A stretch of 64,000 nucleotides of DNA from Chrysemys picta bellii (GCF_011386835.1 NC_088812.1:2108001-2172000), one strand, 5' to 3'. Numbered from the stretch's first letter, positions 1-64,000 are shown. Program-made: numbers and translations. Notes: generated by a model from the letters alone, not told the origin.

Positions 1-932
1 CTGGTGGGGGAGGGAGGCTGGGGGTAAGGGTCACTGAGGATGGGGGCTGGTGAGGATGGTTGGTACTGGGAGGGGCTCTGAGTGGAGCATGAGGTCTGGG
101 GCTCGGCATGATGTGACATGGGGGGGGCTGTGGCTGGAGGGGATGCCTGCTTGTTGCCGGGCTGTGGAGTGGAGAGCGGGGTGTGTGGTGGGACAGAGCG
201 AGGGGGAGATGCTGAGCCATGGGGTGCTGCGGGAGGGGCATCAGAGGTATGTGGTGATTGTTAGGGGAATTCTTTAAAATTCCTGATGTCATTCAAGGCC
301 TCTGCATGCAATTTAACCCTCCTAGGGCCTGGAAGGAAACATCCTGGGGGAGGGCCGGGCCGTGGAACTGGGCACACGAGACACTGGTTCAGTATTGTGT
401 CTTGGCTTTATACCTTTGTCCAGTATCATTCCCAGCACCAACCAGCAGACCCCTGGTTCCCCCTCCCAGCCCCGCGCGGGTTCCTGCCAGTGCTTGCTCT
501 GCTAACCTGCTGGAAACACTGACTATTTTTTCTCTCTTAGAGCCTTTCCTGGAAGCCCAGGTGGACACGTGCAGGGTCAAAATGACCTCCCTGGTAAGTT
601 CTCAGTTTCCTCTAAGTCATTGTAGGTTTGGGAAATGTGCCCTGTCTCCTTGGCCTAGACTGATACCCATCTAGTTCGGGATCCAGTCTCCGAGTGACTC
701 GTCCTGAGTGTCCCAGAGGAAGCTGCCAACCCCTCATCGCCTGTCAACTCTTCTTATGTGAAAATCCCTCCCTGACCCCAGCTAATGCCCTGAAGCAAGA
801 GGACAGAGAGCCCTTATTAATTTCTCCCCCTCTCCTGTGTCCCCGACCGTGATCGGGGAGGGGAACTCCCTGACTAGCCCTTGGGTACCGCACACCTCTG
901 AAATGAAACCTCACTCTTTGTTCTCTCCCCAG

Positions 933-3900
933 GGCACGAGTAGCCAGTCGGTTACAGAGTATGTGGTGCGAGTACCCAAGTGAGTCCTTTCTCTCTGATT
1001 TCCCAGCCCTCTCTGCCCACGCGGCGCCTGGCTGAAAGCTCATCTCCCTGGGGAAAACAGACAGCCACAGTTTAAGATGTCAGAGCGGAGGTGGGGGAGT
1101 GTCCCCTGCATTGCTGGGTCAAATCAAGCTCAGGTCACTGTTCTCTGACAACGGATGAACTGAGCTGTAGGCCTCGGCCCCTCTCCCTGGCTATCCAGCC
1201 TCTGGTTTGTTTGATCTAAACACTATGCTTCCTGCTGAGCCCGAGGCCACGTCTCTTTGGAGTATTATGGTGATTCCCCAATTGAGATCAGGGTCCTGCC
1301 CTGAAGAGCTTGCAGTTTAAATAGACAAAGGGTGGGAAGGGAAACTGAGGCACGGCGCGGGACTGTGGTTTGCCCAAGATCACCCAGGTGCGCAGGGCAG
1401 GGAATTGAGCCACGCCGCCTGTTGTATCGGATCGATCCTACTGCACCCTGTGGTGGGTTCAGTACAGAGACGGGGGCCTGACAGGGAGGGGGGTCGGGCA
1501 GGGCTGAGGCCTGCTGGCAGCAGGGATTGGGTAGCCCTGCTGCCCGGGTGCGATTTGCTGTGTGGCTAGCGAGTGCTCGGCATAGTGCCAGGCTTCCAGC
1601 AGGGGGTGTGGGGATGTCACTCACTCCTCGAGCTGGAGCTGCTGGCCGCTCAGGTGTCTGCCCTCCTCTTGCTGCAGAAACACACCCAAGAAGTACAACA
1701 TCATGGCCTTCAACGCCGCCGACAAGGTCAACTTCACCACCTGGCACCAGGTAGGATGCCCCCGAGCCCCACATGGCCAGGGCAGCCTGCCCGCTGCTTG
1801 GAGGCACTGCCAGGTGCCGGAGCTCCCTTAGCGCTGACGGCCTGGCCACTCCAGCGGGGTGGATCGATAGTTGTGACTGCATCTGGGGCCGGGCCTGGCA
1901 GCAAGGCTAGAAATACTGGGCACAGCGCCCCCCCCATAATGCACTGGACCACAGGGCAGCCTCTTGCTTCCCCACCATGCTGGGGAACACATCTGGGCCC
2001 ACCCCCTGCATGGATGGATCCCTGATACTGCAGACAGCGGCGAGCCCTCTCTCAAGTGCCCCGGGTGCAGGGCTCTTCTCAGCCTGGCGAGGGGTCCCAG
2101 GAGGTGGCTCGGTTTCAGCCCCGAAGCCCAGCGTTCGCTCTGGCTCTTGGTGCCCAGCGCTGTGGGCGGCCTGGTCCGGGTCACGGCATGGCCCTCGCTA
2201 GCTCGGCGCCGCAGGGAGCTGAGCGGGCACTGCCGTGCAGCGCTGGGGAACCAGACGCAGTGAGGCGGCCGAGCAGGGGGGATTTTCTTTCCCCAGGGAC
2301 GGGGAGGTGACGTTCTCCTTTGCTCCCTCCCGCAGGCGAAAATGGAGCGAGATCTCAGCAACAAGAAGATCTACCAGGAAGAGGAGATGCCGGAGTCGGG
2401 GGCCGGCAGCGAGTTCAACCGCAAGCTGCGGGAGGAAGCGCGCCGCAAGAAGTACGGCATTGTCCTGCGGGAGTTCAAGCCCGAGGACCAGCCCTGGATC
2501 CTCAAGGTCAACGGCAAAGCTGGGCGCAAGTGAGTGGGGTTCCTGGGGGCCGAAGTGTGAGCGCTGGGTCCAAACGCACAGGCCCCTCCAGCCTGCGCTC
2601 CAAGCCCCAGCTGTGCTGGCCAGAGGCCTCCTTTGGAGAGGGAGGGTTAGAGTGTGGCCCTAACCCCATGCCACGGGGCAGAGGAAGAACCCAGGAATCC
2701 TAGGTCGCTGTGTCCCTGCTCTGACCACTAGACATCACTCCCTCCGAGCCAGGAGTGGAGCCTAAGAGTCCTGCCTCCCCAGCCTCCTTGCTTTAACCAC
2801 TAGTTTCCACTCCCTACCCAGGGTCCTGGCTTCCAGCCCCAACCACTGGGCCATTGGACCAGATCCCAGGTGCCCCCCTGAATCCAGCTCTTCCTTTCCC
2901 TCGTGTCCAGGTTCAAAGGGGTGAAGAAGGGCGGCGTGACCGAGAACGCCTCCTACTACATCTTCACGCAGTGCCCTGATGGCGCCTTCGAGGCCTTCCC
3001 GGTCAGCAACTGGTACAACTTCACCCCCGTGGCCAAGCACCGCACCCTGACGGCCGAGGAGGCGGAGGAGGAGTGGGAGCGGTGAGTGAGGGGCACGGGC
3101 TGCCCCGCCCTGCTGTCGCCAGGAGTCCTGGCGCTCTGTGCTCTAACCCGCGAGACCCCATGCCCCTCCCTACAGGGGGAATAGAACCCAGGAGTTCTGG
3201 CACTCAGCGCTTTAACCCATAGACCCCCTACGCCCCTCCCTACAGGGGGAATAGAACCCAGGAGTCCTGGCTGCCAGGCCCCTGCTCTACGCACTAGACC
3301 CAACCGGGGCTTGTCCCTGGGATTGGCTGACACAGGCAGGTCTGTGCTCCTGGCAGCTCGGAGCTGGAGGACGGGCTGGGGGTGCAGTGTCTGGGTAGGA
3401 CCCGTGCTGCAGCTGGGGCTCCTTGCGGCCTGCACGGCATCGTGGGATGAGGAGTCCCCTCTGTGTCACCAGGCCAACCGACTGGCCCTCTCCCTGGCTG
3501 CTTCCACCAGGGCAGGCGTGGAGCTCGGCACCGGCCTCCCTGGGTCTGGCACCCCCCTTCCAGCCTGGTACCAGGGAGCCCTGCTCCTTTCCCTGTGGAT
3601 CATATGGGTTTGGGGGGGTCCCTTCTCCCCCCCTTGCAATCCCAACAGCAGCCCCATAGGGCTGGGTTTCACCCCGTCACGGCAGAGCCCCTCTCCCCTG
3701 TGGCGGGGTCAGGCAGTGGAGGGGGTCCCACCCCCAGTGTTCTCACCCCCTGCCCTCTCCCTCCCAGGCGGAACAAGGTGCTGAACCACTTCACCATCAT
3801 GCAGCAGCGGCGGCGGAAGGACCAGGACGACGAGGAGGAGGAGAAGGAGAAGAAGACCAAGAAGAAGAGCAGCGAGTTGAAGATCCACGACCTGGAGGAC

Positions 3901-6900
3901 GACCTGGAGATGAGCTCAGACGAGAGCGAGCTGAGTGACGCCGACGGTGAGGGGCCCCCGGGGGCTGAGCCAGCCCTGCTGCCCCGGACCACCAGCACCC
4001 ACAGCCCCTCTTTCTGCTGCCCTGAGGTCACTGAGCCAGCCCTAGCTGGTGCTGCCCCCTGCTGGGGGTCACGGGGGTAGACCAGGGACCCCTTTCTCAC
4101 TCATGGCCTGTGTCCCGGCTAACGGGTGACCTGGCTACTGCCTGGGCCTGTGTGTCTGTAGCTCGGGGCCCAGGCTGACCCCTGTGCCTTCGAAGCATGG
4201 CGCTACCCCTCTGAGAGCCTGCAGCCCGTCAGGAGTCCCCATGTAGAACCCAGGCGTCCTGGTTCTCGGCCCCTCCCTCTAACCCCATTCCCCTCTTGCT
4301 GGGCCTGTGGCTGTCACCTCCCCCCCCCCAGGTCTTGCCACGACCCTGCCACTGAGCCAGCCGTGGGCTGTTTCCCATAATGCTACAGGGGAGAAGGCGG
4401 CCAAGCCCCAGAAGAAAACCCCGCTGACCAAGAAGAAGAAGAAGAAGAAGGGCTCGGACGACGAGGCCTTCGAAGACAGCGACGACGGAGACTTTGAGGG
4501 GCAGGAAGTGGATTACATGTCGGACGGGTCCAGGTAAGGGTGGGGCCTCAGGGGCGAGGTCTGTTCCGCCGGGACAGGGTGCCTGGGTCAGCTCCACTCA
4601 GCTCCTCACCTGGCGCTGCCTGTGCCCATTAAGCAGCATGTTCTGTTCCTCACCTGTCCTGGCTGTACCCTGCACGGTTAGTCTTGGCAGAGGCAGGTTC
4701 CCTCCCCCACCCCCTTTGTGCCAGGCTGTCCCCCATCAGCCCCCTCTCGTGTCTTGCAGCAGTTCGCAGGAGGAGGCAGCAGTGGGGAAGCCCAAGGTGA
4801 CAAAGGAAGAGGATGGTCCCAAAGGTACGTGGCAGATACGGGGCCCCGGTTGGCACCGCTGAGACCTGGTGGTGGCGGCACCCCTCAGACCTCAGCGGGG
4901 CCTTTGGTGCCATCACGCCTGGTTGGAAATTCTCCATCGAGGCTGCTTTCCGGTGGAGAATTGGGTGTTCAACCATGTTCCGCAGAAAGCGTCCGTTCTC
5001 CGTGCAAAAATCCGGTTGCTTAAATAGAAAACCGGCAGGTGAAATAGCTGGCTTGGGTTGTGCTGCCCCAGTGCCTCGTGGGACACGGGGCTTCCGGCCC
5101 CCACTTCCCACCCCCTAACCTCGCCAGCACCTTGCTCCTGAACTGGCTTGGGGGGAGAGGGAGGGTTGTTGGCTGTTCAGCGCTTGCGCCCCTGCGGGAG
5201 GGGCTGCAGGGTAAGAACGGGGCCGCGGGGCCCTGGGTTGGGAACGCCCAGCACGAACGCTCGGGGGAGCTCACTGCTCCGTGGGCGTTGAATCTGGGCT
5301 GCAAACCAGCTCCTTCCTGCCCCCTGAGCCCGCTGTCGGTTGGCTGCCCAGGGATCGACGAGGCTAGCGAGAGCAGCGAGGAGAGCGAGGAGGAGAAGCC
5401 TGCCGAGGAGAAGGAGGAGGAGGAAGAGGAGAAGAAGGCCCCCACCCCTCAGGAGAAGAAGAAGAAAAAGGGTGAGTGTTTCAGGGAGGGAGGGGGCTGT
5501 ACCGCAGGGGGCCAGGGGTGTGGTCTCTGCTGCTGGGTCATCAAATCAGCACTGAGCTACGCAGGGTCTCATTGGGGAGTGAGGTCTAGGGGATAGAGCT
5601 GGGGGGGCGGGACTAGGACTCCTGGGTTCTTTCCCTAACTGCCACTCGCTCATGTCAGCCCCTTGGTCACTTCCCCCCCTCCTCCCCCCCAGGGCTGGTG
5701 CGGAGTCTCCATGGGGGGGTCTGGGGGAGGAGCTATGAAATCACTTTGAGAAACCTCTCCTTGTTAACCCTTAAAGTGCCGGTATCTACCAAGCGGCCTC
5801 CTCCAAAGGGGGACAGGACTCCTCCCTGGGCTGCCCCACATCCCGCCCCCAGTTGATGCTGTGCCAGCTAGCCCAAGTGTGCATGTGGGGGGGGGTTCCC
5901 CTCACTGGGGTGGTGCTGTGACTGGAAGTCCTCCCCCACTTCACAGCCCAAGGCGTCTGGTTCAGGTCTCTGGCTGGACTGAGCGAAGAGCCCCGGGGTG
6001 GCCGGAGCCAGGGGCCATGGGAGGGCATAGAGAGAGAGAGCTCTGACCCCAAGCACTCCAGAGGGGCTGGAGATTGACAGGTGATTCAGAGGGGAGGGAC
6101 TTGCTCTGACCCCGCCCACACCATGTGTTGCAGACAGCAGCGATGAGTCAGAGACGTCCGAGGAGAGCGACATCGACAGCGAAGCGTCCTCAGCGCTCTT
6201 CATGGCGGTAACCCCAACCCGCGTCCTTTGGGAGGGCGGGGGGCTGTCTGGGTTGCCCGCTTGTGGGCTCTGGATGCTCGGGGCCTTGGCTGGATCCCAA
6301 ACCTTTAGCTCGTCTTTGAGCAACGTCCCCACGGGTGCTCCACGTTAGGTGTTTGCGTCCCTGTGCCTAGGATCGCAGGGGTTTGGTAGCAGCGCCTGTT
6401 TGGGCCACACCTGTGCTCCCGTCTTGCGCCCTGTGTGGCAGCTGTGTAGCGCTGGGCGGCCCAACCGCCCTTGGCCTGAGCCTCCTAGTGAGTCTTCAAG
6501 TGCCTCGGTTCTCGTTTCGTAGCGTTGGTTCCCATTTTAGCCAGTTCCCATTTTCCCTCTTTCCTTTCTTTCTTTCTAACAAAACAACCCATTTTTTCCC
6601 CTTTCCTTGTCATTACCCCCCGTAGGTTGATTCCAATCAGGGGGTTGTGCCCGGATTCAAACGGTGCCTCTCCTGCCAGGAAGCCATCCCCGTCAGCGAC
6701 GGGCACCCCCGTTGCCTCCGGTGCATGGGAGAGGCACACGTGCCCCAAAAGTGCACGCACTGCTTTAACCTTAAGGCGCGCAGTCAGAAAGCCTGTGACC
6801 TGAAGCTAAAACCCCAAATGAAGGAGAGCCTGCTGCGGCCAGCCTCAGACCCTGGTCCTGGGACCCCCCCTGGACAACGATCACCATCAGCACCAGCTGC

Positions 6901-9900
6901 TCCACACTCCCTGCAGGCTACGAAGAGGAAATCAACAGATTCCTCACGAAAAGACGCTAAAAAGCGAGCCCCACGTTCGCCCACCCAGGAGCCGAGGAAA
7001 AGAAAGAGGTCCCCAGGGAGATCAGTAGCTTTGGCACCAACAGGTGTAATACTGAGCACCTATGACGCCCCTGGGACCTCCGGTATGGTCGACGCCGGTA
7101 AGTCCAAGGACCCCAAGAGGGCAAGACTGGACAAGACTGCACCGTCCGGCGACAGAGGCCAGGAAAAGCCCAAAGCCTCAAAGACGGAACCGACCAGCCA
7201 CACGGCACCGGGCACTTGGGCGCCGCCTGCTGGGCATTCAGCGGAACGCAGAGCAACCCTGGCGCTGGCCAGACCGTCGGCACCAGCACCGACACAACTA
7301 ACTCCCACGGTACCGAAGACGCCACCGGAGTTTAGATTCCCAAAAGACGGATTTGTCTCTGAGACGCCAGAGTCTCCACCGCTCCGGACCAAGATGGCTG
7401 CGGTACACACCAAACCCACCCGTTCACCGTCACCATCCAGGACTGGCCCCCCCTTCTCCAGTGGAGACGAGGAGGAAAATGATGCTGATTCTGTGCCTTC
7501 ACGCAACTGCCCTTCGCGTCGGGGCACTGCACAACTTGACTCTTCTGCCCGCCGTAGATACCAGGAGCCCAGAGGTGACCCAACACCCTGGTATGGACAC
7601 CCGTGGGTGCCCCCCTTTATGCCTGTGCCCCCACAATGGCCTTGCTGGGATCCATGGGCTGCTTATAGGCAACAGTTTTCCAGGCCACCCGATACCCAGA
7701 GGGAGAAACCGAGGCACTCCCCGTCATCTTCAGTATCCAGACCTCCCGAGCCTGATGGAGAATCTGTCAAGGAGAAGGAGGAAAGGCTGAAGCAGGAAAC
7801 TACACCTGCACCCAATATACCGTCGTCCTCGGCGGCCAAAGCAGTCGTGCCTCCCCCGCCGTTGTCGGCCGATGATGATTTCCGACAGCGTCAGGAGCTG
7901 TTCAGACGGATAGCGGATTCTCTCCACATCCCGTTAGAGGAACCAAGAGAGTCGCAGTGCTTGTTTCTGGATATACTGCCCACGTCCACCAAGATCGGGC
8001 TGCCTATAGTTAAGACCATCTTAGATGCAGCTAAAGCGGTCTGGCAAACTCCAGCCACAATCCCTCCCACCTGTAAGAGGGCTGAGAAGAAGTATTTTGT
8101 CCCCTCAAAGGACATGGAGTTCTTATCTTCGCTGCCCACACCGAATTCAATGGTGGTCTTGGCGGTGAATGAAAGGGAGAGGCTACGTCTGAACAACCCG
8201 TATGACAAAGATTGGAAGAAACTAGATTTGCTAGGCCGTAAAGCACACTCTTCGGCAGCTCTCCAATTCCGAATTGCCAATTACGAGGCGTTCGTGTCAA
8301 GGTATAACCACACAAACTATTCAAAACTGAACGAATTTATTCAATATATCCCAGAGGATAAAAGAAAACAATTCCAGGCAGTCGTGACGGAGGGCCAGCT
8401 GCTGGCCAGGACGGCATTGCAAGCGTCCCTAGATGCGGCAGACGCGGCTGCCCGCTCCATAGCAACAGCGGCGGTTATGAGGCGAGTATCGTGGCTACGT
8501 CTTTCAGGACTCCCGAAGTACATACAAGCTACAGTGGAGGATTTTCCCTTTGAAGGCTCCAACTTATTCGCCAACAAGACTGATGACTATTTCCGCTCCA
8601 TCCGGGATGCAAGAGAGACGCTGAGAGCGTTGCGTGTCTCCACACCAGTACCAAGGAGACAGCAGAATAGATACCATGCTACCTCGAGATCTCGAACCTC
8701 TGCATTTCCCCCACCTCAAAGAGACTACGACCCGGAAATGACTGAGACCTCCCAAATGTAACCGCCCCTAACATAGGCATGTGCATCTCACCAACCCACC
8801 TCACAACAGAAAATTGGGTCGAGGCTCTGAGTTGCCTCACCCGGATCCTTGTGCTGTGACCACCAGAAAACATCCATCCCTTTGGCGACCGCCTGACCCC
8901 ATTCTACCAGTGTCCCCTTGGACAACTGGGTGTTAGAAATGGTCAACAACGGATACTCAATGCAATTTCTTTCCGTCCCTCCAACCCACCCATCTTCCTC
9001 CCCCCGCCCCCCGACACCTTCTGCAGGAAGAAATAATCCACTCGGGGGCTGTAGAACCAGTTCTGCTCCAACACCGCAGGAGAGGCTTTTATTCCAACTG
9101 TTCCCTCATCCCAAAAAAGAGCAGCGGGTGGAGACCCAGTCTAGACTTCAGAACATTCAACAAGTTCGTTCAACAACAACGATTCAGGATGGTCACTTTA
9201 GCAAAAATAATCCCAACACTGGACCGAGGGATTGATCTCGGCCCTCGACCTCCAAGATGCACCTTTGCACGTTACCATACACCGTCTCCCAGAGATTCCT
9301 CAGATTTGTGCTGGGCTTGGATCCCGGCCAGTACAAAGTACTTCCCTTGGGCCTCTGGCACCCTGGGTATTCTCCAAGCTCCTTGCAGTGTGGTGCACCT
9401 CTGCCAACAGGCAATTATGATGTTCCCAATTGCCTTCTCAGAGCCCCCTCTTGAGACAACACAGTCCTGGCTACACACAGAACTAGGGACCTTTCCTCAC
9501 AACTAGGCCTTCAAATCAACACTCAGAAATCAACACTGACACCTGTACTGCATCCAGAGTTCATTGGGCCCTACCCTGCCGCAGTGGAGGCCAGAGCCTT
9601 TTGACCACCACACAGACTTGCTGCCCTAGCCAATTTGATCTCCACGGTACCAAACCAGTCCGCAGGGATCAGCCAGAACATGTAGACGACTACCAGGGCA
9701 TATGGCAGTGCCCACCTGTGTTGTAAAACGTGCGAGGCCGCACAGGTGTGGCTCCGGACAGAATATGTCCCGCACAGACACAACTTAAACAAAAAACAAG
9801 CCAATCTTACCCGCGTGAATGGCACCCGGTCTGGAATCTTGTCGACACCTATAACCTCTCCCTTGTCACTGGTACTGGACTGCATCTGGGATCTAAAAGG

Positions 9901-12900
9901 GCCAGGGCTGTCCTCAAGTTCAATCCGAAAGCATCTTGCACCCATCCCGGCCTTCCACCACAAGGTCGCCGGCCATCAGTGTTCACCCACCCTGGAACAA
10001 GACGGTTTCTCAGAGGAATTTGAAATCTCTACCTTGAAGTATGAGATCCCACTGCACCTTGGGTCCTTAACCTAGTCATGCGATGCCTGACTGCACACTC
10101 CTTGGAGCCCATGATGACCTACCTGCTCGTTCATAGGCTGTCTTCATTGACAGATGTTTCTTGTTACCCCCTCCCAATATAATCTTCTTCAAAGATAGTT
10201 TCGTTCAGACCTTATCCAAAGTTACTTCCTAAAATACCTTCCTCACTGTCCCTGAATCAGCCTGTTTGCCAACCATTGTTGTCCCTGAGCCACATAGAAC
10301 TACCCGTTCCACACGCTAGACGGCCACTTGCCTCTGAAACTCGAAAGGACTAACCCTTTCAGAAAGTCACCACGATTACTCCTTTCTATTGAAAGATCAG
10401 AGCTCAGCCGTATCTAAACAAAGACTTTCAAAGCAGGTTTCCGACTGCATTCACCTTTGCTATCGTCACTGCGGTTTGCCCCCGAAGGCACTCCACACGA
10501 TCTATTTCCACGTCTCTAGCTTTCCCGACCTATGCACCAATCACGGACATTGGTAAAGCAGTGACTTGGGCGTCGGCACAAACGTTCCCAGAGCACGACA
10601 CCATAGTGCAAGTCTCGACAACAGGTGCTCACTAGGACTGTCCGTGTGATCGTCGCTAACAAATCCAACTCCGCAGCCCTAGCCTTCCAGCGGGGGGCAC
10701 CGTTCTCCTGTCACCTAAAGTGGAGCACCCCCAGGGACACCACTCGCCCTGGGCGGTAACTGAGGTTCTTCGAGACGGGGTGTCCCTGTGGGTGCTCCAC
10801 TGCTTGCCCTCCTCCCTCTGCTTCGGAGTTCAGCTCTGGGCTCTGCGGTAGAGAAGGGACCGAGGGCGGTTGAGACGGGGGAGCACGTGCGTGGCCCAAA
10901 CGGGTGCTGCTATGGAAAATCTCCGATCCTAGGCGCAGGGACGCGGCACCTGTAGGGACACGCATCTCGGAGAACCCCGGTTACTGCACAGGGTGAGTAA
11001 CCTTTTCTCCCCAGGCGGCCGGCCAAGAGCTAACTTCCCTTTTGGCTTGTGTGCGCCGAGCCGGGGGTGTTCTCAGCCCGGCTCCTGGGGGGATGGGGCT
11101 CCCCGGCTTGCTGACCACTCCCCAGCAGAGAGCCCACGGCCCCAATTGCCCTCTCGCCCCAGAAGGCTCCTGTGCTTTGCTCCGTGGGGACGCGGAGAGG
11201 CCGTCCGTGTGGCAGCTGGGCTGGTGGTTTGGCTCCGGCAGGGGGTGACGGACGGGGGTTAGCTTCCGGACTGGGTATCTGGGGGTGGGGATCCCTTCCC
11301 AGGATGCGGAGTGGTGCACTGTCCCCTCCAGCACTGCTGGACAGGCTGCCTTTTGGCTAAGACCCACCACTACCGCCTTGATCCCGGCTCTTTCCGGGAT
11401 CAGGGGGCAGTGACCCCACTGCCTTGGCCACACCCCTGTGGAGCCGGTTCCACTCTGACTCCCTAGCCCGCCCCTCGGTTTTCACCCGGAGCTGGGCGTC
11501 CTCTCCCCTTGCCTCTGTGCCGTCACGGAGATGACACGTCAAGTGTGGAGGACGCTGAGGAAGGAGGGGTGCCCGGGTGGGGGGGTGCCCGGTTGTGCCT
11601 CTGCACAGCCCCCATGCCCTGGCTTGGCTCAATGCGGGGTACACTCGGGTGCATCTCAGGACGATGCCCAATGCCGGCTTCTCTTCTCACCCGATACCTA
11701 GAAGAGGAAAACTCCTCCCAAGAAGGAGCGGAAGGGGTCGGCCAGCAGCTCCCGGGGGAACAGCCGCCCAGGGACGCCCACTGTGGACGCAGGCAGCACG
11801 TCCTCCACGCTGCGAGCTGCAGCCAGCAAGTTGGAGCAAGGTAAGGGCTTGGCGGGAGGGTGGGGGTGGCAGCATCGGGCACTGCTAGGGCATCAACTTG
11901 GAACAGTCACAAACACCAGCAGGGGGCAGCGTTCCTCTGCAGGCAGGGAAGGAGGGGTCCCACGTGCAGGGGCCTGGGGAGACCCCCGTGCGGCCTGGTT
12001 CCTGACCTTGCCAGCCGGAGGAGCAGGGCGTCTGTCGGTGGGACTTGGGACTGGGGTCTGGCCGGGGCACTGAGCTGCTCCGTCTTGGCGCAGGGAAGCG
12101 GCAGTCGGGATCTGGTGACCTCCCGGCGGCCAAGAGGCTGAAATTGGACGCGGGACCTCAGACAACCTCGGGCAAGTCCACTCCCCAGCCACAGTCGGGC
12201 AAGTCCACCCCCAGCAGCGGGTGAGTGACCGGGGGCGGGGCTTCTCAGCCTGTGGGATCGTGGCCCATTGGCCAATCCCATGGGCTGGGTGGGGCTTCTT
12301 AGCCTGTGGGATTTAGGGCAATCCATGGAGTGGGTGGGGCTTCTCAGCCTGTGGGATCGTGGCCCATTGGCCAATCCCATGGGCTGGGTGGGGCTTCTCA
12401 GCCTGTGGCATCAGGGCCCATTGCCAATCCCATGGGCTGGGTGGGGCTTTTTAGCCTGTGGGATTGAGGGCAATCCATGGAGTGGGTGGGGCTTCTCAGC
12501 CTGTGGGATTGGGGCCCATTGGCCAATCGCTTGGGGGTGGGTGGGGCTTCTCAACCTGTGGGATCGAGGCCAATCCCATGGGGGTGGGCGGGGCTGCTGC
12601 CAAGTGCTGGGGTAGGCTGGTGCCACCAGCCAGGGGCGGTCCCAGGGGCAGGAGTGGCGGATGGAAGAGCCTTTGGGGCAGGAGGGGAGCCAGCTCCTGG
12701 CCTCTGACTGGTTCGTATGGGGACAGAGCCAGCCCCAGCTCTGCCCGTGGACCTCCCCTTCGGCACCCGTGGACCTCCCCTTCGGCACCCGTGGACCTCC
12801 CCTTCGGCACCCGTGGACCTCCCCTTCGGCACCCGTGAGCCCAGAGCCTCCCGGGCTACGGCCCAGCCCTCGGCACCCCCTGCTCAGGCCCCGTTCTGCC

Positions 12901-13112
12901 CCCACAGTGACGTGCAGCTGACGGAAGAGGCCGTGCGCCGCTACCTGACCCGCAAGCCCATGACCACCAAGGACCTGCTGAAGAAGTTCCAGACCAAGAA
13001 GACAGGACTGAGCAGCGAGCAGACGGTGAACGTGCTAGCCCAGATCCTCAAGCGCCTCAACCCCGAGCGCAAGATGATCAACGACAAGATGCACTTCTTC
13101 CTGAAGGAGTGA
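933..13112 (+). CDS. GTF2F1: General transcription factor IIF subunit 1 (RAP74), coding exons 2-13; exon 1 with the ATG lies upstream of the window
   Basis: Exons with AG/GT boundaries and consistent phases: 933-979, 1678-1750, 2336-2529, 2911-3081, 3768-3946, 4389-4533, 4760-4824, 5352-5471, 6134-6207, 11702-11840, 12094-12220, 12908-13112 (TGA). The translation matches RAP74 (VTEYVVRVPKN..KKYNIMAFNAADKVNF, ERDLSNKKIYQEEEMPESGAGSEFNRKLREEARRKKYG, C-terminal winged helix TEEAVRRYLTRKPMTTKDLLKKFQTKKTGLSSEQTVNVLAQILKRLNPERK). Confidence 0.98.
6626..8761 (+). CDS. DIRS ORF1 (gag-like): N-terminal Cys/His zinc-binding motif, Pro/Arg/Ser-rich middle, LAP2alpha-like C-terminal domain; candidate alternative exon of GTF2F1
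   Basis: Uninterrupted stop-to-stop frame of 711 codons (ORF track 6647-8761, GTG start). Contains CLSC..H..CLRC....H....CTHC and the DIRS gag/LAP2alpha-type segment (WQTPATIPPTCKRAEKKY, LDLLGRK, RIANY, RRVSWLRLSGLP..VEDFPFEGSNLF). Confidence 0.85.
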   Translation, partial: VDSNQGVVPGFKRCLSCQEAIPVSDGHPRCLRCMGEAHVPQKCTHCFNLKARSQKACDLKLKPQMKESLLRPASDPGPGTPPGQRSPSAPAAPHSLQATKRKSTDSSRKDAKKRAPRSPTQEPRKRKRSPGRSVALAPTGVILSTYDAPGTSGMVDAGKSKDPKRARLDKTAPSGDRGQEKPKASKTEPTSHTAPGTWAPPAGHSAERRATLALARPSAPAPTQLTPTVPKTPPEFRFPKDGFVSETPESPPLRTKMAAVHTKPTRSPSPSRTGPPFSSGDEEENDADSVPSRNCPSRRGTAQLDSSARRRYQEPRGDPTPWYGHPWVPPFMPVPPQWPCWDPWAAYRQQFSRPPDTQREKPRHSPSSSVSRPPEPDGESVKEKEERLKQETTPAPNIPSSSAAKAVVPPPPLSADDDFRQRQELFRRIADSLHIPLEEPRESQCLFLDILPTSTKIGLPIVKTILDAAKAVWQTPATIPPTCKRAEKKYFVPSKDMEFLSSLPTPNSMVVLAVNERERLRLNNPYDKDWKKLDLLGRKAHSSAALQFRIANYEAFVSRYNHTNYSKLNEFIQYIPEDKRKQFQAVVTEGQLLARTALQASLDAADAAARSIATAAVMRRVSWLRLSGLPKYIQATVEDFPFEGSNLFANKTDDYFRSIRDARETLRALRVSTPVPRRQQNRYHATSRSRTSAFPPPQRDYDPEMTETSQM
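8870..10050 (+). pseudogene. DIRS reverse transcriptase/RNase H/methyltransferase region, frameshifted
   Basis: RT motifs are scattered over different frames (DNWVLEMVNNGYSMQF; GAVEPV; GFYSN; LDFRTFNKF; LDLQDA). The expected FPYLDDCLLRAP reads FP+NCLLRAP across a frameshift at ~9425-9432, so the YxDD is lost. Confidence 0.8.
10060..10650 (+). pseudogene. DIRS tyrosine recombinase remnant
   Basis: LNLVM..LT...EPM, PK.LPK, HSTRS and TWASAQTFPEHD motifs in broken frames. The expected catalytic H-Y is H-D (GAC at 10597-10599). Confidence 0.75.
12230..12585. repeat. GC-rich minisatellite (~41-54 bp units) in GTF2F1 intron 12
   Basis: Repeated GGGCTGGGTGGGGCTTCTCAGCCTGTGGGATCGTGGCCCATTGGCCAATCCCAT. 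Confidence 0.9.
12745..12836. repeat. 22-bp tandem repeat x4 just upstream of the last GTF2F1 exon
   Basis: CCCGTGGACCTCCCCTTCGGCA repeated four times. Confidence 0.92.
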
Positions 13113-13516
13113 GAGGTGGGGCCTGGGTAGGCCACGCCCCATCCCCTCCCCCACTCAGGCCCAAAGGGCAAAGGTCATCCTCCTTCCTGGGTTCAAAACC
13201 TTCCTGCTGTAAGGGCCTGGGACCCCATGTCCACTGTGGGGAGACCTGGCCCATGGGGTCCTGCTCCCCAAGGGACCTCAACCCATATCCCTCCTCAGCC
13301 CCGATGTGGCTGCTTCGTGGTATGTCCCTGTTTACCCCCCCTCCCCTGCCTGCCTTATCTCCTGAGAAATCTCACTCAGGGGCCGTCCCTGGGGCCCCTG
13401 CCTCCCTCGGGTGCTCCCTGAGCCCTGCCCCCCCAGGGAGCCTGAGCGGTGCCCTCGAGAGGGTTGATTCTGTCTCTCCCAAGGTGGGACCAGCGGCCGT
13501 CCTGCCCTCTTGTTAC

Positions 13517-13522
13517 AATAAA
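13517..13522 (+). terminator. Likely GTF2F1 polyadenylation signal AATAAA
   Basis: AATAAA ~405 nt after the stop codon, followed by GT-rich sequence (GGGTGTCTCTTCGTGG). Confidence 0.75.
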
Positions 13523-14899
13523 CGGGTGTCTCTTCGTGGCTCTGACCTGCGTCAGGGATGGTTCGTTATTCGCCGAGGGCACGCGCTGCATGGGGCAGGG
13601 TCCTGCTCTGAGAGGGGCTTACGCTCTCTGCCTGCCCCACAGCGGGGGCGATTCCCTAGCGCTTGGAGTCCGGCCGGGGCAGGGCCTCTGCTGCTCAGTC
13701 AGCCCTGGGGAGGAGCGGCTGGGTGCAGCCCGGTGTCCGTCTCCGCCGCTGCCCCCGGAAGTGGCTGCTCTGCGGGATGCCTGAGATGCCGGGATTAATT
13801 CCCCAGCCATGTTGTGCGGTTCGGGCGAGCATTCCAGCGGCTCGCCGTCCCCCACTGGGGCGACGCGTGGGCACCGGCCTGGCCCAGCACCGCCACCTTT
13901 TATGGTGAAGCCGAGCGTGGAATCCAGGCCCGGGGTGACTTCATCCAACCGGGGCTGAGCCCTCGCCATGGAGGGCCAGGCCCTGTGCATGCATCGCCCG
14001 TGGGCCGGGGAGCCTCCTCGGCCAGCGCTGACGTCCGGGCTGACCCTAATCCTTGACCTGTGGTGCTGCCACCCCAGAGGCAGCCATATTTCTGAAACCC
14101 GCAGCCCAGCCCCCAGCATGCCCGGCTTCTGAAAGGAGCTGGCGCGCTCAGCCAGCCAGGGGGAACCGCCTGCCGGAGCAGTTCCTGGCCACCCCGGGAA
14201 GCCAGCTGAGATCCAGCCAACTTGTTTCACCAGTGAGCACAACTTCTACTCGCTGCTGAGCCCCGCAGGACTCGAGTCGGTGACATCTGGGCAAAACAGC
14301 CCAGGCCAGCTGCTCCTCCACCTGGACTGACCTCGGCCTGAGGGGGGGACATCTTAATGCTCCCCCTAGGTGCAGAGTGCAGGCCGCAGCCTGCCGGAGC
14401 TGGTTTTCCAGTGGATTAAGAGCTGAGCCGACGTGGAAAAGTCTCGGAGCCACCGGCCTTGATTTATCATCCCGGGAAAGAACAATCCCCAGCCCTGCCC
14501 GGGCTGCTGTTTATTATTTTTCCTCTGCTCCTCCGGAAACCCTGCAGGCCTTGCCCCTGGTGGGAGGCTGTGGACGCTCTGTTCGGGCCAGCGGAGGCGC
14601 TGGGTGATTGATCGGCTCCTTCACCCCGTCTCTGCTTGGCGAGCTCTCCCAGCCCGAGTCCCCGGCATGGGGCACCCTAGGGTCACGTCACGGGCCACTG
14701 GGGGCCCTAATTGCTGGGTTGGGATTTGGCACGTAGAGGCACCTGCCCTGGTGGATGAAGGTGGCTTGGTGGGTTCTGGCTGCCAGAGGGGGCCAAAAGC
14801 CCCTTGAATCAGGGCCCATTAAGGGACTGCAGCCCTGGCCCTAAAGCCAGGGGTTGCTGGTAGAACCGCCCCCCGATGGTATCATGCCTGAGCTGGGAA

Positions 14900-15043
14900 A
14901 GGAGGGTGGTGAAGCACTGGAGTGGGTTCCCTGGGGAGCGGGGGGAATCTCCTTCCTTAGAGGTTTTTACCGTCAGGCTTGCCAAAGCCCTGCCTGGGCT
15001 GATTTTGTTGGGGTTGGTCCCTTCTACCTCTAATGTTCTATGA
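14900..15043 (+). mobile_element. CR1 LINE 3' end fragment
   Basis: GTGAAGCACTGGAGTGGGTT..GGAATCTCCTTCCTTAGAGGTTTTTA..GGTCCCTTC..TGTTCTATGA, the typical CR1 3' terminus (from recall). Confidence 0.7.
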
Positions 15044-18000
15044 ACAGTCCCCTTCCCTGCCCCCTAGAGCCAGCCACTCTCCCTGCCTAGGGGCAGGCTG
15101 GAGCCGCTGCCCCCTTTCTTCTGCCCCTGCCCCCGGCTGGATCAGAACCAGCGCCGGTTCCTGGACTCCCCCTCTAGTTTAGTTCCCCCTCCACCCGCTT
15201 GCTGTGGGCGAAAAGAGAGTCTGTGCCACCAGGGGCGAGCAGCTGTCAGCTGGGCCGTGCCAGCCTCAAAGCAGAGGCAGGGAACGGAGTCTGGGCTGTG
15301 GGCACAGCCGTCCCACTCCGCCCCGGGGGCTGGCAGTTAACCCAACCCTGCCTGGTTCCTGGCCTGGCCCGGACCCCGAGCCCGTGGGGCAGGAAGCACG
15401 GCTCTGAAAGCTCAGGGGGTGGGTGCCTTGCCAGGAAGGCAGAGGAGCAAAGAGTCAAGGTGACTGCCCAGCTGGTGCTGCGGGAAGGGAGCGACCAGCC
15501 AGCCCCCGTGGGGTTGGGCCTACGGGGAAGCCAGCTGCCTCCTTGATCCCAGCAATGGCAGAACGGGGGTGGGGGGCAGTGAATCCTGCCCCAGTTACCA
15601 TGGAACGGGGCCCTCCACCACACTGACTGTGACAGGGCCTGGACCGGTGGTTGGGGGGTGGGGACTCCTGGGTTCTAGCACCAGCTCTGGGAGGGGTGCG
15701 AAGCTGCGTGGTTAGAGGGGGTGGGGGGGCTGGAAGTTAGGGTCCCAGTCCTGGCTCTGCCATGATGCTGCTGTGCAGCCAAGTCCCTTTCACCTGTGGT
15801 GCCTCAGTTTCCCCACTCTGTCCAATGGTGCTCCGGGCCAGGAGATTGCCCCAGCCCGGACCCCTGTGCACCCCTCCAGCTGAGCATTGCGGAGTGACAT
15901 TAAACACGCTCATGTGGCCCACGCCCTCCCTGCCACAGCCAGTTCCTGCGCCTCCACGTAAAGGAAAACCCAGCTGTGATTTATCCCCATGAGTCCGGCT
16001 GCCCTTGGCGCAGCCCCCGGCATTCCTCGCATTGCTCTCGCCTTTCCCCACATGCTGCTCTCGTTAGCCCTGCCGGCTGGGGGGGCACTGCGCCAGCAGG
16101 CGTCTGGCCCGTCAGATCTCCCTGCTAAAAATAACCCGCTGGGACGGGCCAGGCTAGAACACCTGAGCCAGCGGCCAGCTGGGCTGCCTCGGCGCCCGGA
16201 GCCCAGCGGTGGGCAGAGGTGGCTGAGGTGTCTGGCTGCCGGCTCTGCAGCTAGTTTCCAGCTCCCCCCCCCCCCCCCCATGTTGGCAGCCCAGATAGTT
16301 AGGTGCCTAGCTCCCAGAATCAGGTGCCTAAATACCTTTGCGGTTCTGGCCCCACATGGCCACCGAGTGCCCGTGTGTGGGGTGTTACTGAATAGCTCGG
16401 GCTGGCGCTGGCCCTGCTCTGTGTCCCAGCAGCCCCCTTGCCAACAGGGTATTTACTTCTTGGTGCAAGCATCCATTACAGCCCCTACTCCACAGGCGTT
16501 GCCTGGCCCCATTGCAATGGGCTCTGAGGGCCAGACTAATGGGCGTGAAATACCTTTGGCTCCAAGGTGTCAGAGATGGGGTGGGAAGAGCTGAATTCTC
16601 CTTGTGGTTCTGTCCAAGGTGAGGCCTGCGGACGTGCCTGTATCTAGTAGCAGTGAGTTCCACCGGCTTTCGGGCCAGCCACCGGGAAAGTTCAGTCTCC
16701 CAGGAGTCAGCCCAGAGGGGAAGTCTAGTCAAAGTACAGCCCCCTCATTACGTAACAGAGCCTCACCCACCAGAGCTTCCCTCTTCCCCGCCTGTGTCTA
16801 GTTTTTCAGGGGTTCAAAATGCTTTATTGTTACTGGCATCCCTAGACGCTGGGGGCTGGTGGGTGACAGCATCACCATTGGACAGAGGGGCACCTTTTCC
16901 TATGCAGCCGTGGGGAAGCCGGGCTCTGAAAACCAGAGCCCTGCGAAAGATTGAGGAGGAGGGAGGTCACAGACTAGGAAACACTAGACCCCACTTCCCC
17001 TTGGTGCTGGGAAGAGAACTCAGGCGTCCTGACTCCCACTCCTCCAAGCACTCCCTCCTAGAGCCAGGAATAGAACCCAGGTGTCCAGACACCTCTGGGG
17101 TGTTGCCTGGCGGGGCCTGGCTTTGCCGCCCTGCTCGCCATTGGCACGGCCGGCGGAGGAAGGAGTGGAAGGAATGCGCTCGCCCGGCCCCAGTCCCAGA
17201 CGGCGCCGAGTGCTCTCCTGTCAGCGCCGGCACTGATTTATCCCCGGGGCCCGTGACGCTGCGTGCAATCCCCCTGCCTCGGCCCGGCCCAGGGAGATGT
17301 TCCATACGCGGCAGGACTAAGCCGGGAACCAGACGGCTGCTCGTCCCCTCCGCCCCCAGATTCTTCTTCCTCCTTTGCTGACCTTTCCCTCGGCATTCCC
17401 GGAACGCCGGCACAAGTGGAAGCAGCTGAGTGCCATCCCCGGGGCTCCTACCTGCCCCACAGCCGTGGCATGATGGGAGAGTCCCCATGGCCCTGACCTA
17501 CCCATGAGCCACCAGCCCACACTGGGCTCTGCGGTGGATCTTGAGCGAGGCAGCGTCCACCCAGGGCTGGACTTGGAGGGGAGACTGTCCAGCTGCCACC
17601 CAAGGCGCGCGGAGATGACCGAGGCCCTGCGGCTGCTAGTTAAGGGGGACTTGTGCTAGAAACCTCTAGTCTCAGTCAGCGCTGGCTGCAGGGAGTGGAG
17701 TCCGGAGCACTCTCCTGGGAGTCGGCCCAGACGCCGCTGCTCGGGGGTGCAGGGAGAGGCTTGCCTGGTTCAGGACGGTGCTAGGAAGCCCTCGGGGGGA
17801 AGCGGAGGCCTGCTGAGCAGGTGGGCTCATTAAAGACTCCAGACCCTTCGTGCAGAGTTGGTGTCTGGCCAAAATCCCCGCTCCTCATTCCACTCCAGCC
17901 CCGTAATCGCCGTCTGCAGTTGCCCGCTGGCCAGCAGCATCGCTGTGTGGCTGTGAACCAGCTGCCGTGCTCCACCCCAGAGCTGGGCGAGTGACCCAGG

Positions 18001-18074
18001 CAGACCTTTGGGTTTAATGACACCTCCCTTGTATGACTACATGGGTCAAACAAGAATCCTAGAAACAGAGGGGC

Positions 18075-18260
18075 TGGCTGGGACCTCGAGAAGTCCAGCC
18101 CCACGGCGCTGAGGTAGGACCGTGTAAACCTAGACCATCCCTGACAGGTGTCCGTCCAACCGGTTCTTGAAATCCTCCAGTGACGGGGATCCTGCAGCCC
18201 CAGAGCTTCCCTGCCCTGCGAGTTAGAAAGGTTTCCCTAATATGTCACAAATCTCCCTTG
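18075..18260 (-). mobile_element. CR1 LINE 3' fragment
   Basis: Reverse-strand CR1-like tail (AGTCCAGCCCC..CCATCCCTGACAGGTG..CCAACCGGTTCTTGAAATCCTCCAGTGACGGGGAT). Confidence 0.6.
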
Positions 18261-19911
18261 AGAGGAGCAGGAACGTTCCAACTCCGGAGATATTTAAGCT
18301 CTGGAATAGGCGTCCAAGCAGCTGGTCTAAGGGCTGTGGGAACCCCAAGTGGGACAAGGGGTACTGGGGTGCAGGGCCAAGCCTGGGGCAGAGGGTGGCA
18401 AAGGAAATCGGGCTGAGGCCGGAAGCATTAGAGGCTGTGGCATGGGGGAGCCCAGTTGCTGAGTCCCATGCAGGCCACAGCGTAGGCACTGGGGATGGGG
18501 CAGGCGACATAAGGGGGATTTTCTCTGTGCTGGGGGTGGAGACAGAGGCAGAGGGGAAAGCCCTCGAGCCCCTGCCCCCCAAGGCTGGGCTGGCGCCAGA
18601 GTTTATGGAAGCTGCATCTAAGTGGACCAGGGCACAGGCTCCTCCCAAAGCACACAGCTCTGGGGAGGTGACCTGCTCGCCACTGGGTCTAGCGGGGGCC
18701 GAGCTGTTGGTTCCGGGGAGCAGCCGGCACAGTGCTAGGTAGGCCCCAAGCCGCCCGGGACAGCCGCCTTCTAGCTTCCCATCCAAAGCCACATTGTGGC
18801 CTGGCCTGAAAAATAGGCCCCTTCTGATCTCCGGCTACTTGTCACCCTGAGGGCTGCCTGGATGTGGAGAGCTCAATCGGGCGCCCCCACCTCCTAGGGC
18901 CAAAGGGGTTTGGGTGCCTAGCAGGGGCTTCCGCCCATCTCGTCCTCTCCTCTTTATCTAGCACAGGGAGCCGAGGGCCTGATCCTGCCAGCACCCCACT
19001 GGGGGAGCCGCAGTGACTTTTAGGAGAGCGCTGCAGAGGCCTTCCAGGGTCTGCCCTGGAATCAGGGAGAGCCGGCAAAGTGCTCATGGGAGGAATTCTG
19101 GCCAGGGAAGCGTGATGCCCCGCACTGCCTCCTCTGGGCCCACAACTGGAGGGTGGTCCGTGGCGACTGCCCCGAGCTGCATCGTGGGAAAGGGGCTGAG
19201 TCTCGCTGCCTCGCAGAGCCAGGAGAGGGGAACCTGCCTGACCCGCAGCGTGGAACCAAGTCAAGCCCAGTAAATCCCGGCTCCATCCCATCCACCAGGG
19301 CCAGGAGTCCCCCCTTTCCGGCAGTCTCGCCAGCCAGACACAGGCCTGGGCAGCCCGGCTGGCCAGGCGCACTCACGCTTTACTAGCAGTCTGTTACCAG
19401 CCGCCTCAACGTCTTACCCTAGCCCACCCCTGCCGCGACCCTATAATTTATGTACAATCCCCCTTCCATCCCCCCCCCCCGAGGTATTTGCACAGCAGAG
19501 CTGGGTGTAATCAAATCCAGGAATTTCCATTCAAGTATCCTGGGCTTTTTTTTTTTTTTTTTCCCCCAAGATTTTCGGTTAACCCTTTCAGACGAGGATT
19601 TAACCCCATCCCGGCTCCCCAAACCCCACCGATCCAACGTCGCTGTCAGCCGAACCACCTGGGGCCGGGGTGACTTGAGCGGGTGCAGTTCCTCGCCTAG
19701 CCAGCTCGGCCCACGAGCATTCTACTGTCCGGAGGCAAAGACTCCAGAGAGAGACCGGATCGAATGCAGGGATCAAGACACCAACGCCAGAGACTCTGCT
19801 GGGAATGAGTCTCCTTCCACCCGCCCTGTATTTGGCCCAGCATGGAATGTTTCAAGGGTTGCGAAGGGTTAACGCCTGCCCTGCCAACCCCCCGGGACAT
19901 CCCAAGGAGGA

Positions 19912-19917
19912 TATAAA
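19912..19917 (+). promoter_or_regulatory. TATA box of PSPN
   Basis: GATATAAAGG 59 nt upstream of the PSPN ATG. Confidence 0.65.
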
Positions 19918-19970
19918 GGAGAGATGAGCCACCTTCCTTTCAGAAGCCAACCCGGCTTAACTGGGGAAGG

Positions 19971-22349
19971 ATGGATTCATCCCAGCTCCTCTGCAGCGTC
20001 TCGCTCATCCTCCTGGTCAGACCCGCTGTCTCCCAGCCAGTGGAAGGCAAGAAGCCCATGGTGATGGAAGAGCCAGAGCGGGGTACCAGCATCAGGGACC
20101 TGCTCTGGGCACTCCTAGGTATGCGACGCTTTCGGTGCTATTCCCAGGCCGGGCAGTGCCGAGGGTGGGGGGGGGGGAGGCTCCCCTTTTGTACCGTTCT
20201 CTCCCCGACCCCAGTGATTTCTGGGCTAAGGGAAACCGGCCTCAAGCCCTGGAGACCAATCGATGCCTGGCATTTATCCGGCAGCACCGCGGCATCTGGG
20301 CACCGCCCACGTGTGAGTAGATTTATCGCCACGAACGCCTGGGAGGCAGGGCACCACTATGATCCCCATTGCACACGTGAGGAAACTGAGGCACGGGAAG
20401 GCTAAGGTCACACGGGGAATCTGTGGTGGAACCGGGAATTGAACCTGGGTCTTAGTGAGCTAGTATCCTAACTCCTGAGTACACCCTCTACGCTCCCACG
20501 GTCGAGTGGATAGCAGAGGGATGAATTTTCCTCCTGGCAGGGAGAAGAGTTTGGTTCAGTCCCCCAGGGCCCCTCAATCCCAGCTAAGAGGTTAGCTAGT
20601 GGCATGGCGGGGGGGTTATACACAGAAAATTACTGGATTAGACTGAGCGACTCTGCTCTCTATCCCCAGCCATCAGACCGGCAGACCGAGAGCGGAGCAG
20701 CAGCAAGACCTGCACACACTAGATGTGCCGTATCGTCTGGTAGATAGGAGGGAAATCACAGCTATAAATCCACTCGCTCCCTAGGCGGCGGCACTCAGAT
20801 ACCGCAAGGGAGGAGCATGGAAGAAATGTCTGGGTAGATCTGTGCAGGGGGAGAGGGGGTTAAACCCATCCCTCAGTTCACTATCAATGGCATCAATTAA
20901 CTGTACAAAGTCCATCAATCCTCATGCTTCAGGGCTTGAGGTGAGCAACAACAGTGGGGGTCAGGAAGGTAGTCCCTGCCCCCCCCCAGTCCAATTATTA
21001 AACCACCAGCCATTGTGGATTTAGTCTCTTCCTCCGAAGCATCTAGCACAGGTCATGATTGGAGTCAAGAGGCCAAATGCGATGGGCCATTGCTCTGATA
21101 GGATGCAGGAGGGCTACAGGACGATAGGACCCACTGGTGTGAACAAGGGGGAATATGAATCTAGACATCCATTGGTTGGAACCAACGGGGGAGGATATGG
21201 GACTCTCTGGCTTGCTCTGATACAGCACAGGGGGGATACTGGGCTAGAAGCGTGGGTATAACAGATCCCGTCTTCCCCTCCTAACAATACAAAACCTCTG
21301 ACTTCTCCCCTGCATCCACCGCAGGATCGCTGCGTGCAGGGTCCGAGTAGCCTCCTGTAGAATCACTGGCCTCCCCAATGGTTTGAGTCGCTTAAAACCT
21401 GACAGTGCAAAAAAACTCAGCGCCGCGTCTCAATTTTAAAAGATCCCATGGACGGGGCTTCCGCCAGCTTCTCTAGCGCCACAGCCAGCCAGCCGAGATC
21501 ACCTTCGCTCCTCTACCCCTAGGACTGTCCTTGTCCCTTCATGGTGGCTATTCACCTAAGCTCCATCACCAAGGAGCCTTGGCTTCTAACTCAGTCCCTG
21601 CAGCCCCTGGGTTGCTGCTGCTGCGCTCCTCTGAGCTCCCTGCAACGTGTCCCCATCTCCCTGGGGCTGAGTTTGTCCAGAACTTAGCACCGTAGTTGAG
21701 ATACGCAGTGGAGACGGGATTCTCCCCTTGCTCTTTGCCCAGTGGTGGCGGATCACAACAGGTGCAGTCTGAGCCGGAAAGGGGCTCCCCTCTACCCTGC
21801 TCAAGGAGGTGGTGGGTGGAATTGCACTTGGGATTCCAGGTCTGGTCAGTGCCTTCAGCACCCCTCCCCCGTTTGGCGTGATCTCTGTCTCTCTCTGTTT
21901 CAGAGACGCACATGCCAAAGGGACCTTCCCTGCACGTCCCGGATGACCCTAGAAACCTGCTGCCCTATGCCTCCCCCGGGCCGGCCAAGCGCCGTCAGAA
22001 ACGGAGGCCGCTGGCTGGCAGCCGCTTGTGGGAGCACCCAGAGGGGCAGGAGTGCCGGCTGCGGAGTTTGCTCCTGCGCGTCAAGGACCTGGCCCTGGGC
22101 TACGACTCCGAGGAGACCATCCTGTTCAAGTATTGCAGCGGGAGCTGCCCCAAGGCCCGCACCAACCACGACCTGACGCTCTCCATGCTGCTCCAGAAGA
22201 GTGAGATCCCGGCCCTGGGCGAGGAGAAGATCGTTGGCGACCCCTGCTGCCGGCCAACGCACTACGAGGACGTGGCCTTCCTGGACAACAGCCACCAGTG
22301 GCACGAGGTGGAGAAGCTCTCGGCTTCTGCCTGCTCCTGCGTGGGCTGA
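19971..22349 (+). CDS. PSPN: Persephin precursor (GDNF-family ligand), 197 aa, 2 coding exons (19971-20118, 21904-22349)
   Basis: Exon 1 encodes a hydrophobic signal peptide (MDSSQLLCSVSLILLVRPAVSQ) and has a phase-1 GT donor. The phase-1 acceptor joins in frame to the ORF at 21912. Furin-like KRRQKRR, then a cystine knot CRLRSL..LGYDSEETILFKYCSGSCP..CCRPTHYEDVAFLD..W..LSASACSCVG. Position between GTF2F1 and ALKBH7 matches human PSPN. Confidence 0.93.
20335..20455 (-). mobile_element. CORE-SINE (MIR-like) fragment in the PSPN intron
   Basis: ATGATCCCCATT..GAGGAAACTGAGGCAC..AAGGTCACAC..GGGAATTGAACCTGGGTCT, the reverse complement of the MIR core plus tRNA head. Confidence 0.75.
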
Positions 22350-23755
22350 TGTTGCTGGCGGGAGGGTGAGTCAGCAGGGTGCGCGTAGCTCCAATGTTAA
22401 AGCAGTCTGTGTTTCTTCCTCCCACACCCTAGAACCCAAAGCCTGAGAGAAGACCAAACTCCACCCCACAGATCCCACAGGACAGGGGCCATGACTTTTG
22501 CCCCTTGAAGGGCTCCCTCTAGGGGTGAGAGAAGGGAACTGCTACTACCACTACCGGGGACGTCAATCAAAACAACAACGGCGTTCACTTCACAACACCA
22601 GGCCAACCCCCTCCTTCCACTCAGCCGCCAATCCCATCCTGTTTCTTCGCATTACTGAGATGCTAGCTTGTTTGCTAAGGCCTGGAACCTCAAAGGCATT
22701 TAGGCTCCTAACTTCCACTGAAACCAATGGGAGTTAGGAGCCTAAATACCTTGGCGGATCTGAGACCGAGAATCTGCCTGGAGGAGGTGTGCATGGCTCA
22801 TCTACACGCAAGTGCAGGGGGAGAGCTGGACGATACAAGAGATATTTATGGATTCCTAAGTTATTTATTTATTTGGTTTCTTCCACTAAGGGCAGGGAGG
22901 GCCAGGGATCTCATTCCCGCCACTTCCCGACCTGAGCTTGTTAGAGTCCCTTTTTAATTTATTTGCTTCTTTCCGCTAGTAGCGAGTCGGGGATTGTGTT
23001 TGTTTGCTCGTTTTCAGGCATGTCTTGGGAACGGCTGAAATGTACATGGTGATTTCAGACTAATAAAAACCATGAAACTGATCAAAAGGCGTGTGGCTAT
23101 TTTGTGGGACAGATGGGCAAGGATTACTCCCTTTGAGCTAGCCCAGGGTCGTCCCTTAGGCGGACCACAATGGGGCCCTGTTTGCAGCTGGCCTTTACGC
23201 CCTGTAACAAAAATGATTAATAACAACTTCTGAAAAAAGGTACGCGTTCAAATAAATTATTTTTAATGAGGGAAATTCGCCAAAATTCACCAGCGGTTCC
23301 CTTTAAAAACAAACAAAAACAGCACACTTCTGAATTCTATTTACCTGCTGTGGTTAAAGTCACCGCAGGCCCCGTAACGAAGATCACGGGGAGATATTTC
23401 TATTTTAGATTTTACTTGTTGGGTTTAACATGGACTATGCAGCTTCCCTTGCCCTGTGGGTAGTCAATACAGCGCATTAAGTCATTCATTAATTAATTGC
23501 ACTGCTGATTACACAGTACGCACCTGGGTGGTTGTCGAGGGTACACACGTCCGCAGATCCCTCCATGGCTGTGTGATGAGGGGAGAAGTCCCTTGGTTTA
23601 GTCTTGGCTACAAACCTCCACAGACAGGTCCCTTTGAGCAGGCTGGAGCAAAAGCATCAACCAAATCAAATGAAAACATTCAGCTCTGCCCCAGCCTGGA
23701 GAGGGGAGGAAGGCTGTTTCCAATCCCACAGCTCCACTAGTGTCTCTAGCCTGGC

Positions 23756-26700
23756 CTACGTAGGAGCTGGCAGGATAGGCAGGTTCCTGCAGATGACGGA
23801 AATCCTCCTCTCTCGGGGGATCTTCTGCCCGTCAAAAAAGGACTCCTCGTCTTTGAGGATCTCGTGGGTGAACTCATAGCGAGCCGGGCCTCTGTGAAAG
23901 GAGGGGAGAGAGGAAGTCTGACTCAGCCCAAGAGCCACTGGCCTCTATAACATATGACTAGGGAGGCCCACCCTGCTCTGCCACAGACTCCCTATGAGAC
24001 CACGGGCAAGTTGCTTAGTCTTTGTGCCTCAGTTTCCCCAGCCGTACACTGGGTATAAAAGCCCAGGTCTGTCCCACAGGGGGTTGTGAGGATAAATACA
24101 GTCCTCAGATACTATGGGGATGGGCCAAAAATGGGCCTTACATAGAACCTCTAAGGGTGAGTTCGGTGTCCATGGCACATTCAGTCCTCGGCCTCTGCGC
24201 TGAGACTGAAATCAGAGTGCCCAGTCTCCACTCCCAGCTGCCACTAAGGGAGGCATTGCAGCCTAGTGGGTAGAGACTGGAGTCAGGAGACCTGGGTTCT
24301 GTTTCTGGCTCTGCCACTGGCCTGCTGGGTGACCTTGGGTACGTCACTTCTCTGCTCCGTGCCTCAGTTTCCCCATCTGTAAAAGGGGGATAATTATACT
24401 GAGCTCCTTGGTAAAGCCCTCTGAGACGTGCTGCTGGTATGAGCTCTACAGGACCTAGGTATTATTAACAATGTCCCCCCTGAAACTAACTCCTCTCATA
24501 CGGCACCTCCTTTGGCACCTCTCACAAAGTTCTACAGAACCAGGCGCACCCTGCCTCTGCCGGCAGAGACGAGGCGCCGTCACGTCTAGGTCTTGCCACA
24601 CCCTCACCCGATGGGCCACGTTACCTGAGGATGTACAGCGAGCGGCGCGGCAGCAACAGGTCCATCCAGTCCTCTGGGTTCTGCTCGCTGACCAGCCGCA
24701 TCACACTGGAGGACAGCAAGGACAGCCCCGCAATTGTGCAGCCACAAAACTAACGTGGGAAGAAAAATAATGATAAATGCCAGTAATGCCGCTAGCGAAC
24801 GTGACCACCTCTGGGGTGGCACGCTGCAGCTGCTTACCAGCGAACAGCAACACAGGGCAGTTTTAGGACAGGGAGTGAAGAATCACAGATCCAAAATGAA
24901 ACCGCAGGGAAAGTTAGCAAGAGCCAACGATTGACCTAAGCTGGAGTTAGGCCAGGATGTGGGGATACCCTGGGATGTCAGCTCTGAGCTAGGAGCCTTT
25001 GGGCATTATTTGGGGGGGGGGGGGGGGGGGAGTTTGAAAAAAACCCTGAGATCATCACTGCCAAGCAGTCCTGCCTTTGCTTTTATCCTTCACACCAAAG
25101 AGCAACCCATGATATCATGCTGGGGTCAGTATGGATCAGGGGAGCGCCCCCTACCAAGCCACCCACCCGCCTCCCCTAGCACCACACCAGGGCACTAGCT
25201 CAGAGAAGAGAGCGCCCCCCACCCGCCCGCTGAGCCACCCACCCCGATCCTACAGAACAAAGGTTTCGCTTCCCAGCACTGACTTGCCCGTATGCGGCTT
25301 AGGATGAACGATGAAGCCCAAGGTGCTCTGGCTGACGGATAAAGCCAAAGTCTCTGTTTTCTACCCCCAGCCCCTTCAATCCTCCAGCCTCAGCTCCCTC
25401 CAACCAGGTCACATTTGAGCCCCGCAGCTTCACCTTGACGCTGTCTATGTGAGGTTTGATGTAGCCGCTTTTATCCAGGTCGAGGACGTGGACCAGCGAG
25501 AGCTGCGACATCCCTGGCGGGAAGGCCTCATCCCGGACCCGCTGCAAGATTTCCCGGCTCTCCTCGCTCCACTGGGCTATCTCTGTTTCCCGGAAGCCAT
25601 GAATGGCCTGGATGAGAGAACGCCATGGTAACGGATTGGAGCACCTCGGCTTTGTCCTGTGCCCAGGTCAGCCCAACTCCCAATTGACGAGGGATGCTCC
25701 TCTGGGCCCATCTTTATCCAAAACCTGGGGCCAATCTGAGCCGTATCAGCCCACTCCTGCACTGGCCTCCCATGAGCCCTCTGCAGCACCCCCCATCCCT
25801 ATGGTAGGGAATTCGCTCTGTTCCCCACACCCCTATGCCCAGCGAGCCAACGTCCACCCTTCACGTGCCCAGCCCCTCCCCACATCAGGGCATCTCAACA
25901 ACTGGGTGTCCGGCTGCGAGCCAGCCACTCCCCTGTAAGGCCACCAGCTGCCTGCCCCCTGCCCCCATCCCCAAGACACCCTCCCCCCAGAGGAGCCCCG
26001 GGCCCGGAGAAGCCATTCCCACCCCATAACCAGCTTGCTTCCCTTTCTCCACCACGAGCCTCCTCTCCCCCAAGAAGCACGTGCTCGACTTAGACCCGCT
26101 AAGACCACAGACGTCAAGGACAACCCCCCAAATACCCAGGCAGAGCCCCCACACAAGGGCAGCTCAGCCCCCCGTCAGCCCCCCAAGGTTCCCTCTTCAG
26201 AGCACACAGCGCTGCCCGGGCAGCCAGACCCCAGCTTGGAGCAAACAAGGAACCCCCCAAACTCCCCTTCGCCCAGAATCCCACCTCCCCCCCAATAATG
26301 CCCAAAGGCCCCTGACACCCACTAGCTCCCTCCCACCCCTGGGAGCCCAGCCCCCATGTTCCCTCCCCAACCCACACCCCCCCAGAGCCCAGCCTCCCAA
26401 CTACCAACACTGAGCTCGCTTCAGAACCGGCCTCCCTCCCCAAACACCCAGCTCCTCCCAGCCGCACTCCTCCAGCTGAGCTCCCTGACCCCCCCACAGC
26501 CCCCCCCAGTTCTCCCCATAGCCCAGCCCCCCAGCCCCACCCCAAGGTCTCCATCCCAAGCCCCGCCCCCGGCTCTCAGCCTCACCTAAGCCCCGCCCGT
26601 TCTCCAAGCCCCGCCCCCGGCCCCCAGCCTAACGTAATCACCGCCCCTTCTCTAAGCCCCGCCCCCAGCCTAACATAGGCTCCGCCCCTTCTCCAAGCCT

Positions 26701-27097
26701 CGCCCCCGGCTCCCAGCCCCATCCAAGCCCCGCCCCTTTCTCCAAGCCCCGCCCCCGGCTCTCAACCTCACCTAAGCTCCGCCCCTTCTCCAAGCCCCGC
26801 CCCCAGCTCCCAGCCCCACCCAAGCCCCGCCCCTTTCTCCGAGCCCCGCCCCCGGCTCACCCCGTCCCAATGGTCGAACTGGTAGCGGCGGCGGCGCAGC
26901 TGCGGCTCCACCTCTTGGCCCAGCGCCGCCTCCTCGGGGCCGCTGAGGAAGCCGGGCCGCACCCCCGCCTGGCCCCGCAGCCGCCGCGCCACGCCCGGGC
27001 CCGAGGCCCGCACCAGCGCCGGGGCCTCCCCGCACAGCGCCCTCCGGGGCCAGGGGCCGGGCCGGGCCGGGGGCAGGCGGGCCGCCGCGCGGTGCAT
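23756..27097 (-). CDS. ALKBH7: AlkB homolog 7, mitochondrial, 223 aa, 4 exons (27097-26861, 25607-25434, 24749-24625, 23891-23756)
   Basis: Spliced translation: [28 protein letters not shown]|[28 protein letters not shown]|[26 protein letters not shown]|[30 protein letters not shown]. All GT-AG boundaries are in phase and the HxD..H..R motifs are intact. Confidence 0.97.
24255..24430 (+). mobile_element. CORE-SINE (MIR-like), near full length, in ALKBH7 intron 3
   Basis: CCTAGTGG..CTGGAGTCAGGAGACCTGGGTTCTG..CTGCCACT..GTGACCTTGGG..GTGCCTCAGTTTCCCCATCTGTAAAAGGGGATAAT. Confidence 0.85.
26558..26855. repeat. GC-box (GGGGCGGGGC) tandem repeat at the start of ALKBH7 intron 1
   Basis: About 12 copies of (AA)GCCCCGCCCC-type units. 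Confidence 0.88.
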
Positions 27098-27700
27098 TGT
27101 GGGCGGGGCCTGGCGAAAAATGGGCGGCGCCCGGTGCATTGTGGGAAGGAGCGACATGGGCGTCCCCGACCTTCCCCCCCAGTGCATTGTGGGAAGGAGC
27201 GACATGGGCGTCCCCGACCTTTCCCCCCCAGTGCATTATGGGAAGGAGCGACATGGGCATTCCTGAACTCCCAGTGCATTGTGGGAAGGAGCGACATGGG
27301 CATCCCCGACCCTCCCCCCCAGTGCATTGTGGGAAGGAGCGACATGGGCGTCCCCGACCTTCCCCCCCGGTGCATTGTGGGAAGGAGCGACATGGGCGTC
27401 CCCGACCTTCCCCCCCGGTGCATTGTGGGAAGGAGCGACATGGGCGTCCCCGACCTTTCCCCCCCAGTGCATTGTGGGAAGGAGCGACATGGGCGTCCCC
27501 GACCTTTCCCCCCCAGTGCATTATGGGAAGGAGCGACATGGGCGTCCCCGACCCTCCCCCCCAGTGCATTGTGGGAAGGAGCGACATGGGCATCCCTGAA
27601 CTCCCAGTGCATTGTGGGAAGGAGCGACATGGGCATCCCTGAACTCCCAGTGCATTGTGGGAAGGAGCGACATGGGCATCCCTGAACTCCCAGTGCATTG
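27090..27700. repeat. Minisatellite (42-50 bp units, ~12 full copies) immediately 5' of ALKBH7; each unit carries a ZNF143/Staf-like site
   Basis: Repeated GTGCATTGTGGGAAGGAGCGACATGGG; the minus strand reads TTCCCACAATGCAC. Confidence 0.9.
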
Positions 27701-28090
27701 TGAGGGTTTAAGTGAGTTGACACCACGCAGGGCAGTCTGGGACTGAAGAACAGATGTAGACAAGGCCCAGTGCATGATGGGAAGCAGGGACACACAGGAA
27801 GGGGTGTCAGGCCGTGTGGCCAGAGGGGTAGGACTTTGGCCATTCCTGGCTCAGTGCCGAGAAGCAAGGGCCACCCTGCTCCCTGCAAACTCCTTGGGCA
27901 GCTCCAAAAACATGACTGCTTCTTCCCCCACCTACCAGCCCCCCAGAAATTGACCCAGATGGGACTGGCCAGCCTGTAGCTTGCTTTTGTCCTCACTCAT
28001 GCCACAGCCCCTCAGCCGAGCTGGCCAACTAGACCCCTTCCCTATCACCCCATTTTAAAGACAAAAACATTCTTAATATTTAAATGTCTC

Positions 28091-28096
28091 TTTATT
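28091..28096 (-). terminator. Probable poly(A) signal of the SSX2IP-like gene
   Basis: TTTATT on + (AATAAA on -) in an AT-rich patch downstream of the last coding exons. Confidence 0.55.
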
Positions 28097-29571
28097 ATAA
28101 TAAATCTAAAAGTAGCTAAGAACCCCTCCCCCCACACCAGGACACAAAATACCACCACTCAGGGGAGGGGGATAACATTTTGATGAGGCAGCAGCAGTGG
28201 GGAAATCCCTTCTCCATTCTTCAAGACCAGTTTTTTACATTCACAATCTATGGGGTGGGTGGGAGTTTGCTAGCACCCAGCCTTGAGGGGGTTTCAGTGG
28301 AGAAAGGCCCGGAGCAAGCAGCGTTTAACCTGCTTTTATAGAACAGCCCAATATTTAAAACCACGACCGTTAAAAAATAAAAATAGCAGAGACCTCCAGT
28401 GAGGATAAAAAGCTTACAGGCAAGGCGCAGGGATTCCTCTCCAAAGAGAATTCCCAACTCATGAGCTCATAGTGAGATTTCATCTACCGAGTCACCATCC
28501 ACACAGGCTGCAGCTATGGAGGTCTGAGCCGGAAGGCAGCACTCATCAGGGTGGATTAGATCTTCCAAGGAGGGGGAGAAACACCCCACACACCCCCACA
28601 TACACACACACAAATGTTTCTAGTGGTGGTCAAAGATTGTGAAGCACTGGGAGCAGCTGACCTTGTTCTTCCAGCAATGGAGGAGCTGGGTGGGAACAGT
28701 GGTCTGAGGTCAGGTTCTGCCAGGTAAACGCAGCAAGGGGCTAGAAGGAGCGGTCTAAGAAACGGTCCAGAAGGTCACCACTAACGGGCCAGAAGTCCTC
28801 GCTCTCTGTCTGGCAGGCAGTATCTCTGTGGCTTTCCTTCTGGTCATTACCTTGCGTGAGGAGCGGGGGTCTGTGGGGAGATCAGGATGAGAGATTCAGA
28901 ATCATCTTCTACTACGTCCCAGATTCCATTTTCTTTCCCTTACACATGGGGACATCAAGAAGGTCCCAAACACAGCGCAGGAGACATAGCAGCTGCTCTT
29001 AATACCTGAATCCTACCAGCGGGTGTAGTTGCTAATAAACTCCCCTCTACCCCCTCCCCACACACCCAGCTTCGCCCAGATTCCCACCCTCCACCACCCA
29101 TTGGCGGCGGCTTCCCCAATCCTTGCCACAGGTCCCCGTCCTGGTTTCTCCACCATTTCGCAGCCAGCCTTTTGTGCATATCCTTCCCCTTCCTCAACAA
29201 TGAGTCCCTGTGCTGGGCCCCGGGGTGCCGTCATTGCCTGCTTTCCAGCCAACCCGCGTGCTGCTCGTGACCCTCTAGGGCTGTTCCAAGTCCCCAGCCC
29301 CATAACTGCAGCAGCCCGGCTCGGTCACTGGTTAGCTCCGTCTGGCTGCAGTGATGCAGTTGGCCACAGCGGTTGGGCATGACTAGCTTATGCCTGGTCC
29401 ACCTCGCAGAGCGCGGCCTTCCCCTGCCACCCCGTACCCGTTATCCGGATGAGCTTCAGCACCCTGAGCAGCTCCGCCGTGCTGGGGGTGGCGGGACTGG
29501 GGGCGAGGTGCCTGCTTCTGACCTGCACCACTGGGATGTTGGCTTTCGGGTGGGGGGTGTAGGTGGTTTGT

Positions 29572-31574
29572 TCATTTCTTTGGCTGGGGGAGACTCGCCT
29601 GTTCTGCAGCTGAGGAGGAAGGGAAAGGGAGGGAGGTTAGAACGAGCAGCCATGGGACCTGGCCAAGGACATTGCAAACACAGCGCTCACACGCAGGAGC
29701 GTAGATACAGACAGTGCTGGGTGTGTGAGGGCCGGTCAGGACTGCCTGGAGGAGGAGTCCAGAGCCTCTGCACCAGCTCTGCTTCCAGCCGGGTGCCCGA
29801 AAGCTTCAGGGCACGGTCTGAGCCGGGGCAAGCAGCAGGGTTCCCAGCTTGCCCATTGCAATACAAGTGCGGAGCCCAGGGCAAGGGAGCTGGTGCCTTT
29901 CCCAGTGGTGGTGGGAACCCACGTGCCTGGGCCGGAAACCTGGGTGCTGGTCCGGCCCTACTCACCCTGTGCGGCGAGTGGGGCCGATTGCCTCCGCCCG
30001 GGCTCTCTGGGTTCCAGCCCAGCCATCGTGCTCAGGAAATGCTGCTTCAGGAGCAGGGCTCGTTCCTCCCCTCAAACTGCTTCCTCTGGCAGGAGAGGGG
30101 ACGAGGAGAAATAAGACGCTGGGGGAGGGAAGGCCTCTTTCGAGACCACGGCAAGATCCCATGGACGGCTCCTTCCAATCCCCTCCCCTTTTCCCCACTG
30201 CTCACACGCCTGACTCCAGCGACTTCTCAAACGGCTTCCCTGGGTGCTGCCGCGTGCCAGCCTCCAAGCGCTCCCCGCCACCTGGCCCTTGCCCCTGCAT
30301 CCCTCTGCACCAGCGACCCTTGGGCCCACCTGTGGCTAAAGGGGCGGGGCATCTGAATGCCATTGAGAACCAAAGAGACAGGCCCCGCCCCCCCCACGAA
30401 ATGACCCACAGAGCCAGCAATCCAGAAGCCGACTCAGGGAGGAGGATGCTGTTTAGCGAGCGATCCCCTGCCCCCTTCCCACCTCATGCCCCAGGCGGAT
30501 GGCAGCTTCCGTGAAGTTTCTTGCGCTCCTCCTCGAAGGCTCGCTTCTGCTGCTGGAACGCCTCCTGCTCCTCCTGCAGCCGCTGCTGCTCCTCCAGGAA
30601 GTAGGAGCCCCTCAGGTTGGCCGGCAGCTCGCTGTTGGCAGCTGCGATCAATTGCTCCTGGGAGAAGGATGGGGAGAGACGCCAATCCCCTGGAGGTGTG
30701 GCTAGCGGGGAATCGAACCCACCACCTTTGGGTCACAAAGCACCAGCTTCTGCTGTAGTACATGCTCCAACCAACAGAGGGAGACAGAGACTGAGCGGCA
30801 GGTGGAGGTGATCTCCGAGTTGGAGCAACAATTACAAAGAGCCCAGACAAGCTGGGAAGCAGCTATCAAAACATGGTGGATTTGAAAACTGGGTTTTCTT
30901 GCTCCGGCCTGCAGGCCGGGGGCTCTGCGGGGAAGCCTGCCACCAGAGGCAGTCAGCAGACAGCCCCCCCGGAGTATGGTGGGGAGAGTTGTACCTCTCT
31001 CTCTTAGGAAGCAGCCTGTTTTGTCTCTCTCTGGTTTGGGGCTGGTGTGTTAACACAGGCCATGGGACTTCCTGAATCGTTCCTGTTTGAACTAGAACCG
31101 AGATGTCCCATTGCCAGTGGTGGAGAGTTGCCCCCGGCCCTTGGTAAGTTGTGCCAGTGGTTAATTAACCCCCTTCATTGTTAGGAAATGTACATCTTAG
31201 TTCGGTCTGAACGGGTCTAGCTTCATCATCCAGCCACTGGCTCCTTAGACCTTTGCCTGGTAGACGGACGAGCACAGGTAGGACTTCCAGTCGGTGAGCA
31301 AGTCACCCCCCCCTTTGTTAAGCACCTGGCGTCTCTCTCTGGGAGGCAGGTTTTCCAATCTTTTAATCCTTCTCGTGGCTCTTCTCTGACCTCTCCCCTG
31401 TTTATCACCATCCTCCTGGAAGGGTGGGCACCAGACCCGGACCCAGGAGCCCAGCAGCAGGTGGGTGGGATGAGCTCCAGCACCACTGGATGGTTCAGCC
31501 GCTCAGACAATGCCATGGGATGCTCCCATCTCTTGATTGTGGCTCAGGAACCCGGGGCCCACCTGTGGGGTACT

Positions 31575-31605
<31 letters not shown>

Positions 31606-34600
31606 GTTCCCCCTGCAAGGGTGCTCACCTGGAAACATTGCTGCTGCAAGACAATGAGCTGCTGGCTGTCCTCGATCTCCGCCTTCAGCTTCATGATCTC
31701 CTTGTCGTGGTCCGTCACGCTGATCACGTGGTCCCCGCCCTCGGCCTCACACCCCTGGGAGCCGGCGGCCACGGCTGGAAGGATGGAGCAAGAGCAGCTG
31801 AGCTCCAGAAGGTGGGACTGGGGGCGAGGGGGGAGCCAGGATACGGCCGCTCGGAGGGGAGAATCTCCCCCCCCACCACCACTAGGACTGAAGGAACAGG
31901 CAGGGCAAGCCCCCTTCTTGGCCCAGTGAGGAGGAGAGTGGGGTTGGGGGCCATTGGTGGACACACCCTGGAGTGAATCCCCCTCAGCGTAGGGACTGGG
32001 CGTCTCTCTAGGGCAGGGACAGAGGAGAGGATGTGGGGACAGCAGCCGGTGGGGGTGCATGGTTTGGGCTCCCTCTCCAGAGGGACTGGGGGGATTCCTG
32101 TGGGGCACGTTTGGGGAGGGCAGGAGGATGGGGGTGGGGAGACGGGGCCATGGGGTAACAGATGCCCAGCCTGTCACCTTGCGAGATCACAGCCGGGGAG
32201 ACGGGGGGTGTCATACCCTGACTGCCCAGACTTTCCACATGGCTTTTGAAGCTGCGCCCTTGGTCCTGGACGCTGCGCGTCAGCTGCTCCCACATTGCGT
32301 CGGACGAACGGGTCCCCTCGGGCGCCGGCTCCCCTCCGCCTCCCTGCGCGCGGGGGAACGGGGCGGGATGAGCGGCCGGGGAGGCAGCAATCCCCCCCCA
32401 GCGGCCCCCGGAGGGCAGAGCTCACCTGGGCCGCGCTGGCAGCAACGCCGTCCTCGCCCAGCAGGCCCCCCACGTCCTGGCGCAGCTGGGCCAGCAGCCG
32501 CTTCAGCTCCGCGTTCTCCAGCGTCCGCTCCTGCAGCTGCTTCTCCTGGGCCGCCAGCAGAGAGCGGAACATCTCCTCCTCCTTCCTGCCCGGGCGGGGA
32601 GCGATGCCGCGGGGAGCTACCCACTGAGACCTCCCAGCGTCCCCCGGAGCCACCCAGCACCCGCCCACCCCCGGAGCCCCAACCCCAGCGTCCCCCAGCA
32701 CCTGCCCACCCCCGGAGCCCCACCCCCAGCATCCCCCAGCACCCGCCCACACCCAGTGTCCCCCAGAGCCGCCCACCCCCAGAGCCCCAACCCCAGCGTC
32801 CCCCGGAGCCCCACTCCCAGTGTCCCCCAGAGCTCCACCCCCAGCACCTGCCCACCCCCACAGCCCCAGCATCCCCCAGCACCCGCCCACCCCCAGTGTC
32901 CCCCAGAGCCGCCCACCCCCGGAGCTCCAACCCCAGCGTCCCCCAGCACCTGCCCACCCCCGGAGCCCCATCCCCAGCATCCCCCAGCACCCGCCCACCC
33001 CCAGAGCCCCCTAGTGTTCCCCAGAGCCCCCCAGCACCTGCCCACCCCAGTGTCGCCCAGAGCCCCACCCCACCCCCCGCCCACCCCCCCAGAACCCCAC
33101 CCCAGCACCTGCCCACCCCAGTGTTGCCCAGAGCCCCACCAGCACCCGCCCACCCCCAGAACCCCACCCCAGCACCCGCCCACCCCAGTGTTGCCCAGAG
33201 CCCCACCAGCACCCGCCCACCCCCAGAACCCCACCCCAGCACCCGCCCACCAAGACACCCCTACTGCTCCCATTCACCCAGACCCTCCCATCCCCCCCCC
33301 CCCGGCCCCATCTCCGCTCCACTGGCCTCCCTCAGCCAGAGCCCCCACAGGACACCCCCCCCCCCACAAACCCCACCTTCCTATGTCCCATCATCCACTC
33401 AGACTCCCCCCCCCAAAACTGCCTACACACCCATCATCCTCCCTGAGCCATCACAGAGGGGAACTCCCTGCCCCCTGCCCAGCCTCCCCCCACCAATCAG
33501 ACCCAGCCATGCAACCCCCCCACAGCAGCACTGCCTCCCTAGCTGCCCCCCCCCCCGCCCGCATATGCCAGCTGCCCTTGTCTACCATATCCAGGGGCCA
33601 CCTCCACCCAGCCCAGCACCCAGCCCGCCAAGTGCCCACCGCGGAGGCCACGTCTCTTACTTGCCGAGCGACTTCCCAGTTTTCCAGGTTGCCCTCCTGC
33701 CGTCCGCCCGGCCCAGGCTGTTGAGAATCTCCATGGCTGGGGAGAGCAAGGGCGGGACTCTCAGAAGGACAGCCCCCCAACGAGCTAACCCTCCCTCCCC
33801 CCGCTCTAACCACTAGTCCCCTCCCTGAGCCAGGGACAGAACCCAGGAGTCCTGGCTCCCCGCCCCCTGCTCTAACCACTAGTCCCCTCCCTGAGCCAGG
33901 GACAGAACCCAGGAGTCCTGGCTCCCCGCCCCCTGCTCTAACCACTGGGCCCCACTCACTTGACAGTGCAAGGGATAGAACCCAGGAGTCCTGGCCCCGT
34001 AACATCCCCTTCTCTAGCGACTGTACAATGATACCTCTCCTGAACTTTAGCTTTCTGCTGAAATCTTCTGCCTCTAGCAGAAAGATCCCCAGAGCCCTCT
34101 GCAGGCACCACTCACCCACCGTTGAATTGCAGCTGCCTCTGGGGCGGAGCGTGGCAGCTGTTTAACAGCCGCAGAGAACGCAGCCAGTGGAGAAGCCTGA
34201 ATCCCATGGGAACTGCAGAAGGTAGATCCACAGGGGAGGTCACCCCACCCACCCCGGCACTCCCCACTCACCCGCCCGCCTGTCCCTCTTGTCCGTCTGC
34301 TGCTGGCTCATCTTCTCCTTCAGCCGGCTCAGCTCCTGCTCCTTCCTCCGCACCTCGTGGCGGTGCTGCGCCCCACGGCTGGCCAGGGTAGCCTGGAGCT
34401 TCGCCACCTGCTGGGCACCCCAAGGCACCGATCAAACTGGGACAGCCCCGGGGGCAGGGCAGCACTGCCCCCCCCTTCACTACAACCTCTGCCCCGAGGG
34501 GCACATGGACCAGCCCAGCGCAGGGCTTGACTCAACCGAAGCTGGGCCCCCACCTCAGTCATCTACACTGGGGCACCGGGCTTCCTTCTGGATCACGCAT

Positions 34601-36985
34601 CGCTGCTGGCCAGTGCTTCAGCCATGCCCCCGGGTGGGTGGGTGTGGGGGGTGTCCCTGGGTGGGCGGGTAGTAGGGAGGCAGGGCTGCTGGGTGGGCAG
34701 CCAGTGCAGGGGATAGGGCCCCAAGGTGTGCCGGGGGGGGGATGCCCCGGCACCTGCACCAGCCCCTTTGCCCAGCTCGAACCCAGGCTCCGATCAGTGT
34801 CACTCGGGTGCCTTCAGGACCCTCCAGCAGCACACTGGCTGCTTGTGTGTCACTAGCCTGTGGAACTCCCTGCCACAGGAAGCCGTCGAGGCCGAGAACT
34901 CAGCCAGATGCCAAGCGGGACTGGGAGGTGATACGGATACCAACCGCCAGAGCTGGAAGAGTTAATGCACAGAGGTTAACCCAAGCCAGTGTCCATTAGG
35001 GGTCAGATTACCCCATAACTGCAGCTGTGATGTTTCTACCCCCCCAGCCGAAGCCTTTGGGGCTTGCCCCTGTCAGAAATGGGAGATGGGTCCGACCCAT
35101 TCTGGCGGTTCTATGCTCCCCTTCCACCGGGGCCTGGCACCGGAGGGGGCTGGGAGGTCACCGTGGGATGGGGCAGCCGGGTGGGAAGATGCCCCCATCC
35201 CGCGCCCCCTCACCTCGTCCTTCTCTCCTTTCAGCAAGGCCAACAGCTCCTTGTTCTTGGTCTGCAGCTGCTGCTCCTTGCTCTGCACAGCCGCGATCTC
35301 TCGCTCACAGGCCTCCACTTGCGCCTGGCGGGGGAAAAAGAGACGGTGGATGCAGGACCAGCACCACCCCCGGCCTGGCAGGAGTTACCAAGCCCACCGG
35401 GGCCCTGTCTGATCCCCCAGAGGCACCTCCGTAAGCGCCCTGGGGCAGCATCTAGCTTGCCTTGGAGGGCAGGACCCATCTGGGCACAGCGCTCTGCAGA
35501 GCGCGAAGAATCACCGATTCGAATGCCGAGGCCTCCTCCCCGTCCCTTGGGAAACTATCCCTCAACTCAGCTGGGAGCGTCCGCCCCCACAACCCCCTCA
35601 AGTTCCCCCCTTTGTTCAGCTCAAAGTCTTTGCCGCCCCCCCCCCCGACACGCTCCTCTCCTGCCGACCGCCAGCCTGTGGAACTCTCCGCCACTGGAAA
35701 GTAGCATGCCAGGGTAGCATCTTGACCCACGGCGATGCAGGCTAAGAGATGGGCAGCCCGACCGCAAGGCTCAGGGGAGACGGCGACGACCAACGCAGGG
35801 GGATCCCACTGCCACCAAAAACACGCACCAGGCTGTTGGCGGGCAATTTGTCCCCTCGGCTGAACCCGCTGGTGCCTACCGTTGCCGGAGAAAGGGCACA
35901 AGACTGGGCATGTCTCCTTCGGCCGATTTGAGGCGGGGGTGGGGATCCGAGCCAGATGGGCCTTTTCCCCGACCTGGTGCAAACCACAGCTGCCCCCCCC
36001 GCCCCCCCCGGCTCCCCAGCACCCACCTTGAGCTTGCTCTGCCGGCCTCTCAGGTAGCCCAGCTCGCCGGCTCGCCTCAGCTCCTCGGCCTCCATGGCAC
36101 CCAGCTTGGCCGAGGCCTCCCGGTAGAGCCGCAGCAGGGCCCAGGTGCCGTTCACCAGGGCCCGGAGGTCAAAGCCTCCCTCCGCATAGAGCGGGGCCAG
36201 CCCCAGCCCCGCCACCTCCTGCAGGGGCAGATGGGCCAGACCGGGGGGTGGGGGTGTCACATCTGGGCAGGGTTTGGATCCCAATTAGCATCGCCCCTTC
36301 CCCACTTGTGACCCGCCTCCCCAATTAGCCCCATCCCCTGCCCATCCACTCCCCAGTTATGTCCCCCAATTAGCTCCCTCATTCCCCCACCCCCTCCCTG
36401 ATTACCCCAAATCCTGTCCAGTCGCACCCCGTTTGCTCCGCCCCCTGCCCAATTAGCCCCACCCCCTTCCAAGTTGTAGCTCCTCCCCATTAGTTCCACC
36501 CCTGTCCCCCCCATCTCCTGTCCATGGCCAATTTGACTTCCCCCCAGCCATTGACCCAGCTCCCCATGCTGAGGGTCCCCAAGGATCTGTACCAAGAAGG
36601 GTTGGATTCCAGGGCCGAGCCAGCTGCAGCCTGGCTGTTGGCAGGGGAATCCCCCAGGGCTGGAGAGGTGCCTTTTCTTTGTCCCAGGAAATTCACAATG
36701 AGCATGGGATCCCCCCATGAAATGAGCGAGGAGGGTTAACGGGGCCCACCGCAGTCAGGGCGGGAACCAGCCCGTTGCCCAGGGAATATTAACCCCCCCT
36801 TGCCTGGTACCCGGGACGCCACCTGCCTCGTTGAGGTACGAGATGCAGTGATCAATGTTGGCGCTCCAGCAGAAGGCCCCGCTCGGCTCGCCGCCCCCCT
36901 CCAGCAGCTCCAGGGGGCCATCGAGGTCGTCCAGGCTGGTCCCCACCAGTGAAGAGATGCCTGGCGCGGGGATGTACTTGGCCAT
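29572..36985 (-). CDS. SSX2IP/ADIP-like (afadin- and alpha-actinin-binding protein family) coiled-coil protein; two apparent frameshifts in the 3' exons
   Basis: Exons: 36985-36827 (GC donor), 36218-36027, 35324-35214, 34407-34272, 33736-33661, 32585-32426, 32343-32217, 31774-31629, 30657-30483, 30085-29966, and a tentative last exon 29609-29572. Motifs match SSX2IP: AFC..NIDHCISYLNE|E, SRGAQHRHEVRRKEQE..LKEK, MEILN..GRADGRRATWKTGK, EEEMF..ENAELK, EQLTRSV..FKSHVE, VIS..DHDKE..KL..EI, F.EE.RNFTEAAIRLGHE|RKQFE.ERA.LLKQ.FL. Confidence 0.85.
31070..31440 (-). mobile_element. CR1-like LINE 3' fragment in an SSX2IP-like intron
   Basis: Reverse-strand CR1-type tail (CCTTGGTAAGTTGTGCCAGTGGTTAATTA..GGCAGGTTTTCCAATCTTTTAATCCTTCTCGTGGCTCTTCTCTGA). 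Confidence 0.65.
32630..33260. repeat. C-rich intronic minisatellite
   Basis: Recurrent CCCCCAGCACCCGCCCACCCCCAG(A/T)G units; the source of several spurious Pro- or Gly-rich ORFs. Confidence 0.9.
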
Positions 36986-38574
36986 TAAACCCCTGGTCTC
37001 TACAGTGGGGGAAAAGAGCGAGACTGAAATCTGGGCACCAGCGGGGAGACCGGGGTGAAGGAGCTGCTAGCCCAAGAGGTCAGAGTCAGTCAGGGACACA
37101 GCTGGGAACAGAACCCAGGAGCCCTGGCTCCCAGCCCTGCCCCCGCTCTAACCACCAGACCCCACTCCCCTCCCAGGGCTGGGAATAGAACCCAGGAGTC
37201 CTGGCTCCCAGCCCCGCCCCTGCTCTAACCACCAGACCCCACTCCCCTCCCATGGCTGGGAACAGAACCCAGGAGTCCTGGCTCCCAGCCCCACCCTGGA
37301 TCACGCTGTTTCAAGCCTAGACAGGCAGAGAAAACCACCAGGAACCCCACTCCCCAAGTCCCTCCTCTAACCACTGCACCACGCTGCCCCCCAGGGCTTG
37401 GCACTCTGATATGGAGCCAGGCGCTCCTACCTAACCGCTCCCTGCGCCGAGTCAGGGCCAGGAACTACCCGGATCCCCGCGGGCACCTGCCCCTACATCT
37501 GCCGAGACGTTTGGCCTGAACTCCTGAGTGGGATGCAGTGGTTAGAGCAGGGGGACTGGGAGCCAGGACTCCTGGGTTCTCTCCCCAGCTCTGGGAGGAG
37601 AGTGGGGTCTAGAGGGAGAGGGATAGGTGGGTCAGGACTCCTGGGTTCTATTCCTGTCACTAGGGGGGATTCGGGGTCTAATGAGGAAGACAAGATGATT
37701 AGAGAAGCAGGTTTGGGAGTCGGGACCCCTGAATTCTGTTCCCAGCTCTAACTTGGAGCCTGGGTCCCAGCCTGTCCCCACCCCCTTTGTGCCTCAGTTT
37801 CCCTTTCCAGTAAAGAAGGGGCAACACCAGCTCCCCAGCTTCACAGAGGGGAGGGGCCCACGAGGCTTTGAAGCCCTTTAATGTGAGAGAAGGCGCCCGG
37901 GGTCCTTAGCCCCAAAGCCAGACCATGGTGCTGGTAGTTACCTGGCGATGGCTCAGCCTGGTGCGCCGGGGGGCACCCCGAGTTCTCCAGGGCTTCCCGC
38001 TGCAGACCAATGGGAACTGAGAGGAAAGGGGGAGACGCTTCAACATCTTCCCAGATGGGCAGGAAAAATGGGGGCTCAGGCCCCCCACCCCATCCCAAGG
38101 GGCACCTCATCATCCGTACCGACTGGTGACACCCCCACAGGGCTCCTGGCCGAGCGCTGCTCCCTCCAGGAGCTCAGAGCCCGGGGGCTCCTAGTGCCAG
38201 ACACCGCAGCACAACCGAGAGCTGGGCCCCACAGAATGCAGCCCCCCCATCCAGCCCCCAACCCCCTCAATCCAGCACCCGATCCCCCCTCAGTTCCAGC
38301 ACCCCACAATCCAGACCCCAACCCCACACCTCCAGCCCCCTCAATCCCAGCCCCCTACCTTCCACTTCCAGCCCCCAACCCTCCACAACCCAGCCCCACC
38401 CCCTCAATCTCAGCACCCCACCTCCAGCCCAACTCCTCCAATCCCAGCCCCCCACAATCCAGACCCCAACCTTCCATCTTCAGCCCCACCCCCCTCAACT
38501 CCAACTGCCCACTCCATTAGCCAAACCCAGCAACCCTCCCACACAGACCTTCCAAATATCCCCCCCCAACCCGC

Positions 38575-38675
38575 ATGGCAGTATTTGGTCCTGCCATGCG
38601 GGCAGGGGACTGGACTCGATGACCTCTCGAGGTCCCTTCCAGTCCTATAATCTAGGATTCTATGATTCTATGAAC
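38575..38675 (+). mobile_element. CR1 (or CR1-mobilised SINE) 3' terminus
   Basis: GGTCCTGCCATGCGGGCAGGGGACTGGACTCGATGACCTCTCGAGGTCCCTTCCAGTCCT..ATTCTATGATTCTATGA. Confidence 0.85.
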
Positions 38676-38763
38676 CCAACCTCCTCCATCCCCAACACCT
38701 CTTAACCCCAGACCCAAACCAACCCCCTCCAGCCCCCGCCCCCTGTAACCTACCCCCGCTCAC

Positions 38764-38975
38764 CCAGCTGAGCTCACTGTGGGATCAGCAAACAAAAGCC
38801 ACCTCCCTGGCCCGGGGAACCTTTCAAACAGCCCGCCTCCCCGCGCCTCTCCCATTGGCCAGTCTGCCCCACTTTGTGGCTTTCCATTGCGTAAGGAGGC
38901 AGCAGGGCTAGCCAATGGCATTGCTTAGGTGGGGGAGGCGTGGCTCAGGAGAGGGGCATGCTGGGAATTGTAGTT
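38764..38975 (-). promoter_or_regulatory. Promoter and first non-coding exon region of the SSX2IP-like gene
   Basis: CCAAT/ATTGG boxes (~38854, ~38911), GC box GGGGGAGGCGTGGC, and GCATGCTGGGAATTGTAGT (38956-38974, the ACTACA-TCCCAGC ZNF143/THAP11 motif). GTGAGC donors at 38763/38777. A 58-nt ATG-less exon at 37999-37942. Confidence 0.6.
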
Positions 38976-40307
38976 GTGGCTGTGAAGCCCACATGGATGG
39001 GGGAGGTTGGTGCACGTGGCTTGACGGGGATTGAAGGGGCTCTGGGGGAGATCTAAAGGGCTCTAGAGGGATGCAGACATGGAGTTATACAAGGGCAGAG
39101 GTTGTGGCCATAAGGGATAGAGACGTGTGTGTGTCAATAGACGGGGAGCGTTGATGGAAATAGGGGGCGTAGGGGGGCGCGTAGGACTGGATATGGGGCT
39201 GTAGAGCAGGAGATACACAGACTTATTCTCCTTCTCGTGTGCAAAGCAGGAGCCGGGTACTTGTTCCCTGTGCCCACAGCTTGTGCAGAGTCTCTGCGAG
39301 CCCCTTTGAAACGGAGCCGGGCCCCCATGGGGGCAGCGCTGCCCCCGCTGGGCACTCAGGGGCCTGGTGCTGCAGGACACTGGGGGGGGGGGGGGGCTCT
39401 GGATCTGGCCCCACAGGGCAGGTGCTCGGCCTGGGGGGTCCCTCGCAATCAGTGCTGATCCCAATGCCCTAGGATGGCGCTAGGGGGCGCTGTGCTACCC
39501 CCAGGAGGGAAAACTGAGGCCCACAGAAGATTCAATCCGCACCGGAGTCGACCCCAACCCCCCCTTTACGCAGCTCCCTGCTGCCTTCCCTCGAATCCCC
39601 TCTGCCGTCAGCCCGACGGGCTCGTCTTTCCCTCCTGGCCTGGACGACCCCACAGGACGAGACCCGCGTGCTCCCCTCTCCCCCTCCTCCCGGGCCAACG
39701 CCCCCTTGCTCCAGGTCAGACGTTCCCTGTGCTCTACCCGGGCTAGCTTTAAAAGGCTCCGGCCGCCGGCCTGTCCCGCCCCTCCCCAGGGGCAGAGCAC
39801 GACCCAGGCCAGTGCATTACGTCACCCTTCTACAAGAGCCAGCGTGGACCTGCCCTGCCCCACCCCAGAGCTGGCCACATTTCAGTCCAGAGTGAACCAG
39901 ACCCTTGTGTGGCATTGCTGTGCGCTGTTAAATAGCTGCTGCGCTCCACCCCAGAGGTGGCTGCTGCAAACCCTCCTTGGGGTCTTTCCACAAACAGTCC
40001 TATGCAAAAAACACACTCGCTGGTCAGCAAAGACCTGCTGAGAATCCCTCCTGAGCAGGGACTGTCCCAGCTGCTGGGGGGGAGGGGGGCACACAGCACT
40101 GGGCTATTCCCTGCTCCCTGCGGGTCAGTGGGAAGCAGAACTCAAGTGAGAGCAGCCCCCAGGCTGCTCCAAGAGACACAAGGGGACCAGGACATGGGGA
40201 GCATAAAGACACCCCCCCCAATCTTAAGAAATATCTGTCTCACGCATCTTCACCTGCTGACGTTATAGGGGAAAGGACCCAACACAGAGTGCGAACAGCT
40301 TGGCGAG

Positions 40308-40313
40308 TTTAAT
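40308..40313 (-). terminator. Possible CLPP poly(A) signal (ATTAAA)
   Basis: TTTAAT on + about 350 nt past the CLPP stop. Confidence 0.45.
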
Positions 40314-40661
40314 TTAGTAACGATCATTCAGCTAACGATTCTACACCAGGAGGGGAGCGTGTCCTTGTGACCCAAAGGTACCAAAATAATCGGACCTTGC
40401 CAGACACACCCCAGCTCGGACCAACACATCTCGCCAGCTGCTGGTGGGGCACCAGAGGGGGACGCCCAGTGTGGGGTATGGGGATGGTTTCCTCTTGCAT
40501 CCATCTAGCAAGCGGGGGGGGGGAGGGGGAGTAATCTCAGCATGGGGCCCTGCCGCCCCCACCCCTCTGCTTCGCGGGGTTGGTGTCTCCCAGCTTCTTC
40601 TCTCCTGGCTGGAACGATCCCCAGCCGCCTCTGTCGGTTCCCATCCGAGCCCAGAGGGCTC

Positions 40662-44006
<3,345 letters not shown>

Positions 44007-44039
44007 CTTCTCACTCCAACCCAGCCCCACCCCCTCCCT

Positions 44040-44185
44040 GCCCCCGCGCCCCGGAAGTGATGCCCTGCCCCTCCCCTCAGGAGGTGGAGCCTGTGGGAGG
44101 CATGTGATCAGGGCTCCTCAGAATGGAACTACAGCTCCCAGCATGCATGGCGCTGCCGCAGTGACTGCTGGGGATTGTAGTTCTA
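44040..44185 (-). promoter_or_regulatory. CLPP core promoter
   Basis: ETS/GABP site CCGGAAGTG (44051-44059) and two oppositely oriented ACTACA-n-TCCCAGC motifs (44128-44146, 44167-44182) directly upstream of the ATG exon. Confidence 0.7.
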
Positions 44186-44214
44186 TCCCCTGGGCTGCTA
44201 GTTGGAGAAGGTGG

Positions 44215-44718
44215 AGAGGGGTCTAGTGGTTAGAGCGGGGTGGGGGGGGGGTTAAAAGCCAGGACTCCTGGGTTCTCTCCCCAGCTCTGAGAGGAGAGTG
44301 GGATCTAGTGGTTAGAGCAGGGGGCTGGGAGCCAGGACTCCTCGATTCTCTCCCCAGCTCTGGGAGGGGAGTGGGGTCTAGTGGTTAGAGCAGAGGGGCT
44401 GGGAGCCCGGACTCCTGGGTTCTATCCCCGGCTCTGGGAGGAGAGCGGGGTCTAGTGGTCAGAGCAGGGGGGGCTGGGAGCCCGGACTCCTGGGTTCTAT
44501 CCCCGGCTCGGGGAGGGGAGTGGGGTTTAGTGGTCAGAGCAGGGGGCTGGGAGCCAGGACTCCTCGATTCTCTCCCCAGCTCTGGGAGGGGAGTGGGGTC
44601 TAGTGGTTAGAGCAGGGGGGCTGGGAGCCAGGACTCCTGGGTTCTATCCCCGGCTCTGGGAGGAAAGCAGGGTCTAGTGGTCAGACCAGGGGGGGGCTGG
44701 GAGCCAGGACTCCTGGGT
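44215..44718 (+). repeat. Tandem array of ~72-bp tRNA/SINE-head-like units
   Basis: About 7 copies of GGTCTAGTGGTTAGAGCAGGGGGCTGGGAGCCAGGACTCCTGGGTTCTATCCC..CTCTGGGAGG. Confidence 0.9.
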
Positions 44719-46244
44719 TCTCCGCCCCTTCCCCCGCCAGCATGATGACTTTGTGACCCAGTGCAATGGCTTTATGTGGTGGTGTCGTTGTGACTAGGAC
44801 ACAGCTGCTGACCAACACCCCCCTCCCCCCCCCCGAGAGCTGGGGATGGAACCCAGGAGTCCTGAGTCTCCGCTCCAAACCACCCCCTAAAGAGGGCGAC
44901 GCTGTGTCCAGAGCCAGCCTGGCCGTGATGGAGGAAGTGAGACAGATGATTCCTCAGGGCCCTGGTAGAGGCTTTCACCCCCCTGACTGTGGGTGGCAGC
45001 CCAGTGCCGAGCCGCCCCCACCCACCTCAGGGTCTCTAGTGCCCACCCAGATTTCACACCCCATGTTCTGCATCGCCCAGTCCATTGGGGAACCTGGCAG
45101 AGCCTGCAGCCCCCGCACACACCACACAGGGGCAGCAAGGAGCGAGGAATAGCCAGGCAGCCCGTTAGAAGTTGGGGGGCCAGGGTGGGGTCTCCCCATC
45201 CTGTCTCTCTCTCCAGCCCAGGTGCCCCCACAGGCTTGGTGCCATTGTGGCGGACGTTGGAGACACAACAGCCCCTGTAGGAATTGGGCTGAGACCTGCC
45301 CAACTCGATCCACCCAGGGACCGCAGAACAGGCTGGGTGTGAGAGGGGAGTGGCGGGCAGGCCACAGAGCCAGGCCCTGGCACTTGGGAAGGGCACCAGG
45401 ATTTACGAGGTGTTAATTGATGGCGTGTGCCTGTCCCCACAAAGGCGCCACGCCCAGGGTGTGAGAACAGAGGGTGAAACCGGGCAATGATTAGATTGCG
45501 GAGGTGGGTCAGCTAGCGGGGACAAACCTCAGATGACTCAGATCACACCCCCTGGTCTCCCACTAGACCCCATGCCCCCACTGGAGACGAGGATAGAACC
45601 CAGGAGTCCCTGTACCCCTCTGAGCTCAGTGGCGTGTCTCTCTGTTTAGAACAATGTAGCTAAAGTTTAGGGAATTCTCACTTTGGGGGGTCTTTGAATC
45701 CAGGGTTCACTTTGGGATTTAACTGCTGTAGTTCATGCTGCTCCTCCCCTAGGCAATGAGATATAGGTGTTAAAGCAGGGGCAGGGTAGGGACCCTGGAC
45801 TCCTGGGTTCTGTCCCTGGCTGTGGGAGGGGAATGGGGTCTAGTGGTTACTGCAGGACTCTGGGGTTTTATTCCGCACTCCACTGACACGCTGTGTCCTT
45901 GGGTGAGGCACGCTCAGTGCCTCAGTTTCCCCTGTGTAGCCAGGGGCAAACACTTCCTGAGTTTCCCAGGAAGGGCCCCAGGAGCGGAGCCCTTTGGGCC
46001 AAGTCCATCCAAGATGTTACTGCAGGGCAAAGTGTTCTCACCCGGCCTCCTCCCCGCCCGCAGTAACTATCCCAAGGCAACTGGGAAAGAAGATAGGGCG
46101 CTCCCACGTGTCAGCGTCATTCCCTGTCCCCCGGGCGTGGGACGGTGCGATCCAGAGCTGGGGGGAGTGCAGTCTGAAGGACGACACCAGGCGCCCAGAG
46201 CAGCCGGGAGAACACGCCACAGAGAGGGAACTGGGGTGGCTTGG

Positions 46245-46640
46245 TTAGAGCGGGAGGGGAGCTGGGAGCCAGGACTCCTGGGTTCTCTCCCCGGCTCTGG
46301 GAGGGGAGTGGGGTCTAGTGGTTAGAGCAGGGGAGCTGGGAGCCAGGACTCCTGGGTTCTTTCCCTGGCTCTGGGAGGGGAGTGGGGTCTAGTGGTTAGA
46401 GCGGGGGGGGGGAGCTGGGAGCCAGGACTCCTGGGTTCTCTCCCCAGCTCTGGGAAGGGGGTGGTCTCTAGTGGTTAGAGCAGTGGGGGGGGGCTGGTCA
46501 CCAGGACTCCTGGGTTCTCTCCCCAGCTCTGGGAGGGGAGTGGGGTCTAGTGGTTAGAGCAGGGGGGGCTGGGAGCCAGGACTCCTGGGTTCTCTCCCCG
46601 GCTCTGGGAGGGGAGTGGGGTCTAGTGGTTAGAGCGGGGG
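46245..46640 (+). repeat. Tandem array of ~72-bp tRNA/SINE-head-like units
   Basis: About 5 copies of the same unit. Confidence 0.9.
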
Positions 46641-47572
46641 AGCTGGTAGTCAATGGGACCCATCCCCAGCTGGTGGGTCTCAGTGGAGCTGGGTTGCTTT
46701 ACGACAGGAGAGGAGCTGGCTCCTTGGGAGCCGATCCTGGGCCCGGGGCCCGGTACACACTAGTGCAAACTGCGGGGGAAATTCCCTGCCTCCCCCATTG
46801 GCCTGGTGGAAATGCCGTGTGGGAGGAGCGAGCACCACACCTGCTGGGGAGATGCTGTGGTTGCCAAGGGTCACTGCTGAGATTTGGTCCCCGCCTGGGG
46901 CTGCCAGGCGTGTCCCACTCACCCCGCGTGAGTCACAGAGCCTGAGTTGCTTCTTCCTGGCACCGATTCCCGGCACTCCCTGGGCTCCAGCAGCAACCCC
47001 AGGGCTGTTTGCTGACTCACAGGGCCCCTGGCTCCCCCCAGAGCAGGGCGCAGGCACAGGGTGGGGTAGGTCTATTGCCCATTGGGCACTCACATCTCTA
47101 ACCCACTGAGAGGGGCACAGGGGGCACCAGCTCTGATCCGGCCCCAGGGCTGGGGACGGGATGGCGGGGGGGAGGGGGGGGGGCGGGATTGGGGCCTGTC
47201 TTCTCTAGGGGGCACCGGCTCCAATCAGGCGAGACCAAGATTCATTCCCCTCTGACAGAGGCTTGGTGTGAAATGAGTTTGGGGGGTCTCAGGCCAGGGG
47301 GTCCGTAGCGCTGGCTGGCAGCTCAGCGCTGGCTGGGCCATGGAGCCAGAGCGGCTGCTCCCTCGGTTCCCGTGCGGGCAGGAGCTGCCCCGGTGCTCAG
47401 GCCAGGCGGTGGAAGCCCCGAGCTGGGCGCTGGGGGAGAATTTCTGAGCGGAATCTCCAGACAGCCCAGCCGCTTCCAGCCCCCGCCCTGGCCTGAGCCC
47501 AGGCCGCCGCTGGAGTCAGCTGTTATACTGTGGTAGCGGCCAAAGTACTTCTCCCCCCAACGCCATACACTG

Positions 47573-48105
47573 ATGGAACCCAGGAGTCCTGGCTCCCAGC
47601 TCCCTGCTCTAACCACCAGACCCCACTCCCCTCCCAGAGCTGGGATAGAACCCAGGAGTCCTGGCGCCCAGCCCCCTGCTCTAACCACTAGACCCCGCTC
47701 CCCTCCCAGAGCTGGGATAGAACCCAGGAGTCCTGGCGCCCAGCCCCCTGCTCTAACCACTAGACCCCGCTCCCCTCCCAGAGCTGGGATAGAACCCAGG
47801 AGTCCTGGCGCCCAGCCCCCTGCTCTAACCACTAGACCCCGCTCCCCTCCCAGAGCTGGGATAGAACCCAGGAGTCCTGGCTCCCAGCCCCCCTGCTCTA
47901 ACCACTAGCCCCCACTCCCCTCCCAGAGCTGGGGAGAGAACCCAGGAGTCCTGGCTCCCAGCCCCCCTGCTCTAACCACTCTCCCCCACTCCCCTCCCAG
48001 AGCTGGGATAGAACCCAGGAGTCCTGGCTCCCAGCCCCCCTGCTCTAACCACTAGCCCCCACTCCCCTCCCAGAGCTGGGATAGAACCCAGGAGTCCTGG
48101 CTCCC
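47573..48105 (-). repeat. Tandem array of 72-bp tRNA/SINE-head-like units, highly homogeneous
   Basis: TGGGATAG recurs at 47641, 47713, 47785 and 47857 (exact period 72). Confidence 0.93.
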
Positions 48106-48569
48106 CTCCTGTTTCGTGTGGGAAATGTTATGAGGCCAAAGTCCCAGCTCCCAGAGGCAGCTACTGCTTCAGCTTGGACTTCCCCCTGGGAGAGCAGTGG
48201 GGTCTAGTGGTCAGAGCAGGGAGCGCTGGGAGTCAGGACTCCTGGGTTCTCTCCCCATTGCGGGGAGGAAGCAGGCTCTAGTGGTTAGACCCCTAGCTCT
48301 GGCACAGAATTCAGCTCCCTGCCCCCTCCCGGGCAGATTAGCGACTGTTTCACTCCCACTTTCCCAGCGCCTTTTCATCCTGGACTTTTCTATCTAGACA
48401 GGAAAAGAAACAAAGAGCCCGTTCAACGTTAGCTGCATGGCACCGGCCCCAGCCGCCCGTGGGCACGGACCTCACAGGGCTGGAGCACCCAGCTCCCAGC
48501 CCCCTCGCGCTGTGCGAGCTCACCCCCTCTCCACCTCAGGATCCACGCACTAGTGCCAGGACTCTCACT

Positions 48570-48860
48570 TCCCCCGCCCTGATCTCGGCCGGGGTCTGGG
48601 CAGCGCCCGGCCCGACAGGGCCCTGATCTCAGCTGGGGTCTGGGCAGCGCCCGGCCCGACGGGGCCCTGATCTCGGTCGGGGTCTGGGCAGCGCCCGGCC
48701 CGACAGGGCCCTGATCTCAGCTGGGGTCTGGGCAGCGCCCGGCCCGACGGGGCCCTGATCTCGGTCGGGGTCTGGGCAGCGCCCGGCCCGACAGGGCCCT
48801 GATCTTGGTCAGGGTCTGAGCAGTGCCTGGCACAGTGGGGCGCTGATCTTGGTTGGCCTG
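48570..48860. repeat. ~44-bp GC-rich tandem repeat
   Basis: Repeated GGGCCCTGATCTCGGTCGGGGTCTGGGCAGCGCCCGGCCCGAC. Confidence 0.9.
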
Positions 48861-50907
48861 GCACAGTAGTCTAGATGGTCTAGATGGGCCCTGACCATTT
48901 GCTCCTCCATAGCGTCCCAGAAGGCAGCCGTACATGGGTCATTTTTTCAGTTGCATGGGCCCCCAATTTGAAGCCAAAGAAGCCTCCCACGCCGTGTACT
49001 CCATGAATTTCACACTGATTTCCTGCCCCCATCTGTGCACCCTGCCCCAGCCCATTTCACCATCCATCTCTGCTCTGGAAGGAGCTGGCATGACCCTGCA
49101 TGGCCCATTACTGGCGAGCCACAAGTCAGGACGGTGTGCGGCTTGCTGGGCTCCCCAGCCCACCCCGGGGCACTGGGTCATGACTCAGGTTAGGGGAGAT
49201 CCTGCCTGAAGCTACAGGGGGGCTTTGATCCCAAAAGGAGCCCCACCAGGTGCCCCCCAAGCCCAGCACCACTTTCAATGGGGAGAACAAATTTCAGCCG
49301 TGGCTTCTATCCACGGCACGACAGAATCAGGGACACGCCAGAGATGCCAGCTCAGCGTCAAGGCCAGTGACTTATCTCGGGCTGGGCTGGCGCGGTGCCA
49401 GCCAGAACGCTGGACACGGGCCCACATGGGCCCATCCTTTGCTGACAGCTGCCCCGTGTATCAGCCGGCCTTGGAGACGTGGCTTGAGACTTCCCAGCTA
49501 AACAGCTGTGGCTTATCTGTGAGTCGATCTGGCACATCGGGCTGCTTTCTCCATTCCTCTGTGGAGCGAAGCCGTGGTCCCTCTGCCCGTCGCCGGCCTC
49601 CAGTCCCGTGTGCACCCCTGGGGAAGCCAGATGCCCCCACCCCCCAATGGTGACACCGCATGGCGCCGGCTGGGGCTCCCAAGAGCCTGTCTGCATCCCC
49701 CGGTGTGTTTGCCCAGGCTGCAAGGCGTGGCCACGGGGTGGGGTCAGCCCAGGGGAGCCCTTAAGCAAATGCCGAATTGATCCCACGGCCGAATACGGCT
49801 CTCACTGACACGAGCTTCCGCAGCTGTCGATGGGGTCACTGCTGTTTTACACCTCTAAGGGAGGGGAGGATCCGGCCCCCGTGAACAGCCAAGGTCATCG
49901 AAACCCAGCCAGCTGTCATATCGCCCTGATCTCTGTGCCGCTCCCTTGAACTGCTGCAGGGGAGCTCGGCTGGTCGCTTTCACTCTGTGCGTGCCGGCCC
50001 CGCTGGCGTAAACCCTGTGCATCGCTCCAGGGCAATCAGGCTGCTTTACGCCCAGAAGGGATCTGGGCCCATCTCCGGCGCTAGGTCCAAGGCTGTTCCC
50101 CTCATTATTAGTGGTTATTGAGTAATCAAAACCTCCGCCGGACTTTGACGCCTGAACGGGGGTTACGGCCATGTGCTGGTGCACTCCCCGGGGCGGGGCG
50201 GGGCGATCATCCCTCTTTGTCAGACTAGGGAAACTGAGGCCGGGAGGGACGCAGACTCGCCTACAGACGGAGGTCGGGGTGTGTGTATTTTCCCCCCAGC
50301 TCCTCCACCTCTATACACCGTCCTCAGTGAAATGTACCAAGGGACGGGAACTGTAACCATTGAAAACAGGCCCACGCGCCCCAGCCAGGCTGACGCGGCT
50401 CGCCGGAGCCACAGCGGACGGGGGTCTATGACACCCTGCTGTGATAGCTGCTCGAGCTGGAGAGGCTGCCACCTCTGCGCATCCCTGGGCTTGGCCGAAC
50501 TGGCCCGTGGCTGGGCCTTTAGGCCTATCTGGTCCCCGGTGGCTGCAGGTGCCTGACGTCTGTGTCACTTAGAGCAGCTGGGAGCGGCTCTATTTTATAG
50601 CAGCCCAGGGCCGCTCTGCAGTGGTGAATTCCCAGAGTAACGTCTGCTATGGGGCCTCCCAGCTCTTCCCACCATCTACCCCAGCCAGCCAGCCCCTCCC
50701 CACTTGATCCAGTCTGTCCTCGCTCAGGCAAAACTCCCATGGAAATCGCACTTTGCGAGCTGGCTCGTGCAGTGTCGGCACATAAAACCTAATTCATTTG
50801 ATTACTGTTGATGAATCCGCCAGGGTGGCCCTGCTGCGACGGCACAATCTCGACCCCCTTTGCATCGTTGCAGCAATAAGTGAAGTCACTTGGTGCTTTT
50901 CCTTTCG

Positions 50908-50913
50908 TTTATT
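50908..50913 (-). terminator. Possible poly(A) signal of the MISP3-like gene
   Basis: TTTATT on + about 880 nt beyond the stop at 51793. Confidence 0.5.
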
Positions 50914-51792
50914 GATTCTTTTTCTTAAACCCTTTTCGCTTAAAACGCCCAGTAGCGTCTTCCCAAGATGATTTCATGCCTGAGCACAATCTACTCTGGC
51001 GGCTTGTTTCAGAAGCGACTGCTTCTGGGGAGGAGACCATTTGAGGCTTAATACGTTTGGGATCAAAGTTATACTAGTATTTTGGCCAAATGTTCATGAT
51101 TTCTGCCGCGGGACGCATTATCATCCCACTATTTAAAAGATAGAGAAACTGAGGCACGGAGTGGTGAAATGACTTGGATAAGGACATGTAGGAAATCAGT
51201 GGCAGAGCTGGGCCTAGAACCCAGGCGTCCCAAGGCCAATAGTAATCCCACCCAACCCAGAGTTCAAAGAGATGGCGATTCTGATCCACACGTTTTACGA
51301 GCTTGCCTGTGTGTTTTACTACAATAGAGAACCAGGTTCTGATTGCCTTTACACTGGTGTGACTCTGGAGTCACCCCATTTGAGTGATTCTGGAGTCACA
51401 CCGGGATAGCTCAGCTCAGTGCCTAGTCTGGAGTATTAAAGGCCTCATTCTTCCATGGATTCCAAAATCCCTTTAATGTGGGATTTGGCTTGCTCTAAAA
51501 AATAATCAACTACAATGCGTTTCACCTAGGTCTCTCCTGATTGGTCCATGGAGAAAGCTGGGGTGGGAGGAGGCGAAGCAAAGTAGTTCATCACCCAATC
51601 AAAGCGGCCTGGGTGGTCACATGCATTAAAGCTTTGTCCAATCAGGTAGGTGGGAAGGGCACATGGTGGTTCCAGTAGTGGGATCCTGGAAGGATCAAGG
51701 TGGGGGGGGGTAGGTTCTAGAGCAGGATGGGAGATGCTGGGATGTCCCCCACCCCCCACATTTTCTCTCCCTTCCCTCCTCGGCGCTGCTCC

Positions 51793-54700
51793 CTACTCCT
51801 GGCTCTCCGGGTTGCTGACAGCTCCTGACTCCCACCGCTGGATTAAGGCATTTTTCTGGCGAAGGCTCCGGGGGCTTTTCTCCACCTGTGGCAGGGATGG
51901 GACAGCGTAAGCCACTGAGGACAACAAAGGCAGAGATCTAGCAAATACGTGGCTAAAGGGGAGAGGCCTTTCCCGGGAGCAAGGCAGGCCACGTGTCCAT
52001 GTGCCCACTGCAGGGGCACCTCTGGAATGAACAAGGCTTGCATACCCATGGCGGGGATCGAACCCTTGACCTTCCACCACAAGGGGCTGCTGGAGGACCC
52101 AGGCTGGTGTAGTTCCTGAACCAGCCACTAGAGGATGAAGGGGATCCCGGCACCAGGGGTGTGTGCCCCCAGGCATGTCTGTTGCGAATATTGCGTGAGG
52201 AGGCGTCCATGTGAGGAGAAGCCGGTGCAGGCTCGTGTGTGTTTGAGTCCGTGTGGTTTTGTGCGTCTCTGGGTTCTATGTATGGGCGCAGCGCTCCCGT
52301 GTGGATTCATGTGTGTTGGAGCGTGTTTGTGTGGGGAGGCCACGCGTGTCCGTGTGTATGTATGTGTGCAGGGCTCACATGGTTGTGTTTATGCGGATGC
52401 ACGAATGCCCCCGCTGCACGTTGTATTCATGCGTGCAATTGAGCGTGCAGGGGGGGCTCACGGCGGTGACCGTATGTCAGCCCGTGTGTGGCTGCGTGCA
52501 TGCAGCTTGCAGGAGTTAGGACACTTCGACTGAATGCCCCCCCAACGGGGTTCCTCACGGAGTAGCAATGGCTCAGGGCTCTTGCGTGTAACTGCGTGTT
52601 GGAGCATGTGTCTGCGGGCAGGTAGATTCCGTGCACCTCTGTGGGCGCTTCCCCATGTTGCCGCCTTCACACGTGTCCACCCTTCCACGTGTGTTGATGG
52701 GCGTTGATGCCCGTCAGTGGCAGACAGGGCCGGCTCCAGGGTTTTTGCCGCCCCAATCAGCAAAAAGAAAAAAGAAAAGCCGCGATCGCGATCTGCGGCA
52801 CTTCTACCGCCGCTGCTTTGGTCTTCGGCGGCGGGTTCTTCGCTCCAAGAGGGACCGAGGGACCCGCCGCCGAAGACTCGGACGTGCTGCCCCTCACCAT
52901 TGGCCGCCCCAAGCACCTGCTTGCTAGGCTGGTGCCTGGAGCCGGCCCTGGTGGCAGAGCACGGCCCCCAGGGGTCATCGCCTGGCGGTGTGCAAGGGGG
53001 GAAAGGGGAGCAGTTACCTGGTCCAGCCCATTCTCTTGGGGGGTCCCCGACAGGGCTGGGGGAGGCCAGGTCACATCCAGCTTCCTGCAGGACGGTCTCT
53101 CTGCAACGAGAGGGAGGACAGTGGGTCAGGCTCCGCGGGCTCCCGTTGCTGCCTTCCGGGGGCTTTGCCAGGCTCCCGCCCCCCGGATTCTGTACCCTAA
53201 TACATCCCCTCCCAAGAAACACTGCCTACTCCCCCGAGACCCAGCCTCAGTTTCCCTGTGCCCCCCCCACGCCATCCACCCTAGCACCCAGGTTCGTGGG
53301 AGTCACCCTGCCCCAGGGGCTGGAGGAGGATGCATGTAGGTAGGGTGACCTAGCGGCTAGGGCACTGGACCCCCATTCAGGATACCTGGGTTCTGTTCCC
53401 GGCTCTGCCAATGACCCACTTCTGGGCCTCGGTTTCCCCTCCCTCCCTGTGTCTCTCTAGACTGAGCCCTGTGGGGCAGGGACTGGCTCTCATTAGGTGT
53501 CTGCGCAGTCCCTGGGGCCCGGATTTCGGGTTGGGGGCGGAGAGGGCACAGTGCGGCACCTGGGACAAAGGGGGCCCAGTCTCAGTTCGGGGGGGCCCAT
53601 GCAGCACCCAGCACAATGTGTGGGTGGGGGGGGGGTCCTGATCTTGATTGTGGCATCTGGGTACTCTTGAAATACTGATCCCTCAGCTCACGACCGTACA
53701 GCAGGGCCTGATCCCCAGAACCAGGCCGAACCCCGGCCGCTCCTGGCTCCCCCTGGGCCCCGGGCACAACCCCGCCAGCCTGCCCCCTTCCCACCACCGC
53801 TGAGTGGCTTTCCCTTTCGTTCTAGCCAAAGGTCGGCCCGGCGCCCCGCCCTGACGCAGCCACCGCTCCCTGGGTACACACCGGCTTCCCAGGTGCAGTT
53901 CTGGGCCAGCCTCTGGCTGGGCCTGGCCTGGGGGAGAGGAGCTGCTGGGATCCCTTCCCTCTCTCCCTGGGGACAGCTCCAAACTCCTCAGCCCTGGCCC
54001 CGGGACGTGCCCCACACATGCCGAGAGCGTGGCATGCACGGGAGAGACACACAGACGGGTGCACTCCCAGAGGTGCTGCTGAGACAGGCGGAGAACGTTT
54101 TAGGGGAGATAAAGCCCCCATCTCCGTGTGGGATGCACCTGTCTCTCTACAGCCCTCCAGGGCCCCCTGAACGTCCCCCCCCCGCCTCCTGTACCCCTAG
54201 ATCCTCTCTCTGCACACACCTGCTTCTTCCAGGCCTTGTCCGGCTCCGGCATGGCCGGGGTGTCTTACCCCAGGGGTCGCTGTCTTTGCCACATCTGCCC
54301 CACGGGAGCCTTGCGGGAAGCAGCAGGAGAGCAAATCTGGGTGCCCGTTACCCCCTCTATCTGGACGCCCCCGCTGGCCCGTTGGCGACACTCACTGGGC
54401 ACAAGTGAAATCTCAGTCATGAGGCAACCAGGAAGAGGGTCCCACTGCACTCACCTCATGGGAACAGCTCCCGGTCACAGCCGGCTGGGCTGGAACGGTA
54501 CCGAGCCCCAGCGTCTCTCACCAGCGGCCCTCAGAGACGGTCAGTGTCATTAGCTCCATGTTACGGACGGGGAAACCGAGGCACAGAGTGCCGGTCGCAC
54601 AGGGAGTCAGTGACAGCTGGCCATCGAACCCAGGAGTCCTGGCTCTCAGGCCTCCGTTCTCACCACCAGGCCCTGCTCCTTCCTGGAGTTGGAAAGAGAA

Positions 54701-56884
54701 CCCGGGCGTCCTGACTCCCAGACCCCAGTTCTAGGTATGAATCAATGCTCCCACCTGGTCCCAGGGAAAGAACCCAGGAGTCCTACCTCCTAGGCCCACT
54801 GCTCTAACCGCTCACCAGCACTACCTTCCTCCAGCTGCCTCTAGACCCAGTTGGCGCAGACCCCGGTGCGCGCCCCCCTTACCTGGCTGGCTGCGGCGCG
54901 GCTCCGGCCCGTCGGCCGCCCCCTGGGCATCCGGGGGCAGGACCCAGCCATATAGACAGTGCCTCTGCTTCTGCAGCTCCTCTTCCCTCTTCTGGGCCTC
55001 CTGCACCTCGAGCTCCAGCCGGGACTGGGGGCTCCTGGAGCGCAGTCTGAAGAAGGGGTTGCCTTGGGCCGAGGGGCTCTGCTCCAGGGGGGGCTGGCGG
55101 CCGGGGCTGGGGCGCAGCAGGGTGCTGGGCTCTAGGATGACCACCTTGGCCCGGCTGTTGGCCTCGGTGAAGGACGGTCCCCGGGGGCCCTGATCCGGGG
55201 GGGTCTCGGCGCTGCTGCTGCAGGTGACCCTTGCCGGCTTCCTGGGGGAAAGGGGCTCGGGGATGGGCTGGTGCTCGAAGAGCATCTTCTTCTCCTGCAG
55301 CTCCTGGGGGGTGCCCCGGTCGTAGGTGCCCCGCACCTGGCCCAGATGCATCAGGTCTTCCTCGCGGAGCCTCTCCCGCTGGATCTCCCGCTGCATCTGG
55401 GCCCCGGCCCACTGGCGCTCCTTCTCCTTGGGCAGCTGGGCGGGCGGCTGGGCCTGGTTCAAGATGGGCTTGACCCGCACCTCCACGTACTCCTGGGTGC
55501 TCCGCGGGCTGGCCATGCCCCGTTGCCGCCTCAGGGTCTCCTCCCTCTCCTGGTGCAGCCGGATCTCCCGCTCGATGGGGGTCTCGCCGCCCGGCTTCAG
55601 GGCCGGAGCGGCTTCGCCGTCACTGGAGGGGTCCCCATTCTCCATGCTCTGCTCCGAGGCAGCTCCTGGCTCTTTGGCCCCCGCTGGGTCCCCGGCACTG
55701 GTCGGCGTGTCAGCACCGTCTGGAGCTGCGGCACTGCCCAGATCGCTGGGAGCAGCCGGGTCTTCACCGGTCGGATCTGCGGCACCGGCTGTCTCTCGTG
55801 GACCGGCTGGATCTCTGGTACCAGTCAGATCCCTGCTACCCGCTGGACCCGTGGCACCGTCTAGCTCCCCGGCACCGTCTCCCCCGGGCGAGGTCTCTCG
55901 GGGCCCGGCAGCGCTGGGTGGCACCTCGCTCGGCTCAGATTCCAGCACAGCCCCAGCTCCGACCTCACCCCGGGGTTTATTGTTGTCACCGGCTCCACCT
56001 GCCGAGCTGCCAGCTGGTCCCTCCCTCCAGCCTTCCCCGCCCCCCGGCTCCCGGCGGCTGGCGCAGGCCAGGTGGGCAGGCCCAGAGGAGTCACCAGTTG
56101 CCACGGGAGACCTTGGCACGGCCGCCTCAGGCCTGGCGCCTGCTGCCCCCTGCTGGCTGCAAGGGGTAAGGTCCCCCGGTGCCAGCAAGGATGCCCCTGG
56201 CACCAGCGTGCCATCCGGCTCGAGTGGACAGCTGCCATCCCGGCCCCCCTGGGCACCAGCGCTGACCAGCGCCCGGGGTCCCTGTTCCCCAGACGTCTGC
56301 AGATCCTTTTCGGACTCCTCCACCAGCTGCTCCGACCCTGGGGCGGTGGCCGGTGACTCGTCCCCGTGCAGGCCGGGCACCTTCTCCTCGCCTGTCTCTG
56401 TGCCTGCCGCCTCGGCGCTCTCCTGGCAGCCCTGCTCGGAGCCGTCACTCAGCTTTGGCTCCCTGGGGCTCGCTTGGCAGACGGCGTCGGCAGCTTGAAG
56501 CGGCTCCGAGGAGGGGGCGGCACCGGGGGGGTCACCGTTGCCGTCGTCCCCTCCGCAGGCTGGCCGGCCTGAGGCGTCAGCCGGGTCTGGCTGTGCTGGG
56601 GGAGCAGGGCGGGTGCTGCGGTGATCTGCCTGGCTGCCCCCCTCCCCTGGGGCAGCAGGGGACGGTCCGTGTGTTGGTGCCTCGTCCTGGCAAGTGGCGC
56701 CAGGGGGCTCGAGTGCCCCAGGCTCCCTCTCTTGTGTGACGATGGGGTCAGCGCCGCCTTCCCCTGGCCTGTGCCCCTTCCCGGGGATATCCATGCCCTC
56801 CCCGTCTGGGCACGGGCCAGCGGGGGCATCCCCCTGGCACTCCCCTGGGGCAGAGGGTGGCAGAGACGCGGCCTCCGTCGCCAT
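51793..56884 (-). CDS. MISP3: MISP3-like protein (MISP/AKAP2 family), ~725 aa; exons 56914/56884-54883, 53100-53018, 51885-51793
   Basis: A large exon with a long acidic low-complexity N-terminus, then ETPIEREIRLHQEREETLRRQRG..EVRVKPILN..AGAQMQREIQRE..SRLELEVQEAQKREEELQKQR..LYG. A phase-1 splice leads to ..RKLDVTWPP..ENGLDQ (MISP3-type), and a phase-0 splice to VEKSPRSLRQKNALIQRWESG (AKAP2_C-type end). Orthology (MISP3 versus a separate paralog) is from recalled similarity only. Confidence 0.72.
52725..52950. mobile_element. hAT-type non-autonomous DNA transposon (MITE), 226 bp
   Basis: Perfect 16-bp TIRs CAGGGCCGGCTCCAGG / CCTGGAGCCGGCCCTG and a perfect 8-bp TSD GTGGCAGA (52717-52724, 52951-52958). 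Confidence 0.95.
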
Positions 56885-57789
56885 CAGGGCCGGGCTGGGG
56901 CTTTCCAGCAAAACCTAGGCAGGAAGAGATGCCAGGGTGAGTACCTGGGGCTGCCCCTCGCCAGCGCACACCAGGGCGGGAGAGGGGGGGGTTAGATTTG
57001 GGGGTCAGAGGGGAGCGGAGCCTGGGAGGGGCGGCTTAAGGGGCATAAACCCGGTGGGTGCCATGAGAAATCCGAGGCTCTCAAACTACTCCGTCTCCCA
57101 GCTGATTTTCCACTTTGCCAGGGTCACCCTGAGGACGGAGGCTCGTGACGTGAGGGCGCCCGCTGCTGGCACCTGCCTGGTACCAATGTGAAGGGCTCCC
57201 CCAGGCATCACAGTGGGGGGAAGGGAGTGTCCTTCTAGCTTTAATTACCAGGCACCCGGAAGGGCAAGAGGTCCTGGGGGGCGGGGGGGCACAGACACCA
57301 GCTCCTCGTCCCAGGGGCAGAACAGGATCCCCGCGCCCATCGGCAGTGGTGTCGGGGTGCTGGCGAGCTCTGATCATCGCAGTCCCAGGGCAGGACAGTC
57401 TCCACCACCCCCTGCCCGGCTGCCCCCTGCGGACAATCGCTTCTGGGCAATGAGAGGCAGCGGGCTTGCCCCTCCCCCTCTGCACCCACCTGGGCGCCGG
57501 CTCCTGGGGGGCTACGGGGCAGCGGGGAGGGGGGAACAGCGTCTCGCCCCCAGGCACCCGACAGATGTGCACGGAGCTGCACAAGACCAGCCCGCTGAGC
57601 CAGAGTGCGGGGCCAGATCAAGGGATAGTCATAAAGTGCCCCCCCACCTCTTTTAACTGCCTCCCCGATCAGGACAGCCCCGGGGTACCAGGAGCGCCCC
57701 CCTCTTTACGCCTGGCCCAGCCCCCCTCCACGTGTCAGCCCGCCCAGCCCCCCCAGCAGAGGGAATTCACTCCTGGCCCCTCCCGCCTT

Positions 57790-58080
57790 GGCTGGGTCCG
57801 GCGCCCCTCACTCACGTTTCTCCGGGTGTTGGGGGGGGGGTCCCCGTTTCCCGGTGCCAGCCCCGCGCTGCCCACCTGGCCCGAGCCGCGCAGCCCCGGG
57901 GCGGCTGCACCAGGAAGGTCCCCGGGCCCCGCGGCCCCTGCGATTTATCCGGGCCGCTGAGCCAATGACACGCGCTCCACTAATCTCCGGCCGGCGCAGC
58001 CCGGGACGGGCCAGGCGAGCGCGGCCCCCGGCGCCCCCCCGGCCCCGAGCACACGCGGGGCGCGATTAACCATTAACCCG
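57790..58080 (-). promoter_or_regulatory. CpG-rich putative promoter and first exon of the MISP3-like gene
   Basis: CpG-dense segment with a GTGAGT donor at 57815-57810, GATAAAT (minus strand) at ~57942-57948 and CCAAT at ~57962. Confidence 0.5.
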
Positions 58081-58099
58081 GGCCAGCGCCTGCAAAGGT

Positions 58100-59465
58100 G
58101 GGAGCGCCCCTGCCCCCTCCCCCCTCCCCGCAGTGCCCCCTGCCGGGACCCCCACCCCCAGCCAGCGCCCCCTGCCGGGACCCCACCCCCACCCCCACAC
58201 AGCCCCCCCTGCCGGGACCCCCACCCCCAGCCAGCGCCCCTGCCCCCTCCCCGCAGCGCCTCCTGCCGGGACCCCCACCCCCACCCGCAGCCAGCGCCCC
58301 CTGCCGGGACCCCCACCCCCAGCCAGCGCCCCTGCCCGCTCCCCGCAGCGCCCCCTGCCGGGACCCCCAGCCCCAGCCAGCCCCCCCTGCCGGGACCCCC
58401 ACCCCCAGCCCCAGCCAGCGCCCCCTGCCGGGACCCCCACCCCCAGCCCCAGCCAGCGCCCCCTGCCGGGACCCCCACCCCCAGCCAGCGCCCCCTGCCG
58501 GGACCCCACCCCCAGCCAGCGCCCCCTGCCGGGACCCCACCCCCACCCCCAGTCAGCGCCCCTGCCCCCTCCCCGCAGCGCCCCCTGCCGGGACCCCACC
58601 CCCACACAGCCCCCCCTGCCGGGACCCCCACCCCCAGCCCCAGCCAGCGCCCCTGCCCCCTCCCCGCAGCGCCCCCTGCCGGGACCCCCACCCCCACCCC
58701 CAGCCAGCGCCCCTCCCCCCTCCCCGCAGCGCCCCCTGCCGGGACCCCCACCCCCAGCCAGCGCCCCTGCCCCCTCCCCGCAGCGCCCCCTGCCGGAACC
58801 CCCACCCCCACCCCCAGCCAGCGCCCCCTGCCGGGACCCCCACCCCCAGCCCCAGCCAGCGCCCCTGCCCCCTCCCCGCAGCGCCCCCTGCCGGGACCCC
58901 CACCCCCAGCCAGCGCCCCCTGCCGGGACCCCCACCCCCACCTCCCTGCCCCCTCCCCGCAGCGCCCCCTGCCAGGACCCCCACTCCTACCCCCAGCCAG
59001 CGCCCCCTGGCGGGACCCCCACCCCCAGCCAGCGCCCCTGCCCCCTCCCCGCAGCGCCCCCTGCCGGGACCCCCTCCCCGCAGCGCCCCCTGCCCCCTCC
59101 CCGCAGCGTCCCCTGCCGGGACCCCCACCCCCAGCCAGCGCCCCGTGACCCCTCCCCGCAGCGCCCCCTGTCGGGACCCCCTCCCCGCAGCGCCCCCTGC
59201 CAGGACCCCCACCCCCAGCCAGCGCCCCGTGACCCCTCCCCGCAGCGCCCCCTGCCGGACCGGCCGGGACTCCTGCCCCCAGCCAGTGCCCCTGCCCCCT
59301 CCCCGCAGCGCCCCCTGCCGGGACCCCCACCCCCACCCCCAGCCAGCGCCCCCTGCCGGGACCCCCACCCCCAGCCAGCGCCCCTGCCCCCTCCCCGCAG
59401 CGCCCCCTGCCGGGACCCCCACCCGCAGCCAGCGCCCCTGCCCGCTCCCCGCAGCGCCCCCTGCT
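58100..59465. repeat. 1.4-kb extremely C-rich (G-rich on -) minisatellite
   Basis: Recurrent CCCCAGCCAGCGCCCCCTGCCGGGACCCCCAC and CCCCTCCCCGCAGCGCCCC modules. Confidence 0.93.
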
Positions 59466-59829
59466 GGCGGAGGTCGGCGCTGGAGTAGCCAGCCGCTCCC
59501 TTCCTTCAGCACTTGTAGGAGCACCTCTCAGCAGCTGCCCAGCTCTGCAAACGCCGCTGCAGGTCCCGGGCGGGGTCTCCGCGTAGCTCCCCGGGCTGTG
59601 CAGTTCTGAGTGTGGGTGACATGTACCGAGTTGTCTGGTCTCAGCCTGGGGGGCGGGTTCACACTCCCTGACTCCTGGGGCAGCTTCCAATCACCCTCCC
59701 CTTCCCCCACGCACAGGGAGAGGCCTCGGCGGTTGGGAGATGACTGCGGTATGGGGTACTTGACCCATGGATGGCACACAGAGGCAAAGGCTACGCTGGG
59801 AGGGGGCTGCCTGGTGAAGGCGGATGGAT

Positions 59830-60040
59830 CAGTCTGTGGTTTCGGAGCTCAGCTGGGATGCAGGATACCTGGGTTCTGTTTCCAGTCCTGCGTGACATGG
59901 GGTATGTCACATCGTGGCTCTGGGCCTCAGTTTCCCCATCTTTACCGTGGGGAGAACAATCCTGCCTTCATCTGCCATGTCAGTTTGAATTGTTAGCTCT
60001 GCAGCACCGGTTCTCACTAAATGCCTGTGCAGCGCCTGGC
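59830..60040 (+). mobile_element. CORE-SINE (MIR-like) running directly into the 44-bp array
   Basis: GATACCTGGGTTCTG..GTGACATGGG..GGGCCTCAGTTTCCCCATCT.., then a tail TGTTAGCTC..GTGCAGCGCCTGGCGCGACGGGGCCCTGATCTCGG. Confidence 0.7.
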
Positions 60041-60615
60041 GCGACGGGGCCCTGATCTCGGTCAGGGTCTGGGCAGTGCCCGGCCCGACGGGGCCCTGAT
60101 CTCGGTCGGGGTCTGGGCAGTGCCCGGCCCGACGGGGCCCTGATCTCGGTCGGGGTCTGGGCAGTGCCCGGCCCGATGGGGCCCTGATCTCGGTCAGGGT
60201 CTGGGCAGTGCCCGGCCCGACGGGGCCCTGATCTCGGTCGGGATCTGGGCAGCTCCTGGCACGATGGGGCCCTGATCTCGGCCGGGGTCTGTGCAGCGCC
60301 CGGCCCGACGGGGCCCTCATCTTGGTCGGAGTCTGGGCAGCTCCTGGCACGATGGGGCCCTGATCTCGATTGGGATCTGGGCAGTGCCCAGTGCAACGGG
60401 GCCCTGATCTCGGTCGGGGTCTGGGCAGTGCCCAGCGCAACGGGGCCCTGATCTCGGTTGGGGTCTGGGCAGCGACGGGGCCCTGATTTTGGGTGGATTC
60501 TGTGCAGCGCCTGGCATGACAGGGCCCTGATCTCATTCGGGGTCTGGACAGCATCTGGCACAGTGGGGTCCCCAATCTCAGGTGGGGTCTGTGCAGCCCC
60601 CGGCACGACGTTGGC
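60040..60615. repeat. 44-bp GC-rich tandem repeat (same family as 48570-48860)
   Basis: GGGGCCCTGATCTCGG recurs at 60090 and 60134 (period 44); copies degenerate toward 60600. Confidence 0.92.
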
Positions 60616-62799
60616 CTCGCTCTTGGTTAGGGGCTCTGGGATGGGGTGGGATTGGGTCACCCATGCCAGTCAAACCAGGATGTTGCGTCTTAGCCAGCTA
60701 GGGAGGTAGAGAGCCCAAACCCACACAGGTTGATGGATTCCCCCATTGCCCCCTAAGAGAAAAGTGGGAAGGTCGCTGCTGGGAATGGAAATGGTGGGGG
60801 GCATGGGGGAAGTTCGTCAGGGATCCCACCAAAGGGGGAGAGCATAAAAGAGGAGTAATTAACTCGAGGGTCCCCCGGGAATATGGGGTGCTCCCTTTGG
60901 AATACTGGAAGCCATGACCCACATCCAGGCAAAACTGTGAGCCCTCTAAGACATAAGAGCCCCTCAAGTTTGGAATGGGGGGGGGGAGACCCTGCTCCCA
61001 TAATCCCTTGCAGGGGTGAGTCGTGGATCTACAGTAGCCTTGGGGGGCAGATTGTTGATGTATCTCCCCCCACCCGCCGATTCTGCCCTCCCTTTTAACA
61101 CCCCTGTTTCCCCAGCTGCCCTCCCACCTCCCGGCCCCGGGGAAGGTACCTCCTGGCCCCAGCAGGCAGTCACCTTGAGGCTGACTTTGGGCAGGTGTGT
61201 ACCCAGCCGGGCATGTGATCCAGGTGTGGGGGGAGGGATTAGAGCTGGAGTCTAGCCTGGCACAGCAGCCAGGCCAGGGTGGAGCAGTGGGGGGGTCATC
61301 GGCGCTAAGTACCCCCCCTCCCCCAGCTGTTTACATAGGATTAGAGGACACTCAAGGACTTGGCTAATTCAGATCAGGCTCAAAGACTTTGCACAACCCC
61401 TCTTGGCTGCCTGGCAGGGACTGGCTTCAGCTGCTGAGCCCAGGGTGGGAGGGACGGGCAGAGCCTGGCACAGTCAGCGGCACCGCCCCAGGGTTTGGGA
61501 TCTGCACGGTCGCCTCTCGTTTTGCGGGTGTCGCAATCGCCGGGGCTGGAGCAAACAGGATCGGCATGCAGGGCCGCGGGGGCCATGGGACATGCCAACC
61601 TGCCCATGCCAGCCACGAGAGATCGCAATCACCATGGGGAAGGGGAGCAACCACAGGGAAAGGTGGGGGGCAGCCCAAGGTCAGCTGGAGCATGGGAGAG
61701 TCAGAGCGGGGAATAGAACCCAGGCATCCTGGCTCCTAGGCCTCCCCTGTCTCTAACAACCAGCCCCCAGCCCCCTCCCGGAGCTGGGAACAGAACCCAG
61801 GCACTGTAGGTGAAGGCATCCAGGGGGGCTTTAGGGGACTCTGAGCTTTCAGTTCTGAATGACTCAATCTCTGGGCACACGGGAACGTTCACACACAAAG
61901 CCAAGCTTAGCATCCTCCCCGGCTTAGCAGCCCCTGTCCAACCGTGGCCAAAGCCAGGTTCTTCAGAGATAGGTGTGTCCCCCCCAGCAGGCAGGAATGG
62001 GACAATCTGCCCCCGTCAAGGTCTCCTCCTCACACCCCTGCCTTAAACCCCCAAAGCACCTGGTATTTTTAACTCTTTCAAATCTCTTTGCTAGCACAAA
62101 CTGTTCTACCTCTGGGCCTTCTCCTTAGCAGCATAAACTTCCACCCCCTGCAGGATTCTCCCTGGGTTCCCGGGCCCCACACCGTCCAGTGGGAGGGAGT
62201 TCCGCAGGCTCCTTGCAGATGGCATGAAGGAGCATTTCCTTTGAGCGGCTTTGCGCTTGCTTCCTGCCCTGCCAAGGAAAGAGGTGCAGGGGGGTGGCAT
62301 TGTCACAAGCGTCAGGGAATTGGGCTCTGGGGCTGATCTTGGACCTGGACAAAAGCTTCCTTGTCTTAGAGGGAAGCTGAGTCCAGTGCCAGGTTCATTA
62401 GGGTCATGGCCTCTGTGCGCTCGGGCCTCACCGCTTCCCAGTGCAGATGGGCAGAAAAGGACCCAGGCGAACAGCGTCCGCTTTGCTGGATGAAAACACG
62501 CTCGGAGGTTTTTCTGAAGGCGGGGAGCAAAAGTCTAATTGGGCACCACCTAGTGGCAGCAGGGTGAAAGTGTGGAAGGAGTTGGTCCAGGGTATTACAG
62601 ACACACAAGGTGGGTGAGAGAAATATTTTCGGGGAGAGAGACACAAGCCTTCGCCGAGCTCTGGGGAAAGTGCTCGGAGCATCACGGCTAAGTGCAAGCG
62701 GAACATGGGTCACACACATTCCAAGGGATCATTCAAGGTGAGGTGGCCACTATCACCTCTCCAGTCCTAGGGGGGAAAAGGAGCCGGGGGGTTTAGTGA

Positions 62800-62950
62800 A
62801 GATAAGAAGAGCCAAACTGTGCCAGACCAACGGTCCATCTAGCCCAGTGTCCCGTCTTCCGACAGTGGCCAATGCCAGGTGCCCCAGAGGGAATGAACAG
62901 AACAGGGCAATTATCGTGTGATCTATCCCCTGTCGTCCAGGGCCAGCTTC
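62800..62950 (-). mobile_element. CR1-type 3' end fragment
   Basis: CAGACCAACGGTCCATCTAGCCCAGTGTCCCGTCTTCCGACAGTGGCCAATGCCAGGTG..GAGGGAATGAACAGAACAGG. Confidence 0.65.
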
Positions 62951-62954
62951 TGGG

Positions 62955-63337
62955 GTTTAACCAGGGGTACCCTCAGGTCTGCCAGGGGGCACATCAACTC
63001 ACCTAGAGATTTGCCTAGTTTTACAACAGGCGACATAAAAAGCACTAACCAAGTCAGGACACACTAAAATTCCAGACAATGTCTTGTTTCTACTGCTCTA
63101 TAGACGATACACTGAAATGGGAGTTCAATATTTATAGTCCAATGGGTTTATTTTATAATTACATGGTAAGAATGAGAAAGTCAGCAACTGTTCAGTAATC
63201 GTGGGCTGTGACACTCTGGTATTTTTATGTCTGGTTTTGTCAGCAAGTAGTTTTTAAGTGAGGTGTAACTTGGGGTACGCAAGACCAATCAGCCTCCTGC
63301 AAGGGGTGCAGTCGTCTGGAAAGGTTGAGAGCCGCTG
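62955..63337. mobile_element. Degenerate hAT-like non-autonomous DNA element
   Basis: AT-rich interior; the right end GGAAAGGTTGAGAGCCGCTG resembles a hAT TIR; the left end is degenerate (..TTTAACCAGGGGTAC). Confidence 0.6.
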
Positions 63338-63664
63338 GTTTAGTGGGTTACAGATTGTTGTAATAAGCCATAAATCCAGGCTCTCTGCTCAGTCCCTGAT
63401 TTTTAGTGTCTAGCAAAGTTCTGAATTTAAGCTCCCAGGCGCGTCTTTTGCAGGAGTTGGGCAGGTTTCCTGGCAGGACGAGGACTGAGAGGGGAGCAAT
63501 GGAGTGATCGCTCTGCGAAGTGCCCACCCACGGGTGAGAGGGTGTCGCTTTTCCATGCGAGTTCACTAAAGAGCACAGCGATTTCCCGTCTCCCCCCCAC
63601 CCCCAAAGAGTTGTTACTGGGGCAGTTAGTGCCCTGGATGAGGTCTGGCATACGTTGTGAGAGA

Positions 63665-63790
63665 CGTCTGTGTGTGTGTGAGTGTGTGGGTGCGTGTGCA
63701 TGAGTGTGCATGAGTGTGTGCATGAGTGAGTGAGTGTGTGATTGTGTTTGAGTGATTGTGTGTGAGTGAGTGTGTGTATGCACATGTACA
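63665..63790. repeat. (GT)n/(GTGA)n microsatellite
   Basis: Directly visible dinucleotide and tetranucleotide run. Confidence 0.9.
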
Positions 63791-64000
63791 CAGGTGCCTC
63801 TCTGTACCTTTAAGCATCGCTCTGAGAGACCCATCCAGCGCCCCCTGAAATTGACTGGCTGGCGGCTAGTACTCAGTGTGTGGGAAGGGGGCCGTGAAGC
63901 CAAATGGACCCCCCTCCCCAAACCCCATGTTTGGGAGAGGAGCTGGGATGCTCAGGGGGTGCTCAGCGCCCACACCTGGGAGAGGGCAGCCGTGATGCTA

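What the first reader, a model, noticed from the sequence alone, without database searches (positions are those of the whole stretch)
6570..8761. Candidate co-option of a DIRS gag (LAP2alpha-like) ORF as an alternative exon of GTF2F1, giving a chimeric RAP74
Seen: GTF2F1 exon 10 ends in phase 0 (..ATG GCG|GTAACC at 6207). 418 nt downstream, inside the sense-oriented DIRS, there is a branch-point match TTCTAAC (6574-6580). An AG-free, largely pyrimidine-rich stretch follows, ending in CCCCGTAG|G at 6625/6626. The TAG of this acceptor is the in-frame stop bounding ORF1, so the 711-codon frame begins exactly at the first exonic base in phase 0: ..SALFMA|VDSNQGVVPGFKRCLSC.. Established: the mammalian LAP2alpha domain derives from DIRS1-like ORF1 and was co-opted via alternative splicing in TMPO and ZNF451. 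Inference: this could be an independent case. The product would be ~1070 aa (356 aa from exons 2-10, a few from exon 1, plus 711). It would keep the RAP30-dimerisation and charged regions of RAP74 but replace the FCP1-binding winged helix with a zinc-binding motif and a LAP2alpha-type domain.
Basis: partly seen in the sequence, partly recalled or inferred. Interest (0 to 1): 0.93.

Follow-up and report, generated by a model that had tools for sequence, protein, structure and literature searches.

The report
Turtle TFIIF isoform carrying retrotransposon domain
In turtles, the first gene of an ancient DIRS retrotransposon sitting in an intron of GTF2F1 is spliced in frame onto the general transcription factor RAP74, and this chimeric isoform has been kept by selection since before side-necked and hidden-necked turtles split; it parallels the origin of mammalian LAP2alpha.

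Summary

- **RNA evidence:** RNA contigs from four separate studies of the window's species join exon 10 (ends 6207) to 6626, GT..AG, alongside the normal 6207->11702 join.
- **Exon form:** the new exon is a 4,367-nt internal cassette (6626-10992) that splices on to exon 11. It is not a terminal exon.
- **Conservation:** the insertion, the acceptor (TAG|GTTGAT), the donor (CAGG|GTGAGT) and the open frame are orthologous in Emys, Emydura (Pleurodira) and Pelodiscus. Annotated isoforms in Chrysemys and Gopherus carry the same fusion. Pelodiscus uses a new in-frame acceptor.
- **Outgroup:** alligator has a ~570-bp intron with no trace of the element.
- **Selection:** the C-terminal 291 residues have omega 0.32 (2dlnL 103). 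All 11 indels against Emydura are multiples of three, versus 15 of 77 in the flanks.
- **Domain:** this region is a LAP2alpha-type domain (2V0X, E 5e-20; top fold match).
- **Not conserved:** the 420-residue linker is nearly neutral in sequence but stays in frame. The Cys/His motif is not conserved.
- **Losses:** sea turtles carry different disabling lesions.

The isoform already appears in automatic annotations (GTF2F1 isoform X1/X2). I found no paper describing it. I file it as a new member of a known kind.

The parts
6134..6207 (+).
   Evidence: RNA contigs cover 6133-6207 and join it to both 6626 and 11702.
6208..6625 (+). Alternative 418-nt intron (GT..AG). It contains the left end of the DIRS remnant, the TTCTAAC branch-point match (6574-6580) and the pyrimidine tract
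   Evidence: Joint 6207->6626 in X1, X2, X9 and X10. Contig depth here is 3-8, against 9-162 in the exon.
6325..6420 (.). Left inverted terminal repeat of the DIRS remnant (arms 6325-6351 and 6355-6420)
   Evidence: 66 nt, 80% complementary to 10879-10944; 27 nt, 85% complementary to 10712-10738. The same inverted match appears in Emys, Dermochelys and Lepidochelys.
6626..10992 (+). 4,367-nt cassette exon made of the DIRS body; acceptor yyyTAG|GTTGAT, donor CAGG|GTGAGT
   Evidence: X2 record 19 is one 4,424-nt contig holding 27 nt of exon 10, then 6625-10991, then 30 nt of exon 11. The joint 10992->11702 is seen in X2 and X9. The donor is conserved in all six turtle loci.
6626..8761 (+). DIRS ORF1 reading frame, 711 codons plus TAA, read in frame from exon 10
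   Evidence: Intact in Emys (711 codons), Emydura (714) and Pelodiscus. The stop codon is conserved in all six loci.
6647..6649 (+). GTG at the position of the element's original ATG (Met8 of ..VM|PGSPGFKRC..)
   Evidence: ATG in Emys, Emydura and Dermochelys; GTG here, ACG in Lepidochelys, CTG in Pelodiscus. Free DIRS ORF1 relatives start MPGSPGFKRC...
6665..6763 (+). Cys/His motif (C14..C46) inherited from DIRS ORF1; complete here but not conserved among turtles
   Evidence: NG86 omega for codons 1-60 is 0.3-1.2.
6806..7885 (+). Pro/Ser-rich linker (codons 61-420), nearly neutral in sequence but kept in frame
   Evidence: Composition P 18%, S 12%. Omega for codons 1-420 is 0.81. All indels in this stretch against Emydura are multiples of three.
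7886..8758 (+). LAP2alpha-type helical domain (core about residues 421-670 of ORF1) plus a conserved C-terminal tail
   Evidence: Pfam PF11560, 26.9 bits. 2V0X E 9.5e-6 and 5.3e-20. Model pLDDT 82.6 with 2V0X as top fold match. Omega 0.32, 2dlnL 103.
8762..10992 (+). Untranslated remainder of the cassette exon: decayed, frameshifted DIRS pol / tyrosine-recombinase region and the right ITR (10712-10738, 10879-10944)
   Evidence: Many stops in all frames. No Pfam match. Indels mostly not multiples of three. No AATAAA or ATTAAA.
10993..11701 (+). 709-nt intron between the cassette exon and exon 11 (GT..AG)
   Evidence: Joint in X2 and X9.
11702..11845 (+). GTF2F1 exon 11 (KRKTPPKKERKGS..AAASKLEQGK), the normal partner of exon 10
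   Evidence: Joint 6207->11702 in all four runs.

Best explanation
A DIRS1-like retrotransposon inserted in sense orientation into the GTF2F1 intron after the exon ending ..SSALFMA. This happened in the turtle stem lineage, after the split from archosaurs. Its pol and recombinase genes decayed, but its first ORF was exonised. An acceptor in the element's 5' UTR, whose TAG is the stop that bounds ORF1, and a donor just outside the right terminal repeat define a 4.4-kb cassette exon. Including it fuses the RAP30-binding and charged parts of RAP74 in frame to two added parts: about 420 residues of low-constraint Pro/Ser-rich linker, then a roughly 250-residue LAP2alpha-type helical domain. The stop at 8761 removes the RAP74 C-terminal winged helix. 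Shown here: the spliced RNA, orthology across turtles, frame conservation, purifying selection on the domain, and homology and fold likeness to LAP2alpha. Inferred: the protein is made, pairs through the LAP2alpha-type domain, and gives turtles a TFIIF large-subunit variant with altered partners, lacking the FCP1-binding winged helix and perhaps gaining lamin or chromatin contacts.
For: RNA: the joint 6207->6626 (GT..AG) is in contigs of four runs from four studies (contig depths 14, 162, 8.5, 11), next to the canonical joint (98, 390, 92, 112). One contig spans exon 10, the cassette and exon 11.

Conservation: chimeric isoforms are annotated in Emys, Chrysemys, Gopherus, Dermochelys, Emydura and Pelodiscus. 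The intron aligns collinearly in all six turtle loci. Acceptor and donor are conserved, and Pelodiscus uses a replacement acceptor that is again in frame. Alligator's intron is about 570 bp with no ORF1 similarity.

Selection: NG86 omega is 0.07-0.39 for the C-terminal part. ML omega is 0.32 there (2dlnL 103) and 0.57 overall (2dlnL 69). Indels that are multiples of three: 11 of 11 against Emydura in ORF1 versus 15 of 77 in the flanks (Fisher p 2e-7), and 14 of 15 against Pelodiscus. A neutral simulation gives P(no stop) below 0.002 at d=0.1.

The original ATG is lost here, in Lepidochelys and in Pelodiscus, so translation has to enter from GTF2F1.

Domain: 2V0X E 5.3e-20; Foldseek top hits are 2V0X A/B, prob 1.00; the homodimer model scores 0.84 against a best control of 0.00.
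Against: No protein-level evidence. The stop lies 2.2 kb upstream of three further exon junctions, the classic layout of a nonsense-mediated-decay target. The linker is close to neutral (omega 0.81). Sea turtles carry disabling lesions: a 13-bp deletion in Lepidochelys, CGA>TGA in Dermochelys, and a Chelonia model that ends after codon 116 of its ORF1 part. So the isoform is dispensable in at least that clade. The junction contigs have only 22-29 nt on the exon-10 side, below the tool's 31-nt bridging rule; this is expected where contigs end at a graph branch point. Contig depths are not expression levels. The dimer prediction may reflect memory of the solved LAP2alpha dimer.
Confidence: 0.85

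Rival explanations
1. Unproductive 'poison' cassette exon. Inclusion of the DIRS-derived exon introduces a premature stop and mainly lowers output of canonical RAP74 through nonsense-mediated decay. The encoded protein has no role of its own.
For: The stop at 8761 is followed by 2.2 kb of exon and three downstream junctions, and there is no poly(A) signal in the exon. Splice sites are conserved, as they would be for a regulatory exon. Sea turtles tolerate broken frames.
Against: A poison exon needs no open frame, yet 711 codons stay open in at least four deep lineages. Indels are in frame, and the last 291 codons have omega 0.32 with 2dlnL 103. When Pelodiscus lost the old acceptor, the replacement restored the same frame. 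The cassette contig's depth is well above that of the intron contigs in X1, X2 and X10.
Confidence: 0.07
2. ORF1 is a stand-alone domesticated gag-like gene translated from its own start codon. The splice to GTF2F1 only supplies a promoter, and the fusion to RAP74 is incidental.
For: The ancestral Met8 is still ATG in Emys, Emydura, Dermochelys and the Chrysemys reference proteins. Free DIRS ORF1 proteins start at that Met.
Against: That ATG is GTG here, ACG in Lepidochelys and CTG in Pelodiscus. In the spliced RNA it lies more than 1 kb downstream of the GTF2F1 start, in the same frame. The acceptor keeps phase 0 in every species, and the Pelodiscus replacement acceptor is also in frame.
Confidence: 0.05
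3. Splicing noise on a neutrally decaying intronic transposon. The open frame and the automatic gene models are coincidental.
For: Transposons in introns are often picked up at low level. The N-terminal 420 codons have omega 0.81.
Against: The junction is seen in four studies at roughly a tenth to a third of the canonical contig depth. The locus is orthologous across the pleurodire-cryptodire split, with the frame kept while the adjacent pol region is shattered. P(open) by simulation is below 0.002 per lineage.
Confidence: 0.02

Closest known systems
TMPO isoform LAP2alpha (mammals), whose C-terminal domain derives from DIRS1-like ORF1 (Abascal et al. 2015, PMC4495291)
   Same: The same transposon gene (DIRS1-like ORF1) was captured as one large alternative exon of a nuclear-protein gene, replacing the host's C-terminal part. 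The same domain family applies (PF11560; 2V0X is the best sequence and fold match). Selection is purifying: the paper gives dN/dS 0.38 for LAP2alpha, and ML omega is 0.32 here.
   Different: Different host gene (a general transcription factor), different lineage (turtles only), and an independent insertion. Here the exon has no poly(A) signal and splices on to the next exon, whereas the TMPO exon ends the transcript. About 20% identity to 2V0X. Lamin and pRb binding are untested.
ZNF451-L2a isoform (placental mammals), the second DIRS1 ORF1 co-option (PMC4495291)
   Same: An alternative large exon encoding a LAP2alpha domain replaces the host's C-terminal domains, and the canonical isoform is retained.
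   Different: The ZNF451 exon is a terminal 3' exon with its own poly(A) signal. Host and lineage differ. dN/dS there is 0.16.
Autonomous DIRS1-like retrotransposons of turtles and amphibians
   Same: ORF1 architecture: an N-terminal Cys/His motif starting MPGSPGFKRC.., a long low-complexity middle, and a LAP2alpha-like C-terminal domain. Inverted terminal repeats are present. Relatives have RVT_1 directly after the domain.
   Different: The pol and recombinase parts are destroyed. This is a single orthologous locus, only 43-46% identical to the nearest free copies. The element's own start codon has been lost in several species.
Canonical RAP74 / TFIIF alpha (PF05793)
   Same: Exons 1-10 are shared, so the N-terminal and charged regions are identical to the canonical protein.
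   Different: It lacks the residues encoded by exons 11-13, including the C-terminal winged helix (..RKPMTTKDLLKKFQ..MHFFLKE).

Membership tests
LAP2alpha domain (Pfam PF11560) | Sequence match to the Pfam model above its gathering score | tested here: met
   The domain alone scores 26.9 bits against a cut-off of 25. The whole ORF scores 24.2, just under. 35 of 52 family members match. The Pelodiscus orthologue carries PF11560 in precomputed hits.
LAP2alpha domain (Pfam PF11560) | Homology to the solved LAP2alpha C-terminal domain over its whole length | tested here: met
   Profile against PDB: 2V0X_A, E 9.5e-6 with six sequences and E 5.3e-20 with 52 sequences, covering residues 10-230 of 235.
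LAP2alpha domain (Pfam PF11560) | Same fold (long antiparallel helices) | tested here: met
   AF2 model pLDDT 82.6, pTM 0.73. The only Foldseek hits with E<=0.001 are 2V0X A/B, prob 1.00, TM 0.56-0.59 by target.
LAP2alpha domain (Pfam PF11560) | Homodimerisation through the helical domain | tested here: inconclusive
   Homodimer model score 0.84, best of three controls 0.00. The mark was reached by 21 of 30 proteins solved as pairs of one chain and 0 of 23 solved as single chains. Runs agree in at least 95% of contacts; partner pLDDT at least 82. A like dimer is solved, so the pass may come from memory.
LAP2alpha domain (Pfam PF11560) | Binding of A-type lamins and pRb | not testable with these tools
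   Needs biochemistry.
DIRS1-like retrotransposon (remnant) | ORF1 of the DIRS type | tested here: met
   1,616 relatives at E<=0.001. Relatives have the N-terminal Cys/His motif and RVT_1 downstream. PMC4495291 ties this domain to DIRS1 ORF1.
DIRS1-like retrotransposon (remnant) | Inverted terminal repeats | tested here: met
   6355-6420 against 10879-10944 (66 nt, 80%) and 6325-6351 against 10712-10738.
DIRS1-like retrotransposon (remnant) | Reverse transcriptase / RNase H / tyrosine recombinase genes | tested here: inconclusive
   Pieces of 8897-10632 give no Pfam match. Only motif-level resemblance seen by eye. The region is frameshifted and shortened.
TE-ORF co-option by alternative splicing (TMPO / ZNF451 type) | Host gene lacks the exon in outgroups | tested here: met
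   Alligator intron is about 570 bp with no ORF1 similarity. No chimeric GTF2F1 outside turtles among 990 RAP74 hits or the ORF1 hits.
TE-ORF co-option by alternative splicing (TMPO / ZNF451 type) | Exon alternatively spliced alongside the canonical isoform | tested here: met
   Both joints are present in all four runs.
TE-ORF co-option by alternative splicing (TMPO / ZNF451 type) | Purifying selection on the captured domain | tested here: met
TE-ORF co-option by alternative splicing (TMPO / ZNF451 type) | Large exon ends the transcript with its own poly(A) signal | tested here: not met
   No AATAAA or ATTAAA in 8762-11000. The contig continues into exon 11.
TE-ORF co-option by alternative splicing (TMPO / ZNF451 type) | Protein detected | not testable with these tools
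   No proteomics tool.

The most novel reading that the evidence does not exclude
This would be a third, independent and first non-mammalian domestication of the DIRS1 ORF1 / LAP2alpha domain. It would give turtles a lineage-specific, dimerising variant of the core general transcription factor TFIIF, kept since before the pleurodire-cryptodire split (over 200 million years by my recollection of published dates, not tested here) and then independently disabled in sea turtles. The same transposon protein captured three times by the same route would point to an intrinsic suitability of this domain, and of the element's 5' UTR acceptor, for rewiring nuclear proteins.
Probability: 0.7. Interest if true: 0.78.

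Novelty: new member of a known kind. Interest (0 to 1): 0.72.

Why it matters
TFIIF is part of the basal RNA polymerase II machinery and is usually treated as invariant among vertebrates. Here a whole reptile order carries an extra isoform in which the FCP1-binding winged helix is swapped for a transposon-derived LAP2alpha-type domain. This repeats what happened in mammalian TMPO and ZNF451, so it makes the question of why this transposon protein is captured repeatedly open to comparison. The separate lesions in sea turtles offer natural loss-of-function contrasts. It is also a clean example of frame conservation across a nearly neutral linker, which shows that translation enters from the host exons.

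Tried and rejected
- **Shallow structure model:** with only the six orthologues as alignment, the model was useless (pLDDT 38.6). It was replaced by a 52-sequence alignment.
- **Decayed pol region:** a Pfam scan of the region found nothing.
- **Failed look-ups:** P0003, P0002, P0031 and P0154 were not on record. I therefore could not read the Chelonia locus. I also could not read a free DIRS copy to see whether the acceptor pre-exists in the family.
- **No local comparison:** there is no second ORF1 copy in the window.
- **Literature:** searches for GTF2F1/TFIIF with DIRS, LAP2alpha or turtle returned nothing relevant.
- **Terminal-exon reading rejected:** there is no poly(A) signal and the exon splices to exon 11.
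- **Zinc motif as a conserved part of the product rejected:**
- **Other chimeras checked:** LYRM4 isoform X1 starts at the ORF1's own Met, so it is a different arrangement.


Full report
**The observation**

The window is GC-rich vertebrate DNA carrying GTF2F1 on the + strand. Exons are recognisable at about 933-980, 1676-1765, 2312-2530, 2909-3082, 3766-3951, 4379-4531, 4755-4826, 6134-6207, 11702-11845, about 12081-12227, and a last exon ending at 13112.

- TTCTAAC is at 6574-6580. An AG-free, pyrimidine-rich stretch follows and ends in CCCCGTAG|G at 6625/6626.
- The TAG is the stop that bounds a 711-codon frame, 6626-8758, with its stop at 8759-8761.

**The element**

- Inverted repeats at 6355-6420 / 10879-10944 (66 nt, 80%) and 6325-6351 / 10712-10738 frame a remnant of about 4.6 kb.
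- ORF1 is intact. Everything after it is broken into short frames and gives no Pfam match.
- The C-terminal 291 residues of ORF1 are a LAP2alpha-type domain:
  - Pfam PF11560 scores 26.9 bits against a cut-off of 25 for the domain alone, and 24.2 bits for the whole ORF.
  - A profile of the orthologues hits the solved LAP2alpha domain 2V0X at E 9.5e-6. A 52-sequence family profile hits it at E 5.3e-20 over residues 10-230 of 235.
  - An AlphaFold model built on that alignment (pLDDT 82.6, pTM 0.73) has 2V0X chains A and B as its only significant fold matches (prob 1.00, TM 0.56-0.59 by target).
- The family is large, with 1,616 representatives at E<=0.001.
  - Its nearest members, 43-46% identical, include uncharacterised proteins of Pelodiscus, Chrysemys and Chelonia.
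  - Some relatives carry RVT_1 directly after the domain.
  - Many start with the same Cys/His motif; one begins MPGSPGFKRC...
- Codon 8 of the frame is therefore the element's original start. The seven codons before it come from the element's 5' UTR.

**Is the splice real?**

I laid contigs of four runs from four studies of the window's organism on 5900-11899. The runs behave as RNA: they skip the canonical intron 6208-11701 with GT..AG ends.

| Joint | Runs | Contig depths |
|---|---|---|
| 6207->11702 (canonical) | all four | 98, 390, 92, 112 |
| 6207->6626 (skips 418, GT..AG) | all four | 14, 162, 8.5, 11 |
| 10992->11702 (skips 709, GT..AG) | X2 and X9 | 162, 14 |

- One 4,424-nt contig of X2 holds 27 nt of exon 10, then 6625-10991, then 30 nt of exon 11.
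- Contigs over the retained-intron stretches are shallow: 3-8 at 6300-6499 and 0-2 at 11100-11299.
- Caveat 1: the exon-10 side of the joint is 22-29 nt, under the tool's 31-nt bridging rule. That is expected because k-mer contigs end where the graph branches.
- Caveat 2: contig depth is not an expression measure.
- The same junction (..ALFMA|VDSNQGV..) is in Gnomon and Ensembl isoforms of several turtles.

The predicted junction therefore exists. However, the exon is a 4,367-nt internal cassette (6626-10992), not a terminal exon. There is no AATAAA or ATTAAA between the stop and the donor.

**Conservation**

- A search with ORF1 returned only turtle proteins. Four of the five are named 'general transcription factor IIF subunit 1 isoform X..' and come from Emys orbicularis (96% identity), Dermochelys, Emydura macquarii (a pleurodire, 65%) and Chelonia. 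The fifth is an unnamed Pelodiscus sequence (59%).
- Cluster members add Chrysemys picta, Gopherus agassizii and Pangshura.
- The window's ORF1 differs from a Chrysemys picta bellii entry at one residue of 711.
- I fetched the loci of Emys, Dermochelys, Lepidochelys, Emydura and Pelodiscus. The whole intron aligns collinearly in all of them, so the insertion is orthologous.
- The acceptor TAG|GTTGAT is kept in five of the six species, the donor CAGG|GTGAGT (GTTAAG in Emydura) in all six, and the TAA stop in all six.
- Pelodiscus has lost the old acceptor. It uses a new one (ttacccttcag|GCC) about 50 codons downstream, again in frame, and so skips the decayed Cys/His region.
- In alligator the same intron is about 570 bp with no similarity to ORF1 or to the element.
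- The simplest reading is a single insertion in the turtle stem lineage.

**Selection**

| Region | NG86 dN/dS, pairwise | ML omega, GY+F3X4 on the species tree | 2dlnL vs omega=1 |
|---|---|---|---|
| Whole ORF | 0.28-0.52 | 0.57 | 69 |
| Residues 421-711 | 0.07-0.39 | 0.32 | 103 |
| Pfam-matched core | 0.04-0.26 | not run | not run |
| Residues 1-420 | 0.37-0.66 (residues 61-420) | 0.81 | 5.5 |

The near-neutral N-terminal part nevertheless stays in frame:

| Comparison with the window | Indels that are multiples of three, in ORF1 | In the flanks | Fisher p |
|---|---|---|---|
| Emydura | 11 of 11 | 15 of 77 | 2e-7 |
| Pelodiscus | 14 of 15 | 22 of 83 | 1e-6 |

- The one exception against Pelodiscus is a 25-nt event within codons 1-420. 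I did not map its position; I think it lies in the 5' part that Pelodiscus no longer reads.
- Nucleotide distance to Emydura is 0.20-0.24 in ORF1 and 0.29-0.40 in the flanks.
- In simulated neutral substitution, 0.2% of copies stay stop-free at d=0.1, and none of 5,000 do at d=0.2.
- Frame conservation through a linker whose residues hardly matter is what one expects if ribosomes arrive from the host exons and must reach the C-terminal domain.
- The element's own ATG is GTG here, ACG in Lepidochelys and CTG in Pelodiscus. This argues against stand-alone translation.

**What is not conserved**

- The Cys/His motif is complete here but lacks its last two Cys in Emydura. Pangshura has a deletion in it and Pelodiscus skips it. 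It is not a selected part of the product.
- Sea turtles carry lesions at different places:
  - a 13-bp deletion in Lepidochelys, with a stop at codon 213;
  - CGA>TGA at codon 558 in Dermochelys;
  - a Chelonia model that ends after codon 116 of its ORF1 part, where the window has CGA. This is inferred from the protein model alone.
- Apart from each single lesion the frames are open, and the Dermochelys-Lepidochelys dN/dS on the domain is still 0.16. The losses therefore look recent.

**Mechanism**

Shown: an alternatively spliced, conserved chimeric mRNA whose reading frame encodes three parts.
1. The RAP74 N-terminal and charged regions.
2. A Pro/Ser-rich linker (P 18%, S 12%).
3. A LAP2alpha-type domain, followed by a conserved tail (..QNRYHAT.RSRT.AFPPPQR.YDPEMTETSQM).

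The product lacks the C-terminal winged helix encoded by the last exon.

Inferred: the protein is made and self-associates through the two long helices. The homodimer model scores 0.84 against a best control of 0.00. The mark was reached by 21 of 30 proteins solved as pairs of one chain and 0 of 23 solved as single chains. The runs agree in at least 95% of contacts and the partner pLDDT is at least 82. Because the LAP2alpha dimer is solved, the pass may come from memory.

From general knowledge of RAP74, the product should still pair with RAP30 but not bind FCP1 through the winged helix. Whether it contacts lamins or pRb as LAP2alpha does is unknown.

The main caution is the layout of the transcript. 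The stop lies 2.2 kb before three more exon junctions, which normally invites nonsense-mediated decay.

**Comparison and novelty**

- Abascal et al. 2015 (PMC4495291) showed that the LAP2alpha domains of mammalian TMPO and ZNF451 derive from DIRS1-like ORF1 captured as large alternative 3' exons with their own poly(A) signals. They report dN/dS of 0.38 and 0.16. They used turtle genomes only as a source of free DIRS copies.
- I found no paper linking GTF2F1 or TFIIF to DIRS or LAP2alpha.
- The isoform is, however, already present in automatic annotations.
- I therefore class it as a new member of a known kind. It shares the domain and the route with the mammalian cases. It differs in host gene and lineage, in the exon being a cassette rather than terminal, and in the secondary loss in one clade.

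Noticed in passing
window 8633-8758 (ORF1 residues about 670-711): The C-terminal tail after the helical domain is predicted disordered (pLDDT about 50), yet it is almost invariant from emydids to Emydura (..RRQNRYHAT.RSRT.AFPPPQR.YDPEMTETSQM). The free DIRS relatives show no consensus there. It may be a short linear motif acquired after capture.
   Followed up: partly
L005:7286-9429 (Lepidochelys), L004:8723-10882 (Dermochelys), P0005 (Chelonia): Sea turtles each carry a different single lesion in the ORF: a 13-bp deletion, CGA>TGA, and a protein model that ends where the window has CGA. The Emys, Emydura, Pelodiscus and window loci have intact frames, and the Chrysemys and Gopherus isoforms are full length. 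This suggests repeated recent loss in Chelonioidea.
   Followed up: partly
P0294, P0150, P0152 (relatives found): Gnomon models in turtles join DIRS ORF1-like domains to other host genes: LYRM4 isoform X1 in Chrysemys, and OTUD6B isoform X1 and a CR1-like protein in Carettochelys. Other representatives combine the domain with C2H2 fingers, EGF or DUF5523. These could be further exonisations or prediction artefacts.
   Followed up: partly
window 12268-12900: The intron before the last GTF2F1 exon holds a tandemly repeated unit. It shows up as repeated peptides (..MGWVGLLSLWD..) in several frames on both strands.
   Followed up: no
L006:9173-9213 (Emys) against window 6560-6575: A (TTTC)n-like microsatellite just upstream of the branch-point match is 63 nt longer in Emys than in the window. 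The intron length between exon 10 and the acceptor varies from 369 to 481 nt among species while the acceptor itself is fixed.
   Followed up: no
L005:9657-10473 (Lepidochelys): About 800 bp of extra sequence (gaps of 296 and 497 nt in the alignment) sits in the untranslated part of the cassette exon in Lepidochelys only.
   Followed up: no
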